From an uncultured Enterobacteriaceae bacterium (GTDB lineage: Bacteria; Pseudomonadota; Gammaproteobacteria; Burkholderiales; UBA3065), in assembly GCA_964524005.1 (NCBI GenBank), contig CAZGBK010000005.1, positions 5,615 to 69,614 on the forward strand: a DNA stretch of 64,000 nucleotides. Reading direction: 5' to 3'. The position numbers and the translations under genes were made by a program. A model generated the notes under the pieces. The model made no database searches and had not been told where the DNA came from. It saw only the letters and a program-made list of their open reading frames with translations. Every line of letters begins with the position of its first letter. The stretch's first letter is position 1. Of this stretch, positions 1 to 64,000 are shown in pieces.

Positions 1-42
1 GAGCGCGCCGCCGAGCTTGGCGCCCTGTTCGGAAAGGATTGA
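1..42 (+). CDS. proC: 3' end of probable pyrroline-5-carboxylate reductase (partial)
   Basis: Frame 1 reads ERAAELGALFGKD-stop, resembling a ProC C-terminus; proC-yggT adjacency is common. Only 13 codons visible. Confidence 0.55.
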   Translation, partial: ERAAELGALFGKD

Positions 43-44
43 CC

Positions 45-620
45 ATGCCCACATCCTCGATGCCTGGCCAGATCGGCGTGTTCCTTGTCGACGCCCTGCT
101 CGGCCTGTTCGTCCTCGCCCTGATGCTGCGCTTCATGCTGCAGTGGGTCCGCGCACCGTTTGGCAACCCGGTCGGCCAGCTGCTGTTGGCAGTCACCGAC
201 TGGGTGGTGCATCCGGTGCGCCGCTACGTTCCGCTGTCGGGTCGCAGCGACACCGCCATCCTGGTCATCGCCTGGCTGGCGATGCTGCTGAAGGTCTGGC
301 TGATCGGCGTGCTGACGGTACCGGTGTTCGGCCCGCTGGCGCTGGTCATGGTGGCGCTGCTGGGGGTGATTCGCATCTGGCTGCAGGTGCTGTGGTGGGC
401 CATCCTGATCCACGCGATCCTGAGCTGGGTGGCCCCCCGCAACGCGCTGTCCGGCCTGCTGCACAGCCTGACCGAACCGCTGCTGCACCCGCTGCGCCGC
501 CTGTTGCCAACACCCGGCGGCGTCGACCTGTCGCCACTGGTGGCTCTGCTGGTGGGTCAGGCCCTGTTGGGTATCGTGCTGCCGACCATCGAACACAACC
601 TGATGCGCAGCCTGCTGTAG
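45..620 (+). CDS. yggT: YggT family membrane protein
   Basis: Two YggT repeats (LRFMLQWVRAPFGNPV; LTEPLLHPLRRLLP..GGVDLSPLV); ATG at 45. Confidence 0.9.
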   Translation: MPTSSMPGQIGVFLVDALLGLFVLALMLRFMLQWVRAPFGNPVGQLLLAVTDWVVHPVRRYVPLSGRSDTAILVIAWLAMLLKVWLIGVLTVPVFGPLALVMVALLGVIRIWLQVLWWAILIHAILSWVAPRNALSGLLHSLTEPLLHPLRRLLPTPGGVDLSPLVALLVGQALLGIVLPTIEHNLMRSLL

Positions 621-625
621 CCGCC

Positions 626-2077
626 CTACAGCAACACGATGTCGTATTGCTCCTGGGTGTAGGCGGTCTCGACTTGCAGCGACACCGGCCGCTGCACGAA
701 CGACTCGAGCATCGCCAGGCTGGCCGATTCCTCGTCGAGGAACAGGTCGACCACCTGCTGGCTGGCGACGATGCGGAATTCGCGTGGCTGAAACTGCCGC
801 TGTTCACGCACCACCTCGCGCAGGATCTCGTAGCAGATGGTCTGCGCGGTCTTGATCTCGCCGCGCCCCTGGCAGGTCGGGCATTGCTCGCATAGCACGT
901 GCGCCAGCGACTCGCGGGTGCGCTTGCGGGTGATCTCGACCAGCCCCTGCGCGGTGAAGTCGTTCAGGCCCACGCGCATGCGGTCGCGACTGACCGCGCG
1001 GGTGAGTTCGGCCAACACCGCCTCGCGGTGTGCTCGCTCATCCATGTCGATGAAATCGATGACGATGATGCCGCCAAGGTTGCGCAGCCGCAGCTGACGC
1101 GCGATCGCTTGCGCCGCCTCGAGGTTGGTCTTGAATACCGTCTCGTCGAAGTTCTTGTTGCCGACGAACCCTCCGGTGTTCACGTCGACGGTGGTCAAGG
1201 CTTCGGTCTGGTCGATGATCAGGTAGCCGCCGCTCTTCAGGTCGACGCGCCGCGCCAGCGCACGCTCGATCTCCTCCTCGATGCGATAGAGGTCGAACAG
1301 GGGACGGTCGGCGCTGTAATGCTCAACCTGACCAAGCGCCGCAGGCGTGTAGCGCTCGGCAAACTCGAGCATGCGCTGGTAGGTCTCGCGCGAGTCGACA
1401 ACGATGCGACAGGTCTCGGCCCAGACCATGTCGCGCAGCACCCGCAGCGGCAGGCGCAGGTCCTCGTACAGGGCGGCCACGTCGCTGCCCGCGCTGCGAC
1501 TGTCGATATCACCCCACAGCCGGTGCAGGTAGTCGAGGTCGGCGCGCAGATCGTCATCGGAGGCCGATTCGGCATTGGTGCGAATGATGTAACCGCCGCC
1601 GCGCTCACCCAGCAACGCCTGCAAGCGTTCTTTCTGTGCCTCGCGCTCGGTCTCGTCGATGCGCTGCGACACACCGATGTGCGCTTCGTTCGGGATGAAC
1701 ACCAGAAAGCGTCCGGCCAGGCTTAGTTGCGTCGTCAGGCGTGCGCCCTTGGTGCCGATCGGGTCCTTCAAAACCTGCACAAGCAGCGTGTCGCCCTCGT
1801 GCAGAAGCTGCTCGATCGGCGTCTCGCCAGGCGTCAGCCCGGGCCGGCGGATATCGGCCACATGCAGGAATGCCGCACGGTCCAGGCCGACCTCGATGAA
1901 CGCCGACTGCATGCCCGGCAGCACCCGCTGCACACGGCCGCGGTAGATGTTGCCAACCAGCCCGACGCTGCGGCCGCGCTCGATATGGATCTCTTGCACC
2001 ACGCCGTTGTCGGTCACCGCCACGCGCGTCTCTTGCGGTGTGACGTTGACCAGGATCTCTTCGCGCAGCAGGCCCAC
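626..2077 (-). CDS. rng: Ribonuclease G
   Basis: EILVNVTPQETRVA N-terminus, S1 domain VGNIYRGRV, DVNTG and GGIIVIDFIDM motifs, CPTCQGRG Zn link. Confidence 0.97.
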   Translation of the reverse strand: MGLLREEILVNVTPQETRVAVTDNGVVQEIHIERGRSVGLVGNIYRGRVQRVLPGMQSAFIEVGLDRAAFLHVADIRRPGLTPGETPIEQLLHEGDTLLVQVLKDPIGTKGARLTTQLSLAGRFLVFIPNEAHIGVSQRIDETEREAQKERLQALLGERGGGYIIRTNAESASDDDLRADLDYLHRLWGDIDSRSAGSDVAALYEDLRLPLRVLRDMVWAETCRIVVDSRETYQRMLEFAERYTPAALGQVEHYSADRPLFDLYRIEEEIERALARRVDLKSGGYLIIDQTEALTTVDVNTGGFVGNKNFDETVFKTNLEAAQAIARQLRLRNLGGIIVIDFIDMDERAHREAVLAELTRAVSRDRMRVGLNDFTAQGLVEITRKRTRESLAHVLCEQCPTCQGRGEIKTAQTICYEILREVVREQRQFQPREFRIVASQQVVDLFLDEESASLAMLESFVQRPVSLQVETAYTQEQYDIVLL

Positions 2078-2701
2078 TCAAGACTCCTTCCAGATGCCGA
2101 TGCCGGACTGTGCCAGCAAGTCGGCCGTCTCGAACAGGGGCAGACCCATCACGCCGCTATAACTGCCCTCGAGATGCGCGATGAAGGCTGCCGCCCGTCC
2201 CTGGATGCCGTAAGCACCCGCCTTGTCGAACGGCTCACCGCTGGCCACATAGGCGCGTGCCTCTTCGATCGGCACCTCGCGCAACCGCACCGTACTCACC
2301 GACACGCGCAGATCGACCTGCGGGCCTGCAGGTCCTGGCAAGGCAAGTGCCACCGCGGTGAGGACCTGGTGCGCCCGCCCCGACAGCTGCAACAACATCT
2401 GCTCGGCCTCGGTGGTGTCGGCCGGCTTGCCAAAGATCTGTGCACCCAGCGCCACCGTGGTGTCGGCGCCCAGCACCGGCGCCGGCGACCAGCCGCGCGC
2501 GTCCAGCTCGTCGAGCCCCGCCAAGGCCTTGGCCCGCGCCAGACGTTTGACATAGACCAAGGGCGGCTCGCCGGGCTGGGGCGTCTCGTCGACAGCGCGC
2601 TCGGGCGCCAGTGGCAGCAACTGCGGCTGCAGACCCAGCTGAGCCAACAGCTCGCGCCGGCGAGGGCTGGCCGAGGCCAGGTAGAAGTCGGGGTCGGTCA
2701 T
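2078..2701 (-). CDS. maf: Maf family nucleotide pyrophosphatase (YhdE-like)
   Basis: LASASPRRRELL, GADTTV, DKAGAYGIQG, GSYSGVMGLP; start chosen at ATG 2701. Confidence 0.93.
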   Translation of the reverse strand: MTDPDFYLASASPRRRELLAQLGLQPQLLPLAPERAVDETPQPGEPPLVYVKRLARAKALAGLDELDARGWSPAPVLGADTTVALGAQIFGKPADTTEAEQMLLQLSGRAHQVLTAVALALPGPAGPQVDLRVSVSTVRLREVPIEEARAYVASGEPFDKAGAYGIQGRAAAFIAHLEGSYSGVMGLPLFETADLLAQSGIGIWKES

Positions 2702-2821
2702 CGAACGGAAAGGTCCAAAAAGCACATGGTGATGGCGCTGGTCTTGGCCGCAAGGCAGCGTCGAAAAACCCTGTCGCACAGCGCAAGCATGTCGGCGCCA
2801 CGCTGGCAGCTGCGCAAGCGT

Positions 2822-3292
2822 CTAGTCGCGATGATAGGGGTGGCCCTGCAACAGCGAAACCGCGCGATACAGCTGTTCCAGCAAGACCACCCGTGCCAGG
2901 CCATGCGGCAGGGTCATCGGCGACAGCGACAGCAGGAGATCGGCCGACCCGCGCAGGGCATCGTCGTGACCGTCGGGCCCACCCAGCAGGAAGGCCGCCG
3001 ACTCGCCGGCGTCCGCCCAGGCCTGCAGGCGCTGCGCCAGCTCGCGGGTGCTCAGGCCGCGGCCGCGCTCGTCGAGCACGACGCGGTGGGCAGTGGCAGG
3101 CAGCGCCGCCTGCAGGCGTTGCGATTCGGCAGCGCGCAGGCGATCGGTCGGGCGGCCCTCGCTGCGCGGCTCGGCACGCAGGGCACGCAGCTCCAGTGGC
3201 CAATCGCGCGGGAAGCGCCTCAGGTAGTCGTCGCAGCCGTCCTGCATCCAGCCCGGCAAGCGGTCGCCGATGGCAAGTACGGTCAGCTTCAT
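2822..3292 (-). CDS. rlmH: 23S rRNA pseudouridine-1915 N3-methyltransferase
   Basis: MKLTVLAIG, LDERG, GGPDG, LSLSPMTLPH, EQLYRA..GHPYHR. Confidence 0.96.
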   Translation of the reverse strand: MKLTVLAIGDRLPGWMQDGCDDYLRRFPRDWPLELRALRAEPRSEGRPTDRLRAAESQRLQAALPATAHRVVLDERGRGLSTRELAQRLQAWADAGESAAFLLGGPDGHDDALRGSADLLLSLSPMTLPHGLARVVLLEQLYRAVSLLQGHPYHRD

Positions 3293-3320
3293 GGCAACAG
3301 CGGCGCCTTGGCGCCGCAGC

Positions 3321-3707
3321 TCAGTGCGACGCTGCGGAGGCCGGCTCGCTGCCGCCAGCACGCAGGTGACGCGCCACGCGCGAGGCGTCACCGCCCCACA
3401 GCTCGTCGATGTTGTAGTACTCGCGCACCGGGCCCTGCATCACATGCACCACGACATCGCCAAGGTCGATCAGGATCCACTCGCCGGCCTGCTCGCCCTC
3501 GACGCCGATGACTCCGCCGCCGGCCTCGCGCACCTTGTCCTGAACGGCGTTGGCCAGCGCCCGCACCTGACGGTTCGAGGTACCGGTCGCGATCACCATG
3601 TAGTCGGTGAGCGAGGTCATGTGGCGCACCGGCAGCACCGCCAAGTCTTGTGCCTTGATGTCCTCGAGCGCGTCGACGACGATGGCCTTCAGTTGTTCAC
3701 TGTCCAT
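3321..3707 (-). CDS. rsfS: Ribosome silencing factor
   Basis: LEDIKAQD, VIATGTSNRQV, WILIDLGDVVVHVM, REYYNIDELW. Confidence 0.96.
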   Translation of the reverse strand: MDSEQLKAIVVDALEDIKAQDLAVLPVRHMTSLTDYMVIATGTSNRQVRALANAVQDKVREAGGGVIGVEGEQAGEWILIDLGDVVVHVMQGPVREYYNIDELWGGDASRVARHLRAGGSEPASAASH

Positions 3708-4401
3708 GCAGTCCGTGGTGTCCTTGTGTGGCGGCGTCTTTCACCGCGTAGAGCCCTTCCGAGCGAATATAGTCGAGCACCCGATCGGGCAGCAAATAGC
3801 GCGGCGACACCCCCGAACGCAGCTGGCTGCGCAGCAACGAGGCCGAGATGTCCAGGGCCGTCATGGTGTGGATGGCGATGCGCCCACCCGGCGCCCGACG
3901 CAGCGGCTCAAGCCCCACCACCAGCCGCCCGGAGAAATCCTCCCACAGCTCGGCCGGCAGGCTCGATTCCCAAGCCGTCACGGTGTAGCCCGGTCGCTGC
4001 GCGACGACGATGTGACACAGCTCAAGCAACTCGCGCCAGCGGTGCCAGCCGGGCAGCGAGAGGAAGGCGTCGGCGCCCATCATCAGCACCACCGGCGTGC
4101 GCTCGGGCAGGCTGGTGCGCAGCTCGGTCACCGTATCGAAAGAATACGACTGACCAGCGCGACGCAACTCGCGGTCGTCCAGTACAAAGCGCGGGTTACC
4201 GTCGATCGCCAGGCGCACCATCTCGGCCCGCTGGGCGTCGCTGGCCTGCGGCCGGGCGCGGTGCGGCGGCATGCCGGTGGGGATGAAGCGCACCTCGTTC
4301 AGACCCAACAGTCCGGAGACCTCCTCGGCCAGGCGCAGGTGGCCGTGGTGGATCGGGTCGAAGGTGCCGCCGAGGATGCCGACGGGGGTCAAGGTGGCCA
4401 A
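3697..4401 (-). CDS. nadD: Nicotinate-nucleotide adenylyltransferase
   Basis: GGTFDPIHHGH, MGADAF..W, ISAS motifs; nadD-rsfS-rlmH synteny. Confidence 0.96.
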   Translation of the reverse strand: MATLTPVGILGGTFDPIHHGHLRLAEEVSGLLGLNEVRFIPTGMPPHRARPQASDAQRAEMVRLAIDGNPRFVLDDRELRRAGQSYSFDTVTELRTSLPERTPVVLMMGADAFLSLPGWHRWRELLELCHIVVAQRPGYTVTAWESSLPAELWEDFSGRLVVGLEPLRRAPGGRIAIHTMTALDISASLLRSQLRSGVSPRYLLPDRVLDYIRSEGLYAVKDAATQGHHGLHGQ

Positions 4402-4417
4402 GCTGTCCGGCGCCCGT

Positions 4418-5695
4418 TCAGCCGCGTACCTGGCCGTCGCCCAGCACGATCCACTTGAGCGTGGTCAGGCCCTCGAGGCCCACCGGGCCACGGGCATGGA
4501 GCTTGTCGGTGGAGATGCCGATCTCGGCGCCGAGGCCGTACTCGAAGCCGTCGGCGAAGCGCGTCGAGGCATTGACCATCACGCTGGACGAATCGACCTC
4601 GCGCAGGAAACGCCGCGCCCGGGTGTAGTCCTCGGTGACGATGCTGTCGGTGTGCTGGCTGCCGTAGGTGTTGATGTGCTCGATGGCCGCGTCCAGATCG
4701 TCGACGATGCGGATGCTGAGGATGGCGGCCAGGTACTCGGTACGCCAGTCGTCTTCAGTGGCAGCCTTGATGCCCGGCAACAGGGCGCACGTGCGCTCGC
4801 AACCGCGCAGCTCGATGCCTTTTTCCGCATACACGGCGGCCAGGCGCGGCAACACGTTCTGTGCAACGGCGGCGTTCACCAGCAGCGTCTCCATGGTGTT
4901 GCAGGTGCCCAGACGCTGCGTCTTGGCGTTGTCGGCGATGCGCATGGCTTTGTCGATGTCGGCGCCCTCGTCGATATAGACGTGGCAGATGCCGTCCAGG
5001 TGCTTGATCACCGGGATCCGTGCCTCGCGGTCGATGCGCTCGACCAGGCTCTTGCCGCCACGCGGCACGATCACGTCCACGTACTGCTTCATGCTGATGA
5101 GTTCGCCCACTGCGGCGCGGTCGGTGGTCTCGACCACCTGCACCGCTGTCTCTGGCAGGCCGGCCTCGCGCAGGCCCTCGCGGACACAGGCGGCGATGGC
5201 GCGGTTGGCGCGGATCGCCTCGGAGCCGCCGCGCAGGATGCAGGCATTGCCGCTCTTCAGGCAGAGGCCAGCGGCGTCTGCCGTGACGTTGGGCCGCGCC
5301 TCGTAGATGATGCCGATCACACCCAGCGGCACGCGCATGCGGCCGACCTGGATGCCCGACGGCCGGTAGGCGAAGCCGCCCATCTCGCCGACCGGGTCCG
5401 GCAATGCCGCGATCTGCTCCAGCCCGGCAGCCATCGACTCGACACCCTTGGCGGTGAGCGTGAGGCGGTCGATCATCGCAGAATCCAGCCCGGCAGCCTT
5501 GGCCGCGTCGACATCGGCGGTGTTGGCAGCGAGCAGCGCGGTGGCATCGCGGCGGATGGCCGCAGCCATCACGGCGAGCGCGCGGTTCTTGGCGTTGGTA
5601 TCGGCGCGCGCCAAGGCGCGGCTCGCGGTGCGAGCAGCCTGGCCCAGGCCGTGCATGTAGGCAGGGATATCGGCGATGTCGGTCAGCGCGTTCAT
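4418..5695 (-). CDS. proA: Gamma-glutamyl phosphate reductase
   Basis: [54 protein letters not shown]. Confidence 0.97.
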
Positions 5696-5740
5696 GAGGG
5701 CTAAGTCTCGCATGTGCTGCCGGCACAGGCCAGCCGAGAA

Positions 5741-6460
5741 CTACCTGGCGCGGGCGGCCTGCTGCAGGCGCGCCAGTTCGCCGATGCCGTGCTCGGCCAG
5801 GTCCATCAGCTGGCGCAGCTCGTCGCGGCTGAAGGCATTGCCCTCGGCGGTGCCCTGCACCTCGATGATGCCGCCGCCGCCCGTCATGACGATGTTCATG
5901 TCGGTGTCGCAGGCCGAATCCTCGGGGTAGTCGAGGTCGAGGATCGCCTGCCCTTGGTAGATGCCGACCGACACCGCGGCGACGCTGTCACGCACCGGGC
6001 TGGCAGCGAGCAAGCCCTTGCCGACCAGCCAGTCAGCGGCGTCGGCCAGCGCCACCCAGGCACCGGTAATAGCTGCGGTGCGGGTGCCGCCGTCGGCCTG
6101 CAGGACGTCGCAATCGATATGAATGGTGCGCTCGCCCAGCCGAGCCATGTCGGTCACCGCGCGCAGGCTGCGGCCGATCAGGCGCTGGATCTCTTGGGTG
6201 CGGCCGCTCTGTTTGCCCCGTGCCGCCTCGCGGTCGCCGCGGGTGTGGGTGGCGCGGGGCAGCATGCCGTACTCGGCTGTCACCCAGCCCTGGCCCTTGC
6301 CGCGCAGAAACCCCGGGACCCGGTCCTCGACGCTGGCGGTGCAGAGCACCCGCGTGTCGCCGAACTCGACCAACACCGAGCCCTCCGGATGACGGGTGAA
6401 CTGGCGGGTGAAGCGCACCGGGCGCAGTTGGTCGGGCCGACGGCCGTTGTCTCGCAGCAT
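5741..6460 (-). CDS. rph: Ribonuclease PH
   Basis: [44 protein letters not shown]; start ATG 6460. Confidence 0.97.
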
Positions 6461-6579
6461 GGGTGAGCTCTTGCGCAAAACGCGCGAGTATACCGCCCCT
6501 GCCTGACGCCCAGCCTGACTACAATCCACAGATGCGCCCCGCATGCTTTGGGCACCCCGCAACCGACAGGCCGCCGACC

Positions 6580-7926
6580 ATGAACCGCCCAGCGCGCCCG
6601 CCCGCTTCCACAACCGCCAGCACCGACCTGGCACACCGCTCGCTGGCAGCGGTGTGGCATCCGTGCACGCAGATGAAACTGCACGAAGACGCCCCACCGC
6701 TGGCGATCAGCAGCGGGGAGGGGCCCTGGCTGATCGATGCTGACGGCCGTCGCTACCTGGACGCCATCAGCAGCTGGTGGGTCAACCTGTTCGGCCATGG
6801 CGATGCGCGCATCCGCGCCGCCGTACACGCCCAGCTCGACCAGCTCGAGCATGTGATGCTGGCCGGCTGCACGCACGAGCCGGTGGTGCGCTTGTCGGAG
6901 CGACTGGCAGCGCTGACGGGCCTGGGACACGCCTTCTATGGCTCGGACGGCGCTTCGGCCACCGAAGTCGCCCTGAAGATAAGCGCCCACTACTGGCGAA
7001 ACCGGGGCCAGCCGGACAAGAACAGCTTCATCGCGGTGACCGGCAGTTACCACGGCGAGACGCTGGGCGCGCTGGCGGTGACCGACATCGCACTGTTCCG
7101 CAGCACCTACGAGCCGCTGCTGCGCCGCCAGAGCGTGGTCCCCAGCCCCGACTGGCGCCTGGCCCCGGCCGGCGACGACGCGTTGGCGTTCGCCCGTCGG
7201 CAGGCGCTGGGGCTCGAGGCCTACCTGGCCGAACACCACCGCAGCGTCGCCGCGCTGATCATCGAACCTCTGGTGCAGTGCGCCGGCGGGATGGCCATGT
7301 ACCACCCCGAGTACCTGCGGCAAGCGCGCGAGCTCTGCACGCTGTACGGCGTGCACCTGATCTGCGACGAGATCGCGGTGGGCTTCGGCCGCACCGGCAG
7401 CCTGTTCGCGCATCAGCAGGCTGGCATCCGCCCCGACCTGCTGTGTCTGTCGAAGGCGCTGACCGGCGGCTTCCTGCCGCTGGCGGTCACGCTCGCCACC
7501 GAAGACATCTTCCAGGCCTTCTATCACCATGATCTCAGGCGCGGCTTTCTGCACAGCCACAGCTACACCGGCAACCCGCTGGCCTGTGCCGCCGCCAACG
7601 CCGTGCTCGACCACTTCGAGACGCGCGACGTACTGGCCGACAATGCCGCGCTCGCCGGCCGCCTGAACGACGCTGCACAGACTCTGGCGCAGCACCGCCG
7701 GGTGCGCAACTGGCGCCACCTAGGGATGATCTGGGCGGCCGACATCGACGGCCTGGGCGCGAGCGACGCCAACGCCCGCTTCGCCCAGGCGGCGCTGCGG
7801 CACGGCGCACTGCTGCGGCCGATCGGCGCCACCGTGTACTGGATGCCGCCCTACTGCCTGAGCGACAGCGACCTGCAGCACCTGGCCGATGCCACGCTGG
7901 CGGCGTTGAACGAGGCTCTGCCATGA
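6580..7926 (+). CDS. bioA: Adenosylmethionine-8-amino-7-oxononanoate aminotransferase
   Basis: [45 protein letters not shown] (PLP lysine), [12 protein letters not shown]. Confidence 0.93.
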
Positions 7927-7956
7927 GCGGGGACCGCTGATGAGCCGGGAGTCCGC

Positions 7957-9405
7957 GTGAGGCTGACACTCAGCCAAGCACTCGGCGCCGTGCTGTCGGT
8001 CTTGGCCGTGGGCAGCGCCGCCGCCGACAGCGGCCAGGGTCTGCCGCCCGACTACGCCGCAGCGCTGGAGCGCGCCGGGGTGCGGGCCGAGCAGATCAGC
8101 GTCTGGTTCGGCGAAGCCGACAGCACCGAAGCCCGCTTCCACTGGTTGCCCGAAGTTCCCCGCAACCCGGCCTCGGTGCTGAAACTGGTCACTAGCGCGC
8201 AGGCGCTGGATCAGCTCGGCCCCGACCACCGCTGGCAGACGCGCGTGCTGGCCGAGGGCACCGTTCGCAACGGCCATCTCGACGGTCACTTGCTGCTCGA
8301 GGCCAGCGGCGACCCACGCCTGCGGCTGGACGACCTGCGCGAGCTGTTCGGCCAGGTGCTCGCCAGCGGCATCCGCAGCGTCGGCGGCGGCCTGCTGATC
8401 GACCGCAGCCGCTTCGACCTGCCACCGCACGACCCGGCTGCCTTCGACGGCCAGGCGCAGCGTGCCTACAACGTGGGCGCCGACGCGCTGCTGCTCAACT
8501 TTGGCGCGCTGGCGGTGCACGCTCGCCCCGACCCGGCCACCGACCGTGTTCAGGCCTGGCTCGAACCGCGCCTGGATGGCGTGCAGCTGGATAACCAGGT
8601 GACGCTGGCCGGCACCAGCTGCAACGGCTGGCGGCTGCGACCACTGCTCGAGCTGAGCCCGGCACGGCCGGCCAGCAGCGACGAACCGGTGGCGGTGCGT
8701 CTGCGCGGCAACATGCCGGCCGACTGCGAGGCCGACAGCATCGACATCGCTCCGCTGACCGGCGACGCCTTCCGTCAGCGCCTGCTGCGCCAGGCTTGGC
8801 GGGAAGCGGGTGGCGTACCCTTGCCGCGCATCGCCGACGGCCGGGCCGGCTACGGCATGCGCGTGGTCGGTAGCTGGCGCTCGCCGCCGCTGGCCGAACT
8901 ACTGCGCGACATCAACCGCTACAGCAACAATGTCATGGCTGAACAGGTCTGGCTGACGCTCAGCGGCAACGCCGCTGGCTGGCCGGCCAGCCGGCAGAAG
9001 GCAGCGACAACCACCCGAGACTGGCTTCAGGCGATCGGCGCCTGGGACGACGACAGCGTCATCGACAGCGGATCGGGGCTGTCGCGGCGCACCCGTGTCA
9101 GTGCCGAGCAGCTGCACACTGTGTTGCGGCACATGGCGCGCTCACCGCTGTTCCCGGAGTTCGCGGCGTCGCTGCCAATGGCCGGGGGTGAAGGCACCGC
9201 GCGGCACATCGGCGCCAGCGCCCATGCTCGGCTAAAGACCGGCAGCCTCGACGGTGTGCGTGCCGCAGCCGGCTATGTGCGCGATGGGCAAGGCCGCTGG
9301 CTGAGCCTGGTGGTCGTTATCGAAGATGCGCCAGCTGCTGGTTGGCGCGGCCTGCTGGCCTGGCTGATCGACTGGGCCGCGGCGACCGACGGGCCGGTGC
9401 CTTAG
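7957..9405 (+). CDS. dacB: D-alanyl-D-alanine carboxypeptidase/endopeptidase PBP4 (S13)
   Basis: Signal peptide; PASVLK (SxxK), [14 protein letters not shown] motifs. Confidence 0.92.
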
Positions 9406-10208
9406 GCTGACCCGCGCGCCGACACGCGGCTGCGCTGCCACAACCACCCCGCCACCAGCAGCATCGGCAGACACAGCCACTGGCCCATGGTCAGCCCCAG
9501 GCCCAGCAGCCCCAAGTGGGCATCCGGCTCGCGGGCGAACTCGACGGTGAAGCGCGCGACGCCATAGCCGGCCAGGAACAGCGCCGACACCTGCCCGACA
9601 GGCCGCTGTCGCGCCGCGAACCACCACAGCAGCACGAACAGCGCGACGCCCTCAAGCCCAGCCTGGTACAGCTGCGATGGGTGGCGTGGCAGCTGGTCGA
9701 CGAGCGGGAACACCATGCCCCACGCCGACTCGGTCGGACGGCCCCACAACTCGGCATTGATGAAGTTGCCGACCCGCCCCAGCGCCAGCCCCAGCGGCAC
9801 CAGCGGCGCGATCGCGTCGGTAATGGTCAGCCACCGCACGCCGCTGCGCCGCGCCACCCAGGCCATCGCCAGCAGCACACCCAGCAGCCCGCCATGAAAG
9901 CTCATGCCGCCCTGCCAGATGCGCACGATGGCGGCCGGGTCGGCGAGAAAATCGCCCGGCTTGTAGAACAGCGCATAGCCCAGCCGGCCACCCAGCAGCA
10001 CACCGATCACGCCCCAGAACACCAGGTCGTCGAGAAACTGCGGGCTCAAGCCCAGGTCCGGGCGACGCCGCAAGTGGACCCGGCCCAGCCACATCACCTG
10101 CAAGAAGGCCAGCACGTACATCAAACCGTACCAGTGGACGGCGAACGGGCCGAGTTGCAAAGCGACCGGGTCGAAGCCGGGGTGGAGGATCACGGTCTGG
10201 ATAGGCAT
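9402..10208 (-). CDS. lgt: Prolipoprotein diacylglyceryl transferase
   Basis: [42 protein letters not shown]. Confidence 0.96.
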
Positions 10209-10380
10209 GAAGTCGGGTGCGGCCGGTTTAAGATGTGCGCCGATTCTAAAGCCAGCCGCGGCCTTGCGCCCGAGCCGGCGCTCTAGCTGGCGTCGGATAT
10301 CGAACCAGATCCGTCGCAGAGCCAGAACCGGACCCGGCCGCTGTGCCACAGCCCACCACGACATCTCCATGGAGACTCAT

Positions 10381-10797
10381 ATGAAGCAACGCCCTGCCCT
10401 GACCCTCGACGACGCACAGACGATCGGTGCCGCCGCCCTGTCCCACGCCCGCAGCAACAGCTGGAACGTGTCGATCGCCATCTGCGACGATGGCGGCCAT
10501 CTGCTGTGGTTCGCCCGCATGGACGGCGCACCGCCGATGAGCGCGCAGATCGCCCCCGGCAAAGCCGACTGCGCCGCGCGCTCGCGCAAAGCCAGCGGCG
10601 TACTCGAGAAGGTCATCAACGAGGGCCGTACGGCCGCGTTGAAGATGCCGGTGCTGGCGCTGGAAGGCGGTGAGATGATCGTTGTCGATGGCGTCTGTGT
10701 CGGTGCAGTCGGGGTCTCGGGCGTCCGCTCGGACCAGGATGCCGAGATCGCCCGCACCGGCATCGCTGCGGTTGGCGCAGCAACCCAGTTCGGCTAG
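10381..10797 (+). CDS. GlcG/HbpS family heme-binding protein
   Basis: VSIAICDDGGHL..RMDGA, GAVGVSG..SDQDAEIA; GGAG RBS upstream of ATG 10381. Confidence 0.88.
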   Translation: MKQRPALTLDDAQTIGAAALSHARSNSWNVSIAICDDGGHLLWFARMDGAPPMSAQIAPGKADCAARSRKASGVLEKVINEGRTAALKMPVLALEGGEMIVVDGVCVGAVGVSGVRSDQDAEIARTGIAAVGAATQFG

Positions 10798-10909
10798 GTG
10801 CCACCCGCGCGAGGCGCCTGCTGCAACGCCGCGAGGCTTGTCCTGGACACTCTGGAATTCGTCCAATAGTTCAAGGACATGTGGGCGCTTCATCGATTTG
10901 TCATACCCG

Positions 10910-10938
10910 TTGTGCAGTGCCCGCCGCGTCTGTATGCT
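10910..10938 (+). promoter_or_regulatory. Candidate sigma70 promoter of pnt operon
   Basis: TTGTGC-17 bp-TATGCT about 95 bp upstream of pntA. Confidence 0.45.
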
Positions 10939-11033
10939 CTCGCCCTTCGCCGGCGGGTCTCCGCCGCAGATGCCACCGTGGCGTCGGCAGCCCTTGGCCG
11001 GGCCCGCCCGACCGCCCACCCCTGGGAGATACC

Positions 11034-12155
<1,122 letters not shown>

Positions 12156-12166
12156 AGGAGCCCCAC

Positions 12167-12460
12167 ATGGAAGGCTTTCTGTACCTGTATGTCTTCATGC
12201 TCGCCGCCTTCACCGGCTACGAGGTGATCTCGCGTGTGCCGGTGATCCTGCACACCCCGCTGATGTCGGGCTCCAACTTTATCCACGGTGTGGTGTTGGT
12301 CGGTGCCATGGTGGCGCTCGGCCAGGCCGACCCGGAAGACCCGGTGCAGCTGGCGATCGGCTTCTTCGCCGTCTTGCTGGGTGCGGCCAACGCCGCCGGT
12401 GGCTACGTCGTGACCGAACGCATGTTGGCCATGTTCAAGTCGAAGAAGGGGGGCGCGTAA
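12167..12460 (+). CDS. NAD(P) transhydrogenase subunit alpha part 2
   Basis: LHTPLMSGSNFIHG, GGYVVTERMLAMF. Confidence 0.95.
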   Translation: MEGFLYLYVFMLAAFTGYEVISRVPVILHTPLMSGSNFIHGVVLVGAMVALGQADPEDPVQLAIGFFAVLLGAANAAGGYVVTERMLAMFKSKKGGA

Positions 12461-13855
12461 ATGGACGCCAAGCTGCTCGTCAATGCCGCCTACTTCATCG
12501 TCGCGGTCGTCTTTATCCTGGGCCTGAAGGCCATGAGCTCGCCGGTCACGGCGCGCAAAGGCGTGGTCTGGGCCGGTTATGCGATGGTCGCCGCCACCCT
12601 GGTGACCTTTGCCTGGCCCGGCCCCGACGGGGGGCTGATGAACAACATCCCGCTGATGGTCGTCGCCATCGCCATCGGCGGTGTTGCCGCCTGGTGGTCG
12701 GGCAAGAAGGTCGCCATGACCGACATGCCGCAGATGGTCGCCATCTACAACGGCATGGGCGGTGGCGCCGCAGCGGCGATCGCTGCGCTCGAATTCGCCC
12801 GTGGTGAGCCGCATGGCGAGCTCGTCACTGCACTGGCGGTGCTCGGGTCGTTGATCGGTGCGGTAGCGTTCTCGGGCTCGTGTATCGCCTTTGCCAAGCT
12901 GCAGGGCATCATGAACAAGACTTGGCGGCTGCCCGCGCAGAACGCTGTCAATGTGGCACTGGCTCTGTTGGCTGTTGTACTCGGCACGTGGATCGTCGCC
13001 AACCCGCAAGACATCGACGCACTGATCGCCTTCTACGTTCTGGCGCTGTTCCTTGGAGTGATCCTGACGACGCCGATCGGTGGTGCCGACATGCCGGTGG
13101 TGATCTCGCTGCTCAACGCCTTCACCGGCCTGGCAGTGGGGTTCGAGGGCTTCGTGCTCGGCAACCCGGCACTGATCGTGGCCGGTATCGTCGTCGGTGC
13201 TTCAGGCACTCTGCTCACCCAGCTGATGGCCAAGGCGATGAACCGTCCGATCGCCAACATCATCTTCACGCCGATGACCGGCGAGGCCTCGGGCGGCGGT
13301 GAAGCCGTGACCGGCACCATGAAGGAGACCTCCGCGCTGGATGCCGCGTCGATGATGCGCTTCGGCAGCAAGGTGATCGTCATCCCGGGCTATGGCATGG
13401 CCGTGGCTGGCGCTCAGCACAAGGTCTGGGAGATGGCGCAGCTGCTCGAAGAAGCCGGTGTCGAGTGCGTGTTCGCCATCCACCCGGTGGCAGGCCGGAT
13501 GCCGGGCCACATGAACGTGCTGTTGGCCGAGGCCGGTGTGCCCTACGAGAAGATCCTCGACCTCGACGAGATCAATGCCGACTTCCCGCAGGCCGACGTC
13601 GCCCTGGTGATTGGCGCCAACGACGTGGTCAACCCGGTGGCGCGGACCGACAAGTCGAGCCCGATCTACGGTATGCCGATCCTCGATGCCGACCGCGCGC
13701 AGAACTGCATCGTCATCAAGCGCGGCAAGGGTGCCGGGTACTCGGGTATCGAGAACGCGCTGTTCTACTCCGACAACTGCCGCATGCTGTACGGCAGTGC
13801 ACAGCAGGCGATCGCTGACATCATTCATCACATCAAAACGATGGAAGAAGCGTAG
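12461..13855 (+). CDS. pntB: NAD(P) transhydrogenase subunit beta
   Basis: IGGADMPVVISLLN, IHPVAGRMPGHMNVLLAEA, GANDVVNP. Confidence 0.96.
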   Translation: MDAKLLVNAAYFIVAVVFILGLKAMSSPVTARKGVVWAGYAMVAATLVTFAWPGPDGGLMNNIPLMVVAIAIGGVAAWWSGKKVAMTDMPQMVAIYNGMGGGAAAAIAALEFARGEPHGELVTALAVLGSLIGAVAFSGSCIAFAKLQGIMNKTWRLPAQNAVNVALALLAVVLGTWIVANPQDIDALIAFYVLALFLGVILTTPIGGADMPVVISLLNAFTGLAVGFEGFVLGNPALIVAGIVVGASGTLLTQLMAKAMNRPIANIIFTPMTGEASGGGEAVTGTMKETSALDAASMMRFGSKVIVIPGYGMAVAGAQHKVWEMAQLLEEAGVECVFAIHPVAGRMPGHMNVLLAEAGVPYEKILDLDEINADFPQADVALVIGANDVVNPVARTDKSSPIYGMPILDADRAQNCIVIKRGKGAGYSGIENALFYSDNCRMLYGSAQQAIADIIHHIKTMEEA

Positions 13856-13874
13856 GGCCTCGCGCCCAGCCAGC

Positions 13875-13903
13875 AAAAGACCCGGCCTAGGCCGGGTTTT
13901 TTT
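13875..13903 (+). terminator. Intrinsic terminator after pntB
   Basis: AAAAGACCCGGCC-TA-GGCCGGGTTTTTTT. Confidence 0.85.
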
Positions 13904-13965
13904 CGATTTGCCACCCGGCATCGATCGACTGCGTCGATCAGGCAAACCGGCTCGAGTGTCATTTG

Positions 13966-14002
13966 ATCGACTGCTCCTATCAATCTTGATCTCACAATCG
14001 AT
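13966..14002 (+). promoter_or_regulatory. OxyR-like binding site upstream of dps
   Basis: ATCG-N7-CTAT-N7-GATC-N7-CGAT versus consensus ATAG-N7-CTAT-N7-ATAG-N7-CTAT; dps is a classic OxyR target. Confidence 0.6.
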
Positions 14003-14108
14003 TGGACACCTACCGACCAAGCCGGAACAATGGGTCTACCGACCGTGACTGACGGCGGCGATACCCACTGCATCAGACCATTGATCACGACTGACAAGGA
14101 GCATCCTC

Positions 14109-14576
14109 ATGGAACCCGATATCGGAATCCGCAGTGAAGACCGCAAAGCGATCGCCGACGGCCTCTCGCGCTTGCTCGCCGACTCGTACGGCTTGTATCT
14201 GAAGACGCACGGTTTCCACTGGAATGTGACTGGGCCGATGTTCCAGACCCTGCATACCATGTTCATGGACCAGTACACCGAACTGTGGAACGCGCTCGAC
14301 CCGATCGCTGAACGCATCCGCGCCCTTGGTCATATGGCGCCGGCGAGTTACTCGGCCTACGCCAAGCTGTCGTCGATACCGGAAGAGACCGGCGCGCCCT
14401 CGGCCCAGGACATGATCCAGCAGCTGATCGCTGGTCAGGAGGCGGTGGTGCGCACCGCTCGGAGCCTGTTCCCGCTGGTGGACGCCGCCGCCGACGAGCC
14501 CACGGCCGATCTGCTGACCCAACGCATGCAGATCCACGAGAAGAATGCGTGGATGCTGCGTAGTCTGCTGGCGTAG
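14109..14576 (+). CDS. dps: Dps DNA starvation/stationary phase protection protein
   Basis: [40 protein letters not shown]; AAGGAG RBS. Confidence 0.96.
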
Positions 14577-14677
14577 CCGGCACTCGACCTACGCCGGCGC
14601 CGGCCGGCCTGCCCGGGATCCTGTCCTGGTGGGCCGGGAACAGAGACGCCCCGCAACGCGCGGGGCGTATGAGCAAC

Positions 14678-14704
14678 AAAAAAGCCACCCGCAGGTGGCT
14701 TTTT
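14678..14704. terminator. Bidirectional intrinsic terminator between dps and pqqA
   Basis: AAAAAAGCCACC-CGCA-GGTGGCTTTTT, with A/T tracts on both sides. Confidence 0.85.
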
Positions 14705-14723
14705 CGATGACAGCGCGGCTCGC

Positions 14724-14795
14724 TTAGCGGGCGGCGATGTACATGGTGACTTCGAAACCGAAACGCAGGTCAGCAGCAGCGGGCTTGGTCCACAT
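14724..14795 (-). CDS. pqqA: Pyrroloquinoline quinone precursor peptide PqqA (23 aa, absent from ORF track)
   Basis: Translates MWTKPAAADLRFGFEVTMYIAAR-stop with the E-x-x-x-Y core (EVTMY); AAGGAG RBS at 14803-14808; terminator downstream. Confidence 0.93.
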   Translation of the reverse strand: MWTKPAAADLRFGFEVTMYIAAR

Positions 14796-14987
14796 GGCGA
14801 AACTCCTTCAGTAAGGTTGGTTTGACTACAGGACGAACTCTAGCCCCCCACCGCCCGCCCAGCACGCACGGATCGCGCAAAGGCCTCTACGTAAAATCAT
14901 GAGTGCGCGTTCACAGCGCAATGCTGAGGTCGATCAAACACGGCGACCGTAGGGCAGATCAGCCCCGTGGCAGTCCGCTGTAGCGGC

Positions 14988-16820
<1,833 letters not shown>

Positions 16821-16919
16821 GAAAGGCCTTGATTCGACGGGCGTAGAAGGGCGCGGATGGTAGCACGGGACGGTTGCGCTGTCGCAGTGCACAAAACACC
16901 CCTGCTATGCTGCATGGCC

Positions 16920-17768
16920 ATGCGACCGATCGATCTGCACTGTCACTCCACCGTTTCCGACGGCATGCTTGCGCCCGCCGAGCTGGTTGCGCGCGCCGCG
17001 GCCAACGGCTGCCGCTGTCTCGCACTGACCGACCACGACGACCTCGACGGCCTGGCGACGGCCGCTGAACAGGCGCGCGCACTGGGCATCGAGTTTGTCG
17101 CTGGCGTGGAGGTGTCGGTGAGCTGGCAAGACACCACCCTGCACATCGTCGGGCTTGGCATCGACCCGACCGACGCTGCCCTGCAACAAGGCCTGCAGCA
17201 GGTGCGCAGCGGCCGCGCCGAGCGCGCCGAGCAGATGGCCGCCGGCCTGGCACGCGCCGGCATCGCCGGTGCGCTCCAGGGCGCCTACCGCTACGCCAGC
17301 AACCCGGCACTGATCAGCCGGGCGCACTTTGCCCGCTACATCGTCGAGCAAGGTCGCGCCCGCAACACCAGCGCCGTGTTCAAGCGCTTCCTGGTGAAGG
17401 GCAAGCCAGGCTACGTCAAGCACCAGTGGGCGAGCCTGGGCGAGGCGATCGAGTGGATCCGCGGCGCCGGCGGGCTGGCGGTCGTCGCCCATCCTGGCCG
17501 CTACCGCATCAGCGCGGCGCAGATGCAAGACCTGGTGCGCGAGTTCCGGGAGCTCGGCGGGGCTGCTATCGAGGTCATCACCGGCAGTCACAGCACAGAC
17601 GACTACAAGCGCTTCGATGCCATCACCCACGACGCCGGGCTGCTCGCATCGGTCGGCTCCGACTTTCACGGGCCAGAGGAGTCGTGGCTCGATGTCGGCG
17701 GCGTGCCCGAGCTGCCACTTGCCGCCACGCCGGTCTGGGAGGCGCTCGGCCTGCCCGTCGCCGCCTAG
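16920..17768 (+). CDS. PHP-domain phosphoesterase (TrpH/YciV-like)
   Basis: [28 protein letters not shown]; sits before yciO. Confidence 0.9.
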
Positions 17769-17778
17769 GCCAGCGCGG

Positions 17779-18408
17779 ATGGCCCGTCACCTCAGCGTCC
17801 ACCCGGACGACCCGCAAACCCGCCTGCTGCAACAAGCAGCGGCGATCATCCGTGAAGGCGGTGTCGTCGCTTATCCCACCGACAGCTGCTATGCACTGGG
17901 CTGCCATCTGGGCGACAAAGCCGCTGCCGATCGCATCCGCCGTATCCGTGGTCTGGATGAGGACCGCTGGATGACCCTGATCTGTCGCGACCTCTCCGAG
18001 ATCGCCCGCTACGCCAAGGTCGACAACACCCAGTACCGTCTGCTGAAGGCCTGCACGCCCGGCCCCTACACCTTCATTCTCCAGGCCAGCCGCGAGGTGC
18101 CGCGCCGGCTGATGTGTCCCAAACGCGCCCACATCGGGCTGCGCATCCCCGCGCATCCGGTGGTGCGCGGCCTGCTCGAGGCGCTGGGCGAGCCGCTGGT
18201 GTCGACCTCGCTGATCATGCCTGGCGAGACCGAACCACTGACCGCCGGCTGGGACATCGCCGATCGCCTCGAGCATCTGGTCGACGTCGTCATCGACGAT
18301 GGCAGCGACGCCGCCCACCTCACCACCGTGGTCGACCTCAGCGCCGGCGCGCCCGACCTGATCCGCGCTGGCAGTGGCCCGCTCGAGCCACTGGGACTGC
18401 CGGCTTAA
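17779..18408 (+). CDS. yciO: Sua5/YciO/YrdC family protein
   Basis: HPDDPQTRL, YPTDSCYALGC, PGPYTFIL, IGLRIP. Confidence 0.9.
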   Translation: MARHLSVHPDDPQTRLLQQAAAIIREGGVVAYPTDSCYALGCHLGDKAAADRIRRIRGLDEDRWMTLICRDLSEIARYAKVDNTQYRLLKACTPGPYTFILQASREVPRRLMCPKRAHIGLRIPAHPVVRGLLEALGEPLVSTSLIMPGETEPLTAGWDIADRLEHLVDVVIDDGSDAAHLTTVVDLSAGAPDLIRAGSGPLEPLGLPA

Positions 18409-18422
18409 GGCACAATCGGGGC

Positions 18423-19115
18423 ATGGAATCTTTCGACCAGCTGGTGCGGGCGGTGAGCATCTTCGCCATCCCGGTGCTGTTCGCCATCACCCTGCACGAG
18501 GCTGCGCACGGCTATGTCGCCCGTTACTTTGGCGACTACACCGCCGCCGCGCAGGGCCGCATCAGCCTGAACCCACTGCGCCACATCGACCCGATCGGCA
18601 CCATCCTCGTGCCCATCGGCCTGCTGGCGCTCAGCGGCGGCAATTTTCTGTTCGGCTGGGCCAAACCGGTGCCGGTCAATTTCAGCGCGCTGCGCCACCC
18701 CAAGCAGGACATGCTGTGGGTCGCCGCCGCCGGGCCCGGCTCGAACCTGCTGCAGGCGCTCATCTGGGGCGTGGTCTTGCGCGTCGCCATGTTGCTCGAT
18801 GGCAACGCCCTGCAAGAGCCGATGCTGCTGATGGCTGCCGCCGGCATCGTCGTCAATCTGGTGCTCATGGTGCTCAACCTGCTACCGCTGCCGCCGCTCG
18901 ATGGCGGGCGCATCCTGGTCAGCCTGCTGCCCGACCGCCAGGCCCTGCAGGTGGCACGCGTCGAGCCATTTGGCCTGCTCATCCTGATCGTGCTGCTGGT
19001 CACCGGCCTGCTCGGCGCCCTGCTGTGGCCCCTCATCGCTGGTTCGGCCAGCGTGGTCGGCGGCCTGTTCGGCGTTTCGCTGCAGCAACTGTTCGGGCTG
19101 CTCTCGGCGATCTAA
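18423..19115 (+). CDS. Site-2 protease (M50) family
   Basis: HEAAH, AAGPGSN, NLLPLPPLDGG. Confidence 0.92.
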   Translation: MESFDQLVRAVSIFAIPVLFAITLHEAAHGYVARYFGDYTAAAQGRISLNPLRHIDPIGTILVPIGLLALSGGNFLFGWAKPVPVNFSALRHPKQDMLWVAAAGPGSNLLQALIWGVVLRVAMLLDGNALQEPMLLMAAAGIVVNLVLMVLNLLPLPPLDGGRILVSLLPDRQALQVARVEPFGLLILIVLLVTGLLGALLWPLIAGSASVVGGLFGVSLQQLFGLLSAI

Positions 19116-19152
19116 GCCCCCTTTCCAACCCCAACCTGCTTCGGAGCCACTC

Positions 19153-20355
19153 ATGTTCGTCGACCGCGTCCTTTCCGGCATGCGCCCCACCGGGATGCTG
19201 CACCTGGGCCACTACCAGGGCGTGCTGAAGAACTGGGTACGGCTACAGCACGAGCACGAATGCCTGTTCTTCGTTGCCGACTGGCACGCGCTGACCACCC
19301 ACTATGACGACGTGGCGGTGATCGAGCAGAACGTCTGGGACATGGTGATCGACTGGATCGCCGCTGGCGTCGACCCGGGCAAGGCCGCGCTGTTCATCCA
19401 GAGCCAGGTGCCCGAGCACGCCGAACTCCACCTGTTGCTGTCGATGATGACGCCGTTGGGCTGGCTGGAACGCGTCCCGACCTACAAAGACCAGCAGGAG
19501 AAACTCAGCGAAAAGGACCTCTCGACCTATGGTTTTCTGGGCTACCCGCTGCTGCAGAGCGCAGACATCCTGATCTACCGCGCCAACCACGTGCCAGTGG
19601 GCGAGGACCAGGTGCCGCACATCGAATTCACCCGCGAGATCGCGCGCCGCTTCAACCACCTCTACGGCCGCGAGCCGGGCTTCGAGGAGAAGGCCGAGGC
19701 GGCGATCAAGAAGCTCGGCAGCAAGAAGGCCAAGCTCTACGAAGAGCTGCGCGACAAGTACCAGGAACAGGGCGACGAGGCGGCACTCGAGGCCGCGCGC
19801 GCGCTGGTGCAAGAGAGCCAGAACATCGCACTGGGCGACCGCGAACGGCTGTTCGGCTTTCTCGAGGGCGGCGGCAAGGTGATCTTGCCGGAACCCCAGG
19901 CCCTGCTCACCGAAGCGTCGAAGATGCCCGGGCTGGATGGCAACAAGATGAGCAAGAGCTACAACAACACCATTGCCATGCGCGATGACGCCGACACGGT
20001 GACGAAGAAGATCCGCACCATGCCGACCGACCCGGCGCGGGTGCGACGCACCGACCCGGGCGACCCGGCCAAGTGCCCGGTGTGGCAGTTCCATGTGGTG
20101 TATTCGGACGACGGCACACGGCAGTGGGTGACCGAAGGCTGCAAGAGTGCCGGCATCGGCTGCCTGGAATGCAAGCAGCCCATCATCGACGCGGTCCTGG
20201 CTGAACAGGGCCCGATGCGCGAACGTGCCCAGCCGTACCTGGAGGATCCGACGCTGGTCCGCAACATCGTCGCCGACGGCTGCGAGAAGGCCCGCGACCT
20301 CGCCCGCGAGACCATGCGCGATGTGCGCGAGGCGATGGGCTTGGGCTACAGCTGA
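19153..20355 (+). CDS. trpS: Tryptophan--tRNA ligase
   Basis: SGMRPTGMLHLGHY, YPLLQSADIL, VPVGEDQ, KMSKS. Confidence 0.97.
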   Translation: MFVDRVLSGMRPTGMLHLGHYQGVLKNWVRLQHEHECLFFVADWHALTTHYDDVAVIEQNVWDMVIDWIAAGVDPGKAALFIQSQVPEHAELHLLLSMMTPLGWLERVPTYKDQQEKLSEKDLSTYGFLGYPLLQSADILIYRANHVPVGEDQVPHIEFTREIARRFNHLYGREPGFEEKAEAAIKKLGSKKAKLYEELRDKYQEQGDEAALEAARALVQESQNIALGDRERLFGFLEGGGKVILPEPQALLTEASKMPGLDGNKMSKSYNNTIAMRDDADTVTKKIRTMPTDPARVRRTDPGDPAKCPVWQFHVVYSDDGTRQWVTEGCKSAGIGCLECKQPIIDAVLAEQGPMRERAQPYLEDPTLVRNIVADGCEKARDLARETMRDVREAMGLGYS

Positions 20356-20365
20356 GGCCAGCTGG

Positions 20366-21634
20366 CTAGAGCGCTGCTGTCCGTTCCGGCCGCCGGCGCC
20401 AGACCCACCACGCCACCGGCAGGTTGAGCAGCGCTGCCAGTGCGAGCAACTGGCCCACCGTGCCACCCACCGCGAACACCAGCATCCCCGTCAGCGCCGC
20501 CAGCACCATGGCGGCCGAGTTGACGATGTTGTTCGCGGCGATCGCCTGACCACGCCGCTGCTCCGGCGCCAACCGCTGCACCGCGGTGTACAGCGGCACA
20601 CAGTAGGCGCCACCAGCCGCCGCCAAGCCAAACAGGCAGACGCCGATACCAAACGTCAGCGGGTCGCTCCAGAACGCCACCGGGCCGCGCAATGGCAGGC
20701 CTTCGGGCACCATCGCCGCCAGCCAGACCAGTACGCCGGTCAACAGCCCCATATCGAGCGCTGCGGCAGCAACCACGGGCGCTTGTGGGTCCCGCTTGAG
20801 CACCGCCGCCGCCAACCACGAGCCGACACCGACACCACAGGTGAACACTGCCAGCAAGCTACTGACCACCGCCGCGTCGCCAGCCAGCTGTTCGCGCACC
20901 AGCAGTGGCAATTGCGTCAGCACCGTTGCGCCGAACGCCCAGAACCACGAGATCCCCAGGAGCGGCCGCCACAGCGCCTGACCGCGCGCCCAGCCCAGCA
21001 CTGTGCAGGTCGCTCGCAACAACTGCAGGTCGACGGCCGGGCTGCTGACCGCGGACGGTGCCGGAGGCATCAGGTGCACCACCACGACGCCGGCCAGCGC
21101 GACCACAAGCACCAGAGCAGCCACCAGCTCGACCCCTTGTCCAGCTGCGATCAGCAGACCGGCCACCAGTGTGCCGAGCAAGATGGCAAAGAAGGTGCCG
21201 GCCTCGATCCAGGCATTGCCGGCCAACAACTCGTCCGGACGCAAGTGTTGCGGCAGTACGCCATACTTCACCGGCCCGAACAGCGCCGACTGCGCGCCCA
21301 GCAGGGCGAGCGCCAGCAGGGCCAGCGCCAGGCTGCCGCCCAGCAGAGCCACCGCGCCACAGCCGGCGATGAACACTTCCAGCCACTTGGCGACCCGCGC
21401 TACGCGGGTCTTGTCGGTACTGTCGACCCACTGCCCGGCGCTGGCCGAGAGCAGAAAAAAGGGCAGGATGAAGACCGCGGCCGCCAGATTCACCACCAGC
21501 CCGGATGCTGTCACCGCACCAAAGCCCTGGAACAACACCAGCAGCACCAGCGCGTTCTTGTAGAGGTTGTCGTTGAAGGCACCCAAGAACTGCGTGACGA
21601 ACAGCGGCGCGAAACGACGGGAGCGAAGCAGCAT
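20366..21634 (-). CDS. MFS transporter (LplT/Aas-type)
   Basis: RFAPLFVTQFLGAFNDNLYKNA, FGPVKYGVLP, IAANNIVNS; about 12 hydrophobic segments. Confidence 0.85.
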   Translation of the reverse strand: MLLRSRRFAPLFVTQFLGAFNDNLYKNALVLLVLFQGFGAVTASGLVVNLAAAVFILPFFLLSASAGQWVDSTDKTRVARVAKWLEVFIAGCGAVALLGGSLALALLALALLGAQSALFGPVKYGVLPQHLRPDELLAGNAWIEAGTFFAILLGTLVAGLLIAAGQGVELVAALVLVVALAGVVVVHLMPPAPSAVSSPAVDLQLLRATCTVLGWARGQALWRPLLGISWFWAFGATVLTQLPLLVREQLAGDAAVVSSLLAVFTCGVGVGSWLAAAVLKRDPQAPVVAAAALDMGLLTGVLVWLAAMVPEGLPLRGPVAFWSDPLTFGIGVCLFGLAAAGGAYCVPLYTAVQRLAPEQRRGQAIAANNIVNSAAMVLAALTGMLVFAVGGTVGQLLALAALLNLPVAWWVWRRRPERTAAL

Positions 21635-21741
21635 GACGGCTAAAGGAGAGATGGCGACGAAATGGAAAAGGCTTGGCCATGCTGCCGCGCCTGCCGGCGA
21701 CGGGCAAGCAGGCCGGCGCTGTTACACTGCCCATGCACCCG

Positions 21742-22563
21742 ATGAACACCGAAACCCTAGATCTCGCCGACGCAGCCGCCGCCCCGCTCGCCCGCCTGTA
21801 CGGCGAACCGGTGGTGAACTTGCCACGCGACCTGTTCATCCCGCCCGAGGCGCTGGAAGTGGTGCTGCAGGCTTTCGAGGGGCCGCTCGACCTACTGCTC
21901 TACCTGATCCGCAAGCAGAACCTCGACATCCTAGACATCCCCATGGCGGACCTCACCCGCCAATACATCGCCTACATCGAGGCCCTGCAAGCAAGCCGGC
22001 TAGAGCTCGCCGCAGACTACCTGCTGATGGCGGCGATGCTGGTCGATATCAAGTCGCGCATGCTGCTGCCGCGTCCGCCAACGCTGGCCGATACCGACGA
22101 GCCGGAAGACCCGCGCGCCGAACTGGTGCGGCGCCTACTCGAATACGAGCAGATCAAGGCCGCCGCCCAACGTATTGACGCCCTGCCGCAGGCCGGTCGC
22201 GACTTCAGCTGGGTGCAGGCGGCGTTCGAGCCCAGCGCACCGCCGCTGCCCACGGTCAGCACCGCCGAGCTGATGGACGCCTGGCGCAGCATCCTGACGC
22301 GAGCGCGGGCCAACGCCCACCACCGCATCAGCCGCGAGACGCTATCAGTGCGCGAACACATGAGCCGCATCCTGAAGACCTTGCGCAGCGGCGGCCTGCA
22401 CCGCTTCACCGAGTTGTTCGATGTCGATGGCGGTGTGCCACACTTGGTGGTGACCTTTCTGGCGATCCTTGAACTGGTGCGCGAGGGCTTGGCCCAGCTG
22501 ACACAGACCGAGCCGTTCGCGGCGATCTACGTCACCTTGCCCGAGACCGGGTCGGCCACATGA
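21742..22563 (+). CDS. scpA: Segregation and condensation protein A
   Basis: [37 protein letters not shown]. Confidence 0.95.
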
Positions 22564-23189
22564 ACGCGCCGTCCCGTGACCACGACCTGAGCCCGGAGGC
22601 CGCGCGGCGCGTGCTCGAAGCGGCGCTGCTCACCGCGAGCGAGCCGCTGCCGCTCGACGCCCTGCGCGCCCTGTTCGACGGTAGCTTGTCGGCCGACACC
22701 CTGCGTCGCCTGCTCGACGACTTGCGCGAGGCCTGGACCGATCGGCCGATCGAGTTGGTGCAGCTGGCCGGTGGTTGGCGCTTCCGGGCGCGAGGGGAAC
22801 TACAGCCCTGGCTCGACCGCCTGAAGCCCGAGCGAGCGCCCCGCTTCTCGCGGGCTGTGTTGGAAACACTGGCCATCGTCGCCTACCGGCAGCCGGTGAC
22901 ACGCGGCGACATCGAACAGATCCGCGGCGTGGCGGTCGCCACCCCGGTGATCCGCACCCTCGAGGCGCGCGGCTGGATCGAGACCATCGGCCACCGTGAT
23001 GTCCCCGGCCGGCCGGCGTTGTTCGCCACCACCCGGCAGTTTCTCGACGACCTCGGGCTGCGCAGCCTGAGCGAGCTGCCGCCGCTCACCGAGCTCGGCC
23101 AGACGCTCGTCATCGACCACGCAGGAGACCCTGGCGATGCGCCAGAACAAGCCTCACCGACGCCCGACGCGACCGGCCAGCGGCCCTAG
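22560..23189 (+). CDS. scpB: Segregation and condensation protein B
   Basis: [40 protein letters not shown]. Confidence 0.95.
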
Positions 23190-24219
23190 GTCGGGAAAAC
23201 CGACACCGCCTCGCAGTCGACTGCAGCGCGAGCGCGTCGATTCGGCGGCGGCTGCCGGGCCCGATGCCAGCACCCTGGAAGCCGCTCATGGTGAGCCCCC
23301 AAGGGACACCGACGCTGCCGGAACAGCTGGCGAACGGGTGCAGAAGTTCCTGGCCGAACTCGGGGTCGGGTCGCGCCGCGACATGGAAGCGCGCATCGCT
23401 GCCGGCCAGGTGTCGGTCAACGGTGTCACCGCCGTGCTCGGCCAGCGTGTGCGACCCGGTGACGTCGTGCGTACCGGCGGCCGTGGCTACAAGGTGCCAG
23501 CCCCTGGCCGCTTGCCGCGCGTGCTGCTCTATCACAAGCCCGAGGGCGAGATCTCGACCCGCGACGATGCCCAGAGCCGGCCGACCGTGTTCGAGCGTCT
23601 GCCGCGCATCCGGGGCGGCAAGTGGGTCGCCGTCGGGCGGCTCGACATCAACAGCTGCGGCCTGATGATCCTGACCAGCTCGGGCGACTTGGCCAACCGG
23701 CTGATGCACCCGCGCTTCGAGGTCGAACGCGAATACGCCGTGCGTACCTTGGGCGAGCTCGACAGCCTGCAAGCCGGCCAGCTGTTGAAAGGCGTCGAAC
23801 TCGATGACGGTCCTGCGCGCTTCTCGACGCTGCTCGACGGCGGCGGCGAAGGCAGCAACCACTGGTACCGGGTCGTGATCGCCGAGGGCCGCAAGCGCGA
23901 AGTGCGACGCCTGTTCGAGGCGGTCGGCCTGACGGTGAGCCGGCTGATGCGGGTGCGCTTCGGCCCGGTGCACCTGCCACCACACCTCAAGCGCGGCGGG
24001 CTGCACGAGCTCACCGCTGACGAGGTCGCCAAACTGCTGCACTGGGCGGGGATGGCGGTCGAGGCCCCGCCGCCGGCGCAGAAACGCCCGGGGGCAGCGC
24101 GCAAGCCGCGTCAGGTGTTGCAGAACCTGCCGGCGGCACCAGCAGCGGGCAAAGCAAAAGCGCTCGCTGGCGTCAAACCTGGCCGGCCCGCTGCGCCGCG
24201 GCGAGGGCGCTCGCGCTAA
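23137..24219 (+). CDS. rluB: 23S rRNA pseudouridine synthase B
   Basis: S4 domain [19 protein letters not shown] catalytic motif, EGRKREVRR; follows scpAB. Confidence 0.88.
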
Positions 24220-25132
24220 CCGCGAACACCACACCGTCGCCGGCTGGTGTCATCGGCCACAGCAGCGGGATGTCGGGCCACAGCGCCTCAACCGTCTCGC
24301 GCCGCTCACCGACCTCGACCAGCAGCCAGCCGCGCGACTGCAGGTGCGCGGAAGCGTCGCGCAGGATGCGCCGCACCAGATCCATGCCGTCGTCGCCGGC
24401 CGCCAGACCCAGCTCGGGCTCGTGGCGATATTCGGCCGGCAGCTCGGCCATTGCCAGCGCGTCGACATACGGCGGATTGCAGACGATCAGGTCGTAGCGA
24501 CGCCCGGCCACCGGCGCGAAGAGGTCACCCTGCAGCAGCTCGATACGCGTCTCCAGACCATGGTCGGCGACGTTCTCGGCGGCCAGCGCCAGGGCCTCGG
24601 GCGAAAGGTCGACGGCGTCGACCAGCGCGTCGGGGAAGGTATGCGCAGCGACGATCGCCAGGCAACCAGACCCGGTACACAGGTCAAGCACCTGCGCGAT
24701 GCGCGCCGAGTCCTCCAGCCAGGGACGGTCAAGGGTGGCCTCGAGCCGGTCGTAACCATCGTCGGCCAGCGGATCAGTGTCGAGCAGCGCGGCAATGAAC
24801 GAGCGCGGCACGAGCGCGCGGCGGTCACAGCGGAAGCGGTAAGGCCCCAGCCAAGCCTCACCAGTGAGGTAGGCCAGCGGCACACGCTCGGCGCAGCGCT
24901 GCTGCAGCAGATCCGCCAGGCGAGCGGCCTCGGCGGCAGTCAATCGCGCATCAAGAAACAGCTCGAGCCGCTCGTGCGGCAACTGTAGTGTGTGGCAAAC
25001 GAGATAGACCGCCTCGTCGAACGGCTCGACGAAACCGTGTCCGCAGGCGACGTCGGTCTCGTTCAGCCGGGTCAGTGCATAGCGCAGCCAGTCGCGGACG
25101 CTGCGCAGTTCGGGTGGGGCTGTGGTGCTCAT
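24173..25132 (-). CDS. prmB: Ribosomal protein L3 N5-glutamine methyltransferase
   Basis: VPLAYLTGEAW, LVPRSFIA, LDLCTGSGCLA, NPPY, YRHEP. Confidence 0.93.
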   Translation of the reverse strand: MSTTAPPELRSVRDWLRYALTRLNETDVACGHGFVEPFDEAVYLVCHTLQLPHERLELFLDARLTAAEAARLADLLQQRCAERVPLAYLTGEAWLGPYRFRCDRRALVPRSFIAALLDTDPLADDGYDRLEATLDRPWLEDSARIAQVLDLCTGSGCLAIVAAHTFPDALVDAVDLSPEALALAAENVADHGLETRIELLQGDLFAPVAGRRYDLIVCNPPYVDALAMAELPAEYRHEPELGLAAGDDGMDLVRRILRDASAHLQSRGWLLVEVGERRETVEALWPDIPLLWPMTPAGDGVVFAVSASALAAAQRAGQV

Positions 25133-25239
25133 CGGCGGAGACTCCTGATGCAGCATCGTGACATGCCTGCCGCGCACCCGGCAAACGCGGCAGGGACTAG
25201 AATCCGCGCTCGCCCACCGCCCCGAGCGCCCCATCCCCT

Positions 25240-27156
25240 ATGCCCGTCCTGCAAGTCAGTAACGCCCACCTCGCCTACGGCGACGTCGCCCTGCTCGACC
25301 ACGCCGAGTTGGTGCTCGAGGCCGGCGAGAAGATCGCGCTCATCGGCCGCAACGGCGAGGGCAAGTCGAGCCTGATGCGCGCACTGGCTGGCATGCAGCC
25401 GCTCGACGACGGCGACGTCTGGCGGCAACCTGGTGCGGCCTTCGCTTACGTCGCGCAGGAGCCCGACTTCGCGCTCGGGGGCAGCGTATTCGACACCGTC
25501 GCTGCCGGCCTCGGTGCACAGGCGACCGCCCTCAAGGACTACCACCACTGTGTGCAGGCGGTGGCGGGCGGCGACACAACGCGGCTTGATGAAATGGCGC
25601 GGCTGCAGCAGGCGCTCGAAGACTCCGGCGGCTGGACCGTCCATCACCGCGTCGAGGCGGTGCTCGAGCGCCTGCATCTGGACGGCGATACCGACGTGTC
25701 GACACTGTCCGGCGGTGGCATCAAGCGCGTGGCCCTGGCGCGAGCGCTGGTTGGTGAACCTGACGTCCTGTTGCTCGACGAGCCGACCAACCATCTCGAC
25801 ATCGACGGCATCCTCTGGCTCGAGGGTCTGATCCGCGAGTTCCCTGGCAGCGTGGTGGTGATCACCCACGACCGCGCCTTCCTCGATGCGGTGGCGACGC
25901 GCGTGATCGAGCTCGATCGTGGCCGCCTGATGAGCTTCCCCGGCAACTTCGCCACCTACCTCGAGCGCAAGGCCGGCTGGCTGGAGAACGAGGCCAAGCA
26001 GGCCGCCGAATTCGACAAGTTCCTGGCGCAAGAGGAGGTGTGGATCCGCAAGGGTGTGGAGGCTCGGCGCACCCGCTCGGCGGGACGGGTCAAGCGGCTC
26101 GAGCAGCTGCGGGTGATGCGCGCGCAGCGCCGCGAGCGCATGGGCCAGGTGCGCATGGGGGTGGATGAGGGCGAGCAGAGCGGACGCCTGATCGCCGAGC
26201 TTGAGCGCGTGACGCTGACTTACCGCGACGACTCGGGCATCGAGAAGACCGTCATCCGCGACTTCTCGTGCCGGCTGATGCGTGGCGACCGCGTCGGCAT
26301 CATCGGACCCAACGGCGCCGGCAAGACCAGCCTGCTGCGGCTCATCCTCGGGCTGCAAGAGCCGACCCACGGACGCATCAGACGCGGCACCAAGCAGGAG
26401 GTCGCCTACTTCGACCAGTTCCGCGCCGTGCTCGACCCGGAGGCGCAGCTCACGGATGTCATCAGCCCGGGCTCTGAGTTCGTCGAGGTCAATGGCACAC
26501 GCAAGCACGTCATCGGCTATCTGGGGGACTTCTTGTTCAGCCCGCAGCGTGCGCGGTCGCCGGTCAAGAGCCTGTCTGGTGGCGAACGCAACCGTCTGCT
26601 GCTGGCGCGACTGTTCGCGCGGCCGGCCAACATCCTGGTGCTCGACGAGCCGACCAACGACCTCGACATCGAGACGCTCGAACTGCTGGAGGCGCTTCTT
26701 GCCGACTACGCCGGCACGCTGTTCCTGGTGAGCCACGACCGCGCGTTCCTCGACAACGTCGTCACCCAGGTGATCGCCGCCGATGGCGATGGTGTTTGGA
26801 AGGAGTACGTCGGCGGCTACGCCGAATGGGTGCGGCAGCGGCCGACCGTCGCTGCTGTTCAACGCGCTCCCGAGAAGTCGGGCAGCCCCCGGCCAAGCCC
26901 GAGCGCGCTGCCAGTCAACAAACCGCCATCCACCAAGCTGACCTACAAGGAGCAGCGCGAGCTCGACCAGCTGCCCGATCGCATCGCCGCGCTGGAAGCC
27001 GAGCAGGCGGCGCTGGAGACCGAACTGGCCGACCCGGCGACCTACCAGCCCGGCGCCGCCGATGTCGCGGCACTGACAGCGAGGCGCGAGGCGATCGAGA
27101 CCGAACTGCTGACGCTACTGGAACGCTGGGAGACGCTCGAACAGCGCCCACGCTAA
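25240..27156 (+). CDS. uup: ABC-F ATPase Uup
   Basis: Two ABC domains (GRNGEGKS/LSGG/DEPTN; GPNGAGKT/LSGGE/DEPTND), EEVWIRKGVEARRTR, C-terminal KLTYKEQREL coil. Confidence 0.93.
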   Translation: MPVLQVSNAHLAYGDVALLDHAELVLEAGEKIALIGRNGEGKSSLMRALAGMQPLDDGDVWRQPGAAFAYVAQEPDFALGGSVFDTVAAGLGAQATALKDYHHCVQAVAGGDTTRLDEMARLQQALEDSGGWTVHHRVEAVLERLHLDGDTDVSTLSGGGIKRVALARALVGEPDVLLLDEPTNHLDIDGILWLEGLIREFPGSVVVITHDRAFLDAVATRVIELDRGRLMSFPGNFATYLERKAGWLENEAKQAAEFDKFLAQEEVWIRKGVEARRTRSAGRVKRLEQLRVMRAQRRERMGQVRMGVDEGEQSGRLIAELERVTLTYRDDSGIEKTVIRDFSCRLMRGDRVGIIGPNGAGKTSLLRLILGLQEPTHGRIRRGTKQEVAYFDQFRAVLDPEAQLTDVISPGSEFVEVNGTRKHVIGYLGDFLFSPQRARSPVKSLSGGERNRLLLARLFARPANILVLDEPTNDLDIETLELLEALLADYAGTLFLVSHDRAFLDNVVTQVIAADGDGVWKEYVGGYAEWVRQRPTVAAVQRAPEKSGSPRPSPSALPVNKPPSTKLTYKEQRELDQLPDRIAALEAEQAALETELADPATYQPGAADVAALTARREAIETELLTLLERWETLEQRPR

Positions 27157-27208
27157 GCACACACCACGCCTACGGCGACCGGCGGCCAGCAGCACACGCC
27201 GCCAGGCG

Positions 27209-28075
27209 TCATTCGAGGTTTTGCACCTGCTCACGCACCTGCTCAATCAGCACCTTCAGCGCCATCGAGGTGTTGCTGGTGTCGGTCGCGACCGACTTCG
27301 AACCCAGGGTATTGGCCTCGCGGTTGAGCTCCTGCAGCAGGAAATCGAGTCGCTTGCCGACCACCCCACCGGCCTTCAGCAAGCGCTCCAGTTCATCGAG
27401 ATGCGTCCGCAGGCGGCCCAACTCCTCGTCGATGTCGATGCGGCTGGTGAACAGCGCGAACTCCTGCGCCAAGCGCGCCGGGTCGGCATCCACTGCCGCT
27501 TCTCGTAGACGCTCGGCGACACGGGACCGGTAGCCAGCCACCAGCTCGGGGATGCGCGGCGCCACAGTATCGACCTCGACACGCATCGCTGCGACCTTCT
27601 CCAGCATGAGCTCGGCCAGGCGGGCGCCCTCGCGGCCACGCGTGGCATCCAGCTCGTCCAGCGCGGCGGTGACCACCCACAGGACATCGCCACGCAGCGC
27701 CTCACCATCCGGCTGGGCGTCGGCCAGCACGCCTGGCCAGCGCAGCAGTTCGGCCACGGTCAGGGGCTGCGCCTGCGGCAGTCGTGTCAGCACCGTCTGC
27801 TCCCACGCGGCCAATGTCTGCAGCACGCCATCGTCCGGCTGCACCCCGGCCAGGCGATCGACGGGCGGCTGCCAGCTGATGCGCACCTCGACCTTGCCTC
27901 GGCTCAGCCGCCGGGCGACGGCCTCGCGCACGGCCGGCTCAACGCTGCGCAGCTCGTCGGGGATGCGGCAGAAGCACTCCAGAAAGCGGTGGTTGACGCT
28001 GCGCAGGTCAACGCCGATACGGCCGTTGGCAGTGTCGCGCTGGACGCTGGAGAAACCAGTCATGCTGCGGATCAT
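27209..28075 (-). CDS. yicC: YicC/YloC family endoribonuclease
   Basis: MIRSMTGF, SVNHRFLE, GKRLDFLLQELNREANTLGSK, EQVQNLE. Confidence 0.95.
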   Translation of the reverse strand: MIRSMTGFSSVQRDTANGRIGVDLRSVNHRFLECFCRIPDELRSVEPAVREAVARRLSRGKVEVRISWQPPVDRLAGVQPDDGVLQTLAAWEQTVLTRLPQAQPLTVAELLRWPGVLADAQPDGEALRGDVLWVVTAALDELDATRGREGARLAELMLEKVAAMRVEVDTVAPRIPELVAGYRSRVAERLREAAVDADPARLAQEFALFTSRIDIDEELGRLRTHLDELERLLKAGGVVGKRLDFLLQELNREANTLGSKSVATDTSNTSMALKVLIEQVREQVQNLE

Positions 28076-28422
28076 GCGGTACTCCCGGATGGGTCTGGGG
28101 GTGATGCCGGACGCGCACGGCGACCGCCACCCTGCCTGGCGGCTCGGCGGCGGCGCGCTTGTTTTGGGTCGGCCTGTAGGGGGCGGTAGATCTCGAGACG
28201 GTCACCGCTGATCAGAACACGGTCTGCCGGCACCCGCCGGCTCCACACGCCTAACACCGGTTCACCGGACTGCAACTCGGGGCAATGCTCCAACAGCCCG
28301 GAGGCGACCAGCGCCGCCCAAGCGGTGGTTCCGGCCGACAACTCCAAGGCCAGCAGGAACTGACGGTCGGGCCGCGCATACGCCAGCTCAACGGTGATCG
28401 TCCCGGCGCTACAGTCCGCCAC
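28072..28422 (-). CDS. rnfH: RnfH/RatB ubiquitin-like protein
   Basis: ITVELAYA, GDRLEIYRPLQADPKQARRRRA; GTG start inferred; follows ratA. Confidence 0.85.
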   Translation of the reverse strand: MADCSAGTITVELAYARPDRQFLLALELSAGTTAWAALVASGLLEHCPELQSGEPVLGVWSRRVPADRVLISGDRLEIYRPLQADPKQARRRRAARQGGGRRARPASPPDPSGSTA

Positions 28423-28846
28423 CGTAAACCTCGTCGGCGCGTTTCTCGAACCCATGCACGAAAGTCCCGGCGATGCGGTTGAACACCGGCCCGATGACCT
28501 TCTCCAGCAGTTTTGACGAAAACTCCCAGGATAGGCAGAGCTCCACCTTGCAAGCGGCATCACTCAGGGGCGTGAAACGCCATTCGCCCTCGAAACGCTT
28601 GAAAGGCCCGTCAACCAAAGCGATCAGCATGTGATTGGGTGATTTGGTGTTGCGGGTGTGAAAGTGCGCACGCACGCCGTGGAAATGGATGTCGATACGC
28701 GCCTCGGTGATACTGTCGCTGCGCTCCTTGAGACTGACCCCGCCGCACCAGGGCAAAAACGCCGGATAGTCCTCGACCGCGTCGACGAGGTCGAACATCT
28801 GCTGGGCGCTGTGACCCACAAGAACTGACTGAACGACCTGCGACAT
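28409..28846 (-). CDS. ratA: RatA/CoQ10 START-domain protein
   Basis: SAQQMFDLVDAVEDYPAFLPWC, LVDGPFK..GEWRF; divergent from smpB. Confidence 0.92.
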   Translation of the reverse strand: MSQVVQSVLVGHSAQQMFDLVDAVEDYPAFLPWCGGVSLKERSDSITEARIDIHFHGVRAHFHTRNTKSPNHMLIALVDGPFKRFEGEWRFTPLSDAACKVELCLSWEFSSKLLEKVIGPVFNRIAGTFVHGFEKRADEVYGGGL

Positions 28847-28888
28847 CCGCCCGCCTGCGCGTAAAATCGCGATTTTACAGGGAAGCCC

Positions 28889-29347
28889 GTGAGCATCGTC
28901 GACAACCGCAAGGCCTGGCACGACTACTTCATCGAAGAGAAGGTCGAGGCCGGGCTCGCCCTCGAAGGCTGGGAGGCCAAGGCCATCCGTGCCGGGCGGG
29001 TGCAGCTCAAGGAGGCCTACGTCGTCGTCAAGGGCGCCGAGGTGTGGCTGATCGGCTGTCACATCACGCCGCTGACGACCGCCTCGACGCATATCCGACC
29101 CGACCCGACCCGCAGTCGCAAGTGCCTGCTGCACAGCGAGGAGATCGCGCGTCTGATCGGCAAGGTCGAGCGGGCTGGCTATGCGCTGGTGCCGCTCGAT
29201 CTGCACTATAGCCGTGGGCGGATCAAGCTCGAGGTCGGACTGGCACGCGGCAAGAAACAACACGACAAGCGTGAAGCCGAAAAAGAGCGCGAGTGGCAAC
29301 GCGACCGTCAGCGCCTGATGCGCCAAGATCAAAAGCGCGGGGCCTGA
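28889..29347 (+). CDS. smpB: SsrA-binding protein
   Basis: [32 protein letters not shown]. Confidence 0.97.
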
Positions 29348-29348
29348 A

Positions 29349-30455
29349 TTGCGGGTCGCTGGCAGAGATATCCGCAGTATCTGGCGCGACGGCGATGCGG
29401 TGGCGTGTATCGACCAGACCTGCCTGCCACACCGGCTCCAGGTCGTGCGCCTCGACAGCACGGCGGATATGGCGCGAGCCATCGTCAGCATGCAGGTGCG
29501 CGGTGCGCCTTTGATCGGTGCGGCCGCGGCTTACGGGGTGGCGCTGGCCGTGCAACACGACCCGAGCGACACCGGCCTGGCGGCGGCATGCGCGACGCTT
29601 GGCGCCACTCGGCCGACAGCGGTCAACCTGCACTGGGCGCTGCAGCGCATGCGCGAGGCACTCGCACCGCTGCCGCCCGCCGACCGCGCCGACGCTGCCT
29701 GGACTGCCGCCGAGGCCATCGCCGACGCCGACGTCGCCTGCAATGCGAGCATCGGCCAACATGGGCTGGCCCTGCTGCGTCGCTTGCCACCACGCGGCAG
29801 CCGCCTCAACCTGCTGACCCACTGCAATGCCGGCTGGTTGGCGACGGTGGACGGCGGCACTGCGCTGGCGCCGATCTACGCCGCCCACGATGCGGGCATC
29901 GACCTGCACGTATGGGTCGACGAGACGCGGCCGCGCAACCAGGGAGCGGCGCTGACCGCCTGGGAGCTCGGCCAGCATGGGGTGCCGCACACGATCATCG
30001 CCGACAACGCCGGCGGCCACCTGATGCAGCGTGGCGAGGTCGACGCGGTGATCGTCGGCGCCGACCGCATCACCGCCCATGGCGATGTCGCCAACAAGAT
30101 CGGTACCTACCTGAAAGCGCTCGCCGCCCACGACAACGGCGTACCGATGTGGGTCGCGGCGCCGCGCTCGACTATCGACTGCGGCCTCGCCGAAAGCAGC
30201 GGCATTCCCATCGAGGCGCGTGACCCCGACGAACTGCACTGGATCGACGGGGTCGATGCGCAAGGGACACCTTGTCGCGTGCGGCTGACGCCAGCTGGCA
30301 GTGCCGGGCACAATCCAGCCTTTGATGTGACGCCCGCCAGGCTGATCAGCGCCCTGATCACCGAGGTCGGCGTGGCCGAAGCCAGCCGCGCGGGCATCGC
30401 CGGTCTGTTCGCCAGCGACCACCTCCACCCCACCCCAACGAGCACAGCACCATGA
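29349..30455 (+). CDS. mtnA: Methylthioribose-1-phosphate isomerase
   Basis: IDQTCLPH, MQVRGAPLIG, RPTAVNL, THCNAGWLAT, DETRPRNQG, NKIGTY, NPAFDVTP; TTG start. Confidence 0.93.
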   Translation: MRVAGRDIRSIWRDGDAVACIDQTCLPHRLQVVRLDSTADMARAIVSMQVRGAPLIGAAAAYGVALAVQHDPSDTGLAAACATLGATRPTAVNLHWALQRMREALAPLPPADRADAAWTAAEAIADADVACNASIGQHGLALLRRLPPRGSRLNLLTHCNAGWLATVDGGTALAPIYAAHDAGIDLHVWVDETRPRNQGAALTAWELGQHGVPHTIIADNAGGHLMQRGEVDAVIVGADRITAHGDVANKIGTYLKALAAHDNGVPMWVAAPRSTIDCGLAESSGIPIEARDPDELHWIDGVDAQGTPCRVRLTPAGSAGHNPAFDVTPARLISALITEVGVAEASRAGIAGLFASDHLHPTPTSTAP

Positions 30456-31108
30456 ACCCAGCCGAGACTTCCGCCCTCCTCCGCCAGGCGCTGATCGACC
30501 TGATGCAGGGCTTGGTGGCGCGCGGCATCAATCGGGGTGCCAGCGGCAATGCCAGCGTGCGCCATGGCCACGGCATGCTGATCACCCCGTCGGCGCTGCT
30601 CCCCGATGCGCTCACCCCCGAGAGCCTGGTCGCGGTCGACATGGACGGGAGCTATGACAACCCACTCAAACCATCGAGCGAATGGCGCATCCATCGCGAC
30701 ATCTACGCCGCCCGACCGGACCTGCAGGCTATCGTCCATACCCACTCGACGCACGCCGTGACGCTGGCCTGCCTGCGCGAGGACTTGCCGCCGGTGCATT
30801 ACATGATCGCCATGGCCGGCGGACGCGATATCCGCTGTGCCGGCTACGCGACCTTCGGCACCGAGCGCCTCAGCCGCCTCGCGGTGCGGGCGCTGGAGGG
30901 GCGCAAGGCCTGCCTGCTGGCCAACCACGGCCTGCTCGCCTGCGGCGGTAACTTGGCCGAAGCGGCGACCCTGGCCGAGGAGGTCGAGCATCTGTGCGAG
31001 GTCTACCTGAAGGCGCGCGCCGCCGGCACACCGGTATTGCTCTCTGACGACGACATCGCCGAGGTGATGGAGCGCTTCGAGCGCTACCGTCGCGGCCAGC
31101 TCGACTGA
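30452..31108 (+). CDS. Class II aldolase (FucA/Ald2-like; probable methylthio-/5-deoxy-ribulose-1-phosphate aldolase)
   Basis: SGNAS, ITPS, PSSEWRIH, HTHS, HYMIA, LANHG; 4-bp overlap with mtnA. Confidence 0.85.
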   Translation: MNPAETSALLRQALIDLMQGLVARGINRGASGNASVRHGHGMLITPSALLPDALTPESLVAVDMDGSYDNPLKPSSEWRIHRDIYAARPDLQAIVHTHSTHAVTLACLREDLPPVHYMIAMAGGRDIRCAGYATFGTERLSRLAVRALEGRKACLLANHGLLACGGNLAEAATLAEEVEHLCEVYLKARAAGTPVLLSDDDIAEVMERFERYRRGQLD

Positions 31109-31232
31109 ACCGCGAGCGATAGCCCTAGGCAAGTGCTTCCAGAATAAGCCCGCTTGACCTAAGTCAGATGACAGACTTGCGCCGTCCGGGGGGCAGCGTA
31201 GAATCGCTCCATCCTACAACCGGAAGATCCTG

Positions 31233-32405
31233 ATGCTGCATGGTTTGATCGAACTCCCTTGGTGGGGCTACATCGTTGTCGCCCTGGCCCTCACCCACAT
31301 CACCATCGCCGCCGTCACCATCTACCTGCACCGCCACTCGGCGCACCGCGCGCTCGACCTGCACCCGGTCCCGGCACATTTCTTCCGCTTCTGGCTGTGG
31401 CTCACCACCTCGATGGGCACCCAGCAGTGGACCGCCGTCCACCGCAAACACCACGCCCGCTGCGAAACCGCAGACGACCCGCACAGCCCGCAAGTCCTTG
31501 GTATCAACAAGGTTCTGTGGGAGGGCGCTGAGCTTTATTCGGCGGCCAAAAACGACCGCGAGATGCTCGAGACCTTTGGTCGTGGCTGCCCGGACGACTG
31601 GATCGAGCGCAAGCTTTACCAGCCGCACCAGAACAAGGGCATCGTCCTGATGCTACTGATCGACCTGCTGCTGTTCGGCCCGATCGGTATGACCATCTGG
31701 GCGGTGCAGATGATCTGGATCCCCCTGTTCGCCGCCGGCGTCATCAACGGCATCGGTCACTACTGGGGTTACCGCAACTTCCAGAGCGACGACGCCAGCA
31801 CCAACATCGTGCCCTGGGGCATCCTGATCGGCGGCGAGGAGCTTCACAACAACCACCACGCCTTCGCCAGTTCGGCACGTCTGTCGAACCGCTGGTACGA
31901 ATTCGACATCGGCTGGCTGTACATCCGCATCCTCGAGACCCTGGGTTTGGCCACGGTGAAGAAAGTGGCTCCGCGCCTGAAGACCGGTGAGGCCAAGGCC
32001 ACCTGCGACAGCGCGACGCTGCAGGCCATCATCACCCACCGCTCGACGGTCCTGAAGCAGTTCACCACCGATATCAAGGCGACTTGCGCAGCCGAACTGG
32101 CGCGTCTGCGCGCCCAGCACCCGGGCCCGGCGATCCGCTGGAGTACATTGCGCCGCTGGCTGCACCTGGACAAAGCCGCTCTACCCGCCGCCGAGCAGGA
32201 GCGCGTCAGTTCGCAGCTGCGTGCCAGCACAGTGATCGAGACCGTTCGCAGCATGCGCCAAGAGCTCGCCGAACTGTGGGCCCGCTCGAACGACAGCACC
32301 GAGCAGCTGGTGCAGCGTTTGAACGACTGGTGCCAGCGTGCCGAAGCCAGCGGCGTCGAGGCTCTGGCGACATTCTCGCGACGCTTGCGCAGCTACGCCG
32401 TCTGA
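31233..32405 (+). CDS. desA: DesA-type fatty acid desaturase with C-terminal helical tail
   Basis: His boxes HRHSAH, HRKHH, EELHNNHH; WYEFDIGW. Confidence 0.88.
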   Translation: MLHGLIELPWWGYIVVALALTHITIAAVTIYLHRHSAHRALDLHPVPAHFFRFWLWLTTSMGTQQWTAVHRKHHARCETADDPHSPQVLGINKVLWEGAELYSAAKNDREMLETFGRGCPDDWIERKLYQPHQNKGIVLMLLIDLLLFGPIGMTIWAVQMIWIPLFAAGVINGIGHYWGYRNFQSDDASTNIVPWGILIGGEELHNNHHAFASSARLSNRWYEFDIGWLYIRILETLGLATVKKVAPRLKTGEAKATCDSATLQAIITHRSTVLKQFTTDIKATCAAELARLRAQHPGPAIRWSTLRRWLHLDKAALPAAEQERVSSQLRASTVIETVRSMRQELAELWARSNDSTEQLVQRLNDWCQRAEASGVEALATFSRRLRSYAV

Positions 32406-32448
32406 GCGTCTGAGGCACCCAGCGCTCAGCGCTATCCCGGCGAACGAC

Positions 32449-32476
32449 AACGGCCCCTCACGGGGCCGTTTGCTTT
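32449..32476. terminator. Terminator hairpin between convergent genes
   Basis: AACGGCCCC-TCAC-GGGGCCGTT followed by TGCTTT. Confidence 0.65.
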
Positions 32477-32489
32477 GTGGCAGACGCGC

Positions 32490-32912
32490 TTACTCGACGC
32501 GGATGCGCACCACCGGAGAAGCCACCGGTGGATCATGCGGCACATGCGCAAAGTCGCCCAACAGGAGCTGGAGTGTGTGCTCGCCAGGCGGCAGGCTCAG
32601 CTCGGTTTCGGTCTGGCCTTTGCCAAAATGCACATGTCGCTCGTCGGCGGGGATCGGCTGACCAGCCGCCGGTAGCGGCGCATTGATGATCAGGTGGTGG
32701 TGACCCGTTCCAGCGATATCGACCCCCGCCGGCGCCACCCCCATCCCGCGCAGGCCAAAGCGCACGGTGAATGGCGAGCGCACAGTGGCGCCATCCTGCG
32801 GCGAGATGATGTAGGCCTCGGCGGCGAAGGCTCCACCAGAAGCAGCGAGCGTCGGTACAACAAGCAGGGCAGCGGATAGGCAAGTGGCGGCAAGGGCTCG
32901 GATGCGGGGCAT
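32490..32912 (-). CDS. DUF4399 domain exported protein
   Basis: Signal peptide; YIISPQDGATV..FGLRGMGVAPAG..TGHHHL..HFGKGQTE..GEHTLQLLLGD..H. Confidence 0.85.
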   Translation of the reverse strand: MPRIRALAATCLSAALLVVPTLAASGGAFAAEAYIISPQDGATVRSPFTVRFGLRGMGVAPAGVDIAGTGHHHLIINAPLPAAGQPIPADERHVHFGKGQTETELSLPPGEHTLQLLLGDFAHVPHDPPVASPVVRIRVE

Positions 32913-32968
32913 GGGTGTGTCTCCAAAGGTCACGACCTGGCCGGATGGCAGGCCAACACCAGCTTGGT

Positions 32969-33802
32969 CTAGCGAATGAAGGACCAGTTCTTGTAGAAGA
33001 TGTGGTTGACGCGGATCAGCACACCACCCAGCGCATCGACCAAACGCGCCATCAGCTGAGGAAACAGACCCGGACGCACAATATCGACAAAGGCGCAGTA
33101 GCGCGGCGCATCGGTCTCGTTGAAAGACTGATGCATCAGCGTGTCATCAAAGATGAACATCTTCTGGTCACGCCAGACGTTCTTGTGGCGACCGACCTCG
33201 ATCCAGGCTTGGTCGCTCTGTACATCGTTCAGGTTGTAGAGCACCCGCAAGGTCATGCGCAGTGGCCCAAAGTGGCGGTTGGTCGACTTCTTGCGATTGA
33301 ACACCGACACGCCAATGGTTCGCACCAGCGGGTAGTCACCCCGGAACCGGGGAATGTCGATCGGGCCGTCGATATTCTGGCCGTACCATTTGAAGAACAA
33401 CATCTCGCGGGCGCCGTCGCCCAACCGCTGCTCGATCTTGCCAACCAGGTCCTCGTCCTTCATCTGTTGGATCAAGTCGCGGACCTCGGCCTGGTGCGCC
33501 GGCGGCAAATCGGCCAGCTGGTAGACACCCTTGTTCCAGTAAGGCAAGGACACGATGTCCATAAGGATGTTGAAGGGCGCCAGCAGCCAGGTGAACATGC
33601 CGCGCCCGAAGAAATACTGATAGACGGTGTAGCCATCGAGGCGGCTGTTGCGCGCGACGTCGTATAGACCGCAAAGCACGTAAAACAGCGCAACACCCGG
33701 CAGCAACCAAGCGATCACGGCATAGATGACGAGTCGCACGGCGATACGGCGGAGGTTCTTGCCGCTCAAGGCAAATGGGTTGTCAGGTTTGGCTGTGTTC
33801 AT
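32969..33802 (-). CDS. Aspartyl/asparaginyl beta-hydroxylase family Fe(II)/2OG dioxygenase (LpxO-like, membrane anchored)
   Basis: N-terminal TM; HFGPLRMTLR, FIFDDTLMHQSFN, RYCAFVDIVRP. Confidence 0.8.
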   Translation of the reverse strand: MNTAKPDNPFALSGKNLRRIAVRLVIYAVIAWLLPGVALFYVLCGLYDVARNSRLDGYTVYQYFFGRGMFTWLLAPFNILMDIVSLPYWNKGVYQLADLPPAHQAEVRDLIQQMKDEDLVGKIEQRLGDGAREMLFFKWYGQNIDGPIDIPRFRGDYPLVRTIGVSVFNRKKSTNRHFGPLRMTLRVLYNLNDVQSDQAWIEVGRHKNVWRDQKMFIFDDTLMHQSFNETDAPRYCAFVDIVRPGLFPQLMARLVDALGGVLIRVNHIFYKNWSFIR

Positions 33803-33911
33803 TGGAACTCCCCGGTCAGTTGAGGCAAGGTTGGCGCGGACGGTAGCGGCTGTCGGCGCCGCGGGCAAGACGGGTGGGTCCGGCGAGCAGACGAGCGCGC
33901 TGGTCGCTGGC

Positions 33912-34238
33912 CTAGCCTGGCCCGCCGACCGTCTTGTTGACAAAGACCGCGCGCTCGACCGGCGTGACCCAGACCAAGCCATCGCCGATCTGCCCGGTAC
34001 TGGCCGACCGCACGATGCAGTCGACGATCGGATCGGCCAGTTCGTCGGCACAGACGATCTCGAGGCGGACCTTCTCGGTGTAGTCAGACAGGGCATGGCG
34101 CACATCGGGCTGTCCACCCGAGCGCCCAAAGCCCTCGACGCGGGTCACTGTCATGCCCGGAAAGCCCGGCACGTCGCGCAGGGCGTCGCGTAACTTGGCG
34201 AGTTTACCGGGGCGAATGACAGCGCGAATCTCTTTCAT
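33912..34238 (-). CDS. PII-family signal transduction protein (efflux-associated)
   Basis: MKEIRAVIRP, GMTVTRVEGFGR, STGQIGDGLVWV. Confidence 0.9.
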   Translation of the reverse strand: MKEIRAVIRPGKLAKLRDALRDVPGFPGMTVTRVEGFGRSGGQPDVRHALSDYTEKVRLEIVCADELADPIVDCIVRSASTGQIGDGLVWVTPVERAVFVNKTVGGPG

Positions 34239-34257
34239 GCAAGGTCTCCAGTAAACA

Positions 34258-37200
34258 TCAAGCAGAGGCTTCGACGTCCGGCTCGTCGAACCAACGGTAG
34301 ATCGCCGGTACCACGACCAGCGTCAGCAGTGTCGAGGTGATCAGGCCGCCGATGACCACCACTGCCAGCGGTCGCTGCACTTCCGAGCCCGGGCCGGTGG
34401 CGAACAGGAAAGGCAGCAAGCCGAGCATGGCCACGGTTGCGGTCATCAACACCGGTCGGAAGCGCATCTTGGCCCCCTCGATCACGGCCTGTGCGACCGG
34501 CATGCCGTCCTGTCGAAGCGAGCGGATATAGCTGACCAGAACCACGCCGTTCAGTACCGCAATTCCCCACAGAGCGATGAAGCCGACCGAGGCCGGCACC
34601 GAAAGGTACTCGCCGGAGATCGCCAGGCCGAACACGCCGCCGATCGAGGCGAACGGCAGCACCAAGATGATCAGGCTGGCGTAGCGCACCGAGCCGAACA
34701 ACAAAAACAACAGGAAGAAGATGGCGGCGATGGTCACCGGTACGATCACCGACAAGTGGCCCAGCGCACGTTCCATGTTCTCGAACTGGCCGCCCCACTC
34801 GATGTAGTAGCCCTCGGGCAGGTTCACCTCGGCCTGAACGCGCTGCTGCAACTCGGCCACAAAACCACCCAGGTCGCGCCCCGAGACGTTCACCCCAACG
34901 ACGATCCGTCGCTTGGCCATCTCGCGACTGATTTGCGCCGGACCATCGCGGATCTCGATACGTGCCAAAGCCTCGAGCGGTACCAGGGCACCACCCGGCG
35001 TGTTGACCAGGATGTCGCCAATGGCAGCGGCGTCATCGCGGAAGGCTTCGGGCAGCCGCACGGTCGCCTCGAAACGGCGTTGGCCTTCGTAGATCTGCGT
35101 AGCCGCCTTGCCGCCAAGCGCCATCTCGACGATCTGGTTGATGTCGGCAACGTTCAAGCCGTAGCGGGCGATAGTGGCGCGATCGATGTCGATATTCAGG
35201 TACTGCTGACCACTGACCCGCTCGACGCGCAAGTCCCGCGCGCCCTCGGTATTGGATGCCACTCGTGCGATCTTGTTGGCGGTCTCGACCAGCGTGTCCA
35301 GATCGTCGCCGAACAGCTTGATGGCGACGTCGCTGCGAACACCGGTGACCAGCTCCGCCACCCGCTGCGCGATCGGTTGTGCCATGGCCACCGACACGCC
35401 CGGCAGGCCGCGCAGCTCGTCGCGAATGGCGTCGGCGATGTCCTCTTGGGTCCAGCCGTCGGGCCATTCATCCCGCGGTAGCAAGCTGACGATCGGCGTG
35501 CCCTCATTCTGCGACTGCGGATCCGCTGGCGACTCGCCGCGCCCGACCGCCGACACCACCGACTTCACACCGGGCACCTCAAGGACACGCCGAAGCATGT
35601 CCTGCTCCATCTTCACCGACTCTTCCAGCGAGATATTCGGCACCCGCGTCATTGCCGGAACGATCGAGCCTTCTTTCATCTCGGGGATGAACGCGGTCCC
35701 CAGAAAAGGCAGGGTCACGAGCGACAGGCCAAAGGCCGCCACCGCCATCAAGAAAGTCTTGCGGCTGTTGGCCACCGCCCAGCCAAGCATTGGTAGCCAT
35801 GGGCGCTTCAGGCCAGCGATCAGGCGGGTATCGTGCTCATTGCCACCCTTCAGGACGTAAGAGCAGAGCACCGGCGTCAGGGTCAGCGCGATCAGCAGCG
35901 ATACGGCGAGGGCGATAGCGATGGTGTAGGCCAAAGGCGCGAACATCTTGCCCTCCATGCCCTGCAGGGTCATCAGCGGCAGGAACACCAGGATGATGAT
36001 GCCGATTCCGAAGATCACCGGTGTAGCGACCTCTTTCACCGCCTCGAAGATGATGCGGATCTTGCGTTCGCCCTCGGCTGGCGCATGGGATAGGCGGGCA
36101 AAAGCGTTCTCGACCACCACCACCGAGCCGTCGATCATCAGGCCAATGGCGATCGCCAGGCCCCCCAGACTCATCAGGTTGGCCGACAGGCCGATCTGGT
36201 TCATCGCCATGAAGGTGATCAGCGGTGTGAGCAACAGTGTCGCCACCACCACCAGGCTCGAGCGCACGTCGCCAAGGAACAGGAACAGCACGATGATGAC
36301 GAAAATGATGCCCTCGATCAGCACCTTGATCACCGTGTTCAGGGCCGAGTCGACCAACTCCGAGCGGTCGTAATAAGGGACGATCTGTAGACCACCAGGC
36401 AACATCTTGCTGCTGTTGATCTCGTCGACCCGCTGCTTCACGCGGCTGACGATATCTTTGGCGTTGCCGCCGGCGACCATCATCACCACTGCCCCGACCG
36501 ATTCGGTGACGCCGTTTTTCACGACGGCACCGACACGTACCGCTTCGCCTTCCTGCACGCTCGCCACGTCGCGGATGTAGACCGGTGTCGCGCCCTCGTT
36601 CTTCAGCACGATGCTGCCGATGTCCTCGACCGTCCGCACCAGGCCATCGGTGCGGATCAGAAACTGTTCAGCATGCTGAGCTAGGACTCCGCCACCCGCG
36701 TTGGCATTGTTGGCTGCGAGCGCCTCGAACACCTGGTTGATGCTGACCCCGTAGTGCCGCAGGCGGTCTGGGTTGACGCGCACCTGGTACTGCTTGACGA
36801 AACCACCCTGCGAGTTGATCTCCGCGACGCCAGGGATCGAGCGCAGCAGGGGCCGCACGATCCAGTCCTGAATCGTCCGCCGCTCGGTCAATTCTTCACG
36901 CGTCAGTTCGCGATCGCCATCCCCGGGCATCTCGAGGGTGTACAGGTAGACCTCGCCAAGGCCGGTCGAGACCGGACCGAGTACTGGCGATACGCCATCT
37001 GGCATGCGGTCGCGCACGTCCATCAGTCGCTCCATGACCAGCTGCCGCGCGAAGTACACGTTGGTGCTGTCGGTGAACACCAGCGTGATCAATGACAGCC
37101 CGGGCTTGTTCAGCGAGCGCATCTCGGTCATGCCGGGCAGGCCGGTCATGGCGATCTCGATGGGGACCGTGACCAACCGCTCCATCTCGTCGGGTGAACG

Positions 37201-37365
37201 GCCAATGGCTTCCGTCGCGATCTGCACCTGGACATTGGTGACGTCGGGGAAGGCATCGACCGACAACTTGCGCGCGGCATCCAGCCCGAAGGCCAACAGG
37301 ACCAGGCTGATCACCACCAGCACCAGGCGCTGCTGGAGCGCACCGCGAATCAGAGCTTCGATCAT
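34258..37365 (-). CDS. czcA: CusA/CzcA heavy-metal efflux RND permease
   Basis: DAFPDVTNVQVQI, GPVSTGLGEV, ANLMSLGG..DGSVVVVEN, RFRPVLMTA, GSEVQRPLA. Confidence 0.93.
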   Translation of the reverse strand: MIEALIRGALQQRLVLVVISLVLLAFGLDAARKLSVDAFPDVTNVQVQIATEAIGRSPDEMERLVTVPIEIAMTGLPGMTEMRSLNKPGLSLITLVFTDSTNVYFARQLVMERLMDVRDRMPDGVSPVLGPVSTGLGEVYLYTLEMPGDGDRELTREELTERRTIQDWIVRPLLRSIPGVAEINSQGGFVKQYQVRVNPDRLRHYGVSINQVFEALAANNANAGGGVLAQHAEQFLIRTDGLVRTVEDIGSIVLKNEGATPVYIRDVASVQEGEAVRVGAVVKNGVTESVGAVVMMVAGGNAKDIVSRVKQRVDEINSSKMLPGGLQIVPYYDRSELVDSALNTVIKVLIEGIIFVIIVLFLFLGDVRSSLVVVATLLLTPLITFMAMNQIGLSANLMSLGGLAIAIGLMIDGSVVVVENAFARLSHAPAEGERKIRIIFEAVKEVATPVIFGIGIIILVFLPLMTLQGMEGKMFAPLAYTIAIALAVSLLIALTLTPVLCSYVLKGGNEHDTRLIAGLKRPWLPMLGWAVANSRKTFLMAVAAFGLSLVTLPFLGTAFIPEMKEGSIVPAMTRVPNISLEESVKMEQDMLRRVLEVPGVKSVVSAVGRGESPADPQSQNEGTPIVSLLPRDEWPDGWTQEDIADAIRDELRGLPGVSVAMAQPIAQRVAELVTGVRSDVAIKLFGDDLDTLVETANKIARVASNTEGARDLRVERVSGQQYLNIDIDRATIARYGLNVADINQIVEMALGGKAATQIYEGQRRFEATVRLPEAFRDDAAAIGDILVNTPGGALVPLEALARIEIRDGPAQISREMAKRRIVVGVNVSGRDLGGFVAELQQRVQAEVNLPEGYYIEWGGQFENMERALGHLSVIVPVTIAAIFFLLFLLFGSVRYASLIILVLPFASIGGVFGLAISGEYLSVPASVGFIALWGIAVLNGVVLVSYIRSLRQDGMPVAQAVIEGAKMRFRPVLMTATVAMLGLLPFLFATGPGSEVQRPLAVVVIGGLITSTLLTLVVVPAIYRWFDEPDVEASA

Positions 37366-37377
37366 CGCAGGTGCGCC

Positions 37378-38553
37378 TTAGAGGTTGCTGCTGTTGCGTT
37401 CGTTGTTCAGGTGGAACGCACCCTCCACCACCACCTTTGCGCCCGGTTCGAGTCCTCGTACCACTGGACGCACCTCGCGCCCTTCGGCGTCTTCAGCGAT
37501 ATGTCCCAGCTTGACCGGGACCAGGCGGTACTCGTTCGGGCCAACCACAATGAACACATGGTCGGCATTGTTTTCGCGCACCACCGCCGAAGGCGGCACT
37601 GCCAGAGCCTCGAGCGGCTTGGTACCGATCATCACTGTCGCCAGCATGGCCGGTTTGAGGGTGCGATCGGCGTTGTCCAGCTCGGTCCGCACCAGGATGG
37701 TCCGGGTATCCGGATTGACGGTGTCCGAGATGAATACCAGTTTGCCTTCGCGCCGCTTGGCGAGAGCCGGGATGTCGATAGCGACCGCCTGACCCAGCTG
37801 GACTCCGCGCGCCTCCTGCTCCGGGATCTCGGCGACGACGCGCAATCGGGACAGGTCGGCGACGACGAACAGGGTGTCCGAAGGCTGCACCACCTGTCCG
37901 AGTGCCACATTGCGCTCGACCACTGTCCCTGACTGCGTCGACAACACCGGCTTGACCGAGCTGATCGCGCCAGAGTCTTCGATGCGCCGCATGGCCTCGT
38001 CCCCCAAACCAAGCTGGCGCAGTTGATCGCTGGCCGCGCGTTTCTCCGCCTCGGCGACCTCCAGCTCGTTTTGCCGGCGCTGCAGCTCGGCGCTACCGAT
38101 GACGTCAGCCTCGAGCAGGGCGCGCGCACGCTCTACACTGCGCGTCATCAGTTGGACTTGGGCATGAGCCTTCAGATAAGCCAACTGAACGCTGCTCAGA
38201 TCGCTACTGGTCAAAGTCGCTAGACGCGACCCACGCTGAACGGTCTGGCCGATCACCACATCGATCGCCGCTACCCGTCCCGGTACCGTGGTGCCGACGC
38301 GAGCCAGCGTCAGCTCATTGAAATCGACACGACCGGCGACGCGGACGACCTCGCGCAGCGACTGTGGCTGCACCTCGATGTGGCTGACCGGCACACCGAA
38401 GTCTTCGGCGATGCTGACCAACATCGGGTCGCGCGGCGCTGCCGCAGGCGGCGGCGGCGGGGGCTCGGAGCACGCGATCAAAAGGGTGCCAGCCAGTGCT
38501 GCAGCGAGCACCGAGGTACAGCGGGACGCAGCCGATATCATCAAAGGTCTCAT
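37378..38553 (-). CDS. czcB: RND periplasmic adaptor subunit (CzcB-like)
   Basis: Lipobox-like LIAC, barrel-sandwich and hairpin, VNPDTRT, LKPAML. Confidence 0.88.
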   Translation of the reverse strand: MRPLMISAASRCTSVLAAALAGTLLIACSEPPPPPPAAAPRDPMLVSIAEDFGVPVSHIEVQPQSLREVVRVAGRVDFNELTLARVGTTVPGRVAAIDVVIGQTVQRGSRLATLTSSDLSSVQLAYLKAHAQVQLMTRSVERARALLEADVIGSAELQRRQNELEVAEAEKRAASDQLRQLGLGDEAMRRIEDSGAISSVKPVLSTQSGTVVERNVALGQVVQPSDTLFVVADLSRLRVVAEIPEQEARGVQLGQAVAIDIPALAKRREGKLVFISDTVNPDTRTILVRTELDNADRTLKPAMLATVMIGTKPLEALAVPPSAVVRENNADHVFIVVGPNEYRLVPVKLGHIAEDAEGREVRPVVRGLEPGAKVVVEGAFHLNNERNSSNL

Positions 38554-39791
38554 TCGGAAAGGGTTCGGGAAGCGAGCAGGCGGTCGACCTCGATGCGAGC
38601 GGCCTCGAGATCGAAACGGGCGACGATCAGGTCATTGCGAACGGCACGGAACACGCGCCGTGCATCGAGCAGGTCGAGAATGCCGCGCTCGCCGAAACGG
38701 TAGGCCGATTCAGCGACGCGCAGGGCCGATTCGGCCTCGCGGACAATTCCACCCTCGAGCGCAGTGACCTGGTTGCGGGCGATGTCGTACTGCCGCCAAG
38801 CCGACTCCAGCGCCTGACTCAGCGTGAAGCGTCGATGCTCCAGACTGTTGCGGCTGCGGGACAGCTGGGCGGTCGCCTCGGCCACGGGGCCAGCCCGGCG
38901 ATCCCAGATCGGGATGGTAACGGTCAGGCCGATGCGGTTGTTGTCGAGCTCGGGCTCGCGGTCTTGGATGGCCCGCACTGCGACCTCGGGCATCCGCCGT
39001 GCCCGCTCGAGCCGTAGCTGTTGATCGGCGCGATCGGCAGCCGCATTCAGCGCCACCAGCTCGGGGTTCTCCTGCAACAACCGCTCGACCAGCGACTCCA
39101 GCGGCGGCAGTGCACGTGGCTCGGACCAGTCACCGGCGATGCCGAACTCGGCTGGCAGCTCTTCGGCGACCAGGGCGCGGATCGCGACCTGTGCCTGCCG
39201 CGTCCGCAGAGCGGCGCTCTGTTCGGCCTTTTGCGCATTCAACCATTCGGCCTCGGCTCGGATCAGCTCGAAACGTGGCGCCTCGCCGACGTCGACGCGG
39301 ACCTTGACCTTGTCGCGGATCGAATCGGCCAACTCGAGGTCTTCGCGCGCAGCTTGCAGTTCCTCCTGCCGCTGCAGCATGGCGTAGAAGGCGATACGCA
39401 GATCCGCCAGCAGGCGATTCTCGGTGCTGCGAAGGTCGGCCGACGAGCCACGCGCGGCGGCCTCGGCAGCGCTGATGCGAGCGTCCCGCTGCCAAGGGTT
39501 GTCGATGCGCTGAGTGATCGCCAGCGTACGCGCGTTGCCAGCAACAGGGCCGGGCAGTCGGCCACTGACCTGGCCGAACAGCAGCTCGGCTTCGGGGTTA
39601 GGGTAAGCACGGGCGGTGACGATGCCGGCGGCGGTCGCCTCGACACCGTCGCGTGCTGCCGCAAGGGCCCGGTTCGACCCAAGCGCCATCTGTTGCAGTG
39701 CATCAAGCGTGTAAACAGGGGGGGCAGCGTAGGCGGTGGCGAAGCAAAAGCCACCGACAAAGGCCGCTAGAACGCGGGAAAAGACTGGCAT
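38550..39791 (-). CDS. czcC: TolC-family outer membrane factor (CzcC-like)
   Basis: AYPNPE, GEAPRFELIRAE, IPIWDRRAG, AYRFGERGILDLLDARR. Confidence 0.88.
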   Translation of the reverse strand: MPVFSRVLAAFVGGFCFATAYAAPPVYTLDALQQMALGSNRALAAARDGVEATAAGIVTARAYPNPEAELLFGQVSGRLPGPVAGNARTLAITQRIDNPWQRDARISAAEAAARGSSADLRSTENRLLADLRIAFYAMLQRQEELQAAREDLELADSIRDKVKVRVDVGEAPRFELIRAEAEWLNAQKAEQSAALRTRQAQVAIRALVAEELPAEFGIAGDWSEPRALPPLESLVERLLQENPELVALNAAADRADQQLRLERARRMPEVAVRAIQDREPELDNNRIGLTVTIPIWDRRAGPVAEATAQLSRSRNSLEHRRFTLSQALESAWRQYDIARNQVTALEGGIVREAESALRVAESAYRFGERGILDLLDARRVFRAVRNDLIVARFDLEAARIEVDRLLASRTLSE

Positions 39792-39941
39792 GTTCCGCCT
39801 AAGAAAGGTTTGGTCAGATGTTAGCGCAAACCACCAGCTGCGAGTTGACACGCGCCGCCTGCGGCAGCGCATCAGCCGGCGCCAGAGAGGACCGCGCGCT
39901 ATACTCGGCACCTCCGCTCGACCCCAGCTGAAGACACCACA

Positions 39942-41111
39942 GTGACCCAGCCGTTCCGTTCGCGCATCGCAAACTTGCGCCGTTTATCTGTTGGCCTTTG
40001 TGCGGCGCTGTTCGCCGCCCTGCTCATGCCGCCCACCGCTGCCGTCGCCAACGACCTGCCCGACGTCGCCGCCCGCGCCTGGGTCCTCTACGACGCCAGA
40101 GCGGCGCAGGTACTGGCTTCTGACCGTGCCGACGAGCGCTTCGAGCCGGCATCCCTGACCAAGCTGATGACCGCCTACCTGACTTTCCAGGCGCTGCAGC
40201 GTGGCGAATTGAAGCGTGAACAGACGATCGCCGTCTCGTCTGCGGCGATGCAGGCCCCAGGCTCGCGCATGTTCATCGACAGTCGCCGACCACCCACCGT
40301 CGACCAGCTGCTGCACGGCCTGATCGTGCAGTCGGGCAATGACGCCGCGGTGGCCCTTGCCGAAGCCCTTGCCGGCAGCGAAGCGGACTTTGCCAAGCGC
40401 ATGAATGATCAGGCGCGACGCCTGGGCTTGCGCAACACCCGCTTCGTCAATGCGAGCGGCCTGCCCGATCCTGGCCATTACAGCTCCGCGGCGGACATGG
40501 CGCGCCTGGCGGCAGCCCTGATCCGCGACTTTCCGGCCGACTACCGGTTGTACTCGGTGCGCGAATACACCTACAACGGCATCACGCAGAGCAATCGCAA
40601 TCGCCTGTTGTTTGCCGACCCGAGCGTCGACGGCATGAAGACCGGTCACACCAGCTCGGCCGGTTATTGCCTGGTCAGCTCGGCCAAGCGCGGCGAACGT
40701 CGACTGATCGCGGTGGTACTGGGCACCGCCTCGGACTCGGCACGCACCAGCGAGAGCCAACGGCTGCTCAATCTGGGCTTCACCCGCTGGGACACACTGG
40801 AGATTGGCGCCAAGGGCAAGCCCGTTGCGCAGGCGCGAGTGTGGAAAGGCCGTGACCAAGAGGTCGCGGTCACGCTTGCCAGTGCAGCGCTGGTCGCCCT
40901 GCCGCGGGGCAGCAAAGACGAGGTGCGGCCGGTGGTCGAGCTGCAACGCTACGTGGTCGCACCGGTGAGCGCTGGGCAAGAGATCGGGCGCCTGCGGGTC
41001 GAGGCCGGTGGACAAACGGTCGCCGAGTTTCCGCTGGTAGCGCGCAAGGCGATCCCGGTCGGCGGCGTGTTCCGTCGCCTGCTCGACACCGCGCTTCTGT
41101 GGTTCCACTGA
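39942..41111 (+). CDS. D-alanyl-D-alanine carboxypeptidase PBP5/6 (S11)
   Basis: PASLTKLM, SGNDA, DGMKTGHT. Confidence 0.93.
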   Translation: MTQPFRSRIANLRRLSVGLCAALFAALLMPPTAAVANDLPDVAARAWVLYDARAAQVLASDRADERFEPASLTKLMTAYLTFQALQRGELKREQTIAVSSAAMQAPGSRMFIDSRRPPTVDQLLHGLIVQSGNDAAVALAEALAGSEADFAKRMNDQARRLGLRNTRFVNASGLPDPGHYSSAADMARLAAALIRDFPADYRLYSVREYTYNGITQSNRNRLLFADPSVDGMKTGHTSSAGYCLVSSAKRGERRLIAVVLGTASDSARTSESQRLLNLGFTRWDTLEIGAKGKPVAQARVWKGRDQEVAVTLASAALVALPRGSKDEVRPVVELQRYVVAPVSAGQEIGRLRVEAGGQTVAEFPLVARKAIPVGGVFRRLLDTALLWFH

Positions 41112-41124
41112 CAGCAGTGCTTGC

Positions 41125-41964
41125 ATGACCACCGCCTACCTCAATGGCCAGTTTCTGCCGCTCGAACAAGCGCAGGTACCGGCTCTGGACCGCGGCTTTC
41201 TGTTTGGTGATGGTGTCTACGAGGTGATCCCGGTCTATGGACGACGCCCGTTCCGCCTTGACCGCCATCTTGCTCGCTTGCAGAACAGCTGCGACGGCAT
41301 CCGTCTGGTCAACCCACACACCGCCACCGAGTGGCAGACGCTGGTCGGCGAACTGATCAGCCGGCAAGATTTCGCCGACCAGAACCTCTACCTGCACGTC
41401 ACTCGTGGCGTGGCCCGACGCGATCACGCTTTTCCGGCCAAGGCCCCCAGCACCATCTTCATGATGAGTAATCCGCTGGTCACACCGACACCCGAACAGT
41501 TCGAGGCCGGCGTGAGCGCCGTCACCACTGCCGACAACCGCTGGCTGCGCTGCGATATCAAGTCGATCGCCCTGCTGGCCAATGTGCTGCTGCGCCAGGT
41601 GGCGGTCGACGCCGGTGCCACCGAGGCGGTGCTGTTGCGCGACGGTGTGCTCACCGAAGGCGCTGCCAGCAATATCCTGGTCGTACGCGGCGGCGTTATT
41701 TTGGCGCCGCGCCGCGACCATCTGCTGCTGCCTGGCATCACTTACGACACGGTGATCGAGCTGGCCCGTGCGCATGGCATGCCGATCGAGGTGCGCGATA
41801 TCAGCGAAGCCGAACTACGCAGTGCCGACGAGCTATGGATGACCTCGTCGACCAAGGAGATCCTGCCGATCACCCGGCTCGATGGCGCGGTGGTAGGCAG
41901 CGGCCGGGCCGGGCCGATAGCACGCACCATGTTGGCCCATTATCAGGCTCTGAAAGCCGCCTGA
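41125..41964 (+). CDS. dat: D-amino acid aminotransferase (class IV)
   Basis: DRGFLFGDGVYEV, RWLRCDIKSIALL, TEGAASN, LPGIT. Confidence 0.88.
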   Translation: MTTAYLNGQFLPLEQAQVPALDRGFLFGDGVYEVIPVYGRRPFRLDRHLARLQNSCDGIRLVNPHTATEWQTLVGELISRQDFADQNLYLHVTRGVARRDHAFPAKAPSTIFMMSNPLVTPTPEQFEAGVSAVTTADNRWLRCDIKSIALLANVLLRQVAVDAGATEAVLLRDGVLTEGAASNILVVRGGVILAPRRDHLLLPGITYDTVIELARAHGMPIEVRDISEAELRSADELWMTSSTKEILPITRLDGAVVGSGRAGPIARTMLAHYQALKAA

Positions 41965-41986
41965 ACGGCTCCACCGCAGCCCGACC

Positions 41987-42256
41987 ATGAGCGCCAGCGA
42001 CGACAGCCTGATCGACTACCCCTGCGACTTTCCGATCAAGATCATGGGGCTGGCCGCCGATGGCTTCGCCGCCGCCGTTGGCGTCGTGGTCAAGGCCCAC
42101 GTGCCAGGCTTCGACCCAAACAGCATCAGCGCACGCGCATCGGCGCAAGGCCGCTACTTGGCGTTGACCTGCGTCGTGCGTGTCGAGTCACGAGAGCAGC
42201 TCGACAACCTCTACCGCGACCTCAGCACGCACCCGGCGGTCACCTTGGTGCTGTAA
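41987..42256 (+). CDS. ybeD: YbeD/DUF493 family protein
   Basis: LIDYPCDFPIKIMG, SREQLDNLYRDL; dac-dat-ybeD-lipB synteny. Confidence 0.9.
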   Translation: MSASDDSLIDYPCDFPIKIMGLAADGFAAAVGVVVKAHVPGFDPNSISARASAQGRYLALTCVVRVESREQLDNLYRDLSTHPAVTLVL

Positions 42257-42294
42257 GTGATGCACACCGCCGCGACACGCCTGGAGCCCTGCCA

Positions 42295-42921
42295 ATGAGT
42301 CCAGGGTATCCAGCGCCGGTGGTGCGCGATCTGGGCGCCGATCAGCCTTACGCGGCCGTCTGGCAGGCGATGCGCTCGCACTGTGCCGCGCGCCACGCTG
42401 GGTCGGCCGACGAACTCTGGTGGCTGCAGCATGCGCCGGTCTATACCCAAGGCAAGGCCGGGCGCGACGAACATCTGCGTGAGCCGCTGCCGGCACCTCT
42501 GGTGCATAGCGACCGCGGTGGCCAAGTGACCTGGCATGGCCCTGGACAGCTGGTTATCTACACCCTGTTAGACCTCCACCGGCTTGCTCTGACTGCGCGC
42601 GGCGCGGTGAGCCTGCTCGAGACCGCCGTGATCAGCGCTCTGGCCACCGCCGGCATCGCCGCCGAGCCGCGCGCGAATGCCCCCGGGGTCTACGTCGATG
42701 GTGCGAAGGTCGCTTCGCTCGGGCTGCGCGTCAGCCGCGGCTGTTGCTATCACGGTCTGGCGCTGAACGTCGATTGCGACCTGGCCGCCTTCGCCGCCAT
42801 CGACCCTTGTGGTCAGCGCGGCTTGGCTGTCACGCGCACTTGCGACCTCGGTTGCGGAGACGACGTGACCCACTGGGCTGAACGTCTATTACCCGAGCTG
42901 CTGGAGCGACTGCCGGGCTGA
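42295..42921 (+). CDS. lipB: Lipoyl(octanoyl) transferase
   Basis: LQHAPVYTQG, DRGGQVTWHGPGQLV, KVASLGLRV, HGLALNV, IDPCG. Confidence 0.95.
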   Translation: MSPGYPAPVVRDLGADQPYAAVWQAMRSHCAARHAGSADELWWLQHAPVYTQGKAGRDEHLREPLPAPLVHSDRGGQVTWHGPGQLVIYTLLDLHRLALTARGAVSLLETAVISALATAGIAAEPRANAPGVYVDGAKVASLGLRVSRGCCYHGLALNVDCDLAAFAAIDPCGQRGLAVTRTCDLGCGDDVTHWAERLLPELLERLPG

Positions 42922-42986
42922 CACAAGGCCACCCTTCAAGCGCGGGGCCGAGTCTGCCGATAGCGGAGGGGTCGAGAGACCCGCCG

Positions 42987-44984
42987 ATGCCCGATCCCGC
43001 CCTGCCTGTCGCCCTTGTCCTGCTATGGCTCGTCGCCACCGCCGCCGCTGCGTTGGTGGTGTATCGCGTGCTGCATCGGCACGATACGGAACGCATCGCC
43101 GAGCTCGAGCGTGCCAAGTGTCGACTCGAATCGGAAGCACTCGACCTGGCCGAACAAACCACTCGCGAATTGCGCACCAACGAATTGCGCCATCGTCTCA
43201 TCATGGAAGGTGCCGGCGTCGGCTTCTGGGAATGGGACACCCAGCGCGACGAGGTGCGCACCGAGGGTGGTCTACCCGACCAGTCAGGCTTTGTGCTGGA
43301 TTCCCTGACCCTGCCATCGAATGTCTGGTTCGGCAATGTCCATGGCGATGATCAGGCGCAAATGTGGCAACGGCTCGATGCTCACATGCGCGGCGAGACA
43401 ACAGCCTTCGAGGCCGAGTACCGTATCCAGACCAACGACCGCCAGTGGCGCTGGGTGATGGCCCGCGCGCAGGTGGTTGAACGCGACGAGGCAGGCAAGG
43501 CGCGGCGCGTCAGCGGTACGCAGATCGATATCGACACGCGCAAGCGCGCCGAGCTGGCGCTGGAAGAAGAGCGCCGATTGTTCAACGCTGGCCCGGTGAT
43601 CGTCACCCATGTCCTGCTGGGCGAGCAACCGCGCTACACCTACTTTTCCAGCAACGTCTGCGAGCTGTGGGGCTATCCGACGGAATTTGCGCAGCGGGGC
43701 ATCCTGCGCGCCGACCTGGTCCATCCCGAGGACCTCGAACGCAAACGTCGGCAATACGAGCAGCACATCAGCACCGGCGTGACCCGCTTCGAAACCGAGC
43801 TGCGTTATCGCATGGCCGACGGCAGTTACCGCTGGCATGCCTTGTATGGACATCTGGTGCGACTGGGCGAGGTGCCAGAGATGGTCGGCTACCTGATCGA
43901 CATCGAGACACGCAAACAGGCCGAGACACGCTCGCATCTACAGCAAGCCCGGCTGGAGGAGCTGGTGAACGAGCTGCGCGACTCGGAGCACGAGCGCACC
44001 CTGCTGCACCAGACTGGCGACATGCTGAACTCGAGTACCCATATGGACGAAGCCTGTGCCGTGGTGCAGCGCACCGCGCAGCGGCTATTCCCTGGCTGGA
44101 GCGGCGGCATTGCAACGGTGGGGCTTGGCGGTGAGCTTGACCTGCGAACCCATTGGGGCACGGCGCAGCTTTGTCCACAGTTCAGCGGCATCGACTGTTG
44201 GGCGCTGCGACGCGGCCGCAGCTACGCCTTCCTCGATGCCCAACGCAGCATCGCCTGCGCTCACCACGCCGCAGCACCTACGCTGCCAACCCTGTGCGTC
44301 CCCATGGTCGCTAACGGCGAACTGATCGGTTCACTGCATCTGCAAGCCGACAGCGCCGTCGATGAGGCGACCGTCGAGCGCACCCTGCAGGGTGCCGAGC
44401 GCTTGGCTGAGACGCTTAACCTGTCGCTATCCAACCTGCGCCTGCGGGCATCGCTGCAAGAACAAGCCGTGCGCGATGGCTTGACCGGCCTACACAACCG
44501 CCGCTACCTGAACGAGCGCTTGCCAGCCGAGCTACAGCGCTGCAAGCGCGGGCGCCAGCCCTTGGCGCTGGCGATGATCGATATCGACCATTTCAAGCGC
44601 TTCAATGACAGCCATGGCCACGAGGCTGGAGATCTGGTGTTGGCGGCGATCTCGCGCTGTCTGATCGAGAACCTGCGCGCCTACGATCTCGCTTGCCGCT
44701 ATGGCGGCGAGGAGTTCTGTCTAGTCCTGTCCGGATGCGACCTGGTGTCGGCGAGCGAGCGCTTGGAGACGATCCGCAGCGCCGCCCACCGCCTACGCAT
44801 CCGCCATGGCGACGCCACGCTCCCAGCGGTCACGCTGTCCGCTGGCCTGGCTGCCGCTCACCCGGGGGAGACCCCGGTACAACTGATCAGCCGCGCCGAC
44901 GCTGCGCTCTACGCCGCCAAAGCCGCCGGCCGCGACCGTATCCATCATGCCGCGGAGCCCGCACTGGAACGCCGGGTCGGCTAG
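42987..44984 (+). CDS. Membrane-anchored PAS-PAS-GAF diguanylate cyclase
   Basis: N-terminal TM, two PAS/PAC units, GAF (CWALRRG), DGLTGLHNRR, DIDHFK, intact GGEEF and RxxD I-site (RAYD). Confidence 0.9.
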   Translation: MPDPALPVALVLLWLVATAAAALVVYRVLHRHDTERIAELERAKCRLESEALDLAEQTTRELRTNELRHRLIMEGAGVGFWEWDTQRDEVRTEGGLPDQSGFVLDSLTLPSNVWFGNVHGDDQAQMWQRLDAHMRGETTAFEAEYRIQTNDRQWRWVMARAQVVERDEAGKARRVSGTQIDIDTRKRAELALEEERRLFNAGPVIVTHVLLGEQPRYTYFSSNVCELWGYPTEFAQRGILRADLVHPEDLERKRRQYEQHISTGVTRFETELRYRMADGSYRWHALYGHLVRLGEVPEMVGYLIDIETRKQAETRSHLQQARLEELVNELRDSEHERTLLHQTGDMLNSSTHMDEACAVVQRTAQRLFPGWSGGIATVGLGGELDLRTHWGTAQLCPQFSGIDCWALRRGRSYAFLDAQRSIACAHHAAAPTLPTLCVPMVANGELIGSLHLQADSAVDEATVERTLQGAERLAETLNLSLSNLRLRASLQEQAVRDGLTGLHNRRYLNERLPAELQRCKRGRQPLALAMIDIDHFKRFNDSHGHEAGDLVLAAISRCLIENLRAYDLACRYGGEEFCLVLSGCDLVSASERLETIRSAAHRLRIRHGDATLPAVTLSAGLAAAHPGETPVQLISRADAALYAAKAAGRDRIHHAAEPALERRVG

Positions 44985-44991
44985 CGCTGTG

Positions 44992-45312
44992 TCAGTCCGT
45001 GCGGAAGCGGTGGCGAACCGTCAGCCGACCGCCATCGACCTGTAGCGCCAGAAGACGGTCGATATTGGGGTGTTTGCCGGGATGCGCGCGGGCGTCTTCG
45101 GTGTGCTCGGCGTACAACTCGAGGCCGGTCGCCGCGGCGAGCGGCGTGATCGCCCCAAAGTGCTGACCGAGAAAGTTGTACACCGCCAGGCTACCCGCCT
45201 GACCCGGCTGATTGTCGATGCGGGCGACCAGCGCCCCTTGCGCATCAAGCAAGTCGATGCCCTCTAGATGCGACACCGGTGGCAACTGACGGAGTTGTTC
45301 AGCAAAACGCAT
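44992..45312 (-). CDS. DUF2322 family protein
   Basis: IDNQPGQAGSLAVY, GLELYAEHTEDARAHPGKHPNIDRL. Confidence 0.8.
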   Translation of the reverse strand: MRFAEQLRQLPPVSHLEGIDLLDAQGALVARIDNQPGQAGSLAVYNFLGQHFGAITPLAAATGLELYAEHTEDARAHPGKHPNIDRLLALQVDGGRLTVRHRFRTD

Positions 45313-45323
45313 GATCGCTCTCG

Positions 45324-48300
45324 CTAGGTGGAAGTCGGCTGCAAGGCCTGCAGCAGGTCGCGGACCGTCCGGCTGCGCTCGCTCAGGCTGAGCTCGGGCA
45401 GCGGCACCCGCACGCGGTCGGCCCCCATGAAACGGGCACCTTTGTGGTGCTGCACCAGCTCCATCAGGCGCAGTGGGTCGACAGCGGTGTCACTGCGGAA
45501 CTGCACCGTCAGCATCTCCTCCGACGCATCCAGCTTGACGATGCCCAGACCACCGCAGGCGAGCCGCAGCCGGTGGCATTCGAGCAAGGTCTGCGCTGGC
45601 GGCGGGAGCTGGCCGAAGCGGTCGACCAGCTCCTCGTGCAAGGCAGTGAGCGCGTCGTGGTCGTCGCAGTTGGCGAGCCGCTTGTAGAGGATCAAGCGCT
45701 GGTGCGGGTCGCCGCAGTAGTCGTCGGGCAACAGCGCCGGCGCGTGCAGGTTGATCTCGGTGGTGACGGCCAGTGGGGCATCAAGGTCGGGCTCCTTGCC
45801 GGCGCGCAACGAACGCACCGCGCTGTTGAGCATGTCGATGTACATGCCGAAGCCCACCTCTTGCATCTGCCCGCTTTGGCCTTCACCGAGCACCTCGCCG
45901 GCACCGCGGATCTCCAGGTCGTGCATGGCGAGGAAGAAGCCCGAGCCCAGCTCCTCCATCATCTGGATCGCCTCCAGCCGCTTCTTTGCCGCCGCCGACA
46001 AGCTCTCGTCCCCGGCTGTCAGCAAGTAGGCATAGGCCTGATGGTGACTACGTCCGACCCGGCCGCGCAGCTGGTGCAGCTGGGCCAGGCCAAAACGGTC
46101 CGCGCGGTTGATGAGGATGGTGTTGGCGGTCGGGACGTCGATACCGGTCTCGATGATGGTCGTACACAACAGCAGAGTGTGACGCTGGTGGTAGAAGTCG
46201 CGCATCACCTGTTCCAGCTCGCGCTCGGCCATCTGCCCGTGGGCCACGCCGATACGGGCCTCAGGGACCATCTGCATGAGCTTGTCGCGCATGTGCAGGA
46301 TGGTGTCGACCTCGTTGTGCAGGAAGTACACCTGCCCGCCGCGCTTCAATTCGCGCAGCACCGCCTCGCGGATATGGCCCTCGCTGTAGGGCACCACCAG
46401 CGTCTTGATGGCCAGCCGCCGCTGCGGCGCCGTGGCAATGACGGAAAAATCGCGCAGGCCTTCCAGGCTCATCGCCAGCGTACGCGGGATCGGTGTGGCG
46501 GTAAGCGTGAGCACGTCGACCTCGGCGCGCAGGCTCTTCAATGCCTCCTTCTGCCGCACCCCGAAGCGATGCTCCTCGTCGATGATGACCAGGCCCAGGT
46601 TCTTGAAGCGCACGTCCTTCTGCACCAGCCGGTGGGTGCCGATGATGAGGTCGATGCTGCCATCCTCCAGTCCTTTCAGCGCCGCCGTCTGTTCTTTTGG
46701 CGTACGAAAGCGCGAGAGTTCGGCGATACGCACCGGCCAGTCGGCAAAGCGGTCCTTGAAGTTCTGGAAGTGCTGCTCGGCCAACAACGTGGTCGGCACC
46801 AACACCGCCACCTGATAGCCGGCCATGAGCGCGACGAAGGCGGCACGCATGGCGACCTCGGTCTTGCCAAAGCCGACATCGCCGCAGACCAGCCGGTCCA
46901 TCGGCCGGCCAGCGGTGAGGTCCTGCAGCACCGCGCCGATGGCGGCAGCCTGGTCGGGCGTCTCCTCGAAGCCAAAACCCTCGGCGAAGGCTGCGTAGTC
47001 GTGTGCCGTGAGCGGCAAGGCTCGGCCCTGGCGAGCGGCCCGCTGAGCATAGAGATTGAGCAACTCGGCGGCGGTATCGCGCACCATCTTGGCGGTGCGG
47101 CGGCGGGCCTTCTCCCATTGTCCCGAGCCCAGCCGGTGCCAAGGCGCCGATTCCGCCGGGCCACCGGTGTAGCGGCTGATCACATGCAGCTGCGACACCG
47201 GTACGTAGAGGGTGTCTTCGCCCGCATATTCGATGAACAGGAACTCCGCCATGCCCTCTCCGGCATCCAGGCTGACCAGCCCACGGTAGCGTCCGACGCC
47301 GTGCGATTCGTGCACCACCGGATCGCCGATACGCAGCTCGGCGAGGTCGCGCAGCATGCCCTCGGAGTTGCGCCGAGCGTCATCACGACGGCGGGTCTGC
47401 CGCACCTGCGCGGCGTAGAGCTCGGCTTCGGTGACCACCGCGATGCTGGCGTCGCTGTCCAGCCAACCCTGCGCGAGTGGCCCGACACCGAGCATCAGGC
47501 CAGCATCGGCATCGCAGAAGGCGGCCCAGTCGGTACACGGTGCAGGCGACATGCCATGCTCGTGCATCAGTTGCAGCAGGGTCTCGCGGCGACCGGGTGA
47601 CTCGGCCAGCACCAGCACCCGGCCGCCGAAGCTGCCGACGAAGCGCTTCAGTGCACCCAGTGGGTCGTCGGCACGGCGGTCGATGATCAGCTCTGGTAGC
47701 CCGCCAGGCGAAGTGGCCGAAAGACGCGCCTGCACACGACGGCCGATACTGGCGAACAGCGCCTCGGCGGTCAGGTAGAGCTCGCCGGGGGGCAGCAGCG
47801 GGCGTTCCGGGTCACCGCGGAACAGCTCGTAACGCGACTTGATGTCGGCCCAAAAGGTCTCTGCGGCGGCATGGACATCACCATGCAAAGCGACCCTGGC
47901 GGTTTCGGGCAGGTAGTCAGCCAGCGTTGCCAGGGCATCGAAAAACAATGGCAGGTAGTACTCGATGCCCGGCGGTGCGACGCCGTTGCTGACGTCTTTG
48001 TAGATGCGCGAGCGGCTCGGATCGCCCTCGATGTGCTCGCGGTAGCGGCTGCGAAATGCCGAGCGTGCCGCGTCATCCAAAGGAAATTCGCGCGCTGGCA
48101 GCAGCCGCACCTCGGGCACCGGGTAGATGGTGCGCTGTGTCTCCGGGTCGAAGGTGCGGATCGACTCGATCTCGCTGTCGAACAGGTCGATGCGGTAAGG
48201 CACCGCACTGCCCATGGGGAACAGGTCGATCAGGTGACCCCGCAGGCAGAACTCGCCGGGTGACAGCACCTGGCTCATGTGCGTGTAGCCGGCGACGGTG

Positions 48301-48710
48301 AGTTGCTCGCGCAGCTTCTGCTCGTCGAGCCGGCCACCTTTCTTCAGGAAGAAGGTGCGTGCCGCCACATAGCTCACTGGCACCAGCCGCAGCATGGCGG
48401 TGGTCACCGGCACGATCAACACATCGCATTGGCCCTGACTGCTTTGATACAAGGCCGCCAGCCGGTCGGACACAAGGTCGGGGTGCGGCGACAGCGTGTC
48501 GTAGGGCAGCGTCTCCCAGTCGGCCAGCAGATGCACGCGCAACGCTGGCGCGAACCAATGCACCTCATCGAGCAGGCGCTGAGCATCCAGCCCGGTGGCA
48601 GTCAGCACCACGAGAGGGCCGTCGGCGGCCAGCCGGGCCAGCGCCAGAGCGTCGGCAACGGTTGTCAGCGCCTTGCTGTGGGCGGTCTTGAGGTTGGAAG
48701 GCGAGCTCAT
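45324..48710 (-). CDS. mfd: Transcription-repair coupling factor
   Basis: DWETLPYD, CGDVGFGKTEVA, DEEHRFGV, LHQLRGRVGRS, DLEIRGAGE, TRCF C-terminus. Confidence 0.97.
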   Translation of the reverse strand: MSSPSNLKTAHSKALTTVADALALARLAADGPLVVLTATGLDAQRLLDEVHWFAPALRVHLLADWETLPYDTLSPHPDLVSDRLAALYQSSQGQCDVLIVPVTTAMLRLVPVSYVAARTFFLKKGGRLDEQKLREQLTVAGYTHMSQVLSPGEFCLRGHLIDLFPMGSAVPYRIDLFDSEIESIRTFDPETQRTIYPVPEVRLLPAREFPLDDAARSAFRSRYREHIEGDPSRSRIYKDVSNGVAPPGIEYYLPLFFDALATLADYLPETARVALHGDVHAAAETFWADIKSRYELFRGDPERPLLPPGELYLTAEALFASIGRRVQARLSATSPGGLPELIIDRRADDPLGALKRFVGSFGGRVLVLAESPGRRETLLQLMHEHGMSPAPCTDWAAFCDADAGLMLGVGPLAQGWLDSDASIAVVTEAELYAAQVRQTRRRDDARRNSEGMLRDLAELRIGDPVVHESHGVGRYRGLVSLDAGEGMAEFLFIEYAGEDTLYVPVSQLHVISRYTGGPAESAPWHRLGSGQWEKARRRTAKMVRDTAAELLNLYAQRAARQGRALPLTAHDYAAFAEGFGFEETPDQAAAIGAVLQDLTAGRPMDRLVCGDVGFGKTEVAMRAAFVALMAGYQVAVLVPTTLLAEQHFQNFKDRFADWPVRIAELSRFRTPKEQTAALKGLEDGSIDLIIGTHRLVQKDVRFKNLGLVIIDEEHRFGVRQKEALKSLRAEVDVLTLTATPIPRTLAMSLEGLRDFSVIATAPQRRLAIKTLVVPYSEGHIREAVLRELKRGGQVYFLHNEVDTILHMRDKLMQMVPEARIGVAHGQMAERELEQVMRDFYHQRHTLLLCTTIIETGIDVPTANTILINRADRFGLAQLHQLRGRVGRSHHQAYAYLLTAGDESLSAAAKKRLEAIQMMEELGSGFFLAMHDLEIRGAGEVLGEGQSGQMQEVGFGMYIDMLNSAVRSLRAGKEPDLDAPLAVTTEINLHAPALLPDDYCGDPHQRLILYKRLANCDDHDALTALHEELVDRFGQLPPPAQTLLECHRLRLACGGLGIVKLDASEEMLTVQFRSDTAVDPLRLMELVQHHKGARFMGADRVRVPLPELSLSERSRTVRDLLQALQPTST

Positions 48711-48800
48711 GAGGCGCCGGATTATACGGAAGCACGGGATCCGGACGCCGTACCGGAGCCCGCAGGACTCTTGTTCGAGCTCATTTGTAAGCGATTTGCC

Positions 48801-48846
48801 TTGACTATCTTGCGCACAACCTAATAAATTAGTCCGTAAGAACTAA
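48801..48846 (+). promoter_or_regulatory. Candidate sigma70 promoter with overlapping inverted repeat (operator) for the riboswitch-subtilase transcript
   Basis: TTGACT-18 bp-TAAATT in an AT-rich patch; imperfect palindrome TTAGTCC-GTAA-GAACTAA at 48829-48846. Confidence 0.5.
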
Positions 48847-48855
48847 CAACCTCGC

Positions 48856-48926
48856 GCCGAGAGGTCAGTTCCAGACAGACCCGGCAAACGGGCAGTAACC
48901 CTGGTTCCCCGCAAGGGGTCACCGGC
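48856..48926 (+). ncRNA. Unidentified multi-stem RNA element directly 5' of the c-di-GMP-I aptamer
   Basis: GCCG/CGGC closing stem, CCCG-GCAAA-CGGG hairpin, GGT-T-CCCC-GCAA-GGGG-TC-ACC hairpin; family not recognised. Confidence 0.4.
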
Positions 48927-48928
48927 AA

Positions 48929-49015
48929 GACGCAAGGGCAAACCGCGTGAAAACGCGGGACGCAAAGCCTCCGGCCTAGGGACTTCGGTCTACGGTAGCG
49001 GGGTTACCGGCTGCG
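48929..49015 (+). promoter_or_regulatory. c-di-GMP-I (GEMM-I) riboswitch
   Basis: GGGCAAACC-GCGT-GAAA-ACGC-GGGACGCAAAGCCTCCGGCCTA...GGTAGCGGGGTTACCG matches the Vc2-type consensus; P1 CGCA/TGCG. Confidence 0.93.
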
Positions 49016-49061
49016 ATCCGTTATTCGCGCTTGCGCTTGTCACTCTGTTTGGAGCAGGCGC

Positions 49062-51302
49062 ATGCGTTTTGCCGCGGCCATCACGGCCCTTTGTATCGGA
49101 CATTCTTCGTCCGCCTTCGCGAATGCCAGTCCGGCCGAACTGTCGGCTTCGAGCGCGGCCGGTCGCGTGGGCGCTTTCTTCGCACACGAGCAGGGCTACA
49201 CCGGTAGCGGGGTGCGGATCGGCATCCTCGACTCGGGGCTGGGCAATGGCACCGGCGAATTCAACGGCCGCATTGTCGCGCCCTACGACACCAATGACGG
49301 CAGCAACAACAGCACCGACACTCTGGGCCACGGCACAAAGATCGCTGGCCTGTTGGGCGCCGCCGCCAACGGCAGTGGGGTTGTCGGCGTCGCGCCCGAT
49401 GCACTGCTCATCCCGGTCCGGGTCTACGACAGCGCCAACCTCGCGTCTTCATCGCGAGTGCAGGGCGGGGTCCGCCATGCGCTCGCCAACGGTGCCCGCA
49501 TCATCAACTTGTCGCTCGGATCCCGCTCTGCGCCCATGGCTGAGACGGCGGTTCGCGAGGCTGTGGCTGGGGGCGCGCTGGTGGTTGCGGCGGCTGGTAA
49601 CTTCGGCGACGCCAACCCAATCTGGCCAGCACGCTTCGCCAGCGCCAGCTGGGCCAACGGGCAGGTTCTGGCCGTCGGCGCTGTCGACAACAGCAACAAT
49701 ATCGCCAGCTTTTCCAACCGCGCAGGCGACACCGCCGAGTTCTTCCTGGTCGCGCCTGGCAGCAGTCTGCAGACCACTTGCCCGAGCGGCTATTGCAGTG
49801 GATCTGGCACCTCGTATGCAGCCCCGGTCGTGGCTGGCGCAGCAGGCCTGCTGCTCGGTCAATGGTCGTATCTGACGGCTCAGCAGACAGCCGCCATCCT
49901 GCTCGAGACGGCGACCGATCTGGGCGCTCCCGGTGTCGACGCGATCTACGGACACGGCTTGGTCAATGTCAACCGTGCGATGCAGCCGGTTGGCACGCTG
50001 GTTACGTACACTTCGGCAGGCGCGCCAGGGGAGCCTGCCGCGCCGTCACCCAGCATCGCCGCCCCACCGCGTCCACTGACCAAGGCCGAACTGAAGGCCG
50101 AGCGCAAAGCCGCAAAGGCCCGCGCCAAAGCCGCACAGAAGGCAGCGAAGGCGCTGGCCAAATTGCAGCTGCAAGCATCGCGAGCGCTGGCCAATGGACT
50201 TGCCCAAGCAGCTGACGACGGCCTGCTGACGGTTGCCGGATTCGACGACTATGGCCGTCACTACACGTACGACCTTGGCGCGAACATCGGCCGCCGCGAT
50301 GTCACTTTGCTCGAGACGCTGCTCGGCGAAGCGGATCGCGGCTTGGGCATCCACAGTGTCGCCCTGGGTCGATCGGCCAGCCTGCTCACCTACATCGACA
50401 GCCCACTGGTGCCGGTCCAGCTGCAAGACCCGCTGCTGCTGGCCGGTGGTGGCCAAGAGATGCGCATCCAGGCCACTTTGTTCGAAACCGACCTTGGCAC
50501 CCAGCGATTCAGCGCCGGCAGCGGCGGTCTAGCCAACCAGTTTTTCGGCATCGGGGCCGGTGAGAGCGCCGGCTGGCTGGGGCAAGCGATCGCCAACCCG
50601 CTGGTCGGAACGCTTGGCCTGCATGCCCACGCCGGCTGGGAAACGGTGCTCGGTGATGGCCGCAGCCTGCGTGCCGGACTTGTCAGCGGGCGCGACCCTC
50701 TGGCTGGCCACTTGGGTTTGCGCAACGAAAACAACCGCCTGTGGATCGCTGAGCTGCACCAGCAGTTCGGCAACACCCGCATCGCCGTTGGGACCAGCCT
50801 GCTGGACGAGACTGCTGGTGTGCTGGGTAGCAGCGGTTCGCTGCTGGGTGCCAGCCGCAGCGGTGCCCTGCAACTGGCGGTCAGCCACACCCTCAGCGAC
50901 CGCCTCAGCATCGCCGCCCAGTACAGCACCGTCCGCAACCATGGTGAAGCCAGCGACACGGTGCTGAGTGCAGGCCGAATCATCGCATCGAGCTGGGGTG
51001 TCGGGCTGGTCGCAAGTGCGGTCCTGCAGAGCGACGACCGCCTGAGCTTGGCTTTGTCGCAGCCGCTGGCAGCCACCTCGGGACACCTGCTACTGGATGC
51101 GAGCACGGGTGTCGCCGCCGATGGCACTCCGGTGCAATCGGTGCGCCGCATCGCCCTTGATGGCGAGCGACCGCTGCGTGCCGAGCTGCGCTACAGCGTA
51201 CCGCTGGCGGATACCGGAGCGCTGTCACTGGCATTGGTGCACCAACGCGATGCCATTGGCAGCGAGAGCGCCGCCATGGTGCGTCTCAATCAGCGCTTCT
51301 AG
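49062..51302 (+). CDS. S8 subtilisin-like serine peptidase with C-terminal putative OM beta-barrel
   Basis: Signal peptide; triad ILDSG / GHGT / GTSYAAP, AAGN oxyanion, YGHGLVN; terminal VRLNQRF. Confidence 0.88.
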   Translation: MRFAAAITALCIGHSSSAFANASPAELSASSAAGRVGAFFAHEQGYTGSGVRIGILDSGLGNGTGEFNGRIVAPYDTNDGSNNSTDTLGHGTKIAGLLGAAANGSGVVGVAPDALLIPVRVYDSANLASSSRVQGGVRHALANGARIINLSLGSRSAPMAETAVREAVAGGALVVAAAGNFGDANPIWPARFASASWANGQVLAVGAVDNSNNIASFSNRAGDTAEFFLVAPGSSLQTTCPSGYCSGSGTSYAAPVVAGAAGLLLGQWSYLTAQQTAAILLETATDLGAPGVDAIYGHGLVNVNRAMQPVGTLVTYTSAGAPGEPAAPSPSIAAPPRPLTKAELKAERKAAKARAKAAQKAAKALAKLQLQASRALANGLAQAADDGLLTVAGFDDYGRHYTYDLGANIGRRDVTLLETLLGEADRGLGIHSVALGRSASLLTYIDSPLVPVQLQDPLLLAGGGQEMRIQATLFETDLGTQRFSAGSGGLANQFFGIGAGESAGWLGQAIANPLVGTLGLHAHAGWETVLGDGRSLRAGLVSGRDPLAGHLGLRNENNRLWIAELHQQFGNTRIAVGTSLLDETAGVLGSSGSLLGASRSGALQLAVSHTLSDRLSIAAQYSTVRNHGEASDTVLSAGRIIASSWGVGLVASAVLQSDDRLSLALSQPLAATSGHLLLDASTGVAADGTPVQSVRRIALDGERPLRAELRYSVPLADTGALSLALVHQRDAIGSESAAMVRLNQRF

Positions 51303-51316
51303 CGCCTGACTGTTTC

Positions 51317-51357
51317 GCCGCTCCAGGCGCCGACGCGCCGAAGGTGTCTGGGGCGGC
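51317..51357 (+). other. 15-bp GC-rich hairpin at subtilase 3' end
   Basis: GCCGCTCCAGGCGCC / GGTGTCTGGGGCGGC with G-U wobbles that pair on the + strand; no U tract. Confidence 0.55.
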
Positions 51358-51408
51358 ACCCGACACGCGAGCGGCCGGGCCGCATCACCAAAAGAGATGT
51401 CTCGCGCA

Positions 51409-51437
51409 TTGCAAAACTAAGCCGTTTGACTTACTGT
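51409..51437 (+). promoter_or_regulatory. sigma70 promoter of candidate sRNA
   Basis: TTGCAA-17 bp-TACTGT. Confidence 0.6.
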
Positions 51438-51443
51438 TGACCT

Positions 51444-51560
51444 ATCGGGTCGCATCGCCTTCGGCACGCGACCCCACCGTAGTCTGACGTGGTCAGCTGA
51501 GCCCACACCTTCTTGCAAGGTGTTTCGCCCGACGTGCGCAAGCCCGTCGGGCTTTGTTTT
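51444..51560 (+). ncRNA. Candidate small RNA (~117 nt)
   Basis: Promoter upstream, several hairpins, terminator GCCCGACG..GCAA..CGTCGGGC-TTTGTTTT; no plausible ORF. Confidence 0.55.
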
Positions 51561-51568
51561 GGGATCGC

Positions 51569-52093
51569 TCAGCTGTTGGGGCCGGCGACCGTCGCACCCG
51601 GCATAGGCTCGCCCGACTCGCGGTGCAACTCCTGGTTGCGCGCAAACACCTCTTTGCGCAGCTCCCGCCGCATTTGCGCGGCCTTGAACAGACGCCGCTC
51701 GGCATCCGATTCGAGGATCAGTGGCGGCGCCGCCTTCGGGCGGCCGTCCTCGCCCATACAAACCATCGTGAAGTAGCAGCTGTTGGTATGCCGCTTGGCC
51801 TGTGTCTTGAGGTTCTCGGCGATCACCTTCACCCCGACCTCCAGCGACGAGCTACCCACATAATTCACGTGCGCCAGCACGGTGATCAACTCGCCAACCT
51901 GGATCGGCTCCTTGAAGAACACGTGGTCGAGCGACACGGTGACGCAGTAGCTCTGGCAGTAGCGGGCGGCGCAGGCATAAGCGACCTGATCGAGCAGCTT
52001 CAGCAACGAGCCGCCATGCACCTTGCCCGAGAAATTGGCCATGTCCGGCGAGGCAAGCACCGTCATGTGAAGGGTCTTTTCCTGCTGGCTCAT
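51569..52093 (-). CDS. Acyl-CoA thioesterase (hotdog, YciA-like)
   Basis: PDMANFSGKVHGGSLLKLLDQVAY, VGSSSLEVGVKV, SCYFTMV. Confidence 0.9.
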   Translation of the reverse strand: MSQQEKTLHMTVLASPDMANFSGKVHGGSLLKLLDQVAYACAARYCQSYCVTVSLDHVFFKEPIQVGELITVLAHVNYVGSSSLEVGVKVIAENLKTQAKRHTNSCYFTMVCMGEDGRPKAAPPLILESDAERRLFKAAQMRRELRKEVFARNQELHRESGEPMPGATVAGPNS

Positions 52094-52141
52094 GGTTTGA
52101 CTCCGTGATGGACGGCGAATCGTCCGTCGCTGGCACTGTAG

Positions 52142-52702
52142 CTAGCGACGATGGTCGCTGCAATCGATGCTGGCAGAACCTTGGCGCGGCGGGTTGCTCT
52201 GCCGCCATTCCCACGGCGGCTGCGGAACTCCAGACCACAGGCCACGACCCTCGCGGCGGGCTGCCTGCCACGCGGCCTCGTAAGCATCACGGCGAGCCAA
52301 GGGCTGATCACGCAGGAAGCGCGACAAGCGCCAAGCCAAGCCCTCGCGCAGCATGCGCACGGCCAGGTCGTCCTCACCCAAGTAGATGCTGGCCACCGTC
52401 CGACCATAACGGTCGTGGCCATGCGATTCCCACCGGATGTCGATTCCACAAACGACATCGGCGACCCAACGGGCCGCTTCCGCACCGCCGGGCTGGCCGA
52501 TCTCGGGGGTATCGATAGCGAGCAAGCGCAAGGTCAGACGCTGGCCGTCGGCGGTCCGGATGCGCACCGTATCACCATCGACAACCTGCTCGACGCGCGC
52601 CGGCGCAGTGGCCGGCTGGCCGGACTCGGGAACCTCCGCAGCCGCCCAAGCGAAGCTCGCCGTCAGCAGCGGGAACAGCCATGGTACCGGCCACCAGAAC
52701 AC
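52142..52702 (-). CDS. Thermonuclease (SNase) family exported protein
   Basis: VVDGDTV, LRLLAIDTPE, DRYGRTVA, GRGLWS..PPWEWR. Confidence 0.88.
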   Translation of the reverse strand: MFWWPVPWLFPLLTASFAWAAAEVPESGQPATAPARVEQVVDGDTVRIRTADGQRLTLRLLAIDTPEIGQPGGAEAARWVADVVCGIDIRWESHGHDRYGRTVASIYLGEDDLAVRMLREGLAWRLSRFLRDQPLARRDAYEAAWQAARREGRGLWSGVPQPPWEWRQSNPPRQGSASIDCSDHRR

Positions 52703-52722
52703 GACAATGGTGGCCAGAGGTA

Positions 52723-53199
52723 CTACTCGATGTCGCCCATCAGACTCTGCAGATAGTTCTGCAGTCCGACCTTGTCGATCAGTTCGAGCTGCGTCTCGAG
52801 GAAATCGATGTGCTCCTCGGTGTCATCGAGGATGCCGGTGAGCAGCTCGCGCGACACATAGTCCGCAGCTTTTTCGCTGGCAGCGATACCGGCCTTGATG
52901 GTGGTCTGCGCGCCCCGCTCGAGCGCCAGATCGCAACGAAGGATCTCGGCGACATCCTCACCGACACTGATCTTGCCCAGGTCTTGCACGTTCGGCAGGC
53001 CGTCGAGCATGAAGATGCGGTCCATCAGCGCGTCGGCGTGCTTCATCTCGCCGATCGACTCGGCATGCTCCTTGGCTGCCAAACGGTCGAAGCCCCAATG
53101 CTTCAGCATGCGGTAGTGCAGGAAGTACTGGTTGATGGCCGTCAGCTCGTTTTTGAGCTGGGCTTGCAGATGCTGGATGACGTTCGCATCGCCTTGCAT
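52723..53199 (-). CDS. bfr: Bacterioferritin
   Basis: NELTAINQYFLH, ESIGEMKHAD (heme Met), EEHIDFLETQ. Confidence 0.96.
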   Translation of the reverse strand: MQGDANVIQHLQAQLKNELTAINQYFLHYRMLKHWGFDRLAAKEHAESIGEMKHADALMDRIFMLDGLPNVQDLGKISVGEDVAEILRCDLALERGAQTTIKAGIAASEKAADYVSRELLTGILDDTEEHIDFLETQLELIDKVGLQNYLQSLMGDIE

Positions 53200-53331
53200 C
53201 GGGATCTCCTTGGCAGTTGATCGGTGTAGCCCTAAGTCTGATGGGCCGGCGTCTGGTCAGTCAGCCAGTTTAAGCAAAACGGCAGGCGTCTGCCGCGGCG
53301 ACCACCGCAGAGGAACAAGACCAACGATCTC

Positions 53332-53544
53332 TCAGGCGCGACCGGGAGCGGGCGGCTGGTCGCTCAGGTGCGCCACCTCGGCACCGGCGGCGCATTCCGA
53401 CCAGATCGCATGGGCGCAGGTGTGGCACTTGCCACACTGGGTGGCGACGCCGAGTTCGGCCTGGATATCGTCAAAACTTGCACCCGAGCGGGCGTGCCGC
53501 TCGATGAGCTTGTCCGAGACTCCGTGGCAGATGCAGACGATCAT
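53332..53544 (-). CDS. bfd: Bacterioferritin-associated ferredoxin
   Basis: MIVCICHGV..LGVATQCGKC. Confidence 0.93.
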   Translation of the reverse strand: MIVCICHGVSDKLIERHARSGASFDDIQAELGVATQCGKCHTCAHAIWSECAAGAEVAHLSDQPPAPGRA

Positions 53545-53570
53545 AGGTTCATCCGCGAACTCGATGCCTC

Positions 53571-53600
53571 AATGGTAATCGTTCGCATTTGTAGATGCAA
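53571..53600 (-). promoter_or_regulatory. Fur box overlapping bfd promoter
   Basis: AATGGTAATCGTTCGCATT (53571-53589) overlaps TTGCAT-17 bp-TACCAT on the minus strand. Confidence 0.7.
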
Positions 53601-53685
53601 GTGTTTCTTGTATTCGGATGCATCCTGGTCGCGGCGCCCAGGCGACCGACCGGTGCACTGCACCCACCGGGTCACGACGCGCGGT

Positions 53686-54246
53686 TCAGGTCAGCAGCAC
53701 AACCGCGCCCAGCGCAGTGAATAAAGCCGCGGCCAGCGCGCGCAACCATCGCAACGACACCCGCGCGGCGATCTGCCGTCCAACCAAGACCGCCGGCAGG
53801 TTGGCCAGCAACATGCCCAGCGTCGTGCCAGCGACCACTGTCAGCGTCTGCGGGTAGTGCGCCGCCAGCACGACCGTCGCGACCTGCGTCTTGTCCCCCA
53901 TCTCGGCCAAAAAGAACGCCACCAGCGTCACCATAAAGACTCCGCCGCGGCTGGCAATGGGCCCGGCGTTCTCGGCCAGCCGGTCGGGCACGAGCACCCA
54001 CGCTGCCATCGCCAGGAACGAGGCGCCCAGTAACCAACGCATGACATCCGGACCAAGGTTGCTGGTCACCCACGCGCCGAGCAGCCCGGCCAAACCGTGA
54101 TTCAGCACCGTTGCCACCAAGATGCCGGCGATGATCGGCCATGGCCGGCCAAAGCGTGCCGCAAGCACCAGCGCCAACAGTTGCGTCTTGTCGCCGAACT
54201 CGGCGACCGCGACGATGCCGGTCGAGACGAGCAGCGCCTCGATCAT
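53686..54246 (-). CDS. TMEM165/GDT1 (UPF0016) cation transporter
   Basis: Two signature motifs AEFGDKTQ and AEMGDKTQ. Confidence 0.92.
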   Translation of the reverse strand: MIEALLVSTGIVAVAEFGDKTQLLALVLAARFGRPWPIIAGILVATVLNHGLAGLLGAWVTSNLGPDVMRWLLGASFLAMAAWVLVPDRLAENAGPIASRGGVFMVTLVAFFLAEMGDKTQVATVVLAAHYPQTLTVVAGTTLGMLLANLPAVLVGRQIAARVSLRWLRALAAALFTALGAVVLLT

Positions 54247-55937
54247 CCCTGTTGTGCCTCGACCCGCTCCATGACCTCGCGCAGCATCACGGTGGCAACC
54301 GCATCGCGCGCATGCACCGCGGCATCGGCACCTTCAGCCTGCAGCAGCCGGGCCTCGTCGGCGTTCTCGGCGCGGACCACCACCGGGATGCCCGGGTTGA
54401 GGGTGCGCGCCGTCTCGATCATCGGCCGGATATCGGTGCTCTCGGGGGTGGCAACCACCAACAGCCCAGCATCGGCGATATGCGCCTGGATCAGGCTCAC
54501 CGGCTCGGCCGCATTGCCGAACACAGCTGGCAGGCCCGCCTGACGCAGTTCCGCCACGCGCTCCCGGTTCTGCTCGACGACCACGAAGGGACGTCCAGCC
54601 TCGGCCAGCGCAGCGGCGATACGCCGCCCCACGGTGCCATAGCCGACCAACACGACCTGCTTGGCGAGAAAACGGCGATCGGTGCTCTGCGGCAGTTCAG
54701 CGAGCGGGTCGTCGCGTGTCTCGAGCAGGCGCGCCAAAGAGGAATTGCGCAAGATCCACTTCCGCGCCGGCTCGATCGACGAGAACACCAGCGGGTTGAC
54801 GGCGATCGAGATCAGCGCGCCGGCGATAACCAGACTGCCAGCCTCGGGTGGCAACACGCCGAGTGCAGTGCCGAGCGCAACGAGAATGAACGAGAACTCG
54901 CCGATCTGCGCCAAGCTGGCGGACACGGTCAGCGCGGTGTTGAGCGGGTAGCGCAGTGCCAGCACCAGCACCCCGGCCGCGATCGACTTGCCAAAGATGA
55001 TGATCAACGTCACCGCCAGCACCTCAAGCGGCATTTCGATCAGCACTTGCGGGTCGAAGAGCATGCCGACCGAGACGAAGAACAACACCGCGAAGGCATC
55101 CCGGAATGGCAAGGACTCTTCCGCAGCGCGCTGGCTGAACTCGGACCCGCGCAGCACCAGACCGGCGAAGAACGCACCGAGCGCCACCGACACCCCGAAC
55201 AATTCCGCCGCACCGAAGGCGATGCTGACCGCCACTGCCATCACGCACAGGGTGAACAGCTCGCGCGACCCGGTCTTCGAGATCTGCCAAAGCAGCCAAG
55301 GCAAGGCCCGCTTGCCGACCACCAGCATGACGACGAGGAAGGCAGCGACACCGAGCAGCGTGAACATCAATGCCGACCAGATGCCGGACGTTCCGGCGCC
55401 AGCGGCATGCGAGCCAACACCGGCCAACACGGGCAACAACACCAGCACCAGCACCATCGCGAGGTCCTCGACGATGAGCCACCCGACAGCGATGCGACCA
55501 TTGGGGGTGTCAAGGATGCCGCGCGCCTCGAGTGCTCGCAGCAGCACCACCGTACTCGCCACCGACAGGGCCACGCCAAACACCAGCGCACCAGGCAGGT
55601 CCCAACCCCACCACAAGCCCAGGCCGGCGCCCATCGCGGTGGCCACTGCCATTTGCACGACCGCCCCCGGGATCGCTACGCGGCGCACCGACATCAGGTC
55701 ACCGATCGAGAAATGCAGACCCACCCCGAACATCAGCAGCATCACGCCCACCTCAGCCAACTGGGTCGCCAGCGAGACGTCGGCGACCAGGCCCGGCGTG
55801 TGCGGGCCAAGGATCACCCCCGCCATCAGGTAACCGACCAGCGCCGGCAGCCGCAGGCGCGAGGCGACAAAGCCAAGCACCAGCGAAAGCCCTAGCGCAG
55901 CGGCCAGAGTGATGATCAGGGGCATATCAGCGTGCAT
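54243..55937 (-). CDS. ybaL: YbaL-type CPA2 cation:H+ antiporter with KTN domain
   Basis: LAEVGVMLLMFGVGLHFS, GWLIVEDL, PFRDAFAVLFFVSVGM, QIGEFSFIL, VGYGTVG. Confidence 0.88.
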   Translation of the reverse strand: MHADMPLIITLAAALGLSLVLGFVASRLRLPALVGYLMAGVILGPHTPGLVADVSLATQLAEVGVMLLMFGVGLHFSIGDLMSVRRVAIPGAVVQMAVATAMGAGLGLWWGWDLPGALVFGVALSVASTVVLLRALEARGILDTPNGRIAVGWLIVEDLAMVLVLVLLPVLAGVGSHAAGAGTSGIWSALMFTLLGVAAFLVVMLVVGKRALPWLLWQISKTGSRELFTLCVMAVAVSIAFGAAELFGVSVALGAFFAGLVLRGSEFSQRAAEESLPFRDAFAVLFFVSVGMLFDPQVLIEMPLEVLAVTLIIIFGKSIAAGVLVLALRYPLNTALTVSASLAQIGEFSFILVALGTALGVLPPEAGSLVIAGALISIAVNPLVFSSIEPARKWILRNSSLARLLETRDDPLAELPQSTDRRFLAKQVVLVGYGTVGRRIAAALAEAGRPFVVVEQNRERVAELRQAGLPAVFGNAAEPVSLIQAHIADAGLLVVATPESTDIRPMIETARTLNPGIPVVVRAENADEARLLQAEGADAAVHARDAVATVMLREVMERVEAQQG

Positions 55938-57570
55938 GTGCAGTCCTGTGGATACGATCAGCGAGCAGTCCGACAGCGCGGTCGACGGCGTCATTCACGA
56001 CATGCAAGACGATACCTGCGTCCATGCCGTTGCAGAGATCCTCGTCGCCGGGATGTCGGGCCAGCAGCGCGACTTCGCCGCGGAAGCCGTGGTCCCGCAG
56101 CACCTCGAGCTGCCGGCTCGCCAGGCTGGCGTCGGGCAAAGCCAAGACCACCAGCGGGACATCGGCAAGAACCAGGCTGTCCAGAAAATCGGCCTCGAGA
56201 CTGTCTCCAAAGCGGACGTCGATGCCCGCATGGCGCAGACGACCGACAACTTCCGGATCGAAGTCGACCCCCGCCACGCGCAAACCCGCGTCGCGCAGCC
56301 CGAGCGCCAGACGGCTCCCGTATCGGCCCAAACCAAACACCATGACCTCGGGCGGCGAAGATCGAGGGGCGGCATCGGCTCGCAGCTCGCGATGCGGGTG
56401 TCGCCGCTCGAACCACGCAAGCCAGGGCGACAAACGCTCGTACAGCCCCCCTGCGTACAGGATCATGTAGGTCGACAAGGTGATGGTGATGATGCCGACC
56501 AGGGTTGTCAGCCCCAGCGCACCCGCCCCGATGTGCCCCAGTGAGATCCCCATGGCGACGAAGATGATCGAAAACTCGCTGATCTGCGCGACAGTGAGCC
56601 CGGCCATGAAGCCGGTCCGTCGCCGGTAGCCCATATAGCCCATGATCAGCATGACGATCAATGGGTTACCGACCAGTACGAACAGCGACAACAGCAGTGC
56701 CGGGACCACTTCTTCGCCCAGCGTCGCCAGTTCAAGCCCCGCGCCAAGGTGAACAAAAAAGAACAGCAGGAACACGTCACGCACCGCAGCGAGCCGCCCG
56801 CCGATGGCCTCGCGGTAGGGTGTCGAGGCCAGCGAGAAGCCGGCCAGAAAAGCGCCAGCCTCTTTCGAGAACCCGGTCCATTCGCCCAGTGCCGCAAGAC
56901 CTGTCCCCCAGGCGATGGCGAACACCAGCAGCAGCTCCTGCGAACGCGCGATGCGTGCGACCAACCAGGGCAACACCCAGCGCATCAGCAGCACCAGCGC
57001 GGCTACAGCCAGGCCGATGCGGAACATCAGGCTGACCGCGAGTTCGCTGGCAGCGACCGTATCGCCAGCCTCGCGCAGGGCGCTCATGACCAGCATCGCC
57101 AGCACCACCGCCAGATCTTGGACGATCAGAAAACCGACGGCGATCCGCCCATGAAGGGTATCGAGCTCGCGTTTGTCCGAGAGCAACTTGACGATGATGA
57201 TGGTGCTGGAGAAGGTCAGCGCCACCGCCACGTAGAGGGCCTCGACCGGCGTTCGACCCAACCCCAGAACGATGAAAAAACCGAACAGGATGGTGAAGGC
57301 CAGTTGCCCAAGCCCAGTTGCCAGGGCGACCGGGCCGATGTGCCGGACATGGTGCAAGTCGAGTCGCAGGCCAACAACGAACAGCAGGATCGCCACCCCG
57401 ACCTGCGCCAGCAGCTCGATCTGCTCGTGGGCGGTGACCAGACCAAGCACCGCCGGCCCGGCGACGACGCCGACGGCGATGTAGGCGATCAGCAGCGGCT
57501 GCCGCAGCCACAGACTGACGGCACCAGCAGCGGCCGAGATGATCAGCAGCAGCGCGAATTCAGCGAACAT
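55927..57570 (-). CDS. CPA2 cation:H+ antiporter with KTN domain
   Basis: LTFSSTIIIVKLL, GFLIVQDL, AQISEFS, FGLGRYG. Confidence 0.88.
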   Translation of the reverse strand: MFAEFALLLIISAAAGAVSLWLRQPLLIAYIAVGVVAGPAVLGLVTAHEQIELLAQVGVAILLFVVGLRLDLHHVRHIGPVALATGLGQLAFTILFGFFIVLGLGRTPVEALYVAVALTFSSTIIIVKLLSDKRELDTLHGRIAVGFLIVQDLAVVLAMLVMSALREAGDTVAASELAVSLMFRIGLAVAALVLLMRWVLPWLVARIARSQELLLVFAIAWGTGLAALGEWTGFSKEAGAFLAGFSLASTPYREAIGGRLAAVRDVFLLFFFVHLGAGLELATLGEEVVPALLLSLFVLVGNPLIVMLIMGYMGYRRRTGFMAGLTVAQISEFSIIFVAMGISLGHIGAGALGLTTLVGIITITLSTYMILYAGGLYERLSPWLAWFERRHPHRELRADAAPRSSPPEVMVFGLGRYGSRLALGLRDAGLRVAGVDFDPEVVGRLRHAGIDVRFGDSLEADFLDSLVLADVPLVVLALPDASLASRQLEVLRDHGFRGEVALLARHPGDEDLCNGMDAGIVLHVVNDAVDRAVGLLADRIHRTAHAR

Positions 57571-57662
57571 GCACTCATCATCCCAGAAAGCGCCGAGGCG
57601 ATGCGCCGGCGGGATGCGATGGCGGGGGCTGGCCGCGTCAGCCGCAGGGCGAGACCGCCCGC

Positions 57663-59162
57663 TCAGCCCACCGGGTCGTCGGCGAACAGATCGCCCTGCC
57701 CTGCCGAGACCGCAGGCGCCCGGCGCTTGCCCCGCCCTCGGGCGGTGGCCGGCAAACCGCTGCGGCGCGAGCCATGCCGCTGCTGCACCGCGTCGGCCTC
57801 GGCCTGCGCGGACGCTGTGGTGCGCACCGCGTAGAGGCGATCCTTGGCCCAGCGCACGGCACTGCGCTCGTCGACGATCGGTGGCAGGTAGGCAGGCGTG
57901 CCGTATTCAGGCACCCAGCACCGCACAAAGACGCCCTGCGGGTCGTGGTCGCGCTGCTGTTTGGCCGGGGAATAGACGCGTAAGGTGTTGATGCCGGTGG
58001 TGCCCGACTGCATCTGCATCTGGCTCCAGTGGATGCCCGGCTCGAAGTCGAGGAACTGGCGGGCCAGGTGCAGGCCGGGCTCGCGCCAATGCAGCCAAAG
58101 GTGATACGCGGCGAAGCTGACCAGCATCGCGCGCATCCGGAAGTTCAGCCAACCGGTGGCATTCAGGCTGCGCATGCAAGCGTCGACCATCGGGAAGCCA
58201 GTGTTACCGGTGCGCCAGGCCTCGAAACGCTCCTGGTCGAAGTACGGCTCGCGCAGGCCGTCGTAGCTGCGGGCGATGTTGTACGTCTCGATGTCCGGCT
58301 GCGACTCGAGCTTCTGCATGAAGTGGCAGTGCCAGCGCAGCCGCGAAGCAAAGCCGCGCAACTGGTAGGCGAAGCGCCGCGCCTCTGGGTCGGCGCTGGC
58401 GCGCAGCGCGGCGATGCGTGACTCGGTGGCCTGATGCACCTGCCGCATGGACAGCGCGCCGAACGCCAGATGTGCGCTGATCCTCGAGCATCCGGTGGTC
58501 GCGGTGAGCGGGCTGGAAAGGTCACGGCGGTAGTTGGCGCCGCGCAGCTCGAGGAAATCGTGCAGCGTAGCCCACGCCGCCAACTCACCGGCCGGCGGCA
58601 GCGGGCGTGGTGCGCCGTGACCGGCGGCACGGACAGCATCGACCGGCCATGCACCTGGCAACAGGCCGTCCACGCCTGGCCAGCGTTCGGGGACCGGCAG
58701 ACAGGCTGCATCCATGCGCTGCTGCCAGCGACCCGCCCAGCCGCGGCGGTCGGCCAATCGCCGGACGACGCCGGTCTGCGGCCATTCCAGCCACTCGACG
58801 CCATGCGTGCGGCACCACGCGGCGACCTCACGGTCGCGGGTGTAACTCCACCCCGGGCCGGTCTCCTCGTGGCTGAGCAGATGCGTGAACGCGTAGTCGC
58901 GCCGCAGCGCGTGCAGCGCGTCGGGCACGCTGCCGAAGCGCACCAGCAACGGCAGACCGCGTGCGGCGAGCGTGGCCCGCAGCGACTCGATATTGGCGCG
59001 GGCAAAGGCGACATGCTGCGCGTCGCACTCGGGGCTGGCGAGCCACTCGGGCTCGACCACATACAGGGCCGCCGCCGCCTGACACTGCGTCGCCTCGCAC
59101 AGTGGAGCGTGGTCGGCAGTGCGCAGGTCGCGCTTTAGCCAAACGAGGGCACGGGCAGGCAT
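57663..59162 (-). CDS. Photolyase/cryptochrome family protein
   Basis: [64 protein letters not shown]. Confidence 0.9.
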
Positions 59163-59287
59163 GACAAAGGGCGGTGGACGACCTCGAACAGAACGGGGAG
59201 GTGTTGGGGATAGCCGATTTGGTTGCGAGTAGTCCTCGCAGTGCAGACCATGCCGTCACGAAAGGCAAGGCAATCCTTTACAGACTG

Positions 59288-59314
59288 TTGACAGTGTCTT
59301 CACGTTCGCTTCAC
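59288..59314 (+). promoter_or_regulatory. OmpR-family (ColR/CreB-type) direct-repeat box
   Basis: TTGAC-N6-TTCAC-N6-TTCAC, 11-bp period. Confidence 0.6.
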
Positions 59315-59375
59315 GGCCCTAATCACACCCTTTCGTCCCGTACGCCGGTGCACGCCAAACATCAAGAGGCCAACC

Positions 59376-60008
59376 ATGAGAATCGAGCCGAGGACCGTCA
59401 TCAACTTCATTGCCTTCCAGGTGGCCTGGCTGCTCTGCGTGCTGGGTGGTGCCAACGAACAAGCCATCGCCGGGACAATGTGCGTTGCTGCGGCCATTGT
59501 GCTGCACCTCGCGCTCGCACAGCGGCCAGACCGGGAGATCATGCTGATTGCTGCAGCCGCTCTCGTCGGCTTCTTTTGGGACAGCGCACTGGTGGCACTC
59601 GGCCTGATGCACTACCCCACCGGCAATTTCGCAGCGGGGTTTGCGCCCTACTGGATCATCGCCATGTGGGCGCTGTTCGCCACCTCGCTCAATCTTTCAA
59701 TGGCATGGCTCAAAGGACGGATCGGGTTGGCGGCAGCATTTGGAGCAGCAGGGGGTCCTCTGGCTTATCTGGCAGGCGAACGCCTTGGTGGCGTGCAAAT
59801 AACGGATCCGGGTCTGGCGCTCAGCATGCAAGCGGTCGGATGGGCCGTTCTGCTACCGCTCCTGACCCGTTTGGCGTCGCGCCTGAACGGGTTCGATGAA
59901 CCCGGACGTCCCGGCTTGTCGCACGTTTCCGAGAAAGCCGACGACGATGTTCACCCTCAACATCTCACAAGCTCGGACGCTTGTATCCCACCGCGGCGCG
60001 TGGTCTGA
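59376..60008 (+). CDS. DUF2878 membrane protein
   Basis: INFIAFQVAWLLCV, WALFATSLNLSMAWL, GAAGGPLAYLAGERLG. Confidence 0.85.
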   Translation: MRIEPRTVINFIAFQVAWLLCVLGGANEQAIAGTMCVAAAIVLHLALAQRPDREIMLIAAAALVGFFWDSALVALGLMHYPTGNFAAGFAPYWIIAMWALFATSLNLSMAWLKGRIGLAAAFGAAGGPLAYLAGERLGGVQITDPGLALSMQAVGWAVLLPLLTRLASRLNGFDEPGRPGLSHVSEKADDDVHPQHLTSSDACIPPRRVV

Positions 60009-60022
60009 GCGGAGGCCTCCCA

Positions 60023-60568
60023 ATGAGAAGCCTGACAGCGATGCTCTCTATCAGCGCGGTACTGGTCCTGCCCGCACTCGCCGGCTGTGCCAGCAGGCAG
60101 GCGCAAGCACCTATCAAGACGGTCGAGTTCGTCGATCTGGAGCGCTTTATGGGCGACTGGTACGTCATTGCGAATATCCCGACCTTCATTGAAAAGGGTG
60201 CGCACAACGCTGTCGAGAGCTACAAGATGGATGTCGACGGGTCGATCGCCACGACCTTCACGTTCCGCAAAGGCGGCTTCGAGGGGGAGCTCCAGACCTT
60301 TACACCGCGTGGCTTCGTGCTCGACAGCCAAAGCAACGCCGTATGGGGGATGCGATTCGTCTGGCCGATCAAGGCCGACTACCGAATCGTCTGGCTCGAC
60401 CCGGCGTACTCGCAGACCGTCATCGGGCGCAACAAGCGCGACTACGTCTGGATCATGGCCCGGCAGCCAAGCATCCCGGAAGACGACTACCGCAGGATCG
60501 TCGACTTCTTGGCCGAACAGGGCTACGACACGCGGCGGATCGAGAAGGTCCCGCAGCGCTGGGAATAA
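60023..60568 (+). CDS. Lipocalin family lipoprotein (Blc-like)
   Basis: Lipobox LAGC; VDLERFMGDWYVIA, WPIKADY, YVWIMAR. Confidence 0.9.
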   Translation: MRSLTAMLSISAVLVLPALAGCASRQAQAPIKTVEFVDLERFMGDWYVIANIPTFIEKGAHNAVESYKMDVDGSIATTFTFRKGGFEGELQTFTPRGFVLDSQSNAVWGMRFVWPIKADYRIVWLDPAYSQTVIGRNKRDYVWIMARQPSIPEDDYRRIVDFLAEQGYDTRRIEKVPQRWE

Positions 60569-60707
60569 AATCTGATCGAGCGCTCACCTGCTGTTCAGGG
60601 ACAGCGCGGTTCGCGACGACTCTTGGCCTGCGCGTCAGATCGGACCGCTCCGGGCCAGGTCGATGCGAAGACAACCACCACACTGAGGACACAGGAAACT
60701 CAATACC

Positions 60708-61412
60708 ATGACGGACGAGCCAAGACAGCCGAACGTCCTGCTGATCGACGACCACCGTGACATCGCTGGCGCGATCGTCGATTTTCTCGAGCATCGCGGG
60801 TTCGCCGTCGACTATGCGGCGGACGGCGTCACCGGCCTGCATCTGGCGGTCACCAACCCTTACGACGTGATCGTGCTCGATGTCATGCTGCCGGGCCTCG
60901 ATGGCCTGTCGGTATGCCGCAAACTGCGCGAAGAAGCCCGCAACGACACCCCATTGCTGATGCTAACCGCCCGCGACACACTCGACGACAAGATCACCGG
61001 TCTGAATGCTGGGGCCGACGATTACCTGGTCAAACCCTTCGAGGTCCGCGAGCTCGAGGCGCGCATCAAAACGCTGCTCCGACGCCACCGTGGCGCTGTC
61101 GCACGCGAGACCTACACAGTTGACGATCTGACACTCGATACTGCGACGATGCAGGTCAGCCGAGCTGGACAGACGCTGGTGCTCACTCCGATCGGCCTGA
61201 AACTGTTGACTGTACTGATGCGGGCCTCACCACGGGTCGTGACACGGCAGCAACTCGAGCGCGAAGTCTGGGGCGACCTGCTGCCCGATAGCGACGCGCT
61301 GCGTAGCCACCTGTATACGCTTCGCAAAGTCATCGACAAGCCGTTCGAGCACTCGCTCCTACACACGATTCCGGGCATCGGATACCGGCTGGCGACCGAA
61401 GATGGCCACTAG
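60708..61412 (+). CDS. OmpR-family response regulator (ColR-like)
   Basis: LIDD, GVTGLHLA, LDVMLPGLDG, GADDYLVKPF, DALRSHLYTLRKVIDKPF..GIGY. Confidence 0.92.
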   Translation: MTDEPRQPNVLLIDDHRDIAGAIVDFLEHRGFAVDYAADGVTGLHLAVTNPYDVIVLDVMLPGLDGLSVCRKLREEARNDTPLLMLTARDTLDDKITGLNAGADDYLVKPFEVRELEARIKTLLRRHRGAVARETYTVDDLTLDTATMQVSRAGQTLVLTPIGLKLLTVLMRASPRVVTRQQLEREVWGDLLPDSDALRSHLYTLRKVIDKPFEHSLLHTIPGIGYRLATEDGH

Positions 61413-62688
61413 CGGACTGCTGGCACGCCTGGGTAGGACATTCCTGCTACAGACTGCCTTCATCGGTGCAACGGCAGTCCTCGGAGTGTTTATCGCGAGC
61501 CTGCTACTCGAGGGCGTGCTGATCCGTCAGGCGCTGCGGGACGAAGCATCGCACTTTTGGTCGCAGCGCGAACGCGACAAGACCTTCCCGCTGCCCGCAA
61601 CCTTGAATCTTACCGGGTACCTGGATGCCCCTCCGACCGAGCTGGCGGATCTGCCGACCGGCCACCACGAGCGCGTGATCGACGGCGTCAAGACCGTCGT
61701 CCATGTGACCGACCGTGCCGGGCAGCGCCTGTACCTGGTCTTCGACCGCAGCGGCGTCAACCGCCTAGCCACCGTCTTTGGGCTGCTACCACTGGCGATG
61801 GTGCTGCTGGTACTGTACCCATCGACGTGGCTGGCCTATCGTGCCTCGCGCCGCGCATTCTCACCCGTGATCACCCTGGCGAGAGCCGTGCGCGAGCTCG
61901 ATCCAGCGGCACCTGACCCGTCCCAACTCGACCAGTCTCGGTTGCCCGCCGACGTCGACGACGAGGTGCGCGAGTTGGCAGACGCGCTGGCACGGTATGC
62001 CCAACGTCTCAACGAGTTCGTCGAACGGGAGCGCGACTTCACTCGCGACGCCAGTCACGAACTGCGCAGCCCGCTCACCGTGATTCAGATCGCTACCGGT
62101 ATCCTCGAAGCCGATACCCAGCTCGGCGAAGCGAGTCGCCGATCGGTCGCCCGTATCGCCAGAGCAGCGCGGGACATGGAGGAACTGACCAGCGCGTTCC
62201 TGATGCTCGCACGCGAATCGCAGACTGGCCTGCCGGTCGAGGCCATCTGCGTCAACGACGTTCTGGCCGAGGAGCTCGACCGCGCGCGTCTGCTGGCGGC
62301 TGGCAAGCCGCTCGAATCGCGTGTTACCGCCACCCACCGCCTGTATCTCGACGCGCCGGAGAAGGTCCTGCCCGTGCTACTGGGCAACCTCCTGCGCAAC
62401 GCGTTCTCCTACACCGATGCCGGCGAGGTCACGGTCGAAGTCGGGGCGGATTCGGTCGTCATCCGCGATACCGGGAAGGGCATCGCACCCGAGCAAGTCG
62501 ATGCCATGTACCAGCCTTTCGTTCGCGGAGAGTCTGGCGGGCGCGGTGGACACGGCGTGGGGCTGACGATCGTACGGCGACTGTCCGACCGCTTCGGCTG
62601 GCCAGTGAGGATCGACAGCACCCCCGGGGTTGGCACCCGGGTCGAGATCCATTTTCCTGCAGCCCGTCGCGTGCCGTTCACCGCTTGA
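61402..62688 (+). CDS. Sensor histidine kinase (ColS-like)
   Basis: Two TMs, HAMP, ASHELRSPL, NLLRNA, DTGKGI, GVGL. Confidence 0.92.
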   Translation: MATSGLLARLGRTFLLQTAFIGATAVLGVFIASLLLEGVLIRQALRDEASHFWSQRERDKTFPLPATLNLTGYLDAPPTELADLPTGHHERVIDGVKTVVHVTDRAGQRLYLVFDRSGVNRLATVFGLLPLAMVLLVLYPSTWLAYRASRRAFSPVITLARAVRELDPAAPDPSQLDQSRLPADVDDEVRELADALARYAQRLNEFVERERDFTRDASHELRSPLTVIQIATGILEADTQLGEASRRSVARIARAARDMEELTSAFLMLARESQTGLPVEAICVNDVLAEELDRARLLAAGKPLESRVTATHRLYLDAPEKVLPVLLGNLLRNAFSYTDAGEVTVEVGADSVVIRDTGKGIAPEQVDAMYQPFVRGESGGRGGHGVGLTIVRRLSDRFGWPVRIDSTPGVGTRVEIHFPAARRVPFTA

Positions 62689-62717
62689 TGGATCACCAAC
62701 GAAGACAGGCCACGTTC

Positions 62718-62755
62718 TTCACAACCTGTTGACGCCACGTTCACGCGACGCTCAC
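62718..62755 (+). promoter_or_regulatory. OmpR-family (ColR/CreB-type) direct-repeat box
   Basis: TTCAC-N6-TTGAC-N6-TTCAC-N6-CTCAC, 11-bp period. Confidence 0.65.
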
Positions 62756-62810
62756 CCGGCGAGTAGCAGACTGCTTCGGTCGAACTTCGACAGACACTGG
62801 GGATCACCTC

Positions 62811-63461
62811 ATGACACGCACGATCACATCAACACTTCTCGCGGCCGGTCTTGCTGCTGTTCCGATGCTCGCATCGGCTACGGATGAACCCCACTGGTAC
62901 GCCACTGCGAACATCGGGGCCAATTTCATGCAGAACCAGTCGCTCCGCGCGTCCGGTGATAGCCAGCTGCAGTCCGGCAGCATCGATCTGAGTAGCGGGT
63001 TTCTGACAGGGGCGGCCGTCGGTCGCGCATTCAACCGTAACTTCCGGGCCGAGGCCGAGTTTATCTATCAGTCCGCGGATCACGATGGCGTCCGCAGCGG
63101 ATCGCTGGGTTCCGGCAATTTCGCCTCTACCGCCGTGGCACTCAACGGCATTTATTCGTTTAACTTGCTGGGGAGCGAGAAGGTGCGGACCTATGTCGGC
63201 GCGGGTGCCGCGTGGCTCACCGAGGTTGACCTCGACTTCAAGCAAGGTGGCCGGGAAGTCTCTTACAGTGGCGACGGCTTTGGCGTGCAACTGCTCGCTG
63301 GTGCTCGTTACGAACTTGGCGAACGCTGGTTCGTCGATGCCGGGGTGCGCTACTTGAATGCCGGCAAGATGACGCTGGATGGCGAGGGATCGGCCCTAGG
63401 CCGATTTCGCGCGGACTACGACCCGTGGTCGGTGGCGTTCGGGGTCGGACGGAAATTCTGA
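62811..63461 (+). CDS. Small outer-membrane beta-barrel protein (OmpW/opacity-like)
   Basis: Signal peptide, amphipathic strands, YVGAG, terminal FGVGRKF. Confidence 0.8.
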   Translation: MTRTITSTLLAAGLAAVPMLASATDEPHWYATANIGANFMQNQSLRASGDSQLQSGSIDLSSGFLTGAAVGRAFNRNFRAEAEFIYQSADHDGVRSGSLGSGNFASTAVALNGIYSFNLLGSEKVRTYVGAGAAWLTEVDLDFKQGGREVSYSGDGFGVQLLAGARYELGERWFVDAGVRYLNAGKMTLDGEGSALGRFRADYDPWSVAFGVGRKF

Positions 63462-63650
63462 ACCCAGGCGGATAGCGCGGAGACCCCGCTGACCAGACAA
63501 GGGGCGTGTTCACTCGGGCGAGTGATCAGCAAAGCGACGACGGGCTTTTCCGACCCCTGCGAACACAGGCGGCCGCCCCCGGACAGTCGGGAGCGGTCGG
63601 TCCTGGCGTTTTTTACGGTCTGGCGGGCCCCCGTGATACTCGGCGAACCC

Positions 63651-63866
63651 TCAATTGGTGGTGCAGCAGATGCAGCCATTGTTCATCTCGATGATCTGTT
63701 CGTCGTCTTCTTGAACCAACAGTTCATTGTCGATGCCCGCTTCTCCAAATTCGTTCTCGATCACCGCTATGCGGTGACCGTGATGCTCTTTCAGAATGCG
63801 ATTCAAGAGTGTTGTCTTGCCGCTTCCGAGGAAGCCAGTGAGGATCGTGACGGGAATGAGACTCAT
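63651..63866 (-). pseudogene. Truncated COG0523 (CobW/YjiA-like) GTPase, 71 aa
   Basis: [32 protein letters not shown] then immediate stop; no continuation recognised in any frame. Confidence 0.85.
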
Positions 63867-64000
63867 GCTGCAATCTCCCTTTGCGGCCAGTTGGAAAATG
63901 GCGTGTGCCATGTGACCCAGACCTCTGGGCCCCCTGCCATCTCGGTGTTTGTCAACAGGCAGGCATCGAATCGTGCTCGCAGTGCAGCCTCATCCATGTC
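63863..64000 (-). CDS. 3' end of a ZigA/YciC-like COG0523 metallochaperone (partial)
   Basis: [38 protein letters not shown]..stop; TGA overlaps the next ATG (ATGA). Confidence 0.7.

Follow-up and report, generated by a model that had tools for sequence, protein, structure and literature searches.

A species-restricted leader segment 5' of a c-di-GMP-I riboswitch as a possible anti-Shine-Dalgarno arm of the expression platform

The c-di-GMP-I riboswitch that precedes a subtilase gene in this uncultured bacterium carries, upstream of its aptamer, a leader segment peculiar to a single species. The initial annotation had placed in this segment (48856-48926) a branched fold of about 70 nt and proposed a novel element acting together with the aptamer as a two-input leader. 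By present evidence, the element is not supported as an independent conserved structured RNA. It holds a stretch of 12 nt complementary to the Shine-Dalgarno (SD) region of the downstream gene, and the explanation that we tentatively rank first, at a little under an even chance, is that 48838-48926 would be a species-specific 5' arm of the expression platform, able to clamp the SD. A neutral leader is nearly as likely. Coordinates refer to the window, that is the whole 64-kb stretch of DNA analysed; its source genome is called G000, and G004 is another genome of the same genus.

Layout of the locus

The G000 assembly measures 1.75 Mb, is 88% complete and belongs to a family of 7 genomes in one genus. 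Along the region, a promoter-like site is followed by a leader of about 89 nt, the c-di-GMP-I aptamer, a 50-nt platform and the gene:

45324-48710, divergent and upstream of the leader: mfd (gene call)
48801-48830, + strand: promoter-like site (TTGACT 48801-06, 18 nt, TAAATT 48825-30)
48927-49011, + strand: c-di-GMP-I aptamer (RF01051), directly 3' of the element
49013-49028, + strand: small hairpin GCGA-UCCGUUAU-UCGC between aptamer and platform, nearly invariant between G000 and G004
49030-49062, + strand: expression platform, with the helix A 3' strand (49030-41), hairpin B (49032-40/49054-62), SD GGAG (49051-54) and the anti-SD target (49044-55)
49062-51302, + strand: gene (ORF) of a 746-aa subtilase (Peptidase_S8; PF00082, E 1.7e-45, residues 48-299)

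The aptamer scores 76.5 bits against a gathering score of 35 (E 9e-15) and spans model positions 1-87 of 87; a search of the whole genome returned the same match. Between G000 and G004, four of its pairs are changed on both sides and still paired (RNAalifold). The downstream riboswitch is an ordinary member of the RF01051 class, and binding of c-di-GMP is predicted. A second, weaker match lies outside the window in G000 (C17:28524-28598, 47.2 bits) and has a counterpart in G004 (C17:9515-9589, 51.8 bits); both (loci L016 and L018) have a divergent core and upstream sequence unlike the element. Switches of this class typically regulate surface or secreted proteins. The S8 protease is of the secreted type, and in the first-ranked explanation, with the same tentativeness, its translation would be controlled by the riboswitch. 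In an RNA-library run (X8), one contig of 267 nt agrees exactly with the protease gene over 49155-49300 and includes none of the leader; this hints weakly at expression of the gene somewhere, with DNA carry-over as a possible source.

The promoter-like site matches the consensus at 9 of 12 positions and is the sole sigma-70-like site in 48650-49150, where shuffled sequences are expected to yield 0.1. The call rests on this consensus match, and the start is predicted, not mapped. Since the start is predicted near 48837-48840, the element would lie within the RNA. The scan detected nothing promoter-like on either strand of 48831-48926, and a scan of the + strand gave no terminator. A perfect TATAAT on the minus strand (48726-48721) ends 10 nt before the mfd start codon (48710-48708), so that the mfd mRNA may be nearly leaderless; the promoter scan found no -35 matching this box.

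Near-identical strains were recovered from several sources. A metagenome contig (L019) is identical to the element over 71 of 71 nt, contigs of run X4 cover the entire stretch with 6 differences, and a contig of run X6 covers 48835-49021 with a single one; run X5 gave short fragments only, one of which is a G004-like aptamer with 17 nt of upstream sequence. The strain differences are located at 48675, 48678, 48776, 48830, 48833 and 48979, and the X4 and X6 contigs show no change within 48834-48978. The element is thus free of substitutions in three strain sources (L019, X4 and X6), which is uninformative at about 0.9% divergence. T>C changes at 48830 and 48833 (L019 and X4) fall on the last base of the predicted -10 hexamer and just after it, and a third common strain variant, G>A at 48979, falls in the P3 region of the aptamer.

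Predicted folding of the upstream element

The element and its flanks contain the following predicted parts:

48849-48865, + strand: hairpin H0 (ACCUC / GAGGU), predicted only, in the minimum free energy (MFE) fold of 48838-49075 and in constrained folds
48868-48879, + strand: anti-SD stretch GUUCCAGACAGA, forming 12 contiguous pairs (2 G-U) with 49044-55, UCUGUUUGGAGC, and covering GGAG
48880-48892, + strand: hairpin H2, CCCG-GCAAA-CGGG, pair probability 0.30-0.99
48903-48923, + strand: hairpin H3, GGU-U-CCCC-GCAA-GGGG-UC-ACC, pair probability 0.91-0.99, the only part with a counterpart in G004
48915-48926, + strand: copy of the aptamer 3' end
48924-48936, + strand: helix A 5' strand (GGCAAG-A-CGCAAG), pairing with 49030-41 or, as helix A', with 49063-73

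All strings from which the branched fold had been assembled are in place: GCCG at 48856-59 and CGGC at 48923-26 as closing stem, AGAGGTCA at 48860-67 and TAACCCT at 48896-902 as interrupted helix, GTTCCAGACAGA at 48868-79 as junction, CCCG-GCAAA-CGGG at 48880-92 and GGT-T-CCCC-GCAA-GGGG-TC-ACC at 48903-23. The fold as drawn uses C48923 twice, in the hairpin 48903-23 and in the closing stem. Its two self-consistent versions reach -19.7 and -18.3 kcal/mol. The MFE of -27.7 lies 8-9 below them, and even an average dinucleotide shuffle is more stable (mean of 200, -22.43, sd 2.99). Partition-function ensembles were computed in five contexts (the element by itself, the UTR, and the UTR extended by 24 coding nt, the aptamer being enforced or left free). 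The hairpins at 48880-92 and 48903-23 proved robust, and the closing stem and the AGAGGTCA/TAACCCT helix fell away, with a mean pair probability of 0.00 in all ensembles. Even the MFE fold is unremarkable in stability for its composition, as 8 of the 200 shuffles fold equally well (z = -1.76); for the last 40 nt of the element the folding z is -0.65.

Two mutually exclusive local folds are predicted, one in which a hairpin at 48856-85 hides the anti-SD stretch and one in which 48849-65 and 48880-92 expose it. The loop of H2 bears GGCAAAC, the 5' signature of the c-di-GMP-I consensus, a string that occurs 11 times in the 64-kb window on both strands. Outside the element proper, AACCUCGC at 48848-48855 can form 8 pairs with the 3' strand of aptamer P2 (GCGGGGUU, 48998-49005); this alternative pairing might disrupt the aptamer and reaches P 0.40 in one unconstrained ensemble. 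The segment GGTC...GACC (48863-81) is in addition an imperfect palindrome at the DNA level.

A stable hairpin abutting the aptamer is not a general feature of such leaders: of 33 distinct leaders, drawn from 34 of 44 c-di-GMP-I loci, 5 fold at -12 or below (MFE) over the 40 nt next to the aptamer. The element may act as a 5' stabiliser, a role that the initial annotation had also considered; the predicted start at about 48837-40 leaves at least 10 nt single-stranded before the first hairpin, and the G004 hairpin may be 5'-terminal.

Search for a known or recurring RNA family

The proposal that the element belongs to no known class agrees with the Rfam scans, in which no family matches it, either within 48000-50000 or when it is searched alone (48835-48932; Rfam 15, E<=10). 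At this threshold the element alone returned just a 12-nt hairpin, matched by two CRISPR-repeat models at 12.9 and 12.8 bits, well short of their gathering scores (50 and 39). RF01051 itself gave no match at E<=10 in 48835-48932 alone, nor in 48000-50000 apart from the known aptamer.

Recurrence was looked for at increasing distances. The element is single-copy across the 7 family genomes, where the best non-self match is 19 nt long (E 0.08). BLAST of 48780-49100 against 101 relatives matched 12 genomes, G000 included; query positions 1-140 remained unmatched, and besides G000 and G004 the matches comprise the aptamer core only. Two covariance models were built, R1 from the branched fold of the initial annotation and R2 from the MFE fold. 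In 151 genomes of the order, 71 of them with RF01051, the best non-self matches of R1 and R2 reach 27-28 bits and none is near an aptamer, so that 0 of 150 other genomes have a match beside an aptamer. Across the 44 c-di-GMP-I loci (131,510 bases, including a few duplicate places) R2 gave 2 and R1 gave 4 matches at E<=10, and 0 of 44 loci have an aptamer-adjacent one.

Three pattern scans were run over 185,579 species genomes. The pattern GGTCAGTTCCAG, a gap and GGCAAAC returned at least 120 stretches, and among the matches listed the aptamer core follows in 0 of 120. CAGTTCCAG followed by a gap and the aptamer core returned 31 stretches, four of which have a c-di-GMP-I-like core by eye (L203, L216, L217 and L219) and contain nothing like the element beyond the 9-mer. 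The platform pattern returned five stretches, with an aptamer only in L227, a leader of the G004 type; the other four are chance matches. In metagenomes, the conserved platform pattern found one contig among the matches listed, namely the near-identical strain L019. Relatives of the S8 protein were sought in species-genome contigs, with 52 pattern matches and 0 confirmed. As far as these data reach, the element is not conserved in homologous leaders, and its copies in the near-identical strains offer no variation in which covariation could appear.

The homologous leader in G004

The only homologous leader found is that of G004 (contig C33, locus L020, about 5020-5200, minus strand). It aligns over 48920-49034 at 81% identity and not over the element (BLAST). 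This leader is without 48838-48902 and keeps the aptamer-proximal hairpin together with CACCGGC. RNAalifold of G000 and G004 retains the hairpin directly 5' of CACCGGC with 7 pairs, one of them changed on both sides; the GNRA loop of H3, pointed out in the initial annotation, is absent from G004, where the loop reads UAU. A TTTAAT box lies a few bases 5' of the equivalent hairpin. The idea of a self-contained domain, or of a second aptamer in a two-input gate, finds no backing in a single homologous leader that lacks 48838-48902, nor in searches that returned no recurrence.

The genes behind the two leaders are unrelated. In G004 the cassette is followed by a gene whose product exceeds 1684 aa and combines bacterial cadherin-like with Ig domains; HlyD- and OEP-family genes lie upstream of this gene. 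No ortholog of the S8 gene exists in the genus, the nearest relative in the family being a 36% match in G002; 400 other genomes of the order contain two distant S8 homologues (48% and 40%), with no Rfam match at the gathering score and no riboswitch. The same cassette thus stands before unrelated genes, given that the S8 gene lacks a genus ortholog and a different gene follows in G004; the homologous sequence starts immediately 5' of the aptamer.

The platform is shared. The 3' end of the element is coupled to it by prediction: as had been noted for GGC (48924-26), the segment 48924-36 is predicted to pair downstream with the anti-RBS strand 49030-41 (helix A). The helix A core GCAAG/CUUGC is kept in G004, with an adjoining pair that is C-G in G000 and A-U in G004. 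Hairpin B, which encloses the SD (GGAG, 7 nt before the ATG), is likewise kept, with 8 pairs, two of which show a one-sided change (RNAalifold). Helix A and hairpin B compete for the strand 49032-40, and a strand shared between competing helices is the usual design of a translational platform. With both the core of helix A and hairpin B preserved in G004, the platform into which the element plugs is real. A Vc2-style P1 helix was also considered for the lineage and dropped, as no register was conserved by eye between G000 and G004. In the segment 49006-49035, ACCGGC-N-GCGATCCGTT-NN-TCGCGCTTGC, only 3 of about 30 positions differ from G004, a higher conservation than that of the aptamer stems; this suggests several overlapping constraints, possibly alternative pairings.

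Complementarity to the Shine-Dalgarno region

The stretch 48868-79, described in the initial annotation as an unpaired junction, is in fact a contiguous 12-bp complement of the SD region 49044-55. This duplex is called helix C. It was first spotted in a fold and the controls were run afterwards. Among natural 89-nt segments of the window, taken from both strands with the reverse complement of the ribosome-binding site (RBS) itself left in, 7 of 1438 reach 12 contiguous pairs over GGAG. When leaders and RBSs were mismatched, 8 of 930 pairs reached 12, and the present leader ranks first of 31; the start was assigned heuristically in these 31 c-di-GMP-I leaders, and 8 of the 39 distinct ones were set aside for want of an assignable start. 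Runs of at least 10 bp are found in 3 of the 31 leaders versus 5.9% of the mismatched controls. By duplex energy helix C is less striking: it is equalled or surpassed by 64 of 719 natural window segments and, among shuffles, by 26 of 2000.

In the UTR-only transcript (48838-49061), helices A and C are predicted with P 0.97-0.99, with or without the aptamer enforced, and enforcing helix A brings helix C into the MFE fold unforced. With 24 coding nt added, a rival fold comes out at -101.2 versus -100.2 kcal/mol and the probability of helix C falls to 0.24-0.53. This rival fold comprises the local hairpin 48856-85 of the element, helix A' (48924-34 with the start-codon region 49063-73) and hairpin B. 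Two mutually exclusive sets are thus predicted within about 1 kcal/mol of each other, namely helix A with helix C versus helix A' with hairpin B and the hairpin 48856-85. The SD is largely paired in every modelled state and no ligand-dependent ON state emerges, so that the direction of the switch and the effect of the ligand are unreadable from thermodynamics alone. Helix C has no counterpart in G004, as no 5' complement of the G004 SD is present, and comparative support is therefore absent.

In the mechanism that we propose, 48838-48926 would fold into small local hairpins (48880-92, 48903-23 and perhaps 48849-65), which would leave or present 48868-79, complementary to 49044-55. Helix A, partly shared with G004, and the anti-SD pairing would then close round the aptamer as a long clamp in two parts, with the ribosome-binding site buried in it. 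To the conserved contest of helix A with hairpin B, the extra arm would add a further lowering or gating of translation. Such a mechanism supposes an RNA that includes the stretch, a pairing that takes place in vivo and some relation of this pairing to ligand binding.

Possible origin as a decayed tandem aptamer

The last 12 nt of the element (GGGGTCACCGGC, 48915-26) match the aptamer 3' end (GGGGTTACCGGC, 49000-11) in phase at 11 positions, and the two copies are spaced by 85, which is one aptamer length. In a same-position comparison the 38 other distinct leaders reach at most 6 of 12, making G000 an outlier among 39; in G004, 9 of 12 positions agree when the opening 3 nt of its Rfam match are counted in. 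GGCAAA, CGGG, CGCAA and the 12-mer furthermore follow each other in the element as in the aptamer. Ordinary alignment of element and aptamer lacks significance, being equalled or bettered in 595 and 447 of 1000 shuffles. Gap-tolerant alignment is marginal: under its three schemes, 65, 50 and 178 of 1000 shuffles score as high, and so do 18, 20 and 64 of 1428 natural segments.

A present-day c-di-GMP-I aptamer was rejected as an identity for the element, which has no RF01051 match and in which nothing corresponds to the tetraloop hairpin or to P3. Since c-di-GMP-I units often occur in tandem, a decayed upstream aptamer is a reasonable origin; the repeats may point to such a copy from a former tandem doublet, a derivation that we judge unlikely on balance. 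A relic origin is compatible with a functional as well as with a neutral present state. If it holds, the element may illustrate the appearance of a tandem aptamer after decay.

Competing explanations

The reading nearly as likely as the anti-SD arm is a neutral one, in which the roughly 65 extra nt are chance sequence of the locus or an inert relic, the hairpins and the SD complementarity are by-products of a G+C-rich sequence, and the aptamer-proximal hairpin at most insulates or stabilises the RNA. It accords with a fold no better than that of shuffled sequences (z -1.76, 8/200; last 40 nt, z -0.65), with a G004 leader that works without 48838-48902, with the duplex-energy control in which 64 of 719 natural segments equal helix C, and with an S8 gene that has no ortholog in the genus; as the cassette stands before unrelated genes, S8 in G000 and cadherin-like in G004, the upstream flank need not be homologous. 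However, a 12-bp contiguous SD complement is rare (7/1438; 8/930), the in-phase 11/12 repeat is an outlier among 39 leaders, and three strain sources all keep the 89-nt extension as it is, although at about 0.9% divergence an absence of changes over 71 nt argues only weakly. The anti-SD arm for its part has to accommodate the natural T>C at 48830, in the last base of the predicted -10. That same variation, which alters the predicted G000 -10, speaks for an improbable third account, in which 48838-48902 would lie outside the mRNA: transcription would start just 5' of the hairpin 48903-23, as the G004 TTTAAT box a few bases before the equivalent hairpin might suggest, and the upstream DNA, with its imperfect palindrome GGTC...GACC, would be promoter or operator sequence shared with the divergent mfd. 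Against it, no promoter-like site was found in 48831-48926 on either strand and the only site (9/12) lies upstream.

Least probable, by a clear distance from the anti-SD arm, is a new ligand-, protein- or sRNA-binding domain that would make a two-input switch with the c-di-GMP aptamer. Its arguments are that no known family matches, that the element is by prediction physically coupled to the platform, that one of the two exclusive local folds hides the anti-SD (48856-85) and the other exposes it (48849-65 with 48880-92), and that tandem arrangements with c-di-GMP-I are known, as described in PMC9481103. Yet the models matched beside the aptamer in 0 of 150 other genomes of the order and at 0 of 44 loci, the 7 family genomes contain no copy, the only homologous leader is without the element, and the branched fold has a probability of 0.00. 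The form in which this idea might survive, a species-restricted second input module whose hiding or exposing of the anti-SD would be set by a ligand, protein or sRNA, is equally far-fetched.

Comparison with known systems

With translational, SD-sequestering c-di-GMP-I switches (RF01051) the leader shares a full-length aptamer and a 5' flank that competes with the SD hairpin for the platform strand. The genes fit as well, an S8 protease here and a cadherin-like giant protein beside HlyD/OEP genes in G004. Unlike those switches, it has about 89 nt before the aptamer and a second anti-SD 5' of it.

Tandem c-di-GMP-I arrangements have been reported in PMC9481103 as 347 doublets and 12 triplets (see also PMC4759541); an example of such tandems is Bc3-5 of Bacillus thuringiensis. 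The present element resembles such doublets in ending with an 11/12 copy of the aptamer 3' end and in carrying GGCAAAC and CGCAA in aptamer order, but it is no aptamer now. The glycine/c-di-GMP-I and AdoCbl/c-di-GMP-I tandems, as presented in PMC9481103 (Table 2), likewise have a structured RNA 5' of the c-di-GMP-I aptamer; there, however, the c-di-GMP-I aptamer is joined by one of a recognised and widely conserved kind that has a platform to itself, whereas the element is familyless and confined to one species. The c-di-GMP-I switch Bc1 offers another parallel, since according to PMC11218506 it has an unusually long non-aptamer part, which adds regulatory behaviour. That extension lies downstream and uses terminators, whereas the present one lies upstream and no + strand terminator was found.

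Implications

Had the idea of the initial annotation been true, a new aptamer class would have been joined to c-di-GMP-I; the evidence points instead to an ordinary riboswitch with an idiosyncratic, single-species leader, and nothing in this opens a long-standing question. If the very improbable second-input module were true, a cassette that in a sister species serves a giant adhesin-like gene would have been re-wired into a gated or inverted switch of a secreted protease. An aptamer and platform cassette of 81% identity is common to unrelated genes of two species, an S8 protease and a cadherin-like substrate of type I secretion, and the extra 5' anti-SD of the protease copy could change the output of the switch.
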